DNA of 63,324 nucleotides, counting the filler, from Hyphochytrium catenoides (taxonomy: Eukaryota > Protista > Hyphochytriomycota), in the NCBI GenBank assembly GCA_900088475.1. It is 5 parts of 5 records of this genome, joined end to end, with 100 filler letters (N's around TTAATTAATTAA, not from the genome) between each part and the next. Parts side by side here need not be neighbours in the genome. Positions count along the whole stretch, not along the records: positions 31,038 to 40,429 come from FLMG01002077.1; 4 more parts are not named here. The stretch is one strand, 5' to 3'. Below the pieces are notes generated by a model, which was given only the letters and a program-made list of their open reading frames with translations, ran no database searches and had not been told where the DNA came from. This document shows positions 1 to 63,324 of the stretch, one piece after another. Position numbers and translations under genes: made by a program. The number at the start of each line of letters is the position of its first letter. Positions within the stretch are counted from its first letter, which is position 1.

Positions 1-255
1 GGAGAAGTGAGAGGAGAGAAGGGCGATGAGCTGACCAATGCACTCATTACACAGAAGGGAGAGACAGGTAATAGGAGAGGCGGACGTGAAAGGAAGGGAA
101 TAGTTGACGGCAAAGTACGAAGAAGAGCGGATCGGAGACTGGATGAGGATGTGGGGAGAAGATCGGAGGATAGGATTGAGGAGTCGACAGAGTTGAATGA
201 GAGGCAGCGCGGCGCAGAAAGACGGGGCAGCAGAAAGAAGACACCGACGAAGTTC

Positions 256-1778
256 ATGCTCTTCTATTCCTCGTCCAATTCTTCTTCTTCTAGAGATCCT
301 GACACTACGAGTCAAAATCTCATCCTTCTCTCCCCGTGGGTGTGCTGCCTTTCAAGGCGCTAGTCGTCGTCTCTAGTTCTATAGCCAGCGATGGCGCCCG
401 GTAAGTACTGAGCAAGGCGGGCAGCAGGGAAAAGGCAAGAGTGAGTGAGAGAAACCTTGGGATGTCTCTCCGTTCCGCTGTCTTTTGCGTGTCGAGGACT
501 TTTCCCTTGACTCTTGCTCCCCTGTCTCATCACGAACTTTGCCCTATCTTGAAGATGTAGGGCTTCTGGGCGGCTGGGCCCTTGGGATTGCAATCCCTCT
601 CTTTCTCTTTCTGTGCGCTGTAGGCACGCTGGCCAGCCACTGCATGGTTCGCAGTGCTCTGCAGGAGCAGGATCTGAACGCTTTTATCGCCAAGCTCTCT
701 GTCACCATCGCAGGAGCTTTCCAGGGCATATGTGGGATATGGTAGAGTCTCTCTCTCGCCTTTCACACTCTTCTCAGTGTTTCTCTCTCTCCCTGGCCTC
801 ATCACTTAACTTCCTATGCCTTTTCTGTCTCTGTCTGTCGATCACCTCTTACAATATCCCTTCTTCTATCTCTCTCTTTCCCTCTCTCTCTCTTTCNNNN
901 NNNNNNNNNNNNNNNNNNNNNNNNNNNNNNNNNNNNNNNNNNNNNNNNNNNNNNNNNNNNNNNNNNNNNNNNNNNNNNNNNNNNNNNNTCTCTCTTTCTC
1001 TCTCTCCCCTCTCCTCTCCTGTCTTCTCAATCTATATCTTTAATTGCGCCATACCTCTCTCTCTAGGTCTTCCTGCTTCTGTCACTCTTCCCTCTACCTG
1101 TCGCCATTACCTGCCCCCTCTCAATCCATCTGCCTCTACACCTCGGCGTTTAAAAGCACCGCCAGCTCAACTCATCGTGCTTTCTACCGTCATCCTTAGG
1201 GCTTTGGAGGTTCTCGCAGTGCTGACAGTCTTTGAGCCTCAGGCCGTGAACATCCTCCTCATCGTCTTCGCTCTTCTCTTCTCTTTCGCGGGAGCCACTC
1301 TAGTTGTCAGACAAGTCATTCTCTTTCTCTCCTCAGAGGATGCGATATGGTGAGATGACCATGAGGAAACAAGGAAGGAGGCGGACCTGGGATGCTTTTT
1401 CGTCTCCCTCTCTTCTCTCTCTCTCTTTCTCTCGTCTTGTCTGCCTCTCCCTCTCGCGTCTCGTCTCCTCTCGTCTCGTCTCGTCTCTCTCTCTCTCTTG
1501 TTCACTTGGCCTCCCTCCTTCCATCTGTATCCCTTTGGTTCTCCCCCTCCTTTGCTACCTCGTTGCTCTCTCTCTCTCTCCATCTCTCTCTCTTTTCACA
1601 CTCTCTCTCGCTTTCGTTGGCTCACAACTTCTGTTTTCTTCACTTCTCCTCCTCCCATTAACTTATCGGTGCTTCAGCGACGACGTCAATGAGGAAAACA
1701 GTTGGAGCGTGATCAAGGCCTTGCTGCAGAGAAGCGCCTTGAAGATGTTCCTGATCGCCGNNNNNNNNNNNNNNNNNN

Positions 1779-1816
<38 letters not shown>

Positions 1817-2300
1817 CTTTTCTCTCTGTGTCTCTCTCTCCTTTTCTCTACGGCTGTATATATATCTCTGTCTCTGTCTCTCGGCACTCGATACCTCTCT
1901 CTCTGTATCTCTCTCTCTGTATCTCTCTCTCTGTCTCTCTCTCTCTCTCGGCACTCGATATCTCTCTCTCGGGTCTCTCTCTTTCTCTCTTCTTCCTCCT
2001 TTATCTAACCCGTGATCACCCAGTGCTCAGCGCTGTGGGGGATATCGACTTCCTGGTGAAGCGCCTGGTACTCTTCCCTGTGGCGGCTGTCTTGGGCCTC
2101 ATCTTCCAGTTTCTGTCAGTCACCATCTTCGCCCTCTTCCCTTTCCTAAAGAAGGGAAACTTGGCCGCACTGTGCACTGCCGCAGCGCTCATGAGTCAGA
2201 TTTTCATAGGTTAGTTCCGTCTTCTCTTTCCGATGTTTTCTCTTCTCTCTCTCTCTCTTTTTCTCTCCCCTTCCGATGTCCTCTCTCTCTTTCAGATGTC

Positions 2301-2339
<39 letters not shown>

Positions 2340-2419
2340 TCTCTGTGTCTCTCTCTCTCTCTCTCTGTGTGTCTCTCTCTCTCTCTGTGTCTCTCTCTGT
2401 CTCTCTCTGTCTCTCTCTG

Positions 2420-2454
<35 letters not shown>

Positions 2455-3729
2455 CCCCCCTCTCTCTCCCTCTCTCTCTCTTTCTCTCTCTGTCCTCTTA
2501 TTCTCTCTCTCTTTCTCTCTCTGTCCTCTTATTCTCACACCTTCATTCTCTCTCTATGGCACGAACCCACTGGAGGAACAGGTACACACAGATCTCCCTC
2601 CGAAGTCCCTTCCCTTCCGTCTCCTTCATCAATGCACATCAACAGCGCCCAATGCCTGGGCCTGGTCGCCGTGATCGTCTGCTGGGTGACGCTCAGCGGC
2701 TTGTTAGCCACCTCCTTCACCGTCCAGAAGATAAGGCGGCACTTGGAAGAGAGTCTGTTGAAAGCACGGGGTCAGATCATGATGAACCAGTTTGATATGA
2801 TTGCCAACGCCAGGATGCAGGTCAGGAAGAGAGAGAAAGATACGGACAACCGAGAGATATTGGCGCCCAGGGAGAGTGGAGAGAAAAATGAGTAGGAAAG
2901 AAGGATAAGAAAGAGAGAGAGACAAGGACAGAGGAAGCTCTGGGCAATTACGGATATTCTGTTACCGATCCACATTGTTCTCTCTCTGTGTCTTGTTCTC
3001 TCTCTCTGTCTCTCTCGCTTCCTACTTCTTTTCACTTCATCTAAACAGCATTCTCTTCTTCTCTCTTGCGTCCTTTTCTCTCTTTCTATCTCCTTCTCTA
3101 CCTGGTCAGCGCTTTGTCCTGGCCTGCCGCCCTCAGCCTTCGAACTGGATGTACATGTACGGAGACCTGGCCGCTGACGACGTGGTGACACTGGAAGAAG
3201 TTCTTATGAACCCTTTCACGGCAGAGGTAAACCCCGGGGCTCTACCGATAGTCACGCACAGCTCTTCTTCTTTCTCTCTTTTTCACTCTCTCGTTCTATT
3301 TCTTTCTTTCTCTCTCTCTTTCTATTTCTCTCTTTCTCTCTCNNNNNNNNNNNNNNNNNNNNNNNNNNNNNNNNNNNNNNNNNNNTTTCGGTCTCTCTCT
3401 TTTCTCCTCTCTCTCTCCTTTATCCCTTTCCTCACTCTCTTTCCGCCCTCTCTCCGCGTTTGTGGGTGTGAGCGTACGGGCTTTCTCCCTCTTCTTCTCG
3501 TCGCTCTCTCTCTCTCTCTCCGTCCCTTCTCTATCTTGTCCATTGCGTTGCTCACCTTTGTCATTGTTTCTAACTTCCTTCCCCTCTCACACCTGTATGC
3601 AGGTCTTTAAGGACTTCCTCGTGCAGGAGAGGAGTTGGGAGAACCTTGTCTTCTACCAGCAGCTCACTTACCTGAAGGCGTACCATGAGAAGCACATGCT
3701 GTCAGAGGCGGAGGTTGTTCTCTTCTCTG

Positions 3730-3761
<32 letters not shown>

Positions 3762-5185
3762 TCATGTGTGTTCCTTTCCTCTTCTCCAAGCGCTTCTTTC
3801 CTCTTCTCGAAGCGGACATCTTGTCTCCATCTTCTCTCTTCTTTATCCTCCCTTCCTCCGTCGCTTGCACCACCGCGCACTTCCTCTCTCATTTCCTTTT
3901 TCTTTCCTCTGTTTCTCCTATTGTCCGCCCAATGGCCGAGACAGATCCAGAGCAAGCTCTTCCGCTTTGCAGAGACGTTCATCTTCGAGAACGCAAAGTT
4001 CCAGATCAACATCTCTGATCGGTTCCGCACGACAGTCCAGTCAAAGCTGACTAACACCTCGAGGGAACAGCTGCAAACCATTGGATTCTCAGTCTTTGAC
4101 GAGGTGGCGACGGAGGTGGTGAAGCTGCTGAAGAACGATTCTTTCTCTCGGTTCAAGAAGTCAGCGGACTTTCCAATCTGCAGAGGCTTAATCCACCAGA
4201 TGAGGTCCATGGAGAAGAAGAAGGAGAAGATCAAGGACTCATTGAGAGCTAGTGCAGGTCTCTCTCTCTTTCTGTGCCTTTACCATGTGCTATCTTTCCG
4301 TCACTTCTACTCTTACTAGTTCTATCTCTCGGGTGTACTGCTTTGTGGTGGACAGTTGGGCCGTCTCTCGACGTGTCTTAAAGGAATATATACTATGAGC
4401 TACTGCTCTCCTCTCTTCTCTTTCTCTCTCTCTCTCCCCGCTTCTCAATTACTCACGTTGCCACTTGTCTTCTGTCAACGCCACAGCAGCCTCAAAGAGA
4501 TCAATGGCCTCACAGAGGCGGTCAAGCAAGCTTGCGCCTCAAGTAGAGGAAGTGGGAGAGGTAAGCCTCTTCTTTCTCCTCCCTTGCCCCTGTGTCTCTC
4601 TCTCTCTCAGCCTTATCCTCTCCACTGCTCTTTTATTTATCTTTTCTTTTTCCCATGTTAGCATCGGATGAGTGTCCAAGACCTAGCGGACGAGGTGGAT
4701 GCACTCTCCGCCGCTACGGAACAACTGAAGACCGTCCTGAGTATGGACAAGTCACCTCTCCAAGTGGACACGCAGCGACTCGAGGAAGGAAAAGGTCTAC
4801 CAGTCAAAAGCGCGTCCAACTTCTTCCACTCGAACGGAGCCACCACTCTTGGCAGCAGCCAAAGGACTTCCTCAGGGGCAAAGCCACCCGCTGAGACACT
4901 TCCCAGTGTCAGACAAGATGATTCAGAGACAGCTGGACAGAGGCAAGGGTCTCACGGGGATCAGAAGGCAGGGACTATCGTAAGGTTAGTCAGACTCACT
5001 TACGGTCTACTTCTCTCTCTCTCTCTCTCTCTGTGATCGTCCTCTCTTCTCTCTCCGTTTCTGTCCTTCGACTGTCTAACTGACACATCTTCGGCAGACA
5101 AGTCGTCCAAGTTCTCCCGCAACCAGACAAAGAGGCCATCGTACAGGGACCTGCAGTGTCCACTCTTGATAAGCAGTCGATGTAA
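256..5185 (+). CDS. Multi-exon 7TM-RGS protein (about seven hydrophobic helices, then an RGS domain)
   Basis: GT-AG exons splice in phase. TM segments include LLGGWALGIAIPLFLFLCAV, NILLIVFALLFSFAGATLVV, LVLFPVAAVLGLIFQFLSV and CLGLVAVIVCWVTLSGLL. RGS motifs follow: LEEVLMNPFTAEVFKDFL..RSWENLVFY, FQINISD, VFDEVATEVVKLLKNDSFSRF. First and last exon boundaries are uncertain and there are N gaps inside introns. Confidence 0.85.
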
Positions 5186-5786
5186 AAGAGCAACTAAATA
5201 GCTTCTATAACACGGTGTCCAGCCATGCCTTGCATGACCTGTGGATCCTCATTATTCTGACTCTCTTTACTGCTTCCTCTCTGTGCTATTCGTGAGACGT
5301 GGCTCTGCAGCGACATGATTGCTCCAGATCTGCTTCTGAACGAATGGCTCTGCGCTGCAGTGCCTTAGAGACTTCAATCTCTCCACTCTCTTTCCATAGC
5401 AAATGCCTAATGATGTGACCTTTTGCACAAAGCCAGGCCCGTTGTGGGGCACAGCTCTACACTGTTGAGCGTTCTTTCTCCTTTAGCTAAGATCTCTTTC
5501 CCACTCCGTCAGGAGCTGTCACCAGCCTTGATTCACTATCAGACGTCGATCTATCCTTGCCTGTCGCATTATTCTCTATCCTGCGGCACTTGTAGACGGA
5601 GGAGGTCTAAGACCACGAGGTGCCCAGTTATCCGCAACGGACGCTTATGGTGTTGCCTCCCTTTTCCTTCTCTTCTACCTCCCGAGATCTGCTTCTCTGC
5701 TCTCTCTCTCGCTGAGCTGCCTGCTCATTGTCTCCATTTGACACCATGCTGTCGCGTGTATTCAGTCCGTTAGTTGCAGACCTCAG

Positions 5787-6380
5787 TCAGGCGGGACCAT
5801 CCTCTCGCGAAAGTGCAGTTATGGCAGAAGTCTCGATGGTCTGCTCCCAGTTCTCACCGTCAAAATCAACGTATTCCACCTCTTTAACAGTGCCCCGGTC
5901 CAGGCAGTGCACCGTCACAGCCACGCCATCAGGATTGGAGCGTGGGATGTAAAAGGGACAGATGCCGCACCGCCTGCAAAAGAAGTGCTTGGCGGTGTGG
6001 GTGCCGAACGTATACAGCGAGAGGGGGAACCAACGTCCAGTTGCCTCCGCAGCCGCTATCTTTTGGACAAGAGTGCGGGCAAAGGGAGAAGCTGTCGGTG
6101 CAAGTCTAAAAGCGGCGTTGGCTGGGGTACGGGAAGATGTGGGGTCAGGATCTGTCATGTCTGTCTCAACCTTGACGCCAGAGCCATCGAACAGCTCCAG
6201 AGAAAAAGAAGATGCAGGGACAACGACATGGTGGTTTTGCTTCATAGTGCAGATGGTGCAGTTGCACCTCCAGGCAGTGAGACGGGCAGGCGCCTTCATC
6301 TTGAACTGGACGGCGCCACAGTGGCAACCCCCTTTGTGCTCCGCCAATCCGTCATCTCCATTCTTCACGTCGTCACTCAT
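5787..6380 (-). CDS. CENP-V/GFA family Zn-binding protein
   Basis: Intronless ORF with HKGGCHCGAVQF, CNCTIC, HFFCRRCGICPFYIPRSNPDG and FDGENWE motifs. Confidence 0.92.
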   Translation of the reverse strand: MSDDVKNGDDGLAEHKGGCHCGAVQFKMKAPARLTAWRCNCTICTMKQNHHVVVPASSFSLELFDGSGVKVETDMTDPDPTSSRTPANAAFRLAPTASPFARTLVQKIAAAEATGRWFPLSLYTFGTHTAKHFFCRRCGICPFYIPRSNPDGVAVTVHCLDRGTVKEVEYVDFDGENWEQTIETSAITALSREDGPA

Positions 6381-7212
6381 CCTTCTTCGCCTCTACTCTT
6401 GAAAGCAAGCAAGCGCGCGGACAGCGCTGCGGGCTGTGGCGTGCGCAACAGGGAGACCGGTGATTCCAGCGGCAATTCCGAAAAAGACGGCGGCACTTGT
6501 TTATGGAGATAATGGGAGTGGACCTCCAACGTCTGTTTCTGCTCGCTCCCTGATCTGACGCATGGGCTCGCATTAGACCTGAGCGCTTTCTCCCTCCGCC
6601 AACCCCGGACTGACAGACCGCTTGTCTCTCAATGGACTGGGCCTTTTATGATGGGGAAGCCAGAGCTTTATTGGATCTTCATGAAATTCATGATGTTCAA
6701 GCAGTTCCGATGATTTGCTCCTGTCGGTGCATCAGTTACTTACCCCGATAATAGGCTAGTTATCATATCAGTTCTGTCCTCCCCCTGGAATGCTTCTCAA
6801 GGATTGAGAATCAACGGAGACCTGGCGCCCTTCCACCACCCACCACCCAACTCGGCGCGGCTGTATCTCTATCTTGAGAGAGCATGGTCTCCTACTTCCT
6901 CCTGATGAATGGAGCGAAGCCGCTTTGAACGTTGCTTGATCAGATGAGGAAGGCACAGCCTCTTCTTCTGCCAGCCTGGGCCACGGAAGCTAATGGCAAA
7001 CCCAACGGGAGCGTCTATCTTCCAGCATCTGACGTCTGTCTGAAAATTGCCTTGGCGCCATTATGCTCGTGACACGCATATGCAACAGCAGGCTCGCTCT
7101 GTGCAAACATCTCCTACAGGTGCCGGGGTAGCGCGATATACTAAGGTGGAATGGGGTCACACCTCAACGCTTTGTCGACCAGTTCCTCACTTTTTGGCTT
7201 TATAAGCTAACC

Positions 7213-8440
7213 ATGGAGCTGGGTAAGGATGCGGCCCGATCCAGCACAGTGCTCCCACCTCTGCCAGACGTCCTGGCGATTAAAGCAGCAATCACTGAGG
7301 GCTGGGATCATCTCTTCACCCAATATGTGCTCACTCAAGGCCGTCAATCGATCTCGTGGGACCAGGCGGCTCTTGAGTCCTTCAGCGACCTGCATTCGCG
7401 GTCCTTCTCGATCCTATGCTGCCTTCAGCGCCTATACAAGGTGAGATAAGAGGCAAAAGGAGGGCCGTATGCTACTCTCTAGTGTGTAACTCGCAGAGAC
7501 TAACGGCGGGCCGTTATGCCTCAGGCTATCGAGTTAGTTCCAGCGCCTGAGCTAACTATTCATATCATTGGCGCAGACTTCCGTGAAGGGCAATCCCCGG
7601 CCGAGACTCTTCAGGTAAAACGGCAGCCCAGAGCATCTCTGGAGGAGAGGCTAGTGCTAATTGTACCAATCTTCCTAAAGGTCTTCGAGGCGTTGATGAA
7701 GGTTCTGCATGGAGTAACAGCAGTGGAAAGGTTGACTCTCGCACTTGTTGGGCCCAATGTCAGCACAAAGCTCCACAGAGAAGCTTATGACTTTGCTTAC
7801 ACTCCTAGTGACCAAAAGGAGCCCTGTCGCCAGCTGAATGTCTCTCTTCAGTACTTCAGCGACCTCTACACTATTTTTTGCGATACGGCAGACATCGCTG
7901 ATCGTCCTCATCTATGCTGCCTCTTTGATGCTGGAGTCTGGGGTTATGACTCTTGGCGACAAACCATCCAGCTAATCTGTAAGTCTCTGAAGTGCCCGGC
8001 AACCCTTATTACAAGCTACAATGAGCACGAGGTGCGAAATCTTCTTAACTCCTACCTTGTCTAATAATGGCGTACGCATTCGGTATCTCCCGCTAGGTGG
8101 CTAATTCAGTGCCCTAGTGGGTCAAAGAGAGTGCAATAGGCATACGAGAGCTTTATAGTTAGATGCCGCTCCGTTCATGAGCGTTCCGTCTTGGTGGCTC
8201 TCGGACATTTGTTCGCTATGCTTCAGGAGGAGTCGGCTAAAAACGACTTACCCTCTTCGTATCTTCTTCTCATCTACACAGGCTATGGACGATGCTGATG
8301 TGCTTGAAGATTATGAGATCTCCATATCGTGGCACTGGGGACCTCAAAGGAATCCTTTCGGGTCGCGGTTGCAGCGGAAGAGTGGCGCCGTGAGTGGTCG
8401 TACTCTAGCAGACAACGCCTTCTGGCAGTGCATATTCTGA
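7213..8440 (+). CDS. MSS51/ZMYND15 C-terminal-domain-like protein
   Basis: Spliced exons give IHIIGAD, LALVGPNV, PHLCCLFDAGVWGYDSW, ITSYNEHEA.DD, PQRNPFGS and DNAFW. Confidence 0.72.
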
Positions 8441-8981
8441 GTACTTCGCGATAGACATGTCTTTAGTGTAGATAGCCGGTGCAGCAATTTTTCATTTTTG
8501 TCTCCCATTTTGTTTTAAAACACTACATTGTCTAACTAGTTCAAGGGTCCGACATAGTGCTATCAAAAATGATTGCAACTGCTTTGGATTAGATTGACTC
8601 TTGACGGCTTGACGGCCTCTCCTGCCACGGGCTATAAATTCTTCTTCCTGTGTACCATTCAGCGGTTTTGTCGTGGGGAGTATAGCAGGTATAGCTCACC
8701 AGCACCAGCTTTCCCAAGCACAGCCCTCAACCCATTAAGCTCATAGGCATTGAGAAATGGAGGCGAGAGACTAGGGACCGCAAAAACAGCTTGCTACTTC
8801 TTTGACCAGCATCTCAAAGGATGTCGGAGAAGCAGAAGATTCGGTCCTTCATTAGCGCAATTTGATTGAGAAGTAACCTTAGTAAAGTTGGCTTACTAGT
8901 CACCAGTGCCCAGGCCAAACTCAACTATGTGACCTACTACTGCTAGGTATCCCGGTACACACCAGCCCGCTCTTGATCTAG

Positions 8982-11900
8982 GTACTGCTGCTCGAATCGC
9001 TGAGGGCCGATAGCCTAGACGTGCATAACGGCGTTGCTTCGCTGGAGATCCACAGAGACCTGGCAGTAGTGGAAAAGGTCAGCTGCTTCTTTAGAAAGTC
9101 AGGGAGCTCACCGTCCCCCAGAGATCTCTAACGTTCTCCTCTTCTAATTATCCCAATGTAGTTCGACTGTATGAATGAATCTCATCGTGGCCCTCAACAA
9201 TTATTTCTCCCTAGCGACCATGCTAAAAGCGTCATGGAAAGTAGCCTGTGAGCTCGGTCGGGGAGGAGTTTATGTCCAGCTCCGGCATGGTCATCTCAGA
9301 TGATCCGCTCCTATAGATAGCCTACAGGAGGAGGATTGCACCAAGGAAGATCTGAAGCCATCATCAATCATCACACAAACACTTGTTCGCCATCAGCCAT
9401 CAAATCACGACAAAGAATCAAGAAGTCGAACGGTTGATTCTTTGATTTATGATAACTATTGTGGGATTGTAACAGCTTTTGGGGGTTGTGGGTGTGATGA
9501 TCATAGCTCCTCCCGTGGAGCAGTCAGGAAGTGCACTGGTCAGCCCTTCCCTTCCGTCATCCACTGAGTCACCTCCCAGCCAATTTGCCCAGTTGCTTCT
9601 TCTTTTTAGCAGGGGTAGTAGCGCCCATCAACACCACTTGGAGGCCCACGGGCTTCTTGAACAGTGGCACTCTTATTTCCCTCGGCTCTGTGAGATCGGG
9701 AGCTCTCTACAGCCGCACCATACCTTCTTGGCTGTTTCTTTGGGCGCTGGTGATTGGCGTCAACTCCCATGCCTAGTTTGAACGCCTCAGGCGGCGTGAA
9801 AGCACTGTACATGCGAAGTCATTGTTCTACACATTGAGCTTCTGAGGGAAGGATGTGGGACCCTGGGCCTTCCTCTCCGGTGCGATCAGGGGCTCGAGAC
9901 CAAGGCAGGTATACGCTTCAAATTGAGGCCTCCAAAGGTGTTGCTCCGCACGGTAAGTAGTGTTCCTTACCTTCATCCACGTAAAGTGCGTATTTGACGG
10001 AGAGGCACGACTTTAACTTTAGGGGCGTCGTCGAGCCACCGACGAGGTAAAGGAGGGATCACAAGTGGGGCTGCATTTAATGGTGATGAAAGCCAGCGGC
10101 ACGAGAGAGAAAGGAAGAAGCTTGATTATGCCCTCGCACTTCAGCATCAAATGCAGGAAAAGGCTCAGATGAGAGAGGAGACCCAGCGTCCGATTGACGT
10201 ATCACAGAGTAGTCAAAAGGAGGTAATGCCTTTAGGAGGCAGTAGTAGTCCAGCTATGATCATCCTTAGTCCCCTTTAAGCTCACTTAGACCCACATGAA
10301 CCCTGGCGTTTCCTCCCTTCTTGAGTCTAAAATGGAATGGGTAGGTCATACTTATGCCCTAAACTTCTTTCTCTTTCTTCGCTCACACAGAGGGACAGCA
10401 GCTGGCGAGTGCAGAGTGACTCACAAAAGCAGTAAGTTTAAATTTCGTTTTCTGATCAGTGCAAGGAAAGAAGAGGCATAGTCTCGACAACGCCACGCCC
10501 TTTCTTACTTTCCTTATCATGCCAGACCTGTGAAGGATCCGTACTTCCAAAGAACAAGCCCACAGAGCCCTTACCGGTTTGCCCGATACCGTCATAGTCA
10601 CAGCTCACCCGAGGAGAAAGACAAGGTTAGGGAAAGGCTGCAGGCGCAAAGAGAGCTCTACCTCGCACTGGAAGAGCAAGTCAGACAGAAGAAGATGAAC
10701 CAAACAGCAGATCGCAACCAGCACTTCTCACGATTTACCTCTAGCCACGCTGGTTCGTCCGCAACCAGGTATAAAACTATCTTTTTATCTTGTTCCTATT
10801 TGGCGGCTTCTTCTGACATTACTGGTCTGTAGCCCTCAAGCCCTGCGCGGCAGCAGTTTGTTAGCGCAAGCTGTTGCGCCATCTTCTACAGCACAAATGC
10901 AATCTCAAAGTTTAGCATCATCGGCGACAATGCCTCCACCTAGCCTTTCCTCTCCTTATTATGGCGCTGTATCAGAGGCTTCAACGAACTTTATGACAAT
11001 GCCTCCTGGAAGTTATATAGCTCCTTCTCCATCTGTGATGCCGTATGACATTGGGTTTCCGCCTCTCGCGCAGCCCTTCATGGCACCAATGCCCTCGCCA
11101 GGTGAGAAACAACAACAAGGAGCAGCAGACGAGGGCAGCGTGTCCATCTCACACGTTACGTCATTTCTAATTCTTCTCCTGGGTCTCTGCCTCCCGTCAT
11201 TGTAGTGGCCCTGGGAGCTCCACATAGCTTTGCCTACCAGATCGCATCAATGGAGTCGCAAAGGGTGAAAGAGGTAGGACAACCCCACCGAGTCAAGTTA
11301 GAGAGAATGATCAAAGCTCCTTAGAGGTGTAGCGTATAAGGAATACATGCCGAGCGGCGCCGGGTGGAGATTGAAGTGATCGCAGAACTGGCTCCCCTTG
11401 GGAGAGAGGAAGATAGCATGTCAAGCTTCTACACCGCCTTTAGGTTAAGCTCTAACCCAAGAACTTATCTGTGCAGATGCTGACTAAAGAACAGCTTATC
11501 CTTCGTGAGCACTTGCGAACGCAAGAAGAACTACTGGGCAAGTTGATGGAACAGGTAGTAGCCTCCTCACCTCTAAGATCTTTCACAAGTTTATCCCTTC
11601 TTCGCCTCCTCGCCCCCTCTTCTTATAAAATATGCCGTATGCGACCACAACTGAATACTTTTTCCGCTATCCAAGGTGGACAGCGTACGGCGCGAGAAAC
11701 TCCTGGCTTTAACCAAGGCCAATATCCGGGTATGAGGTTCAAGCCGCGGCCGTGCCAATGCCGAGGAAGTGAGTGCTAATATCGTCCTTGCGATTGTCCG
11801 CAGGAGAAAGCTAGGGAGGCTGAGTTGCGGAGGCTCGAGAATGAGATTCGGGCACAGCCAGCATCGTTTCATAGGCCTAAAGGAGATTATGGTACGGGCG

Positions 11901-12073
11901 ACCTATCAACCTCTTCCCTACGTAGCCCTGAGCAGCCAGAGCCAACCGGTTCTGGTTTGAAGCACAAACAGCTCCCTTCAGCGGGGCAGTTGGGTCCAGA
12001 CGAGCTGGATGAGATGCTAGTGAGCTTCGTAGAGAGAAGAGGAACATGGGGCACATCTCTTGGAGAAGCCTAG
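8982..12073 (+). CDS. Multi-exon coiled-coil/low-complexity protein with CCDC66/CSPP1-like motifs
   Basis: Exons bounded by GT-AG encode RKKLDYALALQHQMQEK and RELYLALEEQVRQKK, a Pro-rich middle and a coiled coil (EQLILREHLRTQEELLGKL). The 5' end could not be resolved. Confidence 0.5.
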
Positions 12074-12574
12074 GACGCATTCCAACGGAAAGGACTGTGT
12101 GTGCTTCAAGGGATAGCAGTCCACTTGGATCTTTTAGATGAGACGCGATAGCCGTGTGCCAAGCTTATGGAAAGACTAGATCCAGCAAGAGGAAGATAAG
12201 AAAGACGGGACCGGGAAGAGTGACTTGTTAGTATTCGTCAAGGCTTCCATAGGTAGCAGTAATGGGTGAGAGCTGCGATCGCTCCCAAGCCTTCCATCAC
12301 GACCAGCGAGAGAGAGGTGTTCGTGAGAGGAAGGGGCGTAGGTATATATGTGTGTGTGTGTGCAAAGCTCCTTTTTTATATAGCCAGGAACGCCTAACAT
12401 TGAATTTTATTCACCTGAGGGAAGCATCCCTCAAGCAACATCCATTCCATTCGTCACAAATGTTTGAGAGTAGAAAAGGCAGAGCCTCAGCTCGTCCCTC
12501 TCTTCTCCACTTTCTCGTTCCTTATTAGGAGATATCTGGGCTTCGAGTCCATAGCGGGAAGAAGCAGCTAGAGC

Positions 12575-13612
12575 TTATTCCTTGCCTACAGCGCGGGTGT
12601 AGACCAGCTGAGCGTGATGGTGAGCCACTCTCTTGATAACACCATTCTCCTCAAGCTCTCTGATGGCAGCGCGAGCCAGAGCACCGTTGACCTTGAAACG
12701 CTCGACCAGAGCAGAGGCAGTGACGAGCTTCATCTAAGGGAGAGGAGCATATGAGTTGGGAGTAAGCAAGGTTGGGAGTAAGCCAGGTAGCGAGGCAACA
12801 AGAAATCTCAAGGTCTTTCCTTTGGACCATGGAGCAAAGTCGTAGAAAGGTGAGAATGAGAAGAGGTAGTGTTTGTTCAGAGCAATGATAGGATGTAAGA
12901 AGACTGATTCCCCCATTGCTACGCGGAAAAGACGATGGGGGCGCCCAGATATCTCGGTACAGATTAGAGGCTGGTTGCGCCGGGCTGATGGACCCAGCAC
13001 CTCTAAAATGACCTCACTCTTCCCTAACAGCCGTATCGCGGCCCATCTCGGAAGTAAGAAGCACTCTTCCGAGATGGATTTCTAGGGTTTGTTGACAGTT
13101 AAAGTGCGCAGCGAAGGTGCTACATGGGTATAAACGAAGCCTTTGGAGAGAACTGAGAGAAAGGTACCTTAGGGACTTCGGTCTTGAGGCGGTCATAGTT
13201 ATCCTGGCTGAAGAGGACCTGGTTCGCGACCTTCTCGCGAACCTTGCCCTTGGACCACTTCTTCTTGCCCTTGCGGCCACCTGCCATAGCGGCAAGCGCC
13301 TTCTGCTCCTTGGTCTTCTGCTGAGTCTTAGGAGGCTGGGGAGAGACGAAGACTTAGCATCCACCATCTTTTTCAAACGTCGAGTTAACTATGAGAAGCT
13401 TTCTTGGAGGGCTGTGAACGAAACCGAAGCAAGAAATGATTGTTTCGACCACCCTTCTGTTCACCCTACACCAAGATGCTTCCATGTATCATGACGTGCC
13501 CCTCTTTCGGGCTCCCCTCATGACGGAGGCTTTTAGAAACGCAACATCTCACTTTCCTTCTCTCCCCTTCCCATCTTCGCTTCTAAGGCATCTGCCTAGT
13601 AAAGCTTACCAT
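12575..13612 (-). CDS. RPS25: 40S ribosomal protein eS25
   Basis: ATG (13612-13610) followed by a GTAAGC donor. Exon 13335-13168 encodes [39 protein letters not shown]. Exon 12733-12575 encodes [38 protein letters not shown]. Confidence 0.97.
12891..13088 (-). ncRNA. Intronic box H/ACA snoRNA, predicted guide for the LSU rRNA pseudouridine equivalent to yeast 25S U2191 (snR32-type target)
   Basis: Three hairpins in RPS25 intron 2, including a perfect 12-bp stem (13043-13054/13066-13077), and ACA at 12896-12894. The 3' hairpin pocket CUGGGCG / AAUCA is complementary to conserved LSU UGAUU-UC-UGCCCAG. Confidence 0.75.
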
Positions 13613-14439
13613 GGTTCCGAAGCTTCGATGTGACGAATATAGATAAATGGAACTGAGGCGATGATAACCCGTCAGACGGCACAGAGAGCTCCACAGAGAA
13701 GCAGCAGCAGACCGCGAGCGGCATTGGCGTTGGTGTCGCTGGCCCTGGGAAGCGCTGGGCGGCGATGTATGGAGCAGAGGCTTTCCCTTGGACTCTAGTA
13801 ATAGACCCTCCATAACAACGCTATTTAGGTGTTTATAGCGCAGTAGTAATGCTGGAAGAGGGTCTGGAGTAAACAGACAGCTTCAAAATACTGTCAAACC
13901 TGGGAAGATATTTCGTGGCATTCCTACCTAATAAGCCCATGAAAAGCGTATAAAGTACCCCTGCTAATCTAAGGAATAGTTCCTGAAAAATCAACTCCGA
14001 GCCTATTTAAATTATCATAAAAGCTCAGCTAATAGTTATCATGGGGGCCCTGCCACCCACCCCATTTCAACCAGCCAACCACCTCTCTCCCTGCCTCCCT
14101 CCCTCTCTCTCCTCTCCTCTCCTCTTCCTTGCAGCTGCACTCCTGCGACCGCCGCTCTGCTGTTTCATCATCGCGCACCTCGTCCTCCTTGAAGTCTTGC
14201 AGGCGCTGGAGACGCGCTCGCATTCCTTCCTTCTCTTGGACTGTCTGCTATTGTCTGCTGCTGCTGCTGCTGCCTACCGTCATCAGCGCTGACGGCAGAA
14301 GGAAGAACAATCAGGCAGGCGGTGGGCACATACTAGAGGAGCCGTGAGAGGCCGTGGGACTCTCTGGAAGAGGGCTAGCTTGTGAAACGATACGGAGCTC
14401 TGATAACATAGGTGTAGGCTTTCTCCCTTGATTATAACC

Positions 14440-15360
14440 ATGGCGACAGAAGCAATCCCTGTCCTCGGGAAGAAGATGATGAAGAAGTTGAGCACCATCA
14501 CGAACGACACGGTCGCATCCGGCTTCTCAGACTTCGCCAAGAAGCAGATGCTAAAGATGGGCTGGACCGAGTAAGTTCATGCTCCGTTCACCTTTAATCG
14601 CTGAGTTGGTTCGCTGATGATGTTTCTCTCTCACAGAGGCAAGGGCCTTGGGAAAGATGAGCAGGGCATTGTCAACCATGTAAAAGTGAAGAAGCGCGAG
14701 GAGAACTTGGGGGTGAGGAGTGACACTCTCTTTGCTCTATTTTCATGGATTGTCTTCCAAGTTGCATTGCTCTAGGTTTGGTGAGGTTTCTTCCAAGGGC
14801 CTACTAGCATCTCTGGCTGATCTCTATCTTTCTTGTTCATGCTCCTGCAGCTTGGCGCTGACGATGGCGAGAAGCTGTGGGGAGAGCAGTGGTGGTTCGA
14901 TGCTTATAACAAGACCGCCGCCAAGATCGTAGTCCCCACTGACTCTGAGGACGAGAAGAGTAAGAAGAAGAGCAAGGATAAGAAGAAGGATAAGAGGAAG
15001 AAGCGCAAGAAGGCCTCCGAAAAAGAATCGGTGGAGGACAGTGAAGAAGGCGGCAGTGATGAACCCATCAAGAAGAAGCGGAAGAAGGAGAAGAAGGAGA
15101 AGAAGAAGAAAACCAAGGAAGCCAAGCCCGCACCTACCTTTGAAGATCTCTTCCAAGCAACGGGTGGAGCTTTGATTGGACGGAGAGCATACGCCCCAAG
15201 CACCGGAAAGTGGGCACGCGAAGAGATGCAGACTCTACAGTTCGCCTCAAAGAAGGGATCCGTTAGCACTTCTATCACAGCCATTGAGTCCTCCCGCTGT
15301 CGTCAGGGCTGCTTGCTGAAGGAGCGATCGGTTTGCATCTGCATCAGCCAACAGGCTTAG
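14440..15360 (+). CDS. G-patch domain protein, GPATCH4/PINX1-like
   Basis: FAKKQMLKMGWTEGKGLGKDEQGI..VKVKKREENLGLG, then QWWFDAYNK, a KKE/D-rich tract and FEDLFQATGG; two GT-AG introns. Confidence 0.85.
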
Positions 15361-16207
15361 GAAGCGTGCATGAAGTTCTCTTTCTACAGGGGAACTGTGA
15401 ATATTTATTAACCCTGGGACTGCTTCTTCCACAAGGTGCCCAGGACAACAGCACCTGCTTGGGCAGAATGGTAGCTAAGTGACTTATAGTGAGTCATGCT
15501 TTGTCTTGACGTATAGCCTTCTGAAGCGATGGATTCCTACGCCAATTGACCCATCTCTAGCCCTAACATACAATGTGCTACGGGAGGGAGGGGCTTAACC
15601 TATACGTTATCAAGAGTGACCGAATGCAGTCGCCTTATAGGCGCAGAATTTCCAAAAGGTTCTTCTTTGTCTTTCTTTCTAAACGTTCTAGCAAGATACC
15701 TAAGACATTTATCAAGCCCTTTGCTTTGATTGCTTTTTAAAAGATTGAATGGGCAATCTTTCACTCGAAGGCTTGGTGAAGATAGTGGCAGAAGGGAGAA
15801 CGCTTACATTAGAAAACTGTCATCCGCGCTCCAGATGACGAAAGTTTATTTTGTCTCTTTAGCAAAGACACCAATGGGTTCTGCAGGGGCTCGACGTGTC
15901 GGGTGTTTAATCGGTGCAAGCCTCTGGGAGCAGCAGCCTACACTGATGCTAGCTTATGGGCCTGCAGGGGTGGGTCTCCCCAAATCTAGCAGTAGCATTG
16001 GTCTCGACAGTGTCCTCCTATTCGAGAACTCTAGCAGAGACTTATCCACCGCCGAGTCGGCTCTCACTCCTGGTCCTTTGTAATCAAGCTTTGGAGCTCT
16101 TGCACATTTGATGAAGGGTTTATGCGGCTGCAGGCCAATTACCTTTCATGCGGTGCTTAGCCAATAAATAGGTTAGCCTTAAGGTGCTCCGTCTAACTTC
16201 TGATTCT

Positions 16208-17967
16208 TTACACAGAGGAGTTTCCACTGGAGGAGCAAGTCCTCTGCAGTAGAATAGCGCTGCGCTTGTCTGCTGCTAAGCTTTTCTGACGCTGCAGCCG
16301 TGGATCCATAGTCTTATGATGATCCAGCGCATCCTTTCGACTCAGTCGCTTGATGAGCTCGTATGTAGAGATCACCAGTGATGAAGCAGGGGCAAACCCG
16401 ACAAGCCGTGCCCCTAGCCCTTTCATCAGACCGCGAGCACCCTCTTCCCGCAACAGTGTCCTTGCGACTTGCCTGAGGTTATTGTCCCCACTGTGCTTTT
16501 CCACCTTTGAAGATAAGTCAAGCATAGAAGTCAGAGGCAGAAGTCCAGAGGCGCTGGGCTTGGCCAATGCTCGCGGTGCTGCTAGATCAGTACCTGCAGT
16601 CTAGTGCGTAGGACATCGAGCGGATTGGTGATAATGCAGGATGTGGCACCCGCTGCGAAGCCAGCTATAGCTTGCGCTAGCATTTTCTGGTAGTCACCTA
16701 GAGCTTGAGGAAGAGAACTCTCCACTTGAGGCTGCCATATCGGAAACGATAACATTAAATATGTCAGTGGTCTTCGAAGTTAGAGTTGCACAGAGTGCGA
16801 GTGGATACATACCAAGTAAATAGCGTACGTGCCCCACCAAATGCCCGAAGCGGGGGCAAACTGCGCCACTGAAGCGAAGTAACCCCGGTAGAAGCCTATT
16901 GAGCAGGAAAAGTTAGGGTCATCAGGACGTGGCATGTGCAACCTCGACACCCTAGCGTCCTCCTCAGACTTCTCGCATTCGCTTTGCACCACCTTCCTGG
17001 CGTAACATTTCATCTCTCTATCACCTTTGATGCCTCCGGAGCTGTAGATTTCTCGCACAACGGATAGAGCGGAAGTCTTTTGTTTTTCTACCATCAAGCG
17101 CTGGGATAGGATGTCAATGGGAGTGGCGATCACTTGCGAGACGAGGGAGGCAGAGCCTGCAAAGAGGGTTAATGCGTTCATTAGGCACTTCTGATTCTGC
17201 CAAATGGCTAAGGAGCGTGCGGGGAGACTTCTTCTGCTTACCTCCGCCCAGAGTATTCCTCAGAATGGTCTCATACTTCTCGCTCTGTATAAGGCCAGAG
17301 GACCTGTTGACAACCTTTACCTGGATGCGGACGTACTCATACGTTTGAAAGTAAACCTGCCGGGCCAGGAGACCCAGAGAACTAGTCCAGAATCCTGACA
17401 GAGAGAGCGTAAGACTATCAGCTGCTTGGCACCTATCGTGACTCGTGACAAGTAGGTCTCTTGGTTACCTCTGTATAGCCCCAGTAGACCTTCTGTTCTA
17501 ACGATCTGCAGCGAAGAGGATGTGGTGTGAGCTAGAAGTAGGCTAGGAAGAAAATGCAATGGTCAAAAGAGCGAGAAAGTATGACAAGAGAGAGAAAGAG
17601 GTGTAGAATGAAGGCGAGGCGTACCAGGAAGGCCTAAGAGGAGAGCGAACATAGGCTAACAGGAGAGACGAAGCGAGTGCGGCACAAAGGATAGAGAGGC
17701 ATTTCACAATGGCCTTACCGCTGAGAATGCATGCGGCGTACTACGATACTGCGTGTGACCTCTCTGCACCTGCATCCGCGTCTTCACCAGCGCCGGAGGG
17801 TAAAGAACGGCGCGGACCCCCAAGAAGCCGAGGAAGGTGTAACAGACAAACTGCACGACGGCTCTCGAGGGTCAGGGAGAAGACAGCAAGAAGGCCAGAC
17901 AACACGGACAGGGCATAATATTTACCTTCGTCTTATCAAGATCATCGAAGTCAATGTCCTCATTCAT
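16208..17967 (-). CDS. Mitochondrial carrier family protein, SLC25A44-like
   Basis: Starts MNEDIDFDDLDKTKF, with carrier signatures YPPALVKTRMQ, TPIDILSQRLM and EGARGLMKGLGARL. Confidence 0.88.
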
Positions 17968-18339
17968 CTCGTCTGATGATCCAAATCTCCTGACTTGTCC
18001 AGTCTTCGTCCTTAGTCTCACCAGGTCTTTTAAACTACTGCTCAGAATATGAATAGGTCGCGCTCTGGCCCGTACAGCGTCATCATTCTCTTTAGTTCTT
18101 AAGAGAAATGGATTTCGGTCTCCTTCTCCGTCCGTTCGAAGGCGCTACTGCAGCAGTTCTTTCTGACAAAGTGCGAAAGGAATCAGCTGCCGGACTCTGT
18201 CTTCCTCACCTCGACTGCCTTTTGAAAAACTCCCTGTCAAGGAAAGATTATTGGTGGCACTGTGAGCCAGTAGAAGAAGACGAAGCTAAATAAGTGGGAG
18301 AAGGAAGGGCGCGAGGAGCTGGCAGAGAGTGCGTTTGCG

Positions 18340-18465
18340 AGCGAGTGAGAGGGAGAGAGCGAGAGAGAGCGAGAGAGAGAGAGAGCGAGCAAGAGAGCAA
18401 GAGAGAGACAGAGAAGAGAGAGAGAGAGAGACCGAGCGAGCGAGCGAGAGAGAGAGAGGGAGAGA

Positions 18466-18512
<47 letters not shown>
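18340..18512. repeat. (GA)n/(CT)n microsatellite
   Basis: Long imperfect GA run visible in the sequence. Confidence 0.9.
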
Positions 18513-18513
<1 letters not shown>

Positions 18514-18881
18514 ACGCATGACTGATGAGAAGGACAGTGGGCAGAAGAGCTCATAGAAAGAGTTGGAGATGATGGACCTGTAGGCTGCAGGAGGATACCA
18601 CGCCCTTTTCAGTTGCTTATGACGTGAACGGAGAGGAGCCGCTAACGGGAGGATCTAGGGGCGCGGATTAGTTGAGGTCAGTGCGGACCTCACTCGCTCA
18701 CTCTGTCCTCCCTCGCTCTTTGCTGCTTCATGAGAAGCTTCTTGTGGATCCTTGGAGCGGGCAGTGCCTCCTTGAGTCTGAGACCGCGACTACCTACTAC
18801 CATTTGCCCTTGTCGAGCTTCACCTCGTCCAGGAGCGGAGCTTGGCCAAGCAATTTCCCTCATCAGAACCTTAGGTGAGTG

Positions 18882-18965
18882 AGCTGGCCAAGACTGATGG
18901 CCGCTGCAAATCCTGTGCGAGTTAGCTGGCCAAGGCTGATGGCCGCTGCAAATCCTGTGCGAGTT
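18882..18965. repeat. Tandem duplication, 2 x 42 bp
   Basis: agctggccaag(a/g)ctgatggccgctgcaaatcctgtgcgagtt occurs twice with one mismatch. Confidence 0.9.
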
Positions 18966-19199
18966 GGCTAGAAGGAGGAGTGTCCAGCAGTAGTCCCGGG
19001 GCTCCTCTCAGTAAGATGGAATATTGTTTATTTGCCTGACTCTGTGGCGATAATTTGGACAAAATATTAGCCTCCTGACTAGTTGAACAGCTGCGGAGGC
19101 TCTTAGGTACTCTTCGACTCACAGCTCAGGTGGCTCTACATATATCTCTCTGGATCTCTCTGGGTGCTCAGTTGTTACCCTCGACAGTGGAGTCTGTCA

Positions 19200-21034
19200 C
19201 TAGTCGGCTGCGCCACACATAAAGGATCTCCAGAAAGTAGGGAAAGTCCTTCTCTTCTGCCCAGAGCTTTCCTCTCCTTCAGATTTCTTAGGCGTCGAAG
19301 AAGCTGTGAATAAACTGAGGAACCTCGCTGGCCCTTCCCATCTAAAGTGATTGCTCCGCGATGAGGCGCGTCTTGACCGCATCACGTGCGACCGAAAAGC
19401 TTGTGAGTTGTCATAGTAGTGCGTCAGGTCCGCCTTTACTGTTTCTACCCGTGGGTAAGGCATCAGCAGCTGGGAGGGAATCGTGCCATGTCGTGGGTTG
19501 TCTTGAGGATTGATCAGTGGCAGCTTCAAATAGCTGCAGAAGGGGTTACAATGTGGTGCACTAGCAGGTGGAGGACGCAGCTATCCTACCGGCAGATTGC
19601 ATTGCAGCGGTGACTAGCAAGGAACTTGTCTATCCCCCGATTCCCCAGGTTGCCTTTGCCAAACTGTTTGCCTGTACTCTGGACGGTCCAGTGCGAGTGC
19701 CAAGAGTCAGAGATGAGAGAAGGAGAGAGTGTGAGGAGTTAGAGATGCGAGGAAGAGTGAACACGAGACCTCCAAAGTAACCTACCGTGTGGATCTGGGG
19801 ATCCGTATAGCAGTCACCGCAGCCCTGTATATCCACTACAAGCAGAGTATGCCCGGAGGCCTCATAGGTGAAATGAGAGAAAGCCTACATAGTTTTGACT
19901 CAAGTAAGGCAAGAACATTCTGCTACGGCATTTCATGAAGAGTCGAGCTTGTGAATGTACCTGCGGCGTGTTCCTCCTCAGCTGACTGACATATCCATTG
20001 TTATTGTTATGCTTCCGGTACTCGCCAGAGATAAAACGCTCAACGCCACAGAGCTTGTTCCCTTGGTCCACCAACTGCAGCACCCACGCCTTCACGAATT
20101 CGACGCGTAATGGTGGGCTATAAGAGTTATACAGCGCCGCATAGTGAGCGCAATGAGCCTGCATCTCCACATCCCTGGTCCGCGGTAATGGATAAGAGGA
20201 TGAGCTTTCCTTAGCATTTCGGGTTTGTGCCTTTCACCACTGACCTAAAGTAGGTGTCAGGATCCTCATATGGATCCATCGATATTTTGGCCACATACGA
20301 CAAAGAGCCAAACGACTGGCTGCCTTGCCGGGTCTCCTCTTCAGCACTCAAATCCTAAATAACGGAGCAGAAGCCTCAGAGAAGAAACCATGATAAAGAG
20401 CCGCACACAGCCAACCTGCATGTGATAGACAATGCGGAGGCCGCCCTTAGCAAAGGGCAAGGGATCCAGCTTGATGCGAATTGGCTGTGACTCCCACTGC
20501 ATCAACAGACATCAAAATGATTGAAGAGGGTTACATGTCAGACTTCGATCCTCTGCTTGGACGCTACCATTAGGTACAATATGGCACCTGACGAGTAGTC
20601 AAACAGAAAGTATGCTTGATGGCTTGCTGCTCCGTGATGCTAGAGAAATCGGGAGGGGGCCTGGGTACGCTATCGGAAGACGTCTGCTGATTAAAGTCCG
20701 CTCCTTCCTCCTCCGCAACGGCTGACGACGCGCCAAAGCGCCCTCCATCATCCTCTAACTGCTCCTTGCGAACCTGGAATTCGGTCCGTGAGATATACCC
20801 CTCATGCAAAAGAAGTGTGAGATTGCGTAGCTTTGAGAGATATTCTTCGCCCCTCGTGGGTGTTGGAGCAGGGCTTTGGCTGCTAGCGCACAGGGAACGC
20901 CCTTTGGTAGACTCTAATTCCTCAGCTGACAATGTCTCATAGCTTATACCGCCGCGCTCACTACGTGGTGTAGCTGTCTCACTCCTCTCGGGAGACAAAG
21001 GTTGGTTCTTGGTGGAGATCGTCATGTTCTGCAT
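19200..21034 (-). CDS. Alpha-kinase (eEF2K/MHCK family) with N-terminal SHOCT-like motif
   Basis: PFAKGGLRIVY, YVAK, DVEMQAHC, VERFISGEYRKHNNNNG, PQAFSHFTYEAS, VVDIQG..YTDPQIHT, FGKGNLG..FLASHRCNAIC. Confidence 0.92.
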
Positions 21035-22166
21035 TTAGGTAGATAGTACCTTGGCGCTCTACAAAGACGGCTCCATGGCACGACGAACATCATTGGAATG
21101 TCTCCAATGGCATGTCCTCCCCGGCATCTCTGGATAACTAACAGCTTTCTCAGAGTTAGAGAAAAGCGCAATGTGAACTGCTTTCCTAGTCTTAAGCTTT
21201 GAAATGTGCAAGCGCCTTCCGCGCTTAGTAAGGATGCGTAATGGTGAGGCCAGTTCTTAGGGTGGCTCGCTCTGCCTCCCGCGAGTCCAAAGTCATCGCT
21301 CCCGTTCGCTCCCGTTCCCAGGTAATCCTCACATCCTCTACAGCTGCAAAGGCAAGCAGGAAGTGGCCGTCACACTCGAGAAGACCAGAGGACCAAGCCG
21401 AAAGAGATCTAGGCGATGGTGATGGAGGCGATGAAGGCTGATGCAGAGTCAGAAGTATGAGGAGCGATGAGATTCTTCTGGCTCGTTGACGGGCTGAAGG
21501 ATCAGAATTTCTCTCCTTTCTTCGTTCTCTGTAAAAATCGTGTTCTCCCTTCCCGCACCTTGTCCTTTTGTGTCCTTCACTAGAGAGCTCCCCCAGGACC
21601 TTAGAGCCGTGACGTTTGGTTACTAAAGTGTAGAATCCTATCTCTGATAACCAAACCAAAATCCCTACCGCCGGTTAATGTGGCAGAGGCACGTGAGAGG
21701 TACTGCTGAGGAAAGATCAGCACTCCATTAGGAAGTGCGCCTGGCGCTGGGAAATCTATGAGGTTTGATTCCCAAACGGAAGCGAAAGAGTTCCAGACGG
21801 ATCTTCACACTCGCTCTCCCCTTTCCCCAGCGGATTGAAGCACCTGGACCGCTTCCTCGTTGTCTGCTCCCGCTCGCCCTTTGCTTCTCACGCTTCGCCT
21901 GGGATAAGCAGGCGCTTCTTCATCGCTGTGCATCTCATCTAACCAACTCTGATCTTCAGTGTCTCATCCCTTTATCCCTAGCGCGGGAACCTCTTCCAGT
22001 CACTGGAGAGCAGCCACAACCTAGTGTCCTGGCAGAAGCCTTCTCCAAGGAGGCTGTAACTTTAATCAACTTTAGCAAAACTTTTCTCGCGCGCTGACTG
22101 ATTGGGATACTGGATAGCCTGAGTAGCTAATCTCTTCCCCTAGATTGGTGGCTACCTCTAGCCAGG

Positions 22167-24058
22167 ATGGTGCTAGAATCAACCATGATATGGTAAGTGG
22201 GAAGCTATCTCACTTTTTGCAGCCCAGACTTTGGGTCTGACATTGGGCGGGCCGCTAGTCTTGATAACTCAGAATGGATGCGAAATGGAGATTACATTCC
22301 AACCAGGCTAGAAGCACAGCACGACGCTGCAAACCTTCTCTGCGGCGCCAAAACTCAGTCAAATCCCGAAAGTACAGTTGGAGTGCTTACTATGGCTGGC
22401 CGAAAGTACGTATCTCACAACGTAATAGCTAAACAGGCTCATCCTCAATCCTGCGTGGTCACAGCGTGGAGGTCCTCGTGTCCCCAACCGAGGACTTGGG
22501 AAAACTCCTGGCAGCCTTGCATGGCGTTCCTGTTTGTGGGCAGATAAAGTTGTCTAACGCCGTTCAAGTGGCGCAGGTAAGTTGCCGAGAGCAAAATAGT
22601 CACTGATACCCACTACTGCGTCGGAACACCCTACGAACTGACTCTGCTCATTGTTCATCAGCTGGCTCTTAAGCATCGCCGTAACAAGAAAGGGGCACAG
22701 CGGATCATCGTCTTTGTGGGATCCCCAGTCTCAGAGGACAAGGCCACATTGGTCAAACTAGCAAAGCTTCTCAAGAAGAATAATGTGGGCTAGACTGTAT
22801 GCCCTCGTTTCCATGTAACCCACATTCTAAGCTTGGCGTTTCCTACAGGTTGCCGTCGATATAGTGAGTCTAGGAGAGATTGATGAGAATCAAGAAAAGC
22901 TGCAAGCTTTCGTGGAGGCAGTTGACAGCAACAATAACAGGTTAGGGAATCAACAGATTGCCATACTTCTTACCATAAGCATTCTCAACTGTACCTTCAT
23001 TCCGTCCTCGGCCTCAACGCAGCCATTTGGTGACAATTCCTCCAGGGGTTCTACCTTCAGACGTCCTAGTCTCTTCCCCAGTCGTGCATGGCGGCGAAGG
23101 TGGAGCGGCAGTGCCACGAGGCGAGGGAGCGTTTGGTGATTTTGGTGGAGTAGATCCCAGCATGGATCCAGAACTGGCCCTGGTATATGCCAAGATGTTC
23201 TCGGCGCCTATGCAAGGGTTAAAGGGTGTTAATGCTTCCATTTCAGGCCTTACGTGTATCTATGGAGGAGGAAAGAGCGAGGCAAGAGGCTGCTGCAAGG
23301 AAGGCAGCAGAAGAGGCGGCACAGAAAGGAGAAGCAGTGGCCCCAGCAGATAGCAAAAGTCCGGCTCCGGCTCCGGGAAGCATAGCGGAGGGCAAAGCCG
23401 CTCCAGCAGGAGAGAGCGATGAACTCTTGCGAAAGGTTGAACTTTCAGCTTAGAGGCCCATAGACAGTCAGTCGGAAAGCTGATACTTTGTTTTTCCATC
23501 ACAGGCTTTATCGATGTCAATGGGCGAGACCGGTGATGAGGTAAGCACACAGTATCAATGATTCAGGGATTGAGGAGGCGTAAATAAAAGTTCCCACCTT
23601 CATATCTTTGACTCAGGATCCCGAACTGGCGATGGCTCTGCAGATGTCGATGCAAGACGCCACTGCGGCACAACCGAAGCCTCCTTCTCCGCCGCCCCGC
23701 GCAGCACCTGCCTCACCGAAAAAGGCTGCAGCGGCTGCCCCTTCTTCTCCTAAGCGGACCCCAGCTCCTGCCCCTGCTGAAGCGAAACCATCCCAACAAC
23801 AGGCCTTTTTGGACCCTTCCTTCGTCTCATCTCTGCTTTCAGGACTGCAAGGCGTCGATGCGAATGACCCCAGGATTCAGGTACGAAAAGCGATTGTCAA
23901 AGTCGTTCTGCGCTTGTTATGCTTTCCTGTTGGCGTTAGCATTAACAATATCTGTGATGATTCGTTTTCAGGCTGCAATGGCCCAGATAAGCAATCCGGG
24001 ACGGAAGGAGGAGAAGAAGGAGGACAAGCAGGCGAAGGACAAAGATGCGAAAAAGTAA
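22167..24058 (+). CDS. RPN10: 26S proteasome ubiquitin receptor Rpn10/PSMD4
   Basis: [29 protein letters not shown] vWA domain, [15 protein letters not shown], and [25 protein letters not shown]. Confidence 0.97.
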
Positions 24059-24142
24059 GAGAGTAGCGGGCAGCGTCCTCAGCAACGGAGAAGTTAGCTT
24101 CCACGATACCGCAGCTCAGTAATAAAAAGTGTCTAGTGTTTA

Positions 24143-25561
24143 TTATTCCAACTCTTCTATTCTTGGGGCCGGACGCGATAGGATCCCAAGGACGAGACGT
24201 CCCATCTCTAATGCCATTTCATTCTTCTCAGTACTTTCAGAGAGTAGCGTCACGCAGGCCCTCACGGTCTCAAGGGCGCCTTCATTTACTATCAAAGACG
24301 TAATCGCGGCCTGCAACTCCTTACTATTCTCTAATACTGCATTTCCCAGCACACTAATAGCTTGCATCTGGAGGGCCACACTCTGAGGCCAGCGGGTCAT
24401 TGCTGCTAGTACCACAAGTAAGCCCCCATGATTGAGAAGGGCTGCCTTGTTCTCAACGTGTCGATAGCTTGCATTCTTCATTGAATTGAAAGGGAAGATT
24501 AGAGGTTGCATTACTTAGCTAGCATGAAGGGGAGCATGTGACTCACAAAGAGTGCAAAGCAGCCCCAGAGCTGGGCGTCGTGTTCTTTCTTGAATGAGTC
24601 CATAGAAGCTAAACGGATGCAGTGAGATATTACGTTCAGATCGGTGCCACGCAGCGAAGTACCCAGAGCAAGTGAGGATTGCTTGGCTTACCTATAACTC
24701 TCCGCACACCATTAGAGGTGTGCAACATATCTTGAACATCTACGTCGCTATCAGCAAGAGACCCCAATAGCATAAAACCTTTGATTTGCACTTCCGCACT
24801 TTGAGAACCTCCTTTGCTTCCCATCAAGTCGAGGATCTGCCCGACCGTGACAGAGCCAAGGATCTAGTGGCAGGAGAGTTAGAAGATGGGGATGGCCGGT
24901 CCTAGTAAGGTGCTCAAACCTTCTTTACGTCAGAGTCGCATCTGGATATCGTTAGCCAGATGTCAAAGCCCAACTCAAGTGGTTCGGAGGATGCCTGAGA
25001 GTGCCGTTGCATGCTTTGCATTAGGACCTTCATCCCTCCTCCAGAATTGAAGTCTCTGCAACGCTCAATATTAGAAGACTGAACAAAGTTTAGATTAGCC
25101 GTAAACTTACTCTTGGAAGGCAGACCATTTAGACTCCACACTAAGTTTTCTAAGTGCAGATAACCCTAAGACTTGTGCCTCCAAGTCATGGGGAAAGCGG
25201 CGCATCCGCCTTAGTATGCCGTGGACCCCGTCTGAAACTTCAATCTATATTGAAAGAAGAAGACCAAGCAAACGGGTCAAAGCCTAGCCATCGTTTGGGA
25301 TGATGCTTGTCGGACCTTATAGACTCGTCTGGAAAGATTAAGGATCATCAGCCAAACCGTCAACAGGACAGCACACCAAAAGACATTGCCTCCCAGGCGC
25401 CAGAGGTATGCTTCTCTGCTGATCAGCGGTACTGCAACCATCGCAATCAACATGAAGACTGCATCTCTTTCCCAGACCCTCCGCCGCAGAGAGGCAACGT
25501 ATTTCCAACGTGACATCTTTATAGGTGGGTTGTCCTCAGTCCGCTCCTCTTCTTTTGTCAT
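24143..25561 (-). CDS. Protein with two N-terminal TM helices and armadillo-like repeats
   Basis: Hydrophobic AVFMLIAMVAVPLI and VFWCAVLLTVWLMIL, then ARM-like GGMKVLMQSMQRH, NKAALLNHGGLLVVLAAMTRWP..LQMQAISVLGN and IVNEGALETV. Confidence 0.65.
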
Positions 25562-26192
25562 TACGGCCTACGGGTGCTGCTTTTTATCAACGAGGTGACA
25601 GACGCGGTGGAAGGGCTCTGGAATGATGACACCGCAGCTGGAGTCATGGTCTTACCGACGCCCCAAAGTGAGGCTGTTGCTGATGGCGAAAGGGGAAATG
25701 GGTGCTATCTTCGTGTCCACCAGCAGGGATGCTGCTGCCGTGGTAGGGCTGCGGACTGAGGCAGCTGTTGTTGGTACTGTCGGGCCAAGTTGAAGAGACA
25801 GGAAGATTGACCAAACTTGGGTGGAAAGGCGTTATGAGAATCTTAATCGTGATCTACAAGCTGATTATCGCGAACTGCCGGCTCACAGCTCATCGGCTCA
25901 CACGAACATTTCTTGCTTGAAATTCTCTGCTTGCTGGTCATCTACATTCAACTTTATAATGAAAGCACACAGCAGAGTTCGTTGTGCAGACAGAGTTACC
26001 TCGTTAGTTGCACGAAGAAGCTTTAAGTAAGGAGGAGTTGTTCCGAACTAAAGGAGGCCCTGCTATCGAGTGACATAGCTCACCCTTGACGTCAGAGATG
26101 GACTGCGGTTAGCAACTCTGGAAAAGAAAAGTCCTCCAGCTGCAGCACAGCTCTTCCTTCTTCCCTTCATACATACGTAACTTACCGGGACG

Positions 26193-27174
26193 ATGAGCCA
26201 GTTTGGCGAGGTAAGACGTGAACCTCTCATTGCGCNNNNNNNNNNNNNNNNNNNNNNNNNNNNNNNNNNNNNNNNNNNNNNNNNNNNNNNNNNNNTCATA
26301 TTGGTCTTAGGTGACCTTCATATACCACACCGGGCTTCCTCCATACCGGAGAAGTTTCAAAAGATGCTGGTATGAGGACCATCGGGCTCACAGCTTTTGA
26401 CGTCCAGATTCTAACCTTACTCTCTGCGGATCAGCTTCCTAACAAAGTCCAGCATGTATTATGTACTGGAAACCTAGTCACAGGAGAGGAATACGATCAG
26501 CTGCGAGCTCTGGCTCCTAACATTCACGTCGTAAGAGGAGATTTTGACGAGGTGAGACTCCCATGGCAAGCTTAAGATGGCGCCCAGGCTCTAATGCGGA
26601 CGCTTCAGGTTCAGTCCTTCCCTGAACAGAAAGTCATCACCATTGGAAACTTCAAGATCGGCCTCTGTCACGGCCACCAAGTGATTCCCTGGGGAGACCC
26701 AGATGCCTTGGCGATCCTGCAGCGTCAGGTAAACAACTGTCAGAGGTCCTCTTCGGTCCAGCACACAACTAAGTTTTGTCATGGCCCCAGATGGACGTCG
26801 ACATCCTAGTCACCGGTCACACGCACAAGTAAGAAGCATATAGTTCTTCAATTGCGTTGTTTGGGGCTGCTAACTCACTGGCGTCTCCTCCATTGACAGA
26901 AACATGGTTAGCGAGTATGACAAGCGGTGGCTCATCAATCCTGGCTCCATCACCGGAGCTTTCAGCTCCATAACGAGGCAAGGAAGTAGCTACTTCGGTT
27001 TTGCTGTCACAGTCCCTTTCCTTTAACATTTTGTCTCATCAACGCAGCGATCCCACTCCCAGCTTTCTGTTGCTTGCAATCAAGGACTTGGATGTGACTG
27101 TCTACGTCTATGAGTTGCAGGGTGATAACGTGGTGGTATCGAAGACTGAATTCTCAAAAGCCAGACTTTCCTAG
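26193..27174 (+). CDS. VPS29: Retromer subunit VPS29
   Basis: [56 protein letters not shown]; one GC-AG intron (26978-27047). Confidence 0.97.
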
Positions 27175-27240
27175 CACGTGGATGATAGAGCCATTTCGAC
27201 GACTAACTATTGAGCTGGGTTATCGGACAGTCTATCTTAT

Positions 27241-27982
27241 TTATCGTCCGTTTAGCTCCGCACGTGCCAATAGATATTCCTTCAGCTTAGACAATGCTTT
27301 AGCTCTATGGCTAATCTCATTTTTCTGAGTCTTGGGCATCTCAGCATAGGTTGTATCATAGCCCTCAGGCAGAAAGATAGGGTCCCAGCCGAAGTCTGGC
27401 GGCCCTCTTGCAGGAACAATGGTCCCTGACGTTCTCCCAACAAACAACATTGGCTTCTCTTCAGCAGTACCTCGACCCCAGCTGAGAGCAAAGATACATT
27501 GTGCGTAGGCAGACTTGTCTGGATAAGCGGCCAGCAAGTTGTTGAGCCCGGTATGCCCAGTCTTTTCCAGGAACCATCTGCGTCAATGGTTTGAGGCGTC
27601 AAGTCAGCTGGTAGTTCATTGCGCAACGTAAACATGGCATCGCAGTAGGACCTACTTGACATACGGCCCTGGCAGACCATGCAAAGCATTGAAGCACAAA
27701 CTAGTGTCTTCCACAAGAACTGGGCCATCAACATCCTTCGTGGCCAAACGGCATTTCTCCTCTGCAATGTTTTCTGGCTCTCCCTATGCAAATATCCAAA
27801 TCAGAGGAAGCCACCAAATAAGAAGCTCTAGCAATCAATGTGTATCCTCCTACCTGGAGTTCAGGAAGATCCACTTTCTTGGCGACCAGAGTGAAGGGAA
27901 ACTCTTCCCCTATGAGCGCCTGGATCTCTTCTAGCTTCTTCTTATTGCCTGTGATCATCGTGATGACAGGCCGGCGTGCCAT
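27241..27982 (-). CDS. ITPA: Inosine triphosphate pyrophosphatase (HAM1 family)
   Basis: [53 protein letters not shown]. Confidence 0.97.
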
Positions 27983-28651
27983 GGCTCTAGATCAAGCGAA
28001 TCGCGCTTCTACTTTTGTTCACTAATGATTGAGACAATTGACAGAAGAGTTATACTCTCAGTTCTCCTAGCAAGTTGATGGTGCTTCACTTCGTTGCGCC
28101 GAAAGGACCAAGAATGTCCTGGTTTCCGGGGTGCGAATCACCTCATGATGAGTCACGAAGAAGGCGACCGTGAAGAAAGGCCACACGGACGAGAAGGAGA
28201 GAAGGAGGCAATGTGGCCTTTCCACAATAATCCATCTCAACTCCTCCTAATGACAACCAAAGCAGGAAGCAGAGAGAAGAAAGACAGGGAAGACAAAGAT
28301 TTGTGATGGATTATTGTGACCAGCCAAACCTCTTCAGACTCAATGTATCTGTAATCCGAGGGTAAATCAACAGAGAATTCACAATTTGTAGGTGATATAT
28401 CTAGAATAAAATGAGAACACACAGAAGAGCATGTTGGGTGCCTGCAAGAACCAGTCTTGACAGGGCAGGGCAGGACGCTGAAAGGAAGGTTGCCCATGAA
28501 GAAGAGGAGAAGAAGGGTGCTTGCTCCTCGCCTCCCTCGTCAGTATCTGATAAGCAACTTGGGGCGCTCTGACAGGTAACTTCTTCTGCGGCAACAGAGT
28601 CGAAGCGCATACTAAGCCAAGCAGCTAGAGGCTCGGTCGCCTTCCAATAGT

Positions 28652-30024
28652 ATGGCAGCCAAAGCTCGAGTGCCCGTAACGGTGGTTACGGGTGCGCTAG
28701 GCTCAGGAAAGACGACCCTACTGAACTTCATCCTCCGAGAAAATCATGGCAAGCGGATTGCCGTCATTGAGAACGAATTCGGGGAGGATATCGGGGTCGA
28801 AAACCTAATCGCCAAGGTACCACCACGGCCCTCACGACCACTGACATCAGCTACTGAAAGTTCCTAAAATAGTCTCCTCTTTTCCTTAGGATGGAGCTAA
28901 TGGCAAAATGTTTGACGACTTTTTTGAGCTCAGCAATGGTTGCATCTGCTGCTCCGTCAAGGATGACCTCGTTAGCACTCTAGATCGCCTCCTGGAACGA
29001 CGCGACAAGTTTGATTACATCCTGGTCGAGACGTCAGGAATGGCAGACCCTGGGCCCGTAGCTTCTGTCTTCTGGGTTGATGAGGAATTGGAGAGTCACG
29101 TGTACCTCGATGGCATCATTACCGTTGTCGACGGGAAGAACTTCCTCCGTAGACTTGATGACCCTCGTCGCCAAGCGGACGCCCTGAATGAGGTTTATCG
29201 TCAGGTAATCAAGGACTCTTCATTTACATCTTGGAGAGAGGTAACCTCTTCTTTCTGATCATCTCTCTCACGGACTCATCTTACGGTGTGCAGGTTGCCT
29301 ATGCTGATTGCATATTGCTGAATAAGGAAGACCTGCTTGACAGTGTAGATGAGAAGAGCAACGTGCTCCAGCGAGTGAAGGAAGTCAACGCCAATGCCAG
29401 AGTGATATGGACAACTCGATCCGAGGTTGATCTGCAAGATATTTTGGACGTGCAGAGCTTCGAGTTCAGTCGGCTGGACCTCTTACGCATCGACGAGAAA
29501 GGATTTATCCCTCCCAACACCTCTGACAGTGCCATCTGCTGCTCTCAGTGCACATCGTCATCAAGTGAAAGGACGCAAGAGGCAAAGGAGCACCATCACC
29601 ATGATATTGCCATATCAACTTTGACACTAAAAAAAGATGGAGTTATGAGCTTTGAAAGGTTAAACCGGTGGCTGGGCAGGATTCTTTGGGAGGACATCGA
29701 AGTTGATACTGAAGAAGACAAATGCCAGGTAGAGATTATGTGTTGGAAGATTGATTCTCTGAAAATAGCTTAGCGACGGCGCTGACTCTGCCACAGGAAA
29801 TCTTTAGGATGAAAGGGTTCGTACTGGCGGTCGCTGAGGAGGATGACAGTAAGGCTGGTCCTACTCGACATATTCTCCAGGCCGTTCATGAACTGTTTGA
29901 GCTTCGACCGTGCGACAGCAAGGCAACCTCAGATAGCGGTTACCCCGCTAACCAGCTAGTGGTTATCGGCCGAAACCTAAGTCTTTCTCGATTAGAGGAC
30001 GGCTTCGTGGCCTGCATGATCTAG
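28652..30024 (+). CDS. COG0523/CobW-family Zn metallochaperone GTPase (CBWD/ZNG1-like)
   Basis: [32 protein letters not shown], short HHHHD tract and CobW_C ([22 protein letters not shown]). Confidence 0.93.
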
Positions 30025-30423
30025 GAGCGTGATCCATGCGTGGTAGGCGGTCACACATACAGGCCCTTCGGCTCGACACAGTTCAAAGAAGACCCGGCTC
30101 TGCTATCAATATTTATTGGCGATATTTAGCCTACGGCTGTTCTGTACAGTAATATAAGTCTTCATACTACAAACATCAGCAGAGCAAGGCCCAGCGACGT
30201 TACCGGGGCCGTAACATCGCAGCGGCGACACAATAGCGTCTTACGTGGTACCCTATGGCAGGTGTGCTGCTTGACCTTGCATTGAGCTTGCTTTGTGCTG
30301 GACGTCCAGTGATCTCACAGCTGGTAGCTGTCTAGCGCTCGATCTGCTGGATGCTGCGGGTTGCCAAAGCATCACTGACCGGACCGTAGAGCTGAGAGGA
30401 AATGCTCTACTAGGGAACCATCC

Positions 30424-30917
30424 TTAGGGGATCTGGGTAACCTGAAAGGCCTGCTGTTGGGCTGCTGGTCCAAAGTAGTTGAGGAAAAGAGACATTACAG
30501 AGAGCCTACATGAAAGCAGACAATGAGCTCCCAGAAGAAGAAAAGCCGTACGTTATTGCTTTGAGGACGGGCAGGGATTAGGATCCTACTTACATCATCG
30601 ATGTCACAATCTGCTTATAGTCTGCGTCGGTCGTTTTAGCATTGGCCACTGACCCCATTGCGGCGCATAGTGCTAGCCAGGAAAAGATCTTCATCTGTGG
30701 GAGAAGCAAATCAGTTCGTGATGAACCCCATGTAACTAGCAAGAGACTTCTTCACCTTTAACATCACCGCACAGACTCCAAGCAGCAAAGACACAAGACC
30801 ATAATAATCTGGAGGAAGTGAATCTGCGTCCATTCTCATGCGGCTGAACCGCCGCACGGCGCTGGGTCTCTTGGGGTCATCACCCAGACTGATTGACGAA
30901 GTGCCACTGCTAGACAT
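30424..30917 (-). CDS. PAT complex subunit Asterix (WDR83OS-like)
   Basis: DPKRPSAVRRF, DYYGLVSLLLGVCAVMLKMKIFSWLAL..SVAN, DYKQIVTSMMLSVMSLFLNY; three exons. Confidence 0.88.
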
Positions 30918-30937
30918 TGGCCCGTCTACCTTGCAGA

Positions 30938-31037
30938 NNNNNNNNNNNNNNNNNNNNNNNNNNNNNNNNNNNNNNNNNNNNTTAATTAATTAANNNNNNN
31001 NNNNNNNNNNNNNNNNNNNNNNNNNNNNNNNNNNNNN
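30938..31037. other. Artificial contig spacer N44-TTAATTAATTAA-N44
   Basis: Identical 100-nt spacer with six-frame stops occurs four times in the window. Confidence 0.97.
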
Positions 31038-31950
31038 GGAGTAGACGATTCTGCATCGCTCCCGGCCACGAGCGGCCAACTGCTGACTTAAGTTTTCTTT
31101 CGTCATTGGGCTATATAGGAACTAGGAGCACGGGATCATACAACCACCATGTTGTGGGTGGCTACAGCTCTCTTGGTCCAAACTCCGTCAGCACTACTCC
31201 TATGATGAGCTTTTCTTCTTCAAAATCTTGTTCGCTTCTAATAGCTGCCCCATCCCTGCGGGCTCAACTCAAATCTTCAGCCTTCATCAGCCTCTGTACA
31301 GACCCAAGGATCATTAATTTGGCTAGGTAGCCAGTCTTGCTGCCTGCTGTCGATCACTCATGCCTCAGCTCATGCAACATCAGAACCCTTTACCTGTACC
31401 GTGTCCCATCAGACAGACAGCACCAACAAGCAACACTCACATCATCAGAAGCCTGTACAGTAGGCACTAGCACTTCTCCTCTCCTACATCTTCAGAAGGC
31501 GTTGTACGACGTAGTAACCCTGTGTAAAGGTTTCTTGGCATACGAACAGTAAGAAGGGTAGAACCCAATCGGTTGAGACACTGTACAAGGTTCACTACTT
31601 ACTACTCCGTATCAAACGAGATCCGCACCGCAGCTCTTATCATCATACGGTACAGGTACTGGCAGTAGTGAGTGCAGGGCTGGTGGGCTGCTTCATCAGG
31701 CTGGGCAGTGTTATCCTCAATCAGCCCGTGATCAAGTCCCTAGCCTATAGAGCTTCAGCTCAGTCAACAAGCCGATGGCTCTTGTAAGGCTGAAGGCTTG
31801 GCTGACGGCACAAACGAGTACATGGCATGCATGGTCGAAAGGGCAGATCAATCCTCTTATGATCCAAAGTAGTGCTGTCTCATAATATATTATAAATATT
31901 GGGGAAAATCTAGCAAATGTACATCTGACAGAGTTACAGAACCCGTCAGC

Positions 31951-34020
31951 TCATCGATCGCCATCAAAATATGCCGGCGCCGCTTCTAGACCAACGGCGT
32001 CTGCCGATATTGAGCGATTCCGTTGAGTCTTTGATTGGGACCGAGTAGGGTTCGGATTTCCAGGACTCTGCATGGATGCTGTCGCCACCAGGGGAATCGC
32101 CCGAACAGGAGCAGTAGCAGTAACTGTTATGGTCTGGGCGAAACCGGTCTCGTTAGGCGAAGGCACCTCTGTTAGTTTTTCCTCCTCTTCGCTTTGACCA
32201 TCACCATAGCGTCTTCTATAGCCAAAGTGACCGGTAAACATCATTAGAAGTATGGAGAGGACGGTCACAAATATTCCGCAAGCCGCAGCTATCATCGCCA
32301 CACCCCAAAGGGGCACGGCACTGCCACCTTCGCCTGAAGATTTACTCCTTCGTGAGCCTGGTATATCAGTAATCTCCCCATTCCGGTACTTTGTGATGAG
32401 GTTCTCCAAGCATGGCTGTGCCTCTAGATTGTTGCAAAGGTCACACCATGCCTTATTGGTTAGAGACGTGTTGTCCTGGTTTAATGCAATGCTGAAGTCC
32501 CGCCAGGCACACCACTCCTTCTGGCCTCCAAAAGCTCGACAAACTGAGGAGAGGTCCAAATCTGTAGCGTTGAAACGTGCTAGAAGACTGGGAGACAACT
32601 TGTTCTGCAAGAACTTCATCTAAACGGTGGAAGAGGAGTCAGAATTGCCCAGCGCCAAAACGAAAAACAACATCAAATTACCTTGACGAAGTATGGTCCT
32701 TCATTAGCTCTTTCCGACTCTTCAGTGAGGCCCAGATAATCACCGCAGTCCATCTTAGCCGTCTGATTACAGAAGTGTAGCTAGAGAGTAGAAATGTCTT
32801 CAGCCCAAGTTCGCATGACAGGAAGAGCACCGTTCGTACTGCTCACCTCAATCAGAACCGCTGAGCCATAGTTTGGAAACTGCTGTATCTGGGAATTGTG
32901 GACGTCGAGCTTGAGGGCAGCAAGAATGGAAAGAATGGTCTCAAACCCAGTTGTGTACTGTGAATACTGCAGATCCGTCTGGATAAGTAGTTCATGGCAA
33001 CGACGACAAAGGTTAGCGTCAATCGTGGACAAGCAGAAGCGAATTCACCTACCAGGTTTCCCGATCTGCTTGCACTAACAATGCTCGCAAAGGTGGAGTC
33101 TACATTTCGCAGAAAGGTTCCACCCAACAAGGTACTTGCTGTTTTGCTTGAGTACTTGTTGGAAGCTAGCCAAGACGCAGTCGAATGAAGCCCTTCCCAT
33201 TCTGCCTCCGAAACCTTGGCGGCCGGCGATGTCTGGTTTTGCAGGCGAAGTGAAAACTGGTAATCGTAGAAGGCTAGAAATTCCCTCAGACGTAGCTCTT
33301 TGACATCCGGTGCCCTAGTTAAATAGCAATATCAGCCCCAGCACATCATGGGAATGATCTGATTGACCCTTCCACTTACAACATATCACGCCAGCGGCTT
33401 AGATTTAGACTTAGCTCGTCAGATTTAGACCGAAAGGCTGGAGAAGCATAGAATTGGCTCAAAGATGCGTTGAAGTAACTGTCGCATTTGTCGTAGGCGC
33501 GAAGAAGAATGTCGTTCTTCACATCTCCCGATGACATGATCGGTATGGGAACGGTGTCTGGGAAGATAGAGACTGTAGCATTAAGAAACCCCTGGAAGAA
33601 AGCCCTCCAATACGATACGGCTGAGCTTATGGTGTTTTTCTCGTTTGTAGACACCGCTGTCAATGCTTTCGGATTTATCGTGACTCGAGGAGGATAGTAC
33701 ATCCTCTTAATCTCTCCAGCTAGTGCCTGCATCTGACGTTGTCCTAACAGAGAGACCTGGGAAGACCACTGAGAAGTTATTCAAGGAAGTGAATAGTGTG
33801 TCCTTACCTCGGCGAGGCTTGCCAACTTGTCATCTTTTCTCCAAGAGTCTTCAACGAAGCTGCCGTGTCTATGAACCACTATCAATCCCAGCTGCTTTGG
33901 TCCGTCAAAAAGCGCGGTGGCGGATATATTTACAAAGGAGCCATTCTCTTGCGCAACGACCACAAGCGCTAAAATTGGGAGCAAAACAAGGGTCGCTTGT
34001 AAGTAGGCCATCCTTGGCAT
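31951..34020 (-). CDS. Type I membrane protein with histidine acid phosphatase fold and degenerate active site
   Basis: Signal peptide, VVHRHGS, GQRQMQALA, STNEKNTISSA, ETILSILAAL..FPNYGSAVLIEV, then a TM helix (LWGVAMIAAACGIFVTVLSILLMMF) and cytosolic tail. Confidence 0.78.
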
Positions 34021-34734
34021 GGGCTGGTCAATTGGCCCGTAGGGTAGTTAATGAGGATTGAACACTGCGCTGCTGTGCCAGTCGAAGCTGTTGGGGCCCC
34101 TGGAGTGACGGTGATCAGCTCATGGCAAGCCTATGCTGACAGCCCTGAGATGTATAGCAGCCCCAACAGGAAGAGTGAGGATTAGAACACGGCGAAAGTA
34201 GGTGTTCTCCCCAGTAGCCCTTTTGAGCAAAACCAGCCTGCACCGTTAAGCAAGGAACAGATGCAGTTCACGTGCATCTATGTTGACAGTACGGCTCCTG
34301 CATAATCCTATAATCCGACCAACTTGAAAGAGCTTGACGGCTGGGATGTTAGAAGGCCCCTACCAAACAGAGAAATGCTGATTGATCTGCCAGTAATAAG
34401 GGAGCAGCAAGCAATTTGAAGCTTTTCCGATGTGATAAGAAGAAAGCGTGAGAATGAGGAAAGCTTCATTCTCCCTCAGTTTCTGCCTTCTCCCTCTGTC
34501 CTTCCTTTCTCACTGCATCGCCTCCTTGTTTAGAGGGTGTTGCTTCCCCGGGTAAAGAAAGATTATCTGACAGTTTTGATCAGATAATTCACAGTAATTG
34601 GTGAACTGACACTTGGTGCCCATACATTGACAATGACAACCAATAACAGCAAACTGGTCAATTCATCAAGACCAGAAATTGCAATTGTCAATTCACAGTT
34701 ATCCAACATTACTCCTACCATTGTGAAACTGGCA

Positions 34735-35075
34735 GTTGCCACTTTGCTGAGAGTACGGTCCTTTGGCCATATAATAGACGGAGGATGGGGACTTGGGCAT
34801 GGGTGACGTTTACACAACGACACAATGTAGCCAACACACCTTTTGAAGGTTGGATGACACATTTCTGGGAGGTGTGCGTCTGGGCATCTGAGGAAAGCTC
34901 TTCGAGCAATGAAGAGCCATCACAACAAAGGAAGGAGGAGTTGCTCTCAGCACGCTCCACTTTCTCCATCATCAACTAGCTCACTTGGAATACCTTGGGG
35001 ACGTGATGCCATGGACCGGCTGGACAATAAACTACTCCGTTACATTGCTGCTTGTGGCTTACTAGACGCAACATG
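34735..35075 (+). mobile_element. Possible decayed hAT transposase fragment
   Basis: Frameshifted pieces WMTHFWEVCVWASEE (BED-finger-like end) and AMDRLDNKLLRYIAACGL (resembles the hAT N-terminal helix); AT-rich hairpins upstream at 34562-34588. Confidence 0.35.
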
Positions 35076-35120
35076 GCAACCAGAACCTCCATCCACTCCT
35101 TCTCTGTGCGTGATCATAGT

Positions 35121-36828
35121 CTATCCGCTGCCTCCTTCAATCATCTTACGAATCATCAAAATCTGACCTCCAGCTACCCCAATCAGCACAAAATTCAGTA
35201 GCAATGTGACCCATCCTATGCGGGATTTTCCGCTAGAAATAGCTAACAAAGGAGCAGCACGTAAGTCGCAAAGGGAGGTTTAATGTACGGAAAGCTTGAC
35301 TTACTTTGCTCAGTGACCATGGTGTGATGCTGTAAGTAGGCCATCTCACTTCGAAGGGACCACACTTGGACTGAGAACTCGCCAATCTTCTCCATGACTG
35401 TGTCAGGAGTGTCTAACACGAATCTTTTCAGTCGGCTTCCCATGGAGGTGAGAGATTCTTGAACTAACTAAGAAACGATTACCTTCAATCAAGAGTGCTG
35501 GCCAATAATCTGATGGCGAGTTCCTGGCCGAGCAGTATTTTACCATGACATCCTCAGCTCCAGCGATCTGGAAAAGCATGACTAGTTCAGCCCTCTTCTT
35601 GCTCAATCGAGCAAAAAGCCTATCACAAACGATACTTACAATGACTGTAAGGTCTACACTATTGACATCAATAGCCCTTTGAAAATCTTCCGTGACATCG
35701 ACGACAATACGCTCGTCTTTTTTCACCGTCCATCGGCCCCTTTCTGATTGTGAGGCTAAAGTGTCAACGTTCCTGCGCCACGTGGCAGTTAGAATATGTA
35801 TAGCTCCTGAGGGTCTTGCCATACTAACATTTTAAGAGTATTCCAAGTGAACGGGGCCACCACAGGATAGTGCGCCAGCTTCAGATAATGCTGGGTTGCC
35901 TTCTCTGCTTCATCAACCTGGAGTACCAGGTACGCCCTTTACGTGGGGTCCTAGTTAGCTGCAGGAGCAAGAAGGTAATTTTTTGGCCTACTGTACCTGG
36001 AGTCGTCTTTGACAATGTCTTTGGATATCGCATCGAGCGGGAACTGTAGAACTGCAAGACTTTCTTGGCTGATTCGGAGCTAGGGGTCATGACTCATGTA
36101 ATCTGCGGCATCTATCAACTAGCACAGGTTACGTACCCTTTGACAGGAAGAACTGGCATCACGTTGTACGAGGTATCATCTGGCTCATTTTTAGATATCG
36201 AGCCGTCATACCGCGGCGTTAGCGTCAGAAGGGTGTGACCTGGATAGCAATTAGCACAGATGGCTTAGGATAGGTGGGTTGAGTCAAATGTCTCTGGAGC
36301 GTACCATAGCCAATAGACTGAAGGTCAAATAAAATAGGCAGTTCTGTTCTTGAAGAGTACGACTTGCGAAAGCAAATGGTGTAGACTCCGGTCTCCTTAA
36401 GTCGCTCCTGCAAACTTCCATGAACAGTGGCCTTCCAATGCTGAATAACCTTTCCGTAGGGAGAAAGAACCTTGTATCGGAGAGATAATCGACAAGGCTT
36501 AGGACGAATTAATATTTGCAGAACAGAAAGATATACCTTAGCGTACACCGCCTCGTCAGGTGTCGGGTCGACTATTTCAAAACGAAAGAGGAGTGTGTTC
36601 TTGGATCCAGCACTATCGAAGTGCTGATAGAAACATTGCTTGAGGAATGGGTGAATATTAGAGCGGAGTACTCGGCGGGTGCAGAGCTGTTGTTACCTCT
36701 TGGCTATTTTTAAGGCTCGTCCCTAAGTGTGAGAAAACGACAGCCGGCAGGCAACCAAGGAAGATTGCAAAGATAGGTAGGCCCAACGATGCAGCTTTCC
36801 CGATGGTGATGCTAGTCCTCGACACCAT
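35121..36828 (-). CDS. p24/emp24/TMED family protein with inserted DNRLRE/CBM96-like domain
   Basis: Signal peptide; GOLD domain (EQCFYQHF..VLSPYGKVI..ETGVYTICF..ILFDLQ); insert of about 190 aa; coiled coil (SLRSEMAYLQHH); TM (RIGWVTLLLNFVLIGVAGGQILMIRKMI). Joined through GT-AG introns. Confidence 0.82.
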
Positions 36829-37372
36829 ATTTCCTCGTCGCGCTTGAGGATGGGGCAACCAACTAAGTAGCAAAGAGGAACAATGAATAGTCACCGTAGC
36901 TCATCAATGGGCCAAGGAAGGAGAGTTGGAACCAGACGAGAGTCATAGCTGATGGCAAACTCAGCCCGCCGCCATAGATAGAGCTAGAGAGAGACGTGAC
37001 ACTTCATAATGATCCCAAACCTTATTTACCAAATAGATCACGCGGTACCTAACAAACTGTTGTGCAAATACGGGATCTTATTATTTTGTAAATCGAAATT
37101 AATAAGGTGCTGTTGTTATCTCCGTTTGTTACCCCCAACCCCGGTAAATACCAATGGCGGGTAAACAACACAAACCTCTTCTAACGTGAGCTTGGAACTC
37201 GGCTGTCGGCAAGTCTGCAAGCAGGATGGCGCTTCCTTCTTCACGCACAGGATGAGATCATGCACTGTTTCCTTTTCTCCTTCAAACAACAAAACGCTTC
37301 CCTGCCAAAGCCTTGCGAGTCTGCTGATACTCAATAAGGGAGACAAAGTGGTGGAGTAGAACCGCGAGCTCT

Positions 37373-37943
37373 ATGGATGAAGACGATGAGCGTAGAAAAT
37401 GGAGAGCGTTACTGGCGCCCTTGATCGAGAATCCTGCTCTCTCAGGGGTTCTACTTTTTAGCCACCATGGTCAGGTCAGGAAGCTTCACGCAAGACGACA
37501 ATAGTAGTAGCGGATGTATCTGACAGATTGAGCAGGTCCTCTTCGTCCACGGGTGGTTTGAGAATGTCCACACTTCCTTGCAGAACTTATGTAACGAACG
37601 CTTGCGTTCTGAGTTTCAATTCTATTGGGACGACAACGATAAGAATCAACCAGAAATGGTGGGGTCCACAGATATTGAGATGCTCTCGCCAATGCCACAG
37701 CTAGGCTGTCGGATGGCATTGAGTCAGATCCCAAGATTGACCAATGTGGCCCTCGGCGATCTACATTTCCAGCTTTTCCGCAAACATGGGACAGGGGCTT
37801 TCGCCGTTTCCAGTCGAAGAAGATGCGGACTGACCATCAACCGGACGCAGTCATTCTTTCTGTTTACGAGTTGTCACTGGCCAAACTCAGTCAGACAAGC
37901 AGTTCCCATTGTGGAGAAGTTCATCTACAATCGTCAGTGCTAA
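37373..37943 (+). CDS. Divergent profilin-like protein
   Basis: Exon 1 MDEDDERRKWRALLAPLIENPALSGVLLFSHHGQ; intron 37475-37535; exon 2 ends VALGDLHFQLFRK..GLTINRTQSFFLFT..WPNSVRQAVPIVEKF, matching the profilin pattern. Confidence 0.6.
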
Positions 37944-37993
37944 TAACAATGTATATATATATTATACTTTTAGGTCCAATGTTGGCAATAGAG

Positions 37994-39769
37994 TCAGACC
38001 CTTTCGCCTCTGAGCTGGCACGCCGTGAGGTCTTCTAAGAAGGGGTCTCTAGATTTGAAAGTGAGCCAGCGTCCAGGGCCCTACTATCAGTGTCAGGTAT
38101 GATTTCTACCAAAGCAGCTATAGACCTCTCTTTTTACCTCTGTTTCATAAAACCGTAGCTGTAAACTCCAGGCGTGAAGGCACATTCGGACCGCATCTGA
38201 AGTTGATCGAGCATAGGTGGCATCACCAACTGTCGCCGTGTCATCAGTTTGAGTGGAACTCTGGGTCTTAAGAATTGAGGAGAGCTTACCAATGGGGTAG
38301 CCAACATACTTCATATGCAGTCGGAGCTGGTGCCTCCGCCCAGTTACAGGAACCAATAGCACTTTAGTAACGGGGTTCCCGCCTTGAAGATAGTGACCCA
38401 GTATCCTGACATGCGTGAAGGCATGCTTATATGCGATACATCGAGTGTCAGCTCCCAACTCATGACTGGCATCGCAATAGATGAACTCACTCGACCAGGA
38501 TTTCTGTCATTTCCCACCTCCATGGCAAAGCCACCTTCAGTGTCGTCGGCAACAGGAATCGTAATGCTGAAGTCAAACTGAAGGTAGGTTAGGCTCATTA
38601 CTTACTATGTTTCTAATGCAGTCTCTCACCTTATCATCACCTGTCTGGTCAGCCTCCAGCCCATACTTCTCTTCCGCCTGCCTAGCTTTCATATCTCTAT
38701 GGTATCGTTCCCTAAAAGACGCTTCGTGAGAACTGTTTGGCCGTTGCAGTGCCTGTACAGGCTTACTTGTCCATTGCCGCCTCTTCCACAAACGCTTGCA
38801 CCACTTGAGGACTACGTTCAATGGCCGCCTGCCAGGTTTGTAGAGTCATGATGTCTCTCTGCAGAGCGGTCAGGTTCAAGCCCATGGCACTCCGTCTCTT
38901 TGCTTGCGCGAGCTTCATTTCAAAGAGCTTTGCAGCAGTCCTAGGGCCTACGAGTCGGTGAGGTTCTTTCAGAGGTCGGTTTGGGAACAATCCTCCAACC
39001 TTTGATGCGGGGCCTCTTGTGCCTTTGATTGGACGATGCTGTAGGAGGAGGTGAGGGCTTTTCCGGAGAAAAGTCCAGGGGAATGTGACCTAGGAAGTGA
39101 ACCAGGCAAGATTAGTCATCACTAACGGTGTTAAAAAAGTCAATAGGAGGTACCTTCAACCAAAGCAAGATACTTTTTTACAGTTCTTCGCTCTCTGAAA
39201 AGTCTAGACATCATTCCTGCCGCACTTCATGAAAAAAATTGTAAGTGGCACTTGAGCCCAACCTGGTTATCTATTTGCCATACTTCTTGTTCAAGCCAAT
39301 CAGAAGAACGCCAGACGTAGCTGCAGAGCAACATGAGATGGATCATTTGCCACTTATGAATGGGTTGACTGATAGCGCACCATAATCTAACCGATGTATC
39401 CAATAGAAATTCTCCACCTCAGGGTATCTGCGTTGCAGCTATCACACGGGTCAGGTTCTAAACTTTCAAGATAACAAGTTTTGCCACAAACCTCCTTCTC
39501 TAGTGTCACAGCAAAGTCACCATTCATCCTAAGGTCAAAGGGCTAATTTTTCAGTCAGCAATATTTTGAGCTTGGGCAGAGGTCTATTAAACAGATATGA
39601 CCTTGTTAACCACAACGTAGTCAGCAGTCTCAGCGACGGTCTCAATGTCTAGGTCGGAAAGGGAGCGGATTCCCTGTCTGAGCGTCGACTCGCGTTGCTT
39701 GTTGTCGTCCTCCTCCATTTCAATGTCATGCTGATCTCTTCGGGGCTTAACAGAGCCCTTATCTTCCAT
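37994..39769 (-). CDS. RluA-family RNA pseudouridine synthase (RPUSD1-like) with large insertion
   Basis: YVVVNKPFDLRM, IHRLDYATSGVLL, KKYLALVEG, PVTGRRHQLRLHM..GYPIVGDATY, RMCLHAWSL. Confidence 0.92.
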
Positions 39770-40151
39770 CTTGCCAAATAAGGTAGAGGGTGAGATAGTA
39801 GGGTGCTGGCTAATAGAGACCACTTCCAAAATAGCGACGAGTACACGTCGCTAGCTACAACGGGCTTGTGTGCACATTACATTGCTATAACGAAACGGAT
39901 GGTGTCCTTACTCTTCTGGTCCCACCATTTCGCTATTTCTATGATGTCTCTTGAAAATTTGGATTTCTTGGTATGTGTACGCAAATAATCTGCCATCATG
40001 GGAAACGGTATTGGCTATCATCAGTGTGGGCTCTGAGCTCTGAGGCTCTGATTATATATTCTCATGATTGATGATGATGAATCTGAAATAATAACACCAC
40101 TGATCTCTGATTTCTGATCTCCACATGTACCACAGAGGACCAAGGGCCTCC

Positions 40152-40238
40152 CTGTTATAACGTGGTTATGCCCATGTCATTGCCATGCCAAAATACTGTT
40201 ACAGGGTGGTGTCGGGACATGTCATTGCCATGCCAAAA
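40152..40238. repeat. Degenerate tandem repeat (about 45-bp unit, 21-bp identical core)
   Basis: catgtcattgccatgccaaaa at 40173-40193 and 40218-40238, each preceded by ctgtta. Confidence 0.85.
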
Positions 40239-40429
40239 CTGAAGACGGCTTTGGAGGAGCAGAACGCGTTGAACTGTATACAGGGTTCTAAGTTGCCGCC
40301 CGATACGCACCTCTCGTACATAGTAGATAGACCTTACGTATCTGGCTCGATGGTGCGGCGATTAAATGGCGCCTTCGATAATTTAAAGGTCTAAAAAACC
40401 CGACTGGCCACTCTCTCTAAGATAGGAGC

Positions 40430-40529
40430 NNNNNNNNNNNNNNNNNNNNNNNNNNNNNNNNNNNNNNNNNNNNTTAATTAATTAANNNNNNNNNNNNNNN
40501 NNNNNNNNNNNNNNNNNNNNNNNNNNNNN
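40430..40529. other. Artificial contig spacer
   Basis: N44-TTAATTAATTAA-N44. Confidence 0.97.
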
Positions 40530-40875
40530 TCTCTCTCTCTCTCCTTCTTTCTTTCTCTGCCTGCCTGTCGCTGTGCTTCATCAGCAGCTTCTGTCTGTCT
40601 CTTTGTGTGTGTTTCTCTTGCTCTTTCTCTCTCTCTCTCTGTATCTCTCTGCTTCTGCCAATTCACTCTCTTTCTCCTTTATGGGCCACTCTCTCCTCCT
40701 CCCGGCTCTCTCCCCGTTTCACGGTTATCGATACTGCTCTTCACGTCTCTCCTTTTCTTTCTCTCTTATTCAGTGCTTCTGTTGTGCTTGTGAATCTCTT
40801 CTAACGACCCCGGTCTACTCTCTCTTTCTCTCTTTCTCTCTCTGTGTTTTTCTCTCTCTCTCTCTCTCTCTGCAG

Positions 40876-41367
40876 CGGGTGATTCTAAGACTCTGATGTT
40901 TGCTTGTGCGAGCCCTGCGGACTATAACGCGGAAGAGTCTTTCTGCACCTTGAACTTCGCTGCTAGAGCCAGGAGCGTGGAGATGGGACAGGTAAGAAAA
41001 ATTATCTCTCTCTCTCTCTTCCCACTGCGCTGCTCGTCTCTTCTGTTTCTCTGTCGATGATTTATCGGTGCAGACACGCGTCTTCCTCTTCTTGTTCTCT
41101 AAATCTTCCGCCTTCACTTCTCCTGGATCTCTGTGTGTGTCTCTCTCTCTTTGTTTCTTTCGCCCTCTACTTCTTGGTCCTCTCTCTTCTCTTCCTCAGG
41201 CGACATCTCTTAACCTTTTCTCGCCCTTTGTTACCTCTTTCTCTTTCTCTTCGCTTTTCTCTCTCTGCACCACACTCTGTCTTGTTTGCATGCACGCCCT
41301 TACTCTCTTTTTGCACTTCCCTTGCTTTCTCTCTTTGTAATTTTGTCTCTCTCTCTCTCTTCCTCTC

Positions 41368-41409
<42 letters not shown>

Positions 41410-41564
41410 AGGCTACGAAGAATGTGTCCCGGCCAAGCACGCCTCGCGGTGACGGTGGCAAGGAAGCAGCCGGAGGAAAAGGCTCAAGCACGAGGCCAAG
41501 CACGCCGAAGACAGTGGCAGGAGAAGGAAAGAGTCTTTCCTCTACACCTAAAGCAAAGAAATAA
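40876..41564 (+). CDS. Kinesin-14-like motor, last two exons (5' part beyond the contig edge)
   Basis: GDSKTLMFACASPADYNAEESFCTLNFAARARSVEMGQ, then ATKNVSRPSTPR. Confidence 0.88.
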
Positions 41565-42077
41565 TTGACCGTGTCTCGAGTCTCTCTTTCCTCTTGAAGA
41601 GAGGCCCTGCTGCAAGAGAGAGAAAGATCCCTCTCTCTCTCTCTCTCTCTCTAAGTTAGGTTCCTATCGATATCCCCTTGCTTCTGACGTCTGTCTATAA
41701 TAACAACTTGTCTATTCAAAAGTGCTAAGCGCATGAAACGGAGAAGAGAGAGAGACACCAACTAAGAACAGACTGATACCCTAAGCTGGTGTGCCTTCTC
41801 TCTCTCTCTCTCTCTCTGCCTGTCTCCCTCTTTCTCTTTTCTGTTTCTTTAGTTGGTCATAGAAGCGAGAGAGAGAACGTAAGAGGATGATGGGCTTCAT
41901 TACACTTTATGTTGGGCACATCAGGTCCTCGTTTTCTCTCTCTATTTGCCCGCTCGTTTCCATTTTTCTAACTCTCTAGCATAAGACGACCTCCTCCCTT
42001 CTCTTCTCCAATGTCTTTTTTCCTTTTTCTCTCTCTCTCTCTCTCTTTCTTTCTCTCTCTCTCTCTCGTCGCCTGTC

Positions 42078-45000
42078 TCACTGTGCAGAGGCCTTCTCAA
42101 AGAGCTTCTTCTGCTTCTCCCAATCTTTCTTGAGCTTTTTGATGGTGCTCTTAGTGAGAGGCTCTCCGGCAGCATCGTGAGTGGGAATGCCATCGTCATC
42201 AAACTTTGAATACTTGTCTGTCTCTTTCTTGAACATCTCGCGAGGATCCAGGTTCATGCGGGCTTTGGTGGGGGCACGGGTGAAAGAGAGAGAGAGAGAG
42301 AGACAGCGATTATAAAGGAAGGAGAGCAGGAAGAGAGAGGCGGAAGAAAAGAGGAAGAAGATAGCACGAGAGAAAGAGGAGGCAAGAATGATTAGGCTAC
42401 GAAGAGGAGAGCATGGACCTGAGCGAGCAGCAACAGAAGAGCCTGAGAGGAGAGATTGTGCTAGGCCGAAGAGGTAAAGTGGTGATAGGATAGAGAGCAG
42501 AAGAGAGAGAGGAAGACAGAGAGAGAGAGGACAAATAGAGGGTAAGAAAGACAGATAGAGGGAAAGAGCGAGAGGAACCCTCTCAAAGCTTGGGCAGAAG
42601 AGGCCATAAAAAGGCAAAGGGAAGACACAGACCAGAATGTAGACGAGACTTACCTTTCTTCTCTGCCAGTTGTCGTGCTTGCTCTTCCTTCCTGCTGCGG
42701 TTGGCAGCGCTAGCTCCTGCAGTCTTCTTGGGACCGCTTTCCTTGAGAGACACTGTAGGGGATGCCCCCAACGAGAGAGGAAGAGAGAGGAAGGAGAGGG
42801 CGAGTCAGAAGGTAATTGCAATGTATTAGAGAATACAGCTGCGGAGCAGTCACTGTAGGAGATGCCACAACGAGAGGAAAGGAGAAGAAGGAGAGGTTCA
42901 AGAAGGGGTCCAAGGAAGCGTGCCCTCTCTCTCTTTTCTCCAGTCTCTTCTCTCTAGCCTCTTTTTTTGTTTGCCTTCCACTCTTCTGGCTTCTGGCTTA
43001 GAGGATCTATAGGCGCACCTGTCTGGTTGAAGATAATCTTCTCTTTGGTGCTGTCAGGGTCTACGACAAAGAAGCCGATTCTCTCGAACTGGACGCTGGT
43101 CAGTGGAGGCAGATCCCACACACTTCGGTCCACTACCGCCGTGCTAATAACCTAAGTAAAGATATAGACGCCTTAGTGGCAGGAGCAGAAGCAGAGAGAC
43201 ACATCTCAGAAAGAAAGACAGGGCGTTGCAAGATTAAGAGAGCCATCTTTTGAGGAGAGGAAAAGAGTGAAACAGAGGAAGGAGAGATACCGAGAAGCAG
43301 TCTAAAGCAAATGGATAATGCAAAGCGTCCAAACAGAGGGCAGAACAGAAAGAGAGAAAAGAGAGAGAAATACACCTTCTCGCTGTTCGGATTCAGCTCT
43401 GTCTCCCAGGAGACTTCTTTGTTTGTTCCCGGGTTCTCAACAGTGAAGAGATAGTCATACATGCGCACCTGAAATTGGCAAGGAAGGAAATAACGTTATG
43501 AGAGTGCAAAGGTAAGAATGGGCACTGAGAAAGCAAGTCTAAGAGAGAGAGACTGACCGAGAGGCAAAGAAACAAACACGGTGAGAGAGAGAACAAGATA
43601 GAAGCCAGAAAGATAGACAGACTCTTAAGTAAGCTAATGAGGAAAGGAAGGATTCAGTGCATGGCCTGACCCAGATGCACACTCTCTTTCTTACCTCGAC
43701 ACGCCTCTCAGCTGCGTTGCAGCTCACCCAGGTAAGATTGCCCTTGGGTTTGTTCTTCTTCTCAAAGTCCGCAGTGACGTGAAGCTCAACGATCTCTCCA
43801 TTCTTTCCCTTTACAATGTCCGTACAGGTGACATTGTAGCTATACTTCAGACTGACCTCCTTTCCAGGAGAGAGACCTGTCAGAGTAGATTGAAGAAGGA
43901 GAGGCAGTACCCATTAGCATATGAAAGCAGGGAGAAGGGGTGCCCGAAAAAGGAAGAGCTGGACAAAGAAGGACGCCGTAAGAGGTAAGACCCCTTCGGC
44001 AAAGTCGAGGGTAAGAGAGACGTTCACCGTCAGAGAGAGAGAGAGAGAGAGAGANNNNNNNNNNNNNNNNNNNNNNNNNNNNNNNNNNNNNNNNNNNNAG
44101 ACGATTAGGTGTGCCAGAAGGCAGGTGCCTTGGCGAGACTGAGCCATACCGAAGAAGTCAGGGTCATCCTCCTCCTTGAAGTCGGACCGATCGATAAAGA
44201 TCTCACGAGTCAGCTCTACCTCGTGATGACCTAATCAAAAGAGAGAGGAGAGAGACATTAGAATAATAAAAAAAGAGCAGCGCAGCAAAAAGAAGTTCAG
44301 ATAAGATGACAGAGGGAGAATTATGGAGAGAAATAGTGGCCCAATGCACCAGAAAAGTCTCGAGAAAACCTCTCTACGATATAGAGACGATACCTCTGTC
44401 TGCGTCATAAGGAAAGTCAGGCACTTGGATAGTCTCCACCTTCCCTTCCTCGAAGTTAGTGATCACAACCTAGAGGCAAAATGGAGAGAAAGCAGTCAGA
44501 GTGACAGCTTCCGCATAAGCGAAAGACGCCAGATAGTGCAGACAGAGGAAAAACTCTACAAAGGAGGCGAAGAAAAGAATGCAGAGGCAGAAGGAGGTAG
44601 AGATCAAGGTTGGCTAAAGAGAACACCTGAGTGCGTATATGGCCGAGAACACCAAGAGACAGACAAGTGGAGGAGCGCAGAGATGGGAAGGCCGGAATGA
44701 GAGAAGTAATAGAAAGGGCACCTTGATCGGATCCAGAACAGCCATCGCCCTCTTCGCCACGTAGTGAAGCGTTTGTCTGGCCCAGAACTCTAATCTCTGA
44801 ATCTCTATCACATTATCATTGCGAGTCACGCCGATGTCCTGGCAGAAGTCATTCAGAGCTTTGGCAGTGTAGCCACGGCGCCGGAGGCCTGATATAGAGC
44901 AATGCATAGAGGTGAGCGTAGAGCAGGAAGAAGAGAGCGTGATGAAGCAAACGCGGTGCTATTGAGGAATCCAAGGCTCTTGCTTCCCTTGGAAGGGCTT

Positions 45001-47367
45001 CGACCATTCTCTTCGCCCTGCATGATCTCAAAGTCTCGTGCTGTTGAGCGCCATCCGTCTATCACCGTGTCTATCTTCTCCTTCCTCTCTATGCCTTGCA
45101 TGCTTCTGGCTCTCATTGAGTCTATTGTCCCCTGTAAACCTTACCATTGATAGTTGGCATGCGGGGATCATCCCAGCCCCTCACGAAGCCCTCCTTCACA
45201 AGCTTAAGAAGTTTTCTCTTGGACATCACCGTGTAGGTCAAGTTAAGTCTGGAGAACTCGTACACCTGGAGTCACAGTGTTAGCTGACTAGTTCCAAGTG
45301 CTAGGACAAAGCGAAACTTCACAGAGAAATGCAACTAGAAAGACGAGCAGAAGCAGAATAAAAGAGATCTTCTCCCATCGTCACGGTCTCCATCTTTACT
45401 CTTACAGCCCCATTCACCTTCTCCGGCGTGAGAAAGGCAGGTGCTAACATACCTTAGGCCTGTAGAGATCTAGCTGCTCCAGAAGCCAGTAGTAGCTCTC
45501 CCTCCTCGTCTCAAACTCCAAGGTACAGATCGAGTAGTCAATGTGCTCCAGACTGTCGATGATACAGTGCGTGTAGTCATAGGTCGGGTAGATGCACCAG
45601 GCGTCCCCAAGATGTGGGTGCGGCACATACTTAATCCGATAGGCCACAGTGTCCCACATGTTAGGGTTTGGTGAGGACATGTCCATCTTCATCCTGAGGC
45701 ACGCCTCGCCTGGAAAGAGAGTCAGGCATAACGTGAGAGAAGTGTATGAAGAAAACGAACAACTATCAGACTAATGTAGAGATTCTTAGGTATGGGAGAA
45801 AGGGAAAGAGCGAATTGAATCGGAGAGGCCCTAAAGGCAAGGCGAGGGACTAAAGAGCAATAAGACGAAGTAATCACTATGAGCGCCACTTGCGGAGAAG
45901 CCCTGAAGGAGTACCAAGCATGGTAGAAGAAGCAAGGTAAAGAAAGAAAGCCGGGGGGACCAAATGGCAGAAGAAGAGGGTTTGATATTCTGATAAGGAG
46001 AAAGAAACGTTATCTGCTGTCCAAGAAGATTGCTCATAAGAAGCTGCGGCAGGGACAACGAAGGACTAGGTTATGTCTCACCTTCCGCAAACTTCCCCTT
46101 TCTCATGTCCTCAAAGAGCTTAAGATTCTCTTCCACGGTCCTCTCTCTCCAGGGGCTGTGGGGGTCACCCTCAGCCTCTGGATTGTTGATCTTCGCCCTC
46201 GCAATGTCTCGACAGCGAGCAATCTCTTCTCCCGTCTGATGGCAGACGAAGGCCTTTCCCTTCTTAATCAGCTTGACTGCTAACTGGTAGAGCTCCTATT
46301 GTCACATTGAAGGTTAAGATAGAGAGACCAAGGCAGAAGCTTAGAGGGACAGGATGCACTTCCAAGGGGAAGAGAAAGCAGAGAGATTTGCCCCAATGAC
46401 GGAGCTACGAGTAAGAAGGAGTTAAAGAAAGGAAGGAAAGAGGAAAAAAGAGAGAAGGAAGATAGGAAGACTGATGTGGGATCTTAAATGGGAGAGCTAT
46501 GGACTAAGCAAAGACATCATTTCTAGGGTGCAAGGGAAGTAGGTAGCTGAGGAAGGACCGAGACAACAACAAAGAGAGAGAGAGAGAGGGAGNNNNNNNN
46601 NNNNNNNNNNNNNNNNNNNNNCCCTTGCCTCAAAGTAGTCAGAGGAGAAGGTGATCTTGGCAGGCTTCCAGCCCATCCAGTTGACGCTTGCAGCTATGCC
46701 ATCAATGTACTCCTGGCTCTCTGCCTCAGGATTGGTATCGTCATACCTGAGCAGAAAGAGTTGTTAGCCTTATGACCATCAACAGAGAGTACGCAGGGGA
46801 AGATGGCCAGAAGTGAGAGAGAGACTAACAGAGAAAGAGAGAGACAGAGGGGAGAATGCTTATCTTAGGGAAGAGAGAAGGGGACGGTTGGATGGTTCAT
46901 GCGGACATAGAGACAAGGCTTGCGAGCAAGAGTTGGCAGTATCGCAGCTCAACATGTGAGCAGGATCAGAGTGCCTACGGTCAACCTCTGGACGTCAGAA
47001 GAGTAAATAACTGCGAGAGAGGCCGCGCAATCACCCGAGATGAACCGCAAGAAGCGGCAGCGAAGATGAAAGGCCAGCCTTGGCAGAAAAGGAGCATCAA
47101 GCACGCATCGACTGACCTTAGGTAGGTTTCCCTAAGATTAGTAGGCACTCTCAGCTTTTCAAACGCTTGGGAGAAGTTCATGTTCATGGACTTTGCATGT
47201 CCAATGTGCAGGTAGCCATTGGGCTCAGGAGGGAAGCGGGTGCGGACCTTCCCCCCTGTGGCTTGCTTGTGCTGCTCCAGCAGCTCCGGCGTGTTCTTGG
47301 CAGACTCCAGCTCACGCGCGGCAAGCGCTTCCGTGGCTGCGGCGTTGGTCTCAGTCTCTTCAGCCAT
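42078..47367 (-). CDS. QARS: Glutaminyl-tRNA synthetase with CysRS-like C-terminal appendage
   Basis: [65 protein letters not shown]; many long CT-rich introns and one GC donor (46628). Confidence 0.96.
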
Positions 47368-47534
47368 CTTTCCCTTGTACCAGTGAAGCTTCAAAAGCCC
47401 AATGCCGTGACTTCAGCAGTGGAAGAGCGTGATTGAGCTTGGGCAGCAAAGTCCCAAGAGCTTATAAAGACAGACAGTGAGACGCCAGGGGATTTAGTGG
47501 AAAAAGGGTAGAAGAGAGTGATGTCGCTCCAAGC

Positions 47535-47539
<5 letters not shown>

Positions 47540-47600
<61 letters not shown>

Positions 47601-47612
47601 GGAGAGAGAGAG
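47540..47612. repeat. (GA)n microsatellite upstream of GlnRS
   Basis: Long GA run visible in the sequence. Confidence 0.9.
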
Positions 47613-48171
47613 AAAGTGGAAGAGATGATGGAGATTCTGGCTGTAAAGTACGACGAGCTTGTGATGATGCGTTGAAAATGACCAACCAGATCCTTTGTTA
47701 GTGCTTTACTACAGCCAACGAGACAGAGCGAGAGAGAGGGGGAGACAGACATCAGAGAGAGAGAGAGATTGAGTGAGAAAAACATAAAGATACAGGAAGT
47801 CACCGAAAGAAAGACCGAGACAGAGAGGAAGAGAGAGACACATACACAAAATAAGAGGTAGCAACCTCCAAGGACCACAAAAAAAATCTTTTGGAGTGCC
47901 AAGCTAACACTAAGTTGATTATCAACAGCATTATCGAAGAAATGATCAGAGTGATTTGTACTGTAGTTATCAAATCGTCAGTAGTCGCAGGTGCATCCTA
48001 GCTAGAACGGTAGTTTATTCCTAGGATGGTAGTGTAGAGATTTGTAGTACTTCTTTAAAACTGGATAATAAAAGTAGTCATAGAACCGAACTAGAGTTCT
48101 GGTATAGCGATGTAGAACTTAGGGTTAGGGTTACTGTAGTAGTGTGACTGCTGTTTGTATCCTAGCTGTTA

Positions 48172-48271
48172 NNNNNNNNNNNNNNNNNNNNNNNNNNNNN
48201 NNNNNNNNNNNNNNNTTAATTAATTAANNNNNNNNNNNNNNNNNNNNNNNNNNNNNNNNNNNNNNNNNNNN
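48172..48271. other. Artificial contig spacer
   Basis: N44-TTAATTAATTAA-N44. Confidence 0.97.
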
Positions 48272-49058
48272 AGAGAGAGAGAGAGAGAGAGCATGAGACG
48301 GAGATGAAGAGGAAATGTTTGCCGATCCTCCTAAAAATAGCTCCCCAAATCCGTTACAAAATGCCCCATCCACCAACTTGGCCAACAGTAACCTATATAC
48401 AGGAGATCAGCAAGCTCAACTATACATGCCCATCCACCCTATAGTGACGCTGGCGGTATAATAGAAGTTAACGGCAATATTTGGCAATCAGTTCCTTTTC
48501 ACGTTATATTTCCTTGCCTTTCTGTGCGACAAAGTTCCTTCCTGTGCGATCGCTAATAAGGCAGCAACGGTATCAGCCGCAGCGTGTCTGTTGCGCTCCA
48601 AGAAGAACAGGTTTCTTAGGGCTGATGTTACCATTCAGCGCTTTACGAGATGGTGTTCATGCTCCTCTCCTGCGAGCAAGAAGACTGCTGAGACTAGCGA
48701 GCATAGGGTGTACGAGTTGGTGGGAGCGGGAGCAAATGTTGACGACTAATGTAGCGCATCATTAAGGGCAGCGCAATTATGAACGCCCAGAACTTTAAAT
48801 TATAAGCAGCATGGACTCTAACGAGACTGGATAGTAAGCAGACAAACATGAATCATGTCAGCCAGTTCTAAAATATTGGCAGTATCAAATGCTAGCTTCG
48901 GCAAAGTTGAGAATTAATGACATCCAGTCAAACGAGAGAGTTGATGGAATGGTACAAAGTTGAACCAAATAAACATATTTGCTAGCGCTGCGAACGATAC
49001 CGAGATATCTATAAGACTCTAGTTACCCTTTTATGTCTGATCAGGTCCAACGAAGCGC

Positions 49059-49520
49059 TTACCAGATGACCACCTCGCAGCTGCATGAGCCAAAACACCC
49101 ACACTTTAACCTACTTTCTTCAATAATAATGGTTTGACCTGCACCGCTGTAGGGACCATATTCCTCACTGATAATTGTTCCCGCTATCCCACAGCAGCAA
49201 CTGGCTCCAAAGCAGCCACAGCTAAATCTTCTAGGGGGAGAAGGACTGTAGATAACCTCCGTTCGAGGTTGCTGCATAATGAAAGTTGTTGACGGTTGCT
49301 GTTGATAGACGATGGGGGCAACTTGCTGCGGATATGGAGTCTGAGCCTGAAGGTAAGGAGGTGGAGTGGCCATGTTATAGGGTTGCTGAGTCTGGTTTAA
49401 AGCAGAAGGAGCAGCTCCAGGAGATCCGACGTTGTTGGCTGGGACCTGTTCCATGCCGCAACTCCAACAGAAGTGTGACCCTGCTACGATTTGCGCACCG
49501 CAACGAGGACAGAACGGCAT
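49059..49520 (-). CDS. Zinc-ribbon protein with Pro/Gln/Tyr-rich linker and duplicated Cys-rich tail
   Basis: MPFCPRCGAQIVAGSHFCWSCG (zinc_ribbon_2-like), PPPY motif, FSCGCFGASCCCG and LKCGCFGSCSC. Confidence 0.72.
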   Translation of the reverse strand: MPFCPRCGAQIVAGSHFCWSCGMEQVPANNVGSPGAAPSALNQTQQPYNMATPPPYLQAQTPYPQQVAPIVYQQQPSTTFIMQQPRTEVIYSPSPPRRFSCGCFGASCCCGIAGTIISEEYGPYSGAGQTIIIEESRLKCGCFGSCSCEVVIW

Positions 49521-51070
49521 CTTTTCTATACGTCAAGAAGCGGCAGTCCTAGACCCTTACTATCAGCGCTGGTCCGTGTTGGAGAAGAGACGTCTTCTAG
49601 TCGCGACCGTTTGACTGCCTTAAGACTGAAATTTGCTGGCGATAACGTGGTAGCTCCCTCCTCGATAAGCCGTCTTGCCGTTGATTCTTAACGCCGTAGA
49701 GGACTTTGATCTCTGAGGAGGTCATCGACATCCTCCTCCGTGCTTTGGCCTCCTTTAGGTGCTGCTTGCTATATTCTCCTTCCTTCTCTTCCATAAGTCG
49801 CTGGTTGTACGGCATCAACGTCACCTCCACATAAGGCTTTATTATTAGCAAAAATGCTTGCTGTCTCTTCCTTCTTCATTGACTGGTATGGCAATCTCAA
49901 TAAAGATCCCTTTTGTCATTTCTTGCCTTTTTTCCGACTTACAGAAACCTTGCTTCTAATTATAGAGCTATTAGCATACGATTATATAGTATCTAGAACT
50001 GCTCTAGCCAATCAGGAGCGCGTATCTCCTTCCTGGTCTGAGTATAGCCAATAGCAGGAAGGAATAAGACTCTTGAAACCTGATAATAGCCAATCAAAAC
50101 GTGGACTAAGATTAGTTTAGAACTATTTTAACTTTATAATAGACACACTGCTAACAGAATAGCGATAAATCTATGGGCTTTTCGGAGGTTCTTGCCTTTC
50201 ATTGCCTCGAGTTACTGAGGGGATGGAAGATTTCTGATGGAATGATGGCATGTCAGCATCCACACAATCTCGTCCTTGTGTTGGGTGCTGGGCTATGAAG
50301 GCAAAGGATATGTGATGGATTATTGACTGCTTTTACATGGAACCGTGTAGCCTTTAGAGCTGTGCGACTGTCTTTGTTCTTTATCTTATGCTTATTCGTC
50401 TCAAGAGAGTCTGAGCGGAGTGTCTGCGCTGCGAGGCTGGAGAAGCTAATTGGTCTTATTACTCATTCCTTATCATCAGCGCTCAAGGCTCAACCGGCAG
50501 GTGACTCTTGGTAGTCGTAGTCCCAGCAAAATCAGGATAGTTGTATTCCTGTCTGGTCGCAGGATTGATACAGGACTATGGCATGCGCCCATCATGTTGC
50601 CATTCGCTTTTGGATCTTCATAGTCATTTATTACTTGATAGGATGCGCACGTTATGAGCTTCAGCATCTGGCATTGTAAAGCCGTCTTCCACCTTGTATT
50701 AAACCTCGGTTCTCATACAGAGTTTCTTGATATCCCGAGCAAGAACTCTCTTTAACTGCACGACGTATTCAGTATTCAGCAGCCACAGCGGTGATCTTCT
50801 GTTGTCTACTTTTCAGCTTATGCCTAGTGCCCGTGAGGGACAGAGCAAAGCAAGCTGCCGAGAGGCTGCTCTTCGAACTGGAAAAGAGACATATACGTAT
50901 CCGAGGCACATCCTCAACCAATAAATATTGAGCTAAATAAGGTAGAACTGCCTCCAAAGCTCAAGAGCCTCTTCTCTGACGGGTCACACGGTAGTTTGCT
51001 TCACGATCATAAGATAGCGTTCGCTGGACGATGTAAAACTTGTTCATGAGTGTCCTGAGCTTCGGCGCTT

Positions 51071-51924
51071 CTAACTGCTATAGAGCCCTCCTTCTGACAT
51101 AGAACTGTCTACGGCGGACCCATGCAACCCGGTGGCGTAGCAACCATGATTTGAATAGAGCCATTTGTGGACATCTCCCAGGGTCCTCCAGCCAACAGAA
51201 CGCTCAAGAAAGGCCTTTAAGCTCTTCTGCTCACGTTCTTTCCGCTTTGCTAACTCTACCGGATTGGTTCCGCTTAAATCGTCCGGAACTGCAAACGTAG
51301 CTAATGTTGTACTTAGACTCGTGGCCAAGAGAGAATATCTTTGAAAAGATTGCTTGGCTTCTCGTCATATGGAACTCCGAGGTCACCACGACCAGGTACT
51401 GGAAGCCACGGACATCTGTGTGGAGCATCCTAAGTGTGGGCGGTCATAGAATGAGAAAGAGCGGATTGCGGTGTACCTAGCGGCTATTAAGGTTTCTCAC
51501 CTAACAAAAAGAGCGTTACCAATGGTGTCATAACTGCACCACTCCTTCAATATGAGCTTGGGATTGACTTTCCACTTAGTTGCAAGATAAGAGGCTGCCC
51601 CATCAGCCTCATGCACGATGAATCCTTCAGCAGTCCTAAAGAGAAGAAACAGGAAGGCGCATGAACACTGTTATAAGGAGAGAGCTTACTTAGAAGGCCC
51701 TAAGCAGTACTACACAGACCTAAAATGCGGTACGTGGGCCGTTCCGCCTCCTGACACGATGATATGGAGGGCTCTTTCTGACTTGTCGAGAGATCAAAGT
51801 GCAGCCTAGCTGCGTAGTCACACCGTGCTTGTACCCATGGAAGAAGCTTGCCCTTGGAGTCTTGTGGTCCTCCCATAAGCACCACAATGGCATCAACTCT
51901 GCCCTGGATGTCTCCGTTACACAT
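51071..51924 (-). pseudogene. DUF218 (YdcF/ElyC-like) gene with two frameshifts
   Basis: DAIVVLMGG..PWVQARCD / IIVSGGGTAH..HEA..LKEWCSYDTIGNA..VVTSEFHMTRSQAIF / VPD..REQKSL..WLYSNHGCY. Frame breaks near 51790 and 51294; two intact GT-AG introns. Confidence 0.75.
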
Positions 51925-54900
51925 CTTGGTTTCAACAACTATGGCTACGGTGGAGTTACTACGGCTATATCGCCCTAACGTCCTGAAGATTTCTTCTCTA
52001 AGTCAAGATGAAGGCGGGACTTGCCGCTCTTCTTACTTATACACTCCTTCATTTGTTGGCTCTAGACAACGGTACTGTGCGTGCACCACATTCAAAGCAA
52101 GAGCAATCATATGTGGACGGCTGTGGCGGAGAGTCACTATAACGCCTGCCTACCATCATAACCTGCTCGGAAGTGCGACGACCTCCTCGCTTGTCAGAAC
52201 CTAGGAGATAGTGTCCATGGTTCTTCCCAGCACGCCCGCGCTCATCCAGGTGCAGGCAACACTTGACAGACAGATGCACAAACACTTCTCCCACTATCAT
52301 TTACAGGGACCATGGGCTAATAGACGTGTTTGTGAGACAGAGCGGTAATAGTACGGACACTTCATAGTGGTCCAACATCTCTGGATCGCTTACATTCTTA
52401 TATTCTAAAACAACCAAGGGATAGAAGTAATAATGGGAAGTCAAGCATAGCACAATGATTTAGAAGTAGTAAAGTTTTCCTCTTTGGGTAAGGTTTCACG
52501 CGTGAAGCCTTCATTTCTATGGAGCTCAATGCCTTTAGTATGGAAACATTCCCTGAGGATAACTTCATTTTTTCCCATGTTACGCTGACTCTTTCTGTCT
52601 CTCTTGTGTTTCCTTCTCCCCTCCTCCTAAGAGCTCTTGCCATTTGTTTCTGTGTCTGTCTCTCTCCCTCAATCACCATTTCCTAGTGTTCGTAGTAGTT
52701 CTATAATGGATGATAGCGTGACAAGCCTCCCTCCTCGCTGGTGCTACGGCTAGGCCGATAGCTGGCTGCCGTCGACAAAGAGCACTCTGCTTGGTCTGCG
52801 TCCATTCTGCTAATATCCTCTTGTTGACGATGATTCTCTCTTGTTGACGATGATGCCAGGATCAGTCTTCGCCATAGCAAAAGCAGCTTGCTGCGACAGA
52901 GGCGTCGGTCTACTCTATGGTCAGCATGGAACGAAACTGAAAGCACTGTCAGTGCATAGCCCCAGGCCTGGCATTCCTTGCAAAATATCTACACCAATAG
53001 CCAGTGGCCCCCGAGCAGAAGGGATAAGAATGACGCCCCATTCCATCCCAAACTGTTAGGCGAACAGATATAAGGGGGACGAACGGTGGCAGGCTTTTGC
53101 CTTTTCCGGTCCATCAGAGGCGGGGCAAGCTGGCGGAGGGTACCATTTCCTGCCTTCAGCTCTCTGAAAGCAAGGGGTTGTCTACTGATACAAGGGTTTG
53201 CAGAGAAAGTGGAGGAGGGCCAAGCGTGGGGATGAGGCATTTAGCTAATATTTGTGATGGTTTCTCGTCCTCGCCAGCTCAGCACGCAAGTGACCTAGCT
53301 CAACGAAGGATGCAAACAGTGACAGAGCTGGCTCTGGTGCTATTAGCTCCCTCTTGGTGCACAGCTGCCTCTGTTCGTCAGTTATCGGGTCATTCTCTTT
53401 GGCTATGCTCCATAGCCAAGCAGCTATAGCCCACACCACTGATGAAGCCGACATGCTATCAAGTTTCTTCCACCACATACCGGAAGATATACTCCTCAGA
53501 GGCATCACTGATCAGGGGTCATCGATTCTTTATTAGTCAGTTCGGTGCTTTTTTGTTTAGGTGCATTAGCGAGGGCCACAAAGAGCGCCGTTGCAAGCGA
53601 TGACTGGTTAAAACATTCACTCCATGGTGACAGGAACGACTAGACTCGTTTTCTAGTTCTTCTTCCCTGAGCTCGTCTGAGGTGCAGGACGTCCGGCTTC
53701 TGCTGGCCTCATGTACGTCCATTATTGTTGTACAGAGAACCGTTGTTGAGATGTTTCCGAATGTCCTTTTAACCAGGATCGCTAGGAGCTGCATCGTGGG
53801 CTTCTTAGACCACTGGCCATCATCGAAAACTAGAGAATGGTCCAAGTCAAGGACGTGGAGACAGTTGGTCTTGCGAGATGCGGAGTTTTGATGTAAGTCT
53901 TTTTGATCGCTTCTAGATAGACGTCAGTAGGTTCTTGGTCACTCTAGCGTAGATAGCCGGCTGTGTCTGACAAAGATATATGGCTGGAGATATGCTCTCC
54001 TTCGTTGATGTAGTCAAGCTCTGTCAGTCTGTGGTGTCTGCATGGCACTCAATATTGTACCTTGAAAATGACACAGGAGGCTCTCGAACGACTCGATGTC
54101 ATCCTTTGGAGCGCTCACAAACATAAGGTCCCTACTAGTTATGCTCTTTGACGGGTCATACATATCAGTTAGTGGCACCCGCCTGAAAGCAAAACTATGT
54201 CATACTAGCTTCAGAAGTTGCGCTTTGTCAGTGACATCAGAGGGGGGATAAGACTTGATGTCCTATTTTAAGGTAGGGACTGGTATTGAAAAGAGATCAT
54301 CCACAATGGTAGGAGTTACCTCTTAGTCATAACCTAATCTCTAGAGATTGAAATAAGATAAAAAGCTGATACAGCGGAAGAGACACCCAAGACTCTCAAT
54401 GAAGAGAGGCGTACTTTCCGCGCAGAGCGAAAGCCCAATAAAAATCACCTAACTGTCGTTCACCATTACTAGCGCTAACCCTACCATTCAGCAAGGATCT
54501 GATTAATCCAGTAGAATAGACTACATACGTCTACCCGGACGATTTCTCATTCAGCGCCAATGCACTACAACTAGTGTCTCGGTCGCATCATTCCAGACGT
54601 GCATCTCTGAAGCTCCAGAGACACTGCCTAAGCATGAAACAACGTCAAGATGAACCTGAGTGGCAGAGATCAGCCGCTGATCGGATGAAGAGGCGATGTA
54701 CTTAGGATGACAGCTACAACTCTTAGAATTGAGCTGAAGAAAGCCGCCTATCAGCTGCCGACTGGATTAGAAGACGGAATGATGTCTAGATGACACCTTA
54801 GAACAACTCTCAGCAGGGTGGAGCTGAATAAAGCACTATACCAATCGGTACCGACAGAACTGCGACATTGGGAACCTTCTCCATTGAACTTCCCGCATTA

Positions 54901-57430
54901 GGCCTGAAACAAACTCTGTTGGTCTGATCGCACTTACCGTGACAAGCTAGCAGACAAGAATTACCTTTCTACCACCAACGATAGAAGATAGCAGATTGAG
55001 GTAACGCTGCTATTTCCTAAATCGTGCGCTCTGGATGTATTCAGACCTAAAGGACTGTTGTTGGCTTGAATAACTCTTTCAGAAAATGACTAGAGCAGGA
55101 GCGTATAAGCGTAGGTTGCAGGAAAGGAGAGTTAGATGGTCAGAGCATTTGGTCATAATAACTGACTCGGTCACCAAGTTATCAGTAGCAGCAGCACAAG
55201 CAACAGCCAGTAAGTTGACCAGTAGCGCTCAGCTATATCCTCCAACCTGGCCACAAGCTCTAGAATCAAAGCTCTAGCAGCAGCAGCTGACCAGACTCAC
55301 CGTCCACTCGCTATAGAGTTGCGGCGGCATGATCTTTGGCCATATACTACGAGAAGAAGGTCATGAGTAGAACTCTTCTTCTACGTTGGTCAATGTGTCT
55401 TTTGCTTCCCAATTTTTTCTTGCATAAAAGAGTAAGTCAGTCTCTAACAGGCCGCTCTGTCATTGATATTTTTTTCGTGAGGAATAGCAGACGTCCTGTC
55501 GACTTCTCCGTCGAACTAAGTCGAGGTGTAGGTGATGATTGGTGCCAGGGTTGTGCTATTGATATTTTTTTGGTAAGGGCATGGTGGGACAAGTATGTGG
55601 GCACAGGTAGGTGTTGATAGTCGTACTGGCAGAAATCTGACTCAATACCTTTGCCCTACCTTTAGCTTCTGGAACCACAGTCTTGATCGTACGTACTACT
55701 AGTTTTGCATAACCGTAGCCCCAAGTTGTAAGCCAAAATACTGCTCCCACCAAGAAGTGATGCTCTGTTCATAGAGTCAATAAAGGAGGCTGACTTTACT
55801 TTCTGTGGGCCCCGTCAACAAGGTATTGCCATCAGATTGCTCTACTAATAAGAGTGCTTAAAAATACTCATCTAGGTTCCATTGTGATGATAATGAAGAA
55901 GATAAATAACTCTCTACCTGTCCCGCCCGGTCTTCTGCTCCAGAAACTTAATCATTATATCTGTCACCGTTGTCGATACCACTAGTAAACACGACGAAGC
56001 CGACCTAATAAGGCCGTCAGAAGCGAAGGCTAATCACAGGTTGGAATGGGTAAAAGGTCCGGGGTCGTCTTGCTATCTTCTCGAATACGCTTGGTAGCCA
56101 CTACCGTTTCACAAAGGGTTCCCTATCATCTATACTTACCGCCTGAAGATTTTGGGATCGACATGTATCACCTTTGGTCTCCCGTTATTTCCCTTGTCGT
56201 TCCGCGTTGACGTGGGACGGTACAGTTATTCCTGGCGTTTTGAACAAGATTTACACTGTCTGCCATTCCACTTACCCTTTTCTACTGTTGTCTGACAAGA
56301 CCTCAGAGGGCTTGAAGGCATCATTGAGAAAAGTTCTCAGAGGTTTTGAGTACCGAAATACCCCGACTAACCTATTGTTGACGGATGACCCTGGCTACCG
56401 ACCCCTAGTCTAGCAGGAGATGGTACTAATCCTTCTTATTGAATAAGAGAAGATCGGGTTGGGTATACCAGCACTCGCCGTCATTACTAGACGAGCACTT
56501 CAGCTGCATTTTCCTTGTGAGAAGCGCTGCACTGGAAACCCTCGAGGCGGCTGCTAGAGATGAAGACAAGGCTTTATTATCAGCAGAGTCCGTTCTGCGG
56601 AAATTGTCACTCTAGAGGACCAAGAGAAGGTTATATCAGGTTGATCTGTGACCTCATCAGGGAAGCAGCCAGTGCATTGTGTTCAATGACTCCTACCGTC
56701 GTCAACGTGGCGCAATCGATCGCGAGGCCTTCTTTCTCACACTTTAGCAACAGTTCAATTTACAGATCACCGCCAGCGGATCGAGAGCTACTACAGACGG
56801 GAAGACGACTAAATCTGCACCAATGAGCTGCTACGGTCTTCTCAAGAGCCTCCTTTCACTTGACCCAGCAGCCAAGCGACAAGGAAAACTCCTAGGTTAT
56901 TAGAAATATCATCAGGCGCCACTTAGGATCGCCCAGCGAGAGGCTTATTATACAATCTTGTGCTTTGTCACGACATCCGGGTGAGCAGAAGAAGGAAAGT
57001 GGTGGATGATCATTACAAGGAGTGCGACCTATCCAACCTGGCTTTGCAAGCACTCTACAGCACGCAGACGGCGGCGGCGCCATTGGAATCAGTATCAGGT
57101 TAGTTTATATTATATGGTGACGCAACCTTAAGGAAAGAGGGCTGAATTCGTCGTGGACATGACGCTGTCGATATTATCTAGTAATGTACACGACGAGGAG
57201 AAACACTCACAATTGCCAGCAAGGGTATCCGAGACCTGCCCTACTTTGAAAAGCCGGCAGCTGCAAGGATTGTTAGCACTTCTGCACGAAGCAATGATTT
57301 GGGGATCTTATATCCCGGAGCTTTGTCACTCATGTTTGTCCTCGCTTCGAAAGCTAACCAGGAGCTTGCCCCCAAAGCTGAATGACCGAAGCTCGCTCCA
57401 ATAGCGAGGTTCTGCTGCTTGCTTCACGAG

Positions 57431-59293
57431 TCAACTTCCTTGGGGGCGGGGAGCGGATCTTCTGTCCATCAGAACTTGCTGCGGAGATTCAAAAACTGCC
57501 GGCACAGTGAATCCTCTTCGTCCTGCAGCGTATGAACCGTAGGCATCCATCATTCTTGACCAGCCGTGTTGCGCCGTGGAGTGCGAGAAGACGTATAGCA
57601 AAGCTTCCGCCACTTTGCGCTGTCGCGCCTCAGCAGCCTCCTCTGAGAGCCAGAACTTAATCGTAGACATAACATCTTCGATACTGTTGTTCTTTGAGGA
57701 AGGAGGATCAATGCCCACAACTAATTGAGACCAGATTGCGGACTCAGAAGATGCCGTTGGTACGTTCCCGAACATCAGAGTCCCGGCAAATGCAGCCTCC
57801 ATATACTTCCGCAGTACGTAATCCCGAGTGGATCGAGTCACTAGTACAGACTTGCAGTTAAAGAGAAATTCAATGTATTGCTCATACTGTTGCTCCAGTG
57901 TATTTGCATTGATTTGCCTCTGTAATCTATCCGCCTCCGACTGTAGTTCTGTATATCCGAAGTGTGGAAGAGTCTTAGCGACCAGGCCGTGCTTCTCAAA
58001 ATGCCCCGCTTGTATCCAACCTAAGATCTTGTTGCGCAGCGGGTACAACGTCGGATGGCTACTGCCAACAAAGCAAAAGTCGTAAGGACGGTCTTTGAAC
58101 TGCTTGGCGGTCCTACTTGTCTCCCGATGATATTTGACGAACGTCCCTGGGAGTGGAGCCTGCTGTGATAAGTACACCAGCACGTCCGGAAAATCTTGAA
58201 ACGTCCCGGTGGACCTATTAATGTATCGTGAAGCCAGTTCTAGAAAGTCTCTCTCAAATGCCAACAGCAAGATTTGGTTATTCGACCATGGTGCTACGGC
58301 ATCATACCAGTGGCAGGAGTATCGGCTTTCATCCTCCATGGGTTTCTCGTGGTAGACACATTCGAGTCTGTATGTCATGTAGATGGCATTACGCAGCTTC
58401 TGATCGGAAGAACCCTCCTTCGATACAACGATCGAGATGGGCCTTCGATAGCGGCGATCAACGTTCTCTTGCAGGGTCATTCTTGAATCCCAACCCGGCC
58501 AACCAGGGCCCCACATATAGACATTGCTTCCAAAGTTGCTCACTGCGAAGGCTCCGCAATAAGTATGGAAAAAATGTCTATCCATAACGGTGTCAATGTA
58601 TTTCCAGTCCACGTAAAATAACGTTGTTGGGCCACGATTGTCGTGAAGAAGATGGCTAGAACTGGAAAGTGATTCGTTCTTATCAGCCCAGTGGACGTCG
58701 GTACTATTTGATAGTGTCATAGCCTCGACGAATCGTACATGCGAAGAAAGTGTCATATTGAGGCATTGAATGCCGTCAAGATCTACGTTCGGAACCTGCA
58801 TTAAGTCGACCATGGCTTTCGTGAGATTCTCCACATCATAGCTTTGCCAGTATGAGGATGATGGCTTCACACCAGATGATGAGGTCGGGTGTAACTGAGC
58901 CGATGGTTTGGGAACCTCCTCTTGTTGACTGACTTCTTCCGATTGGGCGACTTTTTGGTCATTACCCACTACGGATTGAGAACGGAAAACGCCACCACTG
59001 ATGATCTGTTCTCCAGTTTCTGACCGAAGTTGAAGAAGGTCCGTCACGGAAGCACTGAGGAGTGTGCCTCCTTCCACTCTGCTATTATCCAGGACTCCGG
59101 TACTAACGATCAGCGTCCCTGCCCCGGCAAGACCCAGAACCGCCAAGAGAGCAATGACTAACCTTGACCTTGTTCCTGTGGTGGTGGTGAAGCCTGCTGG
59201 TGACAAACCGTTTCTTCTCATTAGACCTCCAGGTGCTAGCCGAAGTCCGGAATACGTCTCGTCGATGCTATCGATATTGTTGCTGTTCTTCAT
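57431..59293 (-). CDS. Intronless type II membrane glycosyltransferase-like protein (GT-B, Glyco_trans_1_2/CgeB-like C-terminus)
   Basis: ORF of about 620 aa from the ATG at 59293: TM LVIALLAVLGLAGAGTLIV, stem, MDRHFF, WGPGWPGWD, YDFCFVGS..YPLR, PHFGY, YVLRKYMEAAFAGTLMFGNVP. Confidence 0.72.
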   Translation of the reverse strand: MKNSNNIDSIDETYSGLRLAPGGLMRRNGLSPAGFTTTTGTRSRLVIALLAVLGLAGAGTLIVSTGVLDNSRVEGGTLLSASVTDLLQLRSETGEQIISGGVFRSQSVVGNDQKVAQSEEVSQQEEVPKPSAQLHPTSSSGVKPSSSYWQSYDVENLTKAMVDLMQVPNVDLDGIQCLNMTLSSHVRFVEAMTLSNSTDVHWADKNESLSSSSHLLHDNRGPTTLFYVDWKYIDTVMDRHFFHTYCGAFAVSNFGSNVYMWGPGWPGWDSRMTLQENVDRRYRRPISIVVSKEGSSDQKLRNAIYMTYRLECVYHEKPMEDESRYSCHWYDAVAPWSNNQILLLAFERDFLELASRYINRSTGTFQDFPDVLVYLSQQAPLPGTFVKYHRETSRTAKQFKDRPYDFCFVGSSHPTLYPLRNKILGWIQAGHFEKHGLVAKTLPHFGYTELQSEADRLQRQINANTLEQQYEQYIEFLFNCKSVLVTRSTRDYVLRKYMEAAFAGTLMFGNVPTASSESAIWSQLVVGIDPPSSKNNSIEDVMSTIKFWLSEEAAEARQRKVAEALLYVFSHSTAQHGWSRMMDAYGSYAAGRRGFTVPAVFESPQQVLMDRRSAPRPQGS

Positions 59294-60279
59294 TGTAACG
59301 ACGATTTTTGACGACTTTGCTTCTTCGGGCAGCAAGGGTCTGATTAGAAGACCCAGCAACAGACGTATCGCCGTTCTCCGCCGTCCGACTGCGAGACTTC
59401 TAAACGCGATTGCTATTACTGCCTATAATAAGAAGAAGAATGACGACGGTTCCGTCCAGTAGGAGGAAAGACCTTCCTTTGGCTACCTGCTGCAAATGTA
59501 GGGAATGATGCCAATTGCAAAGGCGGCCAAATAAAGAGGAGTACGCAGGTGAGCAGGAGCGCGGACGTGAGGTCTTAGACCTCGTTAAGAGATGGTCAGG
59601 GGTAATGATTCTTCCTTTCATCATCAGGAGCGAGCTGCTTCTCTGGTGGCGGTGGTGGTGGGCGTCGTGTTGCAGTGTGTCGTCCTCGTGCTGGTCGTCC
59701 CCTAACTTCTAACACCCAGCAGAAGGTGGAAACAGACCAACGGCAAGCCGTCGTTTCACAGAGAGAACCTCGAGCTGGGCCCCAGGTCGACTCATGGGTC
59801 AAACCCTGCTAGGGTTATGCCAAAGGTGTTCGACCCAGGTCCGACCCAGGTCCATTATCCCACTTTCCTGCAACCTGGGTGGGTGCAAACACTGGCTCCA
59901 AATAACCCCAAAACCCCCCCCTGTCGTGCAGTACAGTACTTGTACAAATCTAGGATTTGGGGGATTCTAGATCGCTAGATCCGTTGTATATATAATCTCC
60001 CCTCAGACCAAAAGCTGGTCACAGTTTCAGAAATGCGTGAACCAGAGATCCTTAGAAGTATGCCCTTCTAAAACTGTTTGCTCCCACCCTTTCCTGCGGT
60101 TACAGTCCCTTCCGCTAATATATTCGCCCACCACATTTTGCCCCTTGATATTTTCGCCCCTGACAGCCTCCTATCAAACTCAACCAGACAAGGAAGCAGC
60201 AGCCAGCCGCAAGGAGTGAGTACGAAAACGGAACATCGTCAGCAGAAGCCATCATCCAGCCCTCTGCATCGTCAAGCAA

Positions 60280-60428
60280 TGCTTCTTGTTCTTGTTCCTC
60301 GAGTGGTGGAAGTGTGATTCACGACTTGGTGCGATTAAGCCGATAAGCCAAAGTGCTTCTTGTTCTTGTTCCTCGAGTGGTGGAAGTGTGATTCACGACT
60401 TGGTGCGATTAAGCCGATAAGCCAAAGT
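60280..60428. repeat. Perfect tandem duplication, 2 x 74 bp
   Basis: tgcttcttgttcttgttcctcgag...gataagccaaag repeated at 60280 and 60354. Confidence 0.92.
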
Positions 60429-60589
60429 TATTATTACTGAATCCTAACCCTAACCCTTTGATATTAACCATGGTACTTATAATCTATAGTTAATACCACT
60501 ACTGATATTAGCTATTGGCTATCTCGTTGTTTGCACCCCAATATCTTCGCCTCTTCTAAGCGGAGACCATAGCGAAATGATAACGGGGG

Positions 60590-61890
60590 GCGGGTATTGT
60601 TCTTGTTCTCAATACCAATGCGAAGCGTTATTGCCCCCCACCAACGGCAATCCCTTTCCCGCTTGGTTACTTAACCACTACAAGGATGTGACGAAGAAAG
60701 AGGTGCTCCCTCGTAGCGGTGCACAGCAGAGGGGCAAGAAGTGGTAATAAGTAAAGGAGGGCACCCATGGCCGATAGTGCACCATCGAAGTCGAGCTCCT
60801 ACATTACCTGAACCACCCACCATAATTCAATTTCCTGCAGCATCGGGAACAACAGAGCTTTAGATCTCAATTTTTTCCTCCTTCTGCTGTTTGTCAACTT
60901 GCAGGAGTGGTACGGTGCCGGTGCCTCGGAATCCGCTAATATCGCTTCCCCTGTCATGGCGGCAAAGCTGACAACACCGGACTCATAATGGACACCACCA
61001 GTCGTCGAAAGAGCCACCTGAGTGAGCTCTATTATGAGTGACAATGCTCTTTTATGATACGACGAGATGTCGTGATTATTCTTCGAATGAGAACTAATAT
61101 CGTGTCGAGTGTCGAGAGAGAACGTGGTGAGGACTACTCGTAGACACCCGCAGACTATAATATCTCGAGGGTATTCAACGCAAATGTTATACGTTTACGG
61201 CTATCAGTTCCCATTCTTGAACACCGCAGCTACCCATGGTGGAGGCAGGTACTCACTGTCTCCAGCGTCCTTACATCCTCAAAATCACTGATTAAGGGGG
61301 GGTCGTCTCATACCCAACCTAACTCGTCAATATAACACATTTACCTAGACAAAGTTGGGGTCACTCACTGGTTGAAGGTTGTTTTCGTAGCTGTTTTCGC
61401 GCGCTCATCCATACTTTTGTCAGATAGCAGGAACAACAAAGAAACATAGGGAGCGAGCACGCTGCCCTTGTGGCAGGCAGATCCTCATCACAACTGTCGC
61501 GCCCGCTCTTTCCCTTCTTCCAAGGCAGCACCCAGCACTGAGGGTGATCTCACATCATTTCTCTCCTCCTTCAAAGTACAGTACTTCTCATCATTGCGTC
61601 CGGCCAACAACGCGCTGGCAGACAGCACCTGTCTCAGCGAGCGTCATCGTCGTCACATCTTGTTCTTCTTGCTGCTGATCCTTCTTCCCGTCCGATAAAA
61701 CTATTCTTCTTTTCATCACCCACGCAGTAGTAGTGGTTATCAGCGACGAAGTCATCTTTGAAGTAGCGACTCTAGAAGCCAGCAAATATCGCTTTTAAAA
61801 CAAGGTGGAACCCGCACTATGGGGCTGGTAAAAGCCAGAAACTTCGTTGCAGCGAATGCGGCGAATGGCCACAATGTTAGGAGATGTCCT
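60590..61890 (+). mobile_element. Decayed Mutator-like (MULE) transposase relic
   Basis: SWIM-like YCSCSQYQCEALL at 60595-60635 followed by PAWLLNHYK, and a frameshifted zinc knuckle KLRCSECGE/GHNVRRCP at 61839-61890. Confidence 0.45.
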
Positions 61891-62012
61891 CGTCTGCAAG
61901 CATACGCTAACCTGTCAAACCGTCAATTCGACAAAAGAAGGAATGATATGGCTGCCAAGGCCGCCAACGTAAGGGAGAAAGCCTGTGTTGATGGCCGTAG
62001 TGGAGGACTCAC

Positions 62013-62044
<32 letters not shown>

Positions 62045-62065
62045 TGGATGAAAGACAGATCTCTT

Positions 62066-62165
62066 NNNNNNNNNNNNNNNNNNNNNNNNNNNNNNNNNNN
62101 NNNNNNNNNTTAATTAATTAANNNNNNNNNNNNNNNNNNNNNNNNNNNNNNNNNNNNNNNNNNNN
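62066..62165. other. Artificial contig spacer
   Basis: N44-TTAATTAATTAA-N44. Confidence 0.97.
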
Positions 62166-62559
62166 CTTGGCGAAGGCGATGCTTAGCATTGTCCCCGGCC
62201 CGGTCCATCTTCATAGCAGTCGTTGGATCACTCTTCCTTCCTCACTTCATTCTAATCTCAACGTGAAGGTCATCTATCTCCTTCATCATCATTATTTATA
62301 TCAGTGATACCAGCAAGGACCTTCTATGGTTTGTCGGTGCGGCGGAGGTGACCTTGCATCGGTCTTTCGTCTATTGTCGTCGGCGCATTGCTTGTCTTCC
62401 TTCAGTCTTCATCGTCGTTTCTTTTTCTTCCATGATCAACATAACCTTCTTCGTCCTCATCTTCCTTCCTCTTGCTTCTTCTTGTTCAAGGCTTTTCTTG
62501 TCTTCTTCCTTTCTTCAATATTAACAACTAATTTCTTCTTATTCCTCGGTGGTGGGCAT

Positions 62560-63324
62560 CAGACTTCTTCTCCTTCATCGTCACCCATCTTCCCTCTCTT
62601 CAGCACCATTCTCTTATACTTTCTCCAGCCTTTTCCCTTCTTCATCATATCAGTCCGATGCGTTCTTCTTCTTCTTCCTCCCACTCCAGTATCATCATCT
62701 TCTTCTTTTCTTCATCAGCACCATGGATCTTCCTCCTTCACCAGCAACGTACTTATCTCTCATCACCATCTTCTCTTCTCTTCAGCACCATCTTCTCTTC
62801 TCTTCCAGCACCATTCTCTTATTGGTCTTTGCCCATCCTTTTCCCTTTCTTCATCATCAATCCCTGGTCTTTCTTCTTCTTCTTCTTGCTCCCCCTCCCG
62901 CATCATCGTCTTCTCTTCTTCTTCTCTTCCTCATCAGCACCATGGATCTTCCTCCTTCACCATTAACGTACTTATCTCTCATCACCATCTTCTCTTCTCT
63001 TCCAGCACCATTCTCTTAGTCTCTCCCCATCCTTTTCCCTTTCTTCATCATCAATCTTCAATGTGCTTTCTTCTTCTTGCTCCCCTCCAGCATCATCTTC
63101 TTTTCTTCCCTTCTTCCTCATCAGCACCATGGATCTTCCTCCTTCACCAGCAACCTACTTATCTCTTATCACCATCTTCTCTTCTCTTCATCACCGCCAT
63201 CTTCTCTTCTCTTCCAGCACCACCATTCTCATAGTCTTTCTTCATCCTTTTCCCTCTCTTCATCATCATCAATCCCTGGTCTTTCTTCTTCTTCTTCTTG
63301 CTCCCCTCCCGCATCATCTTCTCT
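62560..63324. repeat. Complex pyrimidine-rich minisatellite (units of about 190-220 bp)
   Basis: catcagcaccatggatcttcctccttcacc recurs near 62713, 62932 and 63119, with reshuffled tcttctct and caccattctc sub-modules. Confidence 0.85.

What the first reader, a model, noticed from the sequence alone, without database searches (positions are those of the whole stretch)
35121..36828. p24/TMED cargo receptor carrying a DNRLRE/CBM96-like glycan-binding domain
Seen in sequence: after splicing, an insert of about 190 aa (roughly 36240-35485) sits between the GOLD domain and the coiled coil/TM. It reads TLTPRYDGSISKNEPDDTSY..LPVKGQESLAVLQFPLDAIS..SRAYLVLQV..FTWNT..RWTV..IVVDVTEDFQRA..VKYCSARN..WPALLIE. 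Established: p24 proteins are about 24 kDa with no such insert. This motif order (D..I....P..Y, L.V.G, L.F.L..I, A.L.L, TWN, DVT, S, P.L.I) is typical of mostly prokaryotic DNRLRE/CBM96 beta-sandwich modules, some of which bind alginate. Inference: a lectin-equipped p24 that may sort polysaccharide or glycoprotein cargo between ER and Golgi, possibly built from a horizontally acquired domain that has since gained introns. The ORF track misses it because it is split over several short exons.
Basis: partly seen in the sequence, partly recalled or inferred. Interest (0 to 1): 0.8.

Follow-up and report, generated by a model that had tools for sequence, protein, structure and literature searches.

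The report
p24-like receptor with embedded CBM96-like domain
An intron-rich soil eukaryote (probably a fungus) has a gene for an ER-Golgi p24/TMED-type membrane protein with a roughly 166-residue domain, distantly related to bacterial CBM96/DNRLRE carbohydrate-binding modules, spliced in between its GOLD head and its membrane-proximal helix; I found no report of this combination.

Summary
A 10-exon minus-strand gene (36828..35121, all introns GT..AG, 56-72 nt) reads as one 376-aa ORF: a signal-type N-terminus, a GOLD domain, a 166-aa insert (exons 4-8, 36239..35483), a helical stalk, one TM and a 9-aa tail.

- **Splicing:** public RNA contigs confirm introns 1, 2, 6 and 7. The two junctions that tie the insert to the p24 parts (introns 3 and 8) are not covered.
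- **p24 identity:** Pfam EMP24_GP25L hits exon 3 and exon 10 in collinear order. The only PDB hits are TMED5/TMED1, and 29 of 30 named Atlas clusters are EMP24.
- **Insert, exon by exon:** nothing matches it in Pfam, NCBIfam, PDB or 1.84 billion representative proteins.
- **Insert, joined:** the joined model was built only inside the sandbox. Against a profile of 138 verified CBM96/DNRLRE domains it scores 22.9 bits (E 3e-9 as a single test), end to end. The best of 2000 shuffles scores 8.6. hhalign gives 92% probability, and the native exon order is the best of 120.

So the CBM96-like reading is supported as remote homology. Glycan binding, the cargo role and a horizontal origin remain untested. 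The fold could not be predicted because the joined protein has no reference. No orthologue was found. This is a new variant of a known kind.

The parts
36697..36828 (-). Exon 1: start codon (36828) and an N-terminal hydrophobic, signal-type segment (aa 1-44; hydrophobic core about aa 13-33)
   Evidence: Reading; hydropathy. The donor at 36696 is confirmed by RNA contig X2.
36537..36638 (-). Exon 2: N-terminal strands of the GOLD domain, with the first conserved Cys (C46)
   Evidence: Both borders are fixed by the spliced RNA contig in X2 (joints 36638/36697 and 36470/36537).
36305..36470 (-). Exon 3: core of the GOLD domain (second Cys C111 in a YTICF motif; ends ...LFDLQSIGY-G); followed by a phase-1 intron
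   Evidence: Pfam EMP24_GP25L 23.7 bits, E 5.8e-5, profile 37-96. TMED5/TMED1 are the only PDB hits. Atlas EMP24 clusters score 0.91.
36137..36239 (-). Exon 4: start of the insert (family positions D145 and P153 retained; L-P-V-K-G strand)
   Evidence: Aligned to CBM96 profile positions about 26-60; conserved columns.
35997..36068 (-). Exon 5: insert, the 'LQFPLD' strand (family motif 'likFdLs')
   Evidence: F177 and L179 retained.
35829..35936 (-). Exon 6: insert, 'AYLVLQV' (family 'AtLrLy') and the T-W-N motif; the family's W-x-E is missing
   Evidence: A193, L195, L197, T222-W223-N224. The 3' end is joined to E7 in RNA contig X3.
35640..35772 (-). Exon 7: insert, the D-V-T motif (D253-V254-T255)
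   Evidence: Covered end to end by a spliced 151-nt metatranscriptome contig (X3).
35483..35567 (-). Exon 8: end of the insert (S285, then ...W-P-A-L-L-I-E, the family's 'rP.L.v' last strand); followed by a phase-1 intron
   Evidence: S285, P295, L297. The 5' end is joined to E7 in X3.
35305..35412 (-). Exon 9: membrane-proximal helical stalk of the p24 part
   Evidence: By eye (not tool-tested), the residue pattern matches the p24 stalk; acidic, pI 4.97. No Pfam hit on its own.
35121..35242 (-). Exon 10: transmembrane helix (about aa 347-368, with the G-G-Q of p24 TM helices), a 9-aa tail RKMIEGGSG and the stop codon
   Evidence: Pfam EMP24_GP25L 15.9 bits, E 0.014, profile 152-181 of 182; hydropathy.

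Best explanation
The gene encodes a type-I membrane protein of the p24/TMED (EMP24/GP25L) kind.

**Architecture (shown).** It has a signal-type N-terminus, a luminal GOLD domain with the two usual cysteines, a helical stalk, one C-terminal TM helix and a very short cytosolic tail. A 166-aa module is inserted exactly between the GOLD domain and the stalk. This module is a distant homologue of the prokaryote-dominated CBM96/DNRLRE domain (solved examples 7VBO and 8WAB, a beta-sandwich). It is encoded by five exons that form a 501-nt block bounded by two phase-1 introns, which looks like a module inserted into a pre-existing p24 intron. At least part of the gene is expressed and spliced.

**Function (inferred).** The protein sits in the early secretory pathway. 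It probably forms hetero-oligomers with ordinary p24 proteins, because its own tail lacks the FF and dibasic coat signals. The extra luminal beta-sandwich would serve as a second ligand-binding surface for cargo. A glycan ligand is plausible by family analogy but untested, and alginate-type binding is unlikely because the module is acidic.

I give about 0.8 to the architecture and the CBM96 homology, and about 0.3 to a lectin-type cargo role.
For: - **Gene model:** one 376-codon ORF over 10 exons, all introns GT..AG and 56-72 nt.
- **Splicing:** introns 1 and 2 (X2) and 6 and 7 (X3) are seen removed in public RNA contigs.
- **p24 ends:** Pfam EMP24_GP25L hits exon 3 (profile 37-96, 23.7 bits) and exon 10 (profile 152-181, 15.9 bits). 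TMED5 and TMED1 are the only PDB hits of the GOLD piece. 29 of 30 named Atlas clusters are EMP24.
- **Topology:** two hydrophobic segments at aa 13-33 and 347-368, and Cys46/Cys111 in the GOLD domain.
- **Reference family:** 120 prokaryotic loci were fetched with the motif W-x-E-x-x-V-T-W-N-N. All 10 tested are Pfam CBM96 and NCBIfam DNRLRE_dom. They link to 7VBO and 8WAB.
- **First profile (97 domains):** 15.5 bits, E 5e-7, profile 23-196 aligned to aa 139-307. None of 2000 shuffles reaches this (best 6.9), and only 2 of 1132 non-CBM96 ORFs score 10 bits or more.
- **Second profile (138 domains):** 22.9 bits, E 2.9e-9, best shuffle 8.6.
- **hhalign:** 91.7% probability, P 7.7e-7, 151 aligned columns. 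The native exon order is the best of 120 permutations.
- **Conserved columns:** 16 identical and 6 similar residues at the 37 most conserved family columns.
Against: - Exon by exon, the insert matches nothing: Pfam and NCBIfam, PDB, and the custom profile (1.3 bits or less). The homology therefore rests entirely on the joined model, which was scored only in the sandbox against a home-made profile. The official Pfam threshold (26 bits) could not be tested.
- The family's W-x-E and N-x-G motifs are lost.
- No RNA contig spans E3-E4 or E8-E9, so linkage of the insert and the p24 parts on one mRNA is inferred.
- Both Pfam p24 hits are below the gathering score individually.
- The cytosolic tail RKMIEGGSG lacks the FF/KKxx signals.
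- The insert is acidic, unlike the basic alginate groove of TM6-N4 (PMC9971899).
- No orthologue was found, so there is no conservation evidence.
Confidence: 0.65

Rival explanations
1. Cassette or nested-exon reading. The main product is an ordinary 209-aa p24 made by splicing E3 directly to E9. That junction stays in frame, because both flanking introns are phase 1. Exons 4-8 would then be an alternatively spliced cassette or part of another transcript.
For: Introns 3 and 8 are both phase 1 and the block is 501 nt, which is 167 codons. No RNA contig covers the E3-E4 or E8-E9 junctions. X1 contigs cross introns 6 and 7 unspliced.
Against: - E6-E7-E8 are spliced precisely in a metatranscriptome contig, so they are real exons.
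- They have no start codon, signal peptide or stop of their own.
- Skipping them would require an 892-nt intron, in a gene whose nine introns are 56-72 nt.
- A luminal or extracellular-type domain fits the luminal position in the joined model.
Confidence: 0.15
2. The insert is a lineage-specific beta-rich spacer with no true relation to CBM96/DNRLRE. The motif order would be a chance resemblance picked out by eye.
For: - No official family, PDB or database search sees any exon of the insert.
- Pairwise phmmer against CBM96 domains is not significant (best E 0.65).
- Identity to bacterial domains is only 16-20%.
- The hallmark W-x-E and N-x-G motifs are absent.
Against: - The profile score of 22.9 bits is far above 2000 shuffles (best 8.6), the reversed sequence (-0.1) and about 1130 unrelated real ORFs from loci rich in beta-sandwich modules.
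- The alignment is end to end and collinear, and the native exon order is the best of 120.
- hhalign gives 91.7%.
- 7 of the 9 best-scoring ORFs in the pairwise search are CBM96-positive, and 6 of those hits overlap the mapped domain; such ORFs are 9% of the set.
Confidence: 0.12
3. The module is CBM96-related but is not a lectin. It would bind protein, or simply lengthen or oligomerise the luminal part. The TGF-beta prodomain arm, the closest structural relative of CBM96, binds a protein in this way.
For: - The insert has pI 4.85 and lacks the basic groove described for alginate binding (PMC9971899).
- Most DNRLRE domains have no known function (PMC9971899).
Against: The family's only characterised member binds a polysaccharide, and many members sit in polysaccharide lyases (PMC9971899). 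From my own knowledge, not tested here: p24 complexes have been reported to recognise the glycan part of remodelled GPI anchors.
Confidence: 0.35
4. A decaying or non-functional lineage-specific gene: an orphan p24 paralogue on its way to loss.
For: The GOLD domain is very divergent, with Pfam hits below the gathering score and no word-search relatives. The coat-binding tail motifs are lost. No orthologues were found.
Against: The ORF is intact across 10 exons and nine correctly phased introns. Transcribed and spliced forms appear in runs from at least two studies. Both GOLD cysteines and the TM G-G-Q are kept.
Confidence: 0.05

Closest known systems
p24 / TMED / EMP24-GP25L family (for example human TMED5 and TMED1, yeast Emp24/Erv25)
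   Same: Signal peptide, a luminal GOLD domain with two Cys, a helical stalk, a single C-terminal TM helix with a conserved Gln, and a very short cytosolic tail. Pfam EMP24_GP25L hits lie at both ends. TMED5/TMED1 are the best PDB hits.
   Different: - It is 376 aa rather than about 200-230.
- A 166-aa extra domain sits between the GOLD domain and the stalk.
- The tail RKMIEGGSG has no FF or dibasic coat motif.
- The GOLD domain is so divergent that each Pfam hit is below the gathering score and the word search finds no relatives.
CBM96 / DNRLRE domain (Pfam PF24517, NCBIfam NF033679; structures 7VBO and 8WAB)
   Same: Length is about 165 aa, with an end-to-end collinear profile alignment. The D..I...P start, F-x-L strand, A-x-L-x-L strand, T-W-N, D-V-T, and S...P-x-L last strand are retained.
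   Different: - It sits in a eukaryotic, intron-split gene and is embedded inside another protein.
- The W-x-E and N-x-G motifs are missing.
- It is acidic rather than basic.
- It reaches 22.9 bits on a home-made profile; the official threshold was not testable.
- No ligand is known.
Lectin-type cargo receptors of the early secretory pathway (ERGIC-53/LMAN1, VIP36, yeast Emp46/Emp47). These comparisons rest on my own knowledge and were not tested here.
   Same: A type-I membrane protein with a luminal beta-sandwich sugar-binding domain and a short cytosolic tail. This is the functional analogy that the lectin reading implies.
   Different: Those receptors use an L-type (legume-like) lectin fold, have no GOLD domain and carry clear coat-binding tails. 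There is no sequence relation.
TGF-beta propeptide arm domain (PF00688)
   Different: It is metazoan and binds a protein ligand. No direct match to the insert was tested or seen.

Membership tests
p24/TMED (EMP24_GP25L, PF01105) | Profile match to the family model | tested here: inconclusive
   Exon 3 piece: 23.7 bits, E 5.8e-5. Exon 10: 15.9 bits, E 0.014. The two hits are collinear (profile 37-96 and 152-181). Each is below the 25.9-bit gathering score; a rough sum would pass. The joined protein could not be scanned.
p24/TMED (EMP24_GP25L, PF01105) | N-terminal signal sequence plus a single C-terminal TM helix (type-I topology), with the conserved Gln in the TM | tested here: met
   Kyte-Doolittle peaks occur only at aa 6-39 and 345-368; the TM contains G-G-Q.
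p24/TMED (EMP24_GP25L, PF01105) | Luminal GOLD domain with two conserved cysteines | tested here: met
   C46 (QCFY) and C111 (YTICF). PDB hits are to the TMED5/TMED1 GOLD domains only. 29 of 30 named Atlas clusters are EMP24.
p24/TMED (EMP24_GP25L, PF01105) | Short cytosolic tail with di-aromatic (FF) and/or dibasic COPII/COPI signals | tested here: not met
   The tail is RKMIEGGSG: short, but with M-I in place of F-F and no K-K-x-x.
p24/TMED (EMP24_GP25L, PF01105) | Size of about 24 kDa, with the GOLD domain directly followed by the coiled-coil stalk | tested here: not met
   376 aa, with a 166-aa insert between the GOLD domain and the stalk.
CBM96 / DNRLRE domain | Significant profile match over the whole domain | tested here: met
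CBM96 / DNRLRE domain | Hallmark motifs (D-x-x-[IV], N-Y-G, F-D-L-S, A-x-L-x-L, W-x-E-x-x-V-T-W-N-N, D-V-T, S-x-E...P-x-L) | tested here: inconclusive
   16 identical and 6 similar residues at 37 strongly conserved columns. T-W-N, D-V-T, A-x-L-x-L, F-x-L and P-x-L are kept. W-x-E, N-x-G and the second N are lost. The seeds were chosen by the W-x-E...T-W-N-N motif, so those columns are over-weighted.
CBM96 / DNRLRE domain | Beta-sandwich fold as in 7VBO/8WAB | not testable with these tools
   The joined insert has no reference, so it could not be given to structure prediction or fold search. The seeds do link to 7VBO and 8WAB by sequence.
CBM96 / DNRLRE domain | Carbohydrate (alginate) binding through a basic groove | tested here: inconclusive
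   The insert has pI 4.85, with 17 K+R against 25 D+E. The TM6-N4 groove is positively charged (PMC9971899).

The most novel reading that the evidence does not exclude
A eukaryote built a new kind of cargo receptor by inserting a prokaryote-type CBM96 module, as a phase 1-1 exon block, into the intron between the GOLD domain and the stalk of a p24 gene. The result would be a p24 with a built-in lectin that selects polysaccharide or glycoconjugate cargo (cell-wall precursors or GPI-glycans) for ER-Golgi transport.
Probability: 0.2. Interest if true: 0.75.

Novelty: new variant of a known kind. Interest (0 to 1): 0.55.

Why it matters
p24/TMED proteins are abundant and conserved, and it is still poorly understood how they choose cargo. 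From my own knowledge, their architecture is very uniform. A natural p24 with an extra luminal module from a carbohydrate-binding family would be the first member whose ligand-recognition surface is a separable domain. That domain could be expressed alone, put on glycan arrays, swapped or deleted, which gives a direct experimental handle on p24 cargo selection. It would also be a clean example of module insertion between two phase-1 introns, in a family I know only as single-architecture. Three things limit its weight: it is one gene in an unidentified soil eukaryote, it has no detected orthologues, and its ligand is unknown.

Tried and rejected
- **Exon-wise family scans:** Pfam and NCBIfam on all insert exons gave no hits.
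- **Exhaustive phmmer:** the E7+intron7+E8 piece against 1.84 billion representatives gave only three hits. These are repeat proteins (FG-GAP, Myb) matched on a short G-R-W-T/V-K-x-D-E string, so I treat them as spurious. Not even a self-hit appeared.
- **JGI metagenome/metatranscriptome scans:** run with the insert piece and with exon 3; no relatives.
- **Word search with the GOLD piece (85-271 aa window):** none. Orthologues of about 376 aa lie outside the length window of any stop-free reference in this gene, so they could not be searched.
- **Exact look-ups of two window ORFs:** not on record.
- **Atlas with the insert piece:** no usable hit.
- **PDB with insert pieces:** only chance antibody and lectin strings.
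- **Phage seed:** BUCT551 gp18, annotated 'DNRLRE domain-containing protein', was fetched as a family seed, but Pfam and PDB show a collagen-repeat protein, so I dropped it.
- **Custom profile on the six-frame fragments of the piece:** insert exons score 1.3 bits or less, no better than noise.
- **Organism:** not identified. The run names are coded, and the neighbouring pseudouridine-synthase exons are too short for the length window.

Steps left out because the joined 376-aa protein has no reference: Pfam/NCBIfam/PDB scans, the large protein searches, and structure prediction and fold search of the spliced product.

Full report
**Anatomy.** The piece (31038-40429) has about 47% G+C and no long ORFs, which fits an intron-rich eukaryote. 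I read the minus strand between 36900 and 35050 in three frames. This gives ten exons:

| Exon | Coordinates |
|---|---|
| E1 | 36828-36697 |
| E2 | 36638-36537 |
| E3 | 36470-36305 |
| E4 | 36239-36137 |
| E5 | 36068-35997 |
| E6 | 35936-35829 |
| E7 | 35772-35640 |
| E8 | 35567-35483 |
| E9 | 35412-35305 |
| E10 | 35242-35121 |

Joined inside a sandbox script, they form a 1131-nt CDS of 376 codons with no internal stop. All nine introns are GT..AG and 56-72 nt long. Stops in the neighbouring frames leave almost no freedom in where the borders can lie.

**RNA support.** Three public runs hold parts of the stretch. When laid on the window, they show the following:
- One contig of run X2 (coded organism A, depth 15.6) runs E1-E2-E3 with both introns removed. 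It moved my first guess for the E2 acceptor from 36623 to 36638.
- One 151-nt contig of a soil metatranscriptome (X3) covers E7 exactly (133 nt). It carries loose ends of 8 and 10 nt. Reverse-complemented, these are the last 8 nt of E6 and the first 10 nt of E8. Introns 6 and 7 are therefore removed as modelled, and the insert exons are real exons.
- Two X1 contigs cross introns 6 and 7 unspliced, which could be pre-mRNA or DNA.
- No contig covers introns 3, 4, 5, 8 or 9. That the insert and the p24 parts lie on one mRNA is therefore inferred from frame, spacing and the lack of any start or stop within E4-E8. It is not shown.

**The p24 frame.** Several results agree:
- Pfam EMP24_GP25L hits the E2-intron2-E3 piece (23.7 bits, E 5.8e-5, profile 37-96) and E10 (15.9 bits, E 0.014, profile 152-181 of 182). 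Each hit is below the 25.9-bit gathering score, but the two are collinear and sit at the right ends.
- The only PDB sequences that match the GOLD piece, weakly, are TMED5 and TMED1.
- 29 of the 30 nearest named ESM-Atlas clusters are EMP24 families, with a top score of 0.91.
- The product has exactly two hydrophobic segments (aa 13-33 and 347-368). It has two Cys in the GOLD part (C46, C111) and a G-G-Q in the TM.
- Its 9-aa tail, RKMIEGGSG, lacks the FF and dibasic coat signals.

The GOLD domain is very divergent. A word search restricted to it found no relatives of 85-271 aa.

**The insert.** Exons 4-8 (36239-35483, 501 nt, aa 135-300) sit between the last GOLD strand (...LFDLQSIGY) and the stalk. 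Both flanking introns are phase 1. The block is therefore a symmetric 1-1 module, and splicing E3 directly to E9 would leave an in-frame 209-aa canonical p24.

Exon by exon, nothing recognises the insert. I tried Pfam and NCBIfam, PDB and the Atlas. An exhaustive phmmer of the E7-intron7-E8 piece against 1.84 billion representatives returned only three repeat-driven spurious hits and no self-hit.

**Testing the CBM96/DNRLRE idea.** No family member was available by reference. I therefore scanned the prokaryotic genome collection for DNA encoding W-x-E-x-x-V-T-W-N-N, which I recalled as the family's core motif.
My own rough estimate of the chance expectation is about 35 for the whole collection.
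- All 10 ORFs I checked are Pfam CBM96 (37-161 bits) and NCBIfam DNRLRE_dom (72-127 bits).
- Two of them match the solved CBM96 structure 7VBO and the DNRLRE structure 8WAB by sequence.

In the sandbox I built a profile from 97 domain windows. Against the joined model it gives 15.5 bits, E 5e-7 for a single comparison, with profile 23-196 aligned to aa 139-307, which is the whole insert and nothing else. The controls were:
- None of 2000 shuffles reaches this score (best 6.9), and the reversed sequence scores -0.2.
- Of 1132 ORFs of at least 166 aa from the same loci that are not CBM96, only two score 10 bits or more (12.9 and 22.8). These loci are rich in other beta-sandwich modules.

A second profile from all 138 domain copies raises the score to 22.9 bits (E 2.9e-9; times about 25,000 Pfam families this is still about 7e-5). 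Here the best shuffle is 8.6, and only one unrelated ORF scores between 10 and 25 bits. Further checks:
- hhalign of the single insert sequence against that alignment gives 91.7% probability, P 7.7e-7, over 151 columns. The native order of the five exon pieces is the best of all 120 permutations (21.9 bits against a median of 5.5).
- At the 37 columns where at least half of the family shares one residue, the insert is identical at 16 and similar at 6.
- Kept: D145, P153, F177, L179, A193, L195, L197, T222-W223-N224, D253-V254-T255, S285, P295, L297.
- Lost: the N-x-G and W-x-E motifs.

**Caveats on this test.**
- The signal exists only in the joined model. Single exons score 1.3 bits or less.
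- The profile is home-made, and its seeds were chosen by one motif.
- The hypothesis came from the same sequence features that the profile scores.
- Pairwise similarity to any one bacterial domain is not significant (best E 0.65). Even so, 7 of the 9 best-scoring ORFs are CBM96-positive, and 6 of those hits overlap the mapped domain; such ORFs are 9% of the set.

I take remote homology to CBM96/DNRLRE as well supported (about 0.8). The beta-sandwich fold follows from that homology and was not tested.

**Function.** The CBM96 founder (TM6-N4 of an alginate lyase, 7VBO) binds alginate in a basic groove. The wider DNRLRE family has mostly unknown function, and its nearest structural relatives are TGF-beta prodomains (PMC9971899). 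The insert here is acidic (pI 4.85), so alginate-type binding is unlikely. The ligand may be another glycan or a protein. CBM96 is not strictly prokaryotic: a diatom protein with this domain has been reported (PMC12028343). The library holds 13 papers mentioning CBM96 and 13 mentioning DNRLRE; none of the titles listed (10 for each term) concerns p24, and a search pairing emp24 with carbohydrate-binding modules found no such fusion.

The most likely mechanism is a p24-like subunit in the ER-Golgi shuttle that adds a second luminal binding module. It would depend on partner p24 proteins for coat binding, because its own tail has no such signals. This mechanism is inference.

**Origin.** Identity to bacterial domains is 16-20%. 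No donor and no orthologue were found. The module holds four introns and is bounded by two phase-1 introns. This fits insertion of a module into an existing intron. It says nothing about whether the source was prokaryotic.

**What was left out.** The joined protein has no reference. It was therefore not sent to Pfam, NCBIfam, PDB, the large protein searches, AlphaFold or fold search. The join was made only inside sandbox scripts. Orthologues of about 376 aa could not be searched for, because every stop-free reference in this gene is too short for the length window. The organism remains unidentified.

Noticed in passing
window 38090-39850, minus strand: The upstream neighbour is a multi-exon RluA-type pseudouridine synthase gene. 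Pfam PseudoU_synth_2 hits the ORF at 38096-38458 (E 4.7e-5). The translated frames show the H-R-L-D catalytic motif near 39440 and a K-K-Y-L-A-L-V-E-G motif near 39200. I did not build an exon model.
   Followed up: partly
window 31951-32619, minus strand: A 222-aa uninterrupted ORF with one internal hydrophobic segment and a Ser/Thr/Pro-rich C-terminal half. It has no Pfam family and no exact record in the public gene collection.
   Followed up: partly
window 36471-36536 and 35568-35639 (introns 2 and 7): Both introns are multiples of three (66 and 72 nt) with no stop in frame, so retaining them would keep the reading frame. Contigs from an RNA library (X1) cross intron 7 whole and part of intron 6 (35773-35811) unspliced.
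   Followed up: no
window 36240-36304 and 35413-35482 (introns 3 and 8): Both introns flanking the 501-nt insert block are phase 1. Skipping exons 4-8 would give an in-frame 209-aa protein of canonical p24 size. This fits module insertion and allows cassette-type alternative splicing.
   Followed up: partly
L001:292-942 (Aeromonas phage BUCT551, NC_052986.1, gp18): This protein is annotated 'DNRLRE domain-containing protein', but Pfam sees only collagen triple-helix repeats and the PDB matches are all collagens. The annotation looks wrong.
   Followed up: yes
L002-L121 (prokaryotic loci): The DNA pattern for W-x-E-x-x-V-T-W-N-N is a very specific handle for CBM96/DNRLRE domains: all 10 ORFs checked are members. 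Four of the ten checked ORFs (MAGs labelled Bacteroidia, Bacteroidota and Fluviicola) carry T9SS sorting tails. One (L020, Lentzea) is fused to a purple-acid-phosphatase-like metallophosphatase. Two give weak Pfam TGFb_propeptide hits.
   Followed up: partly
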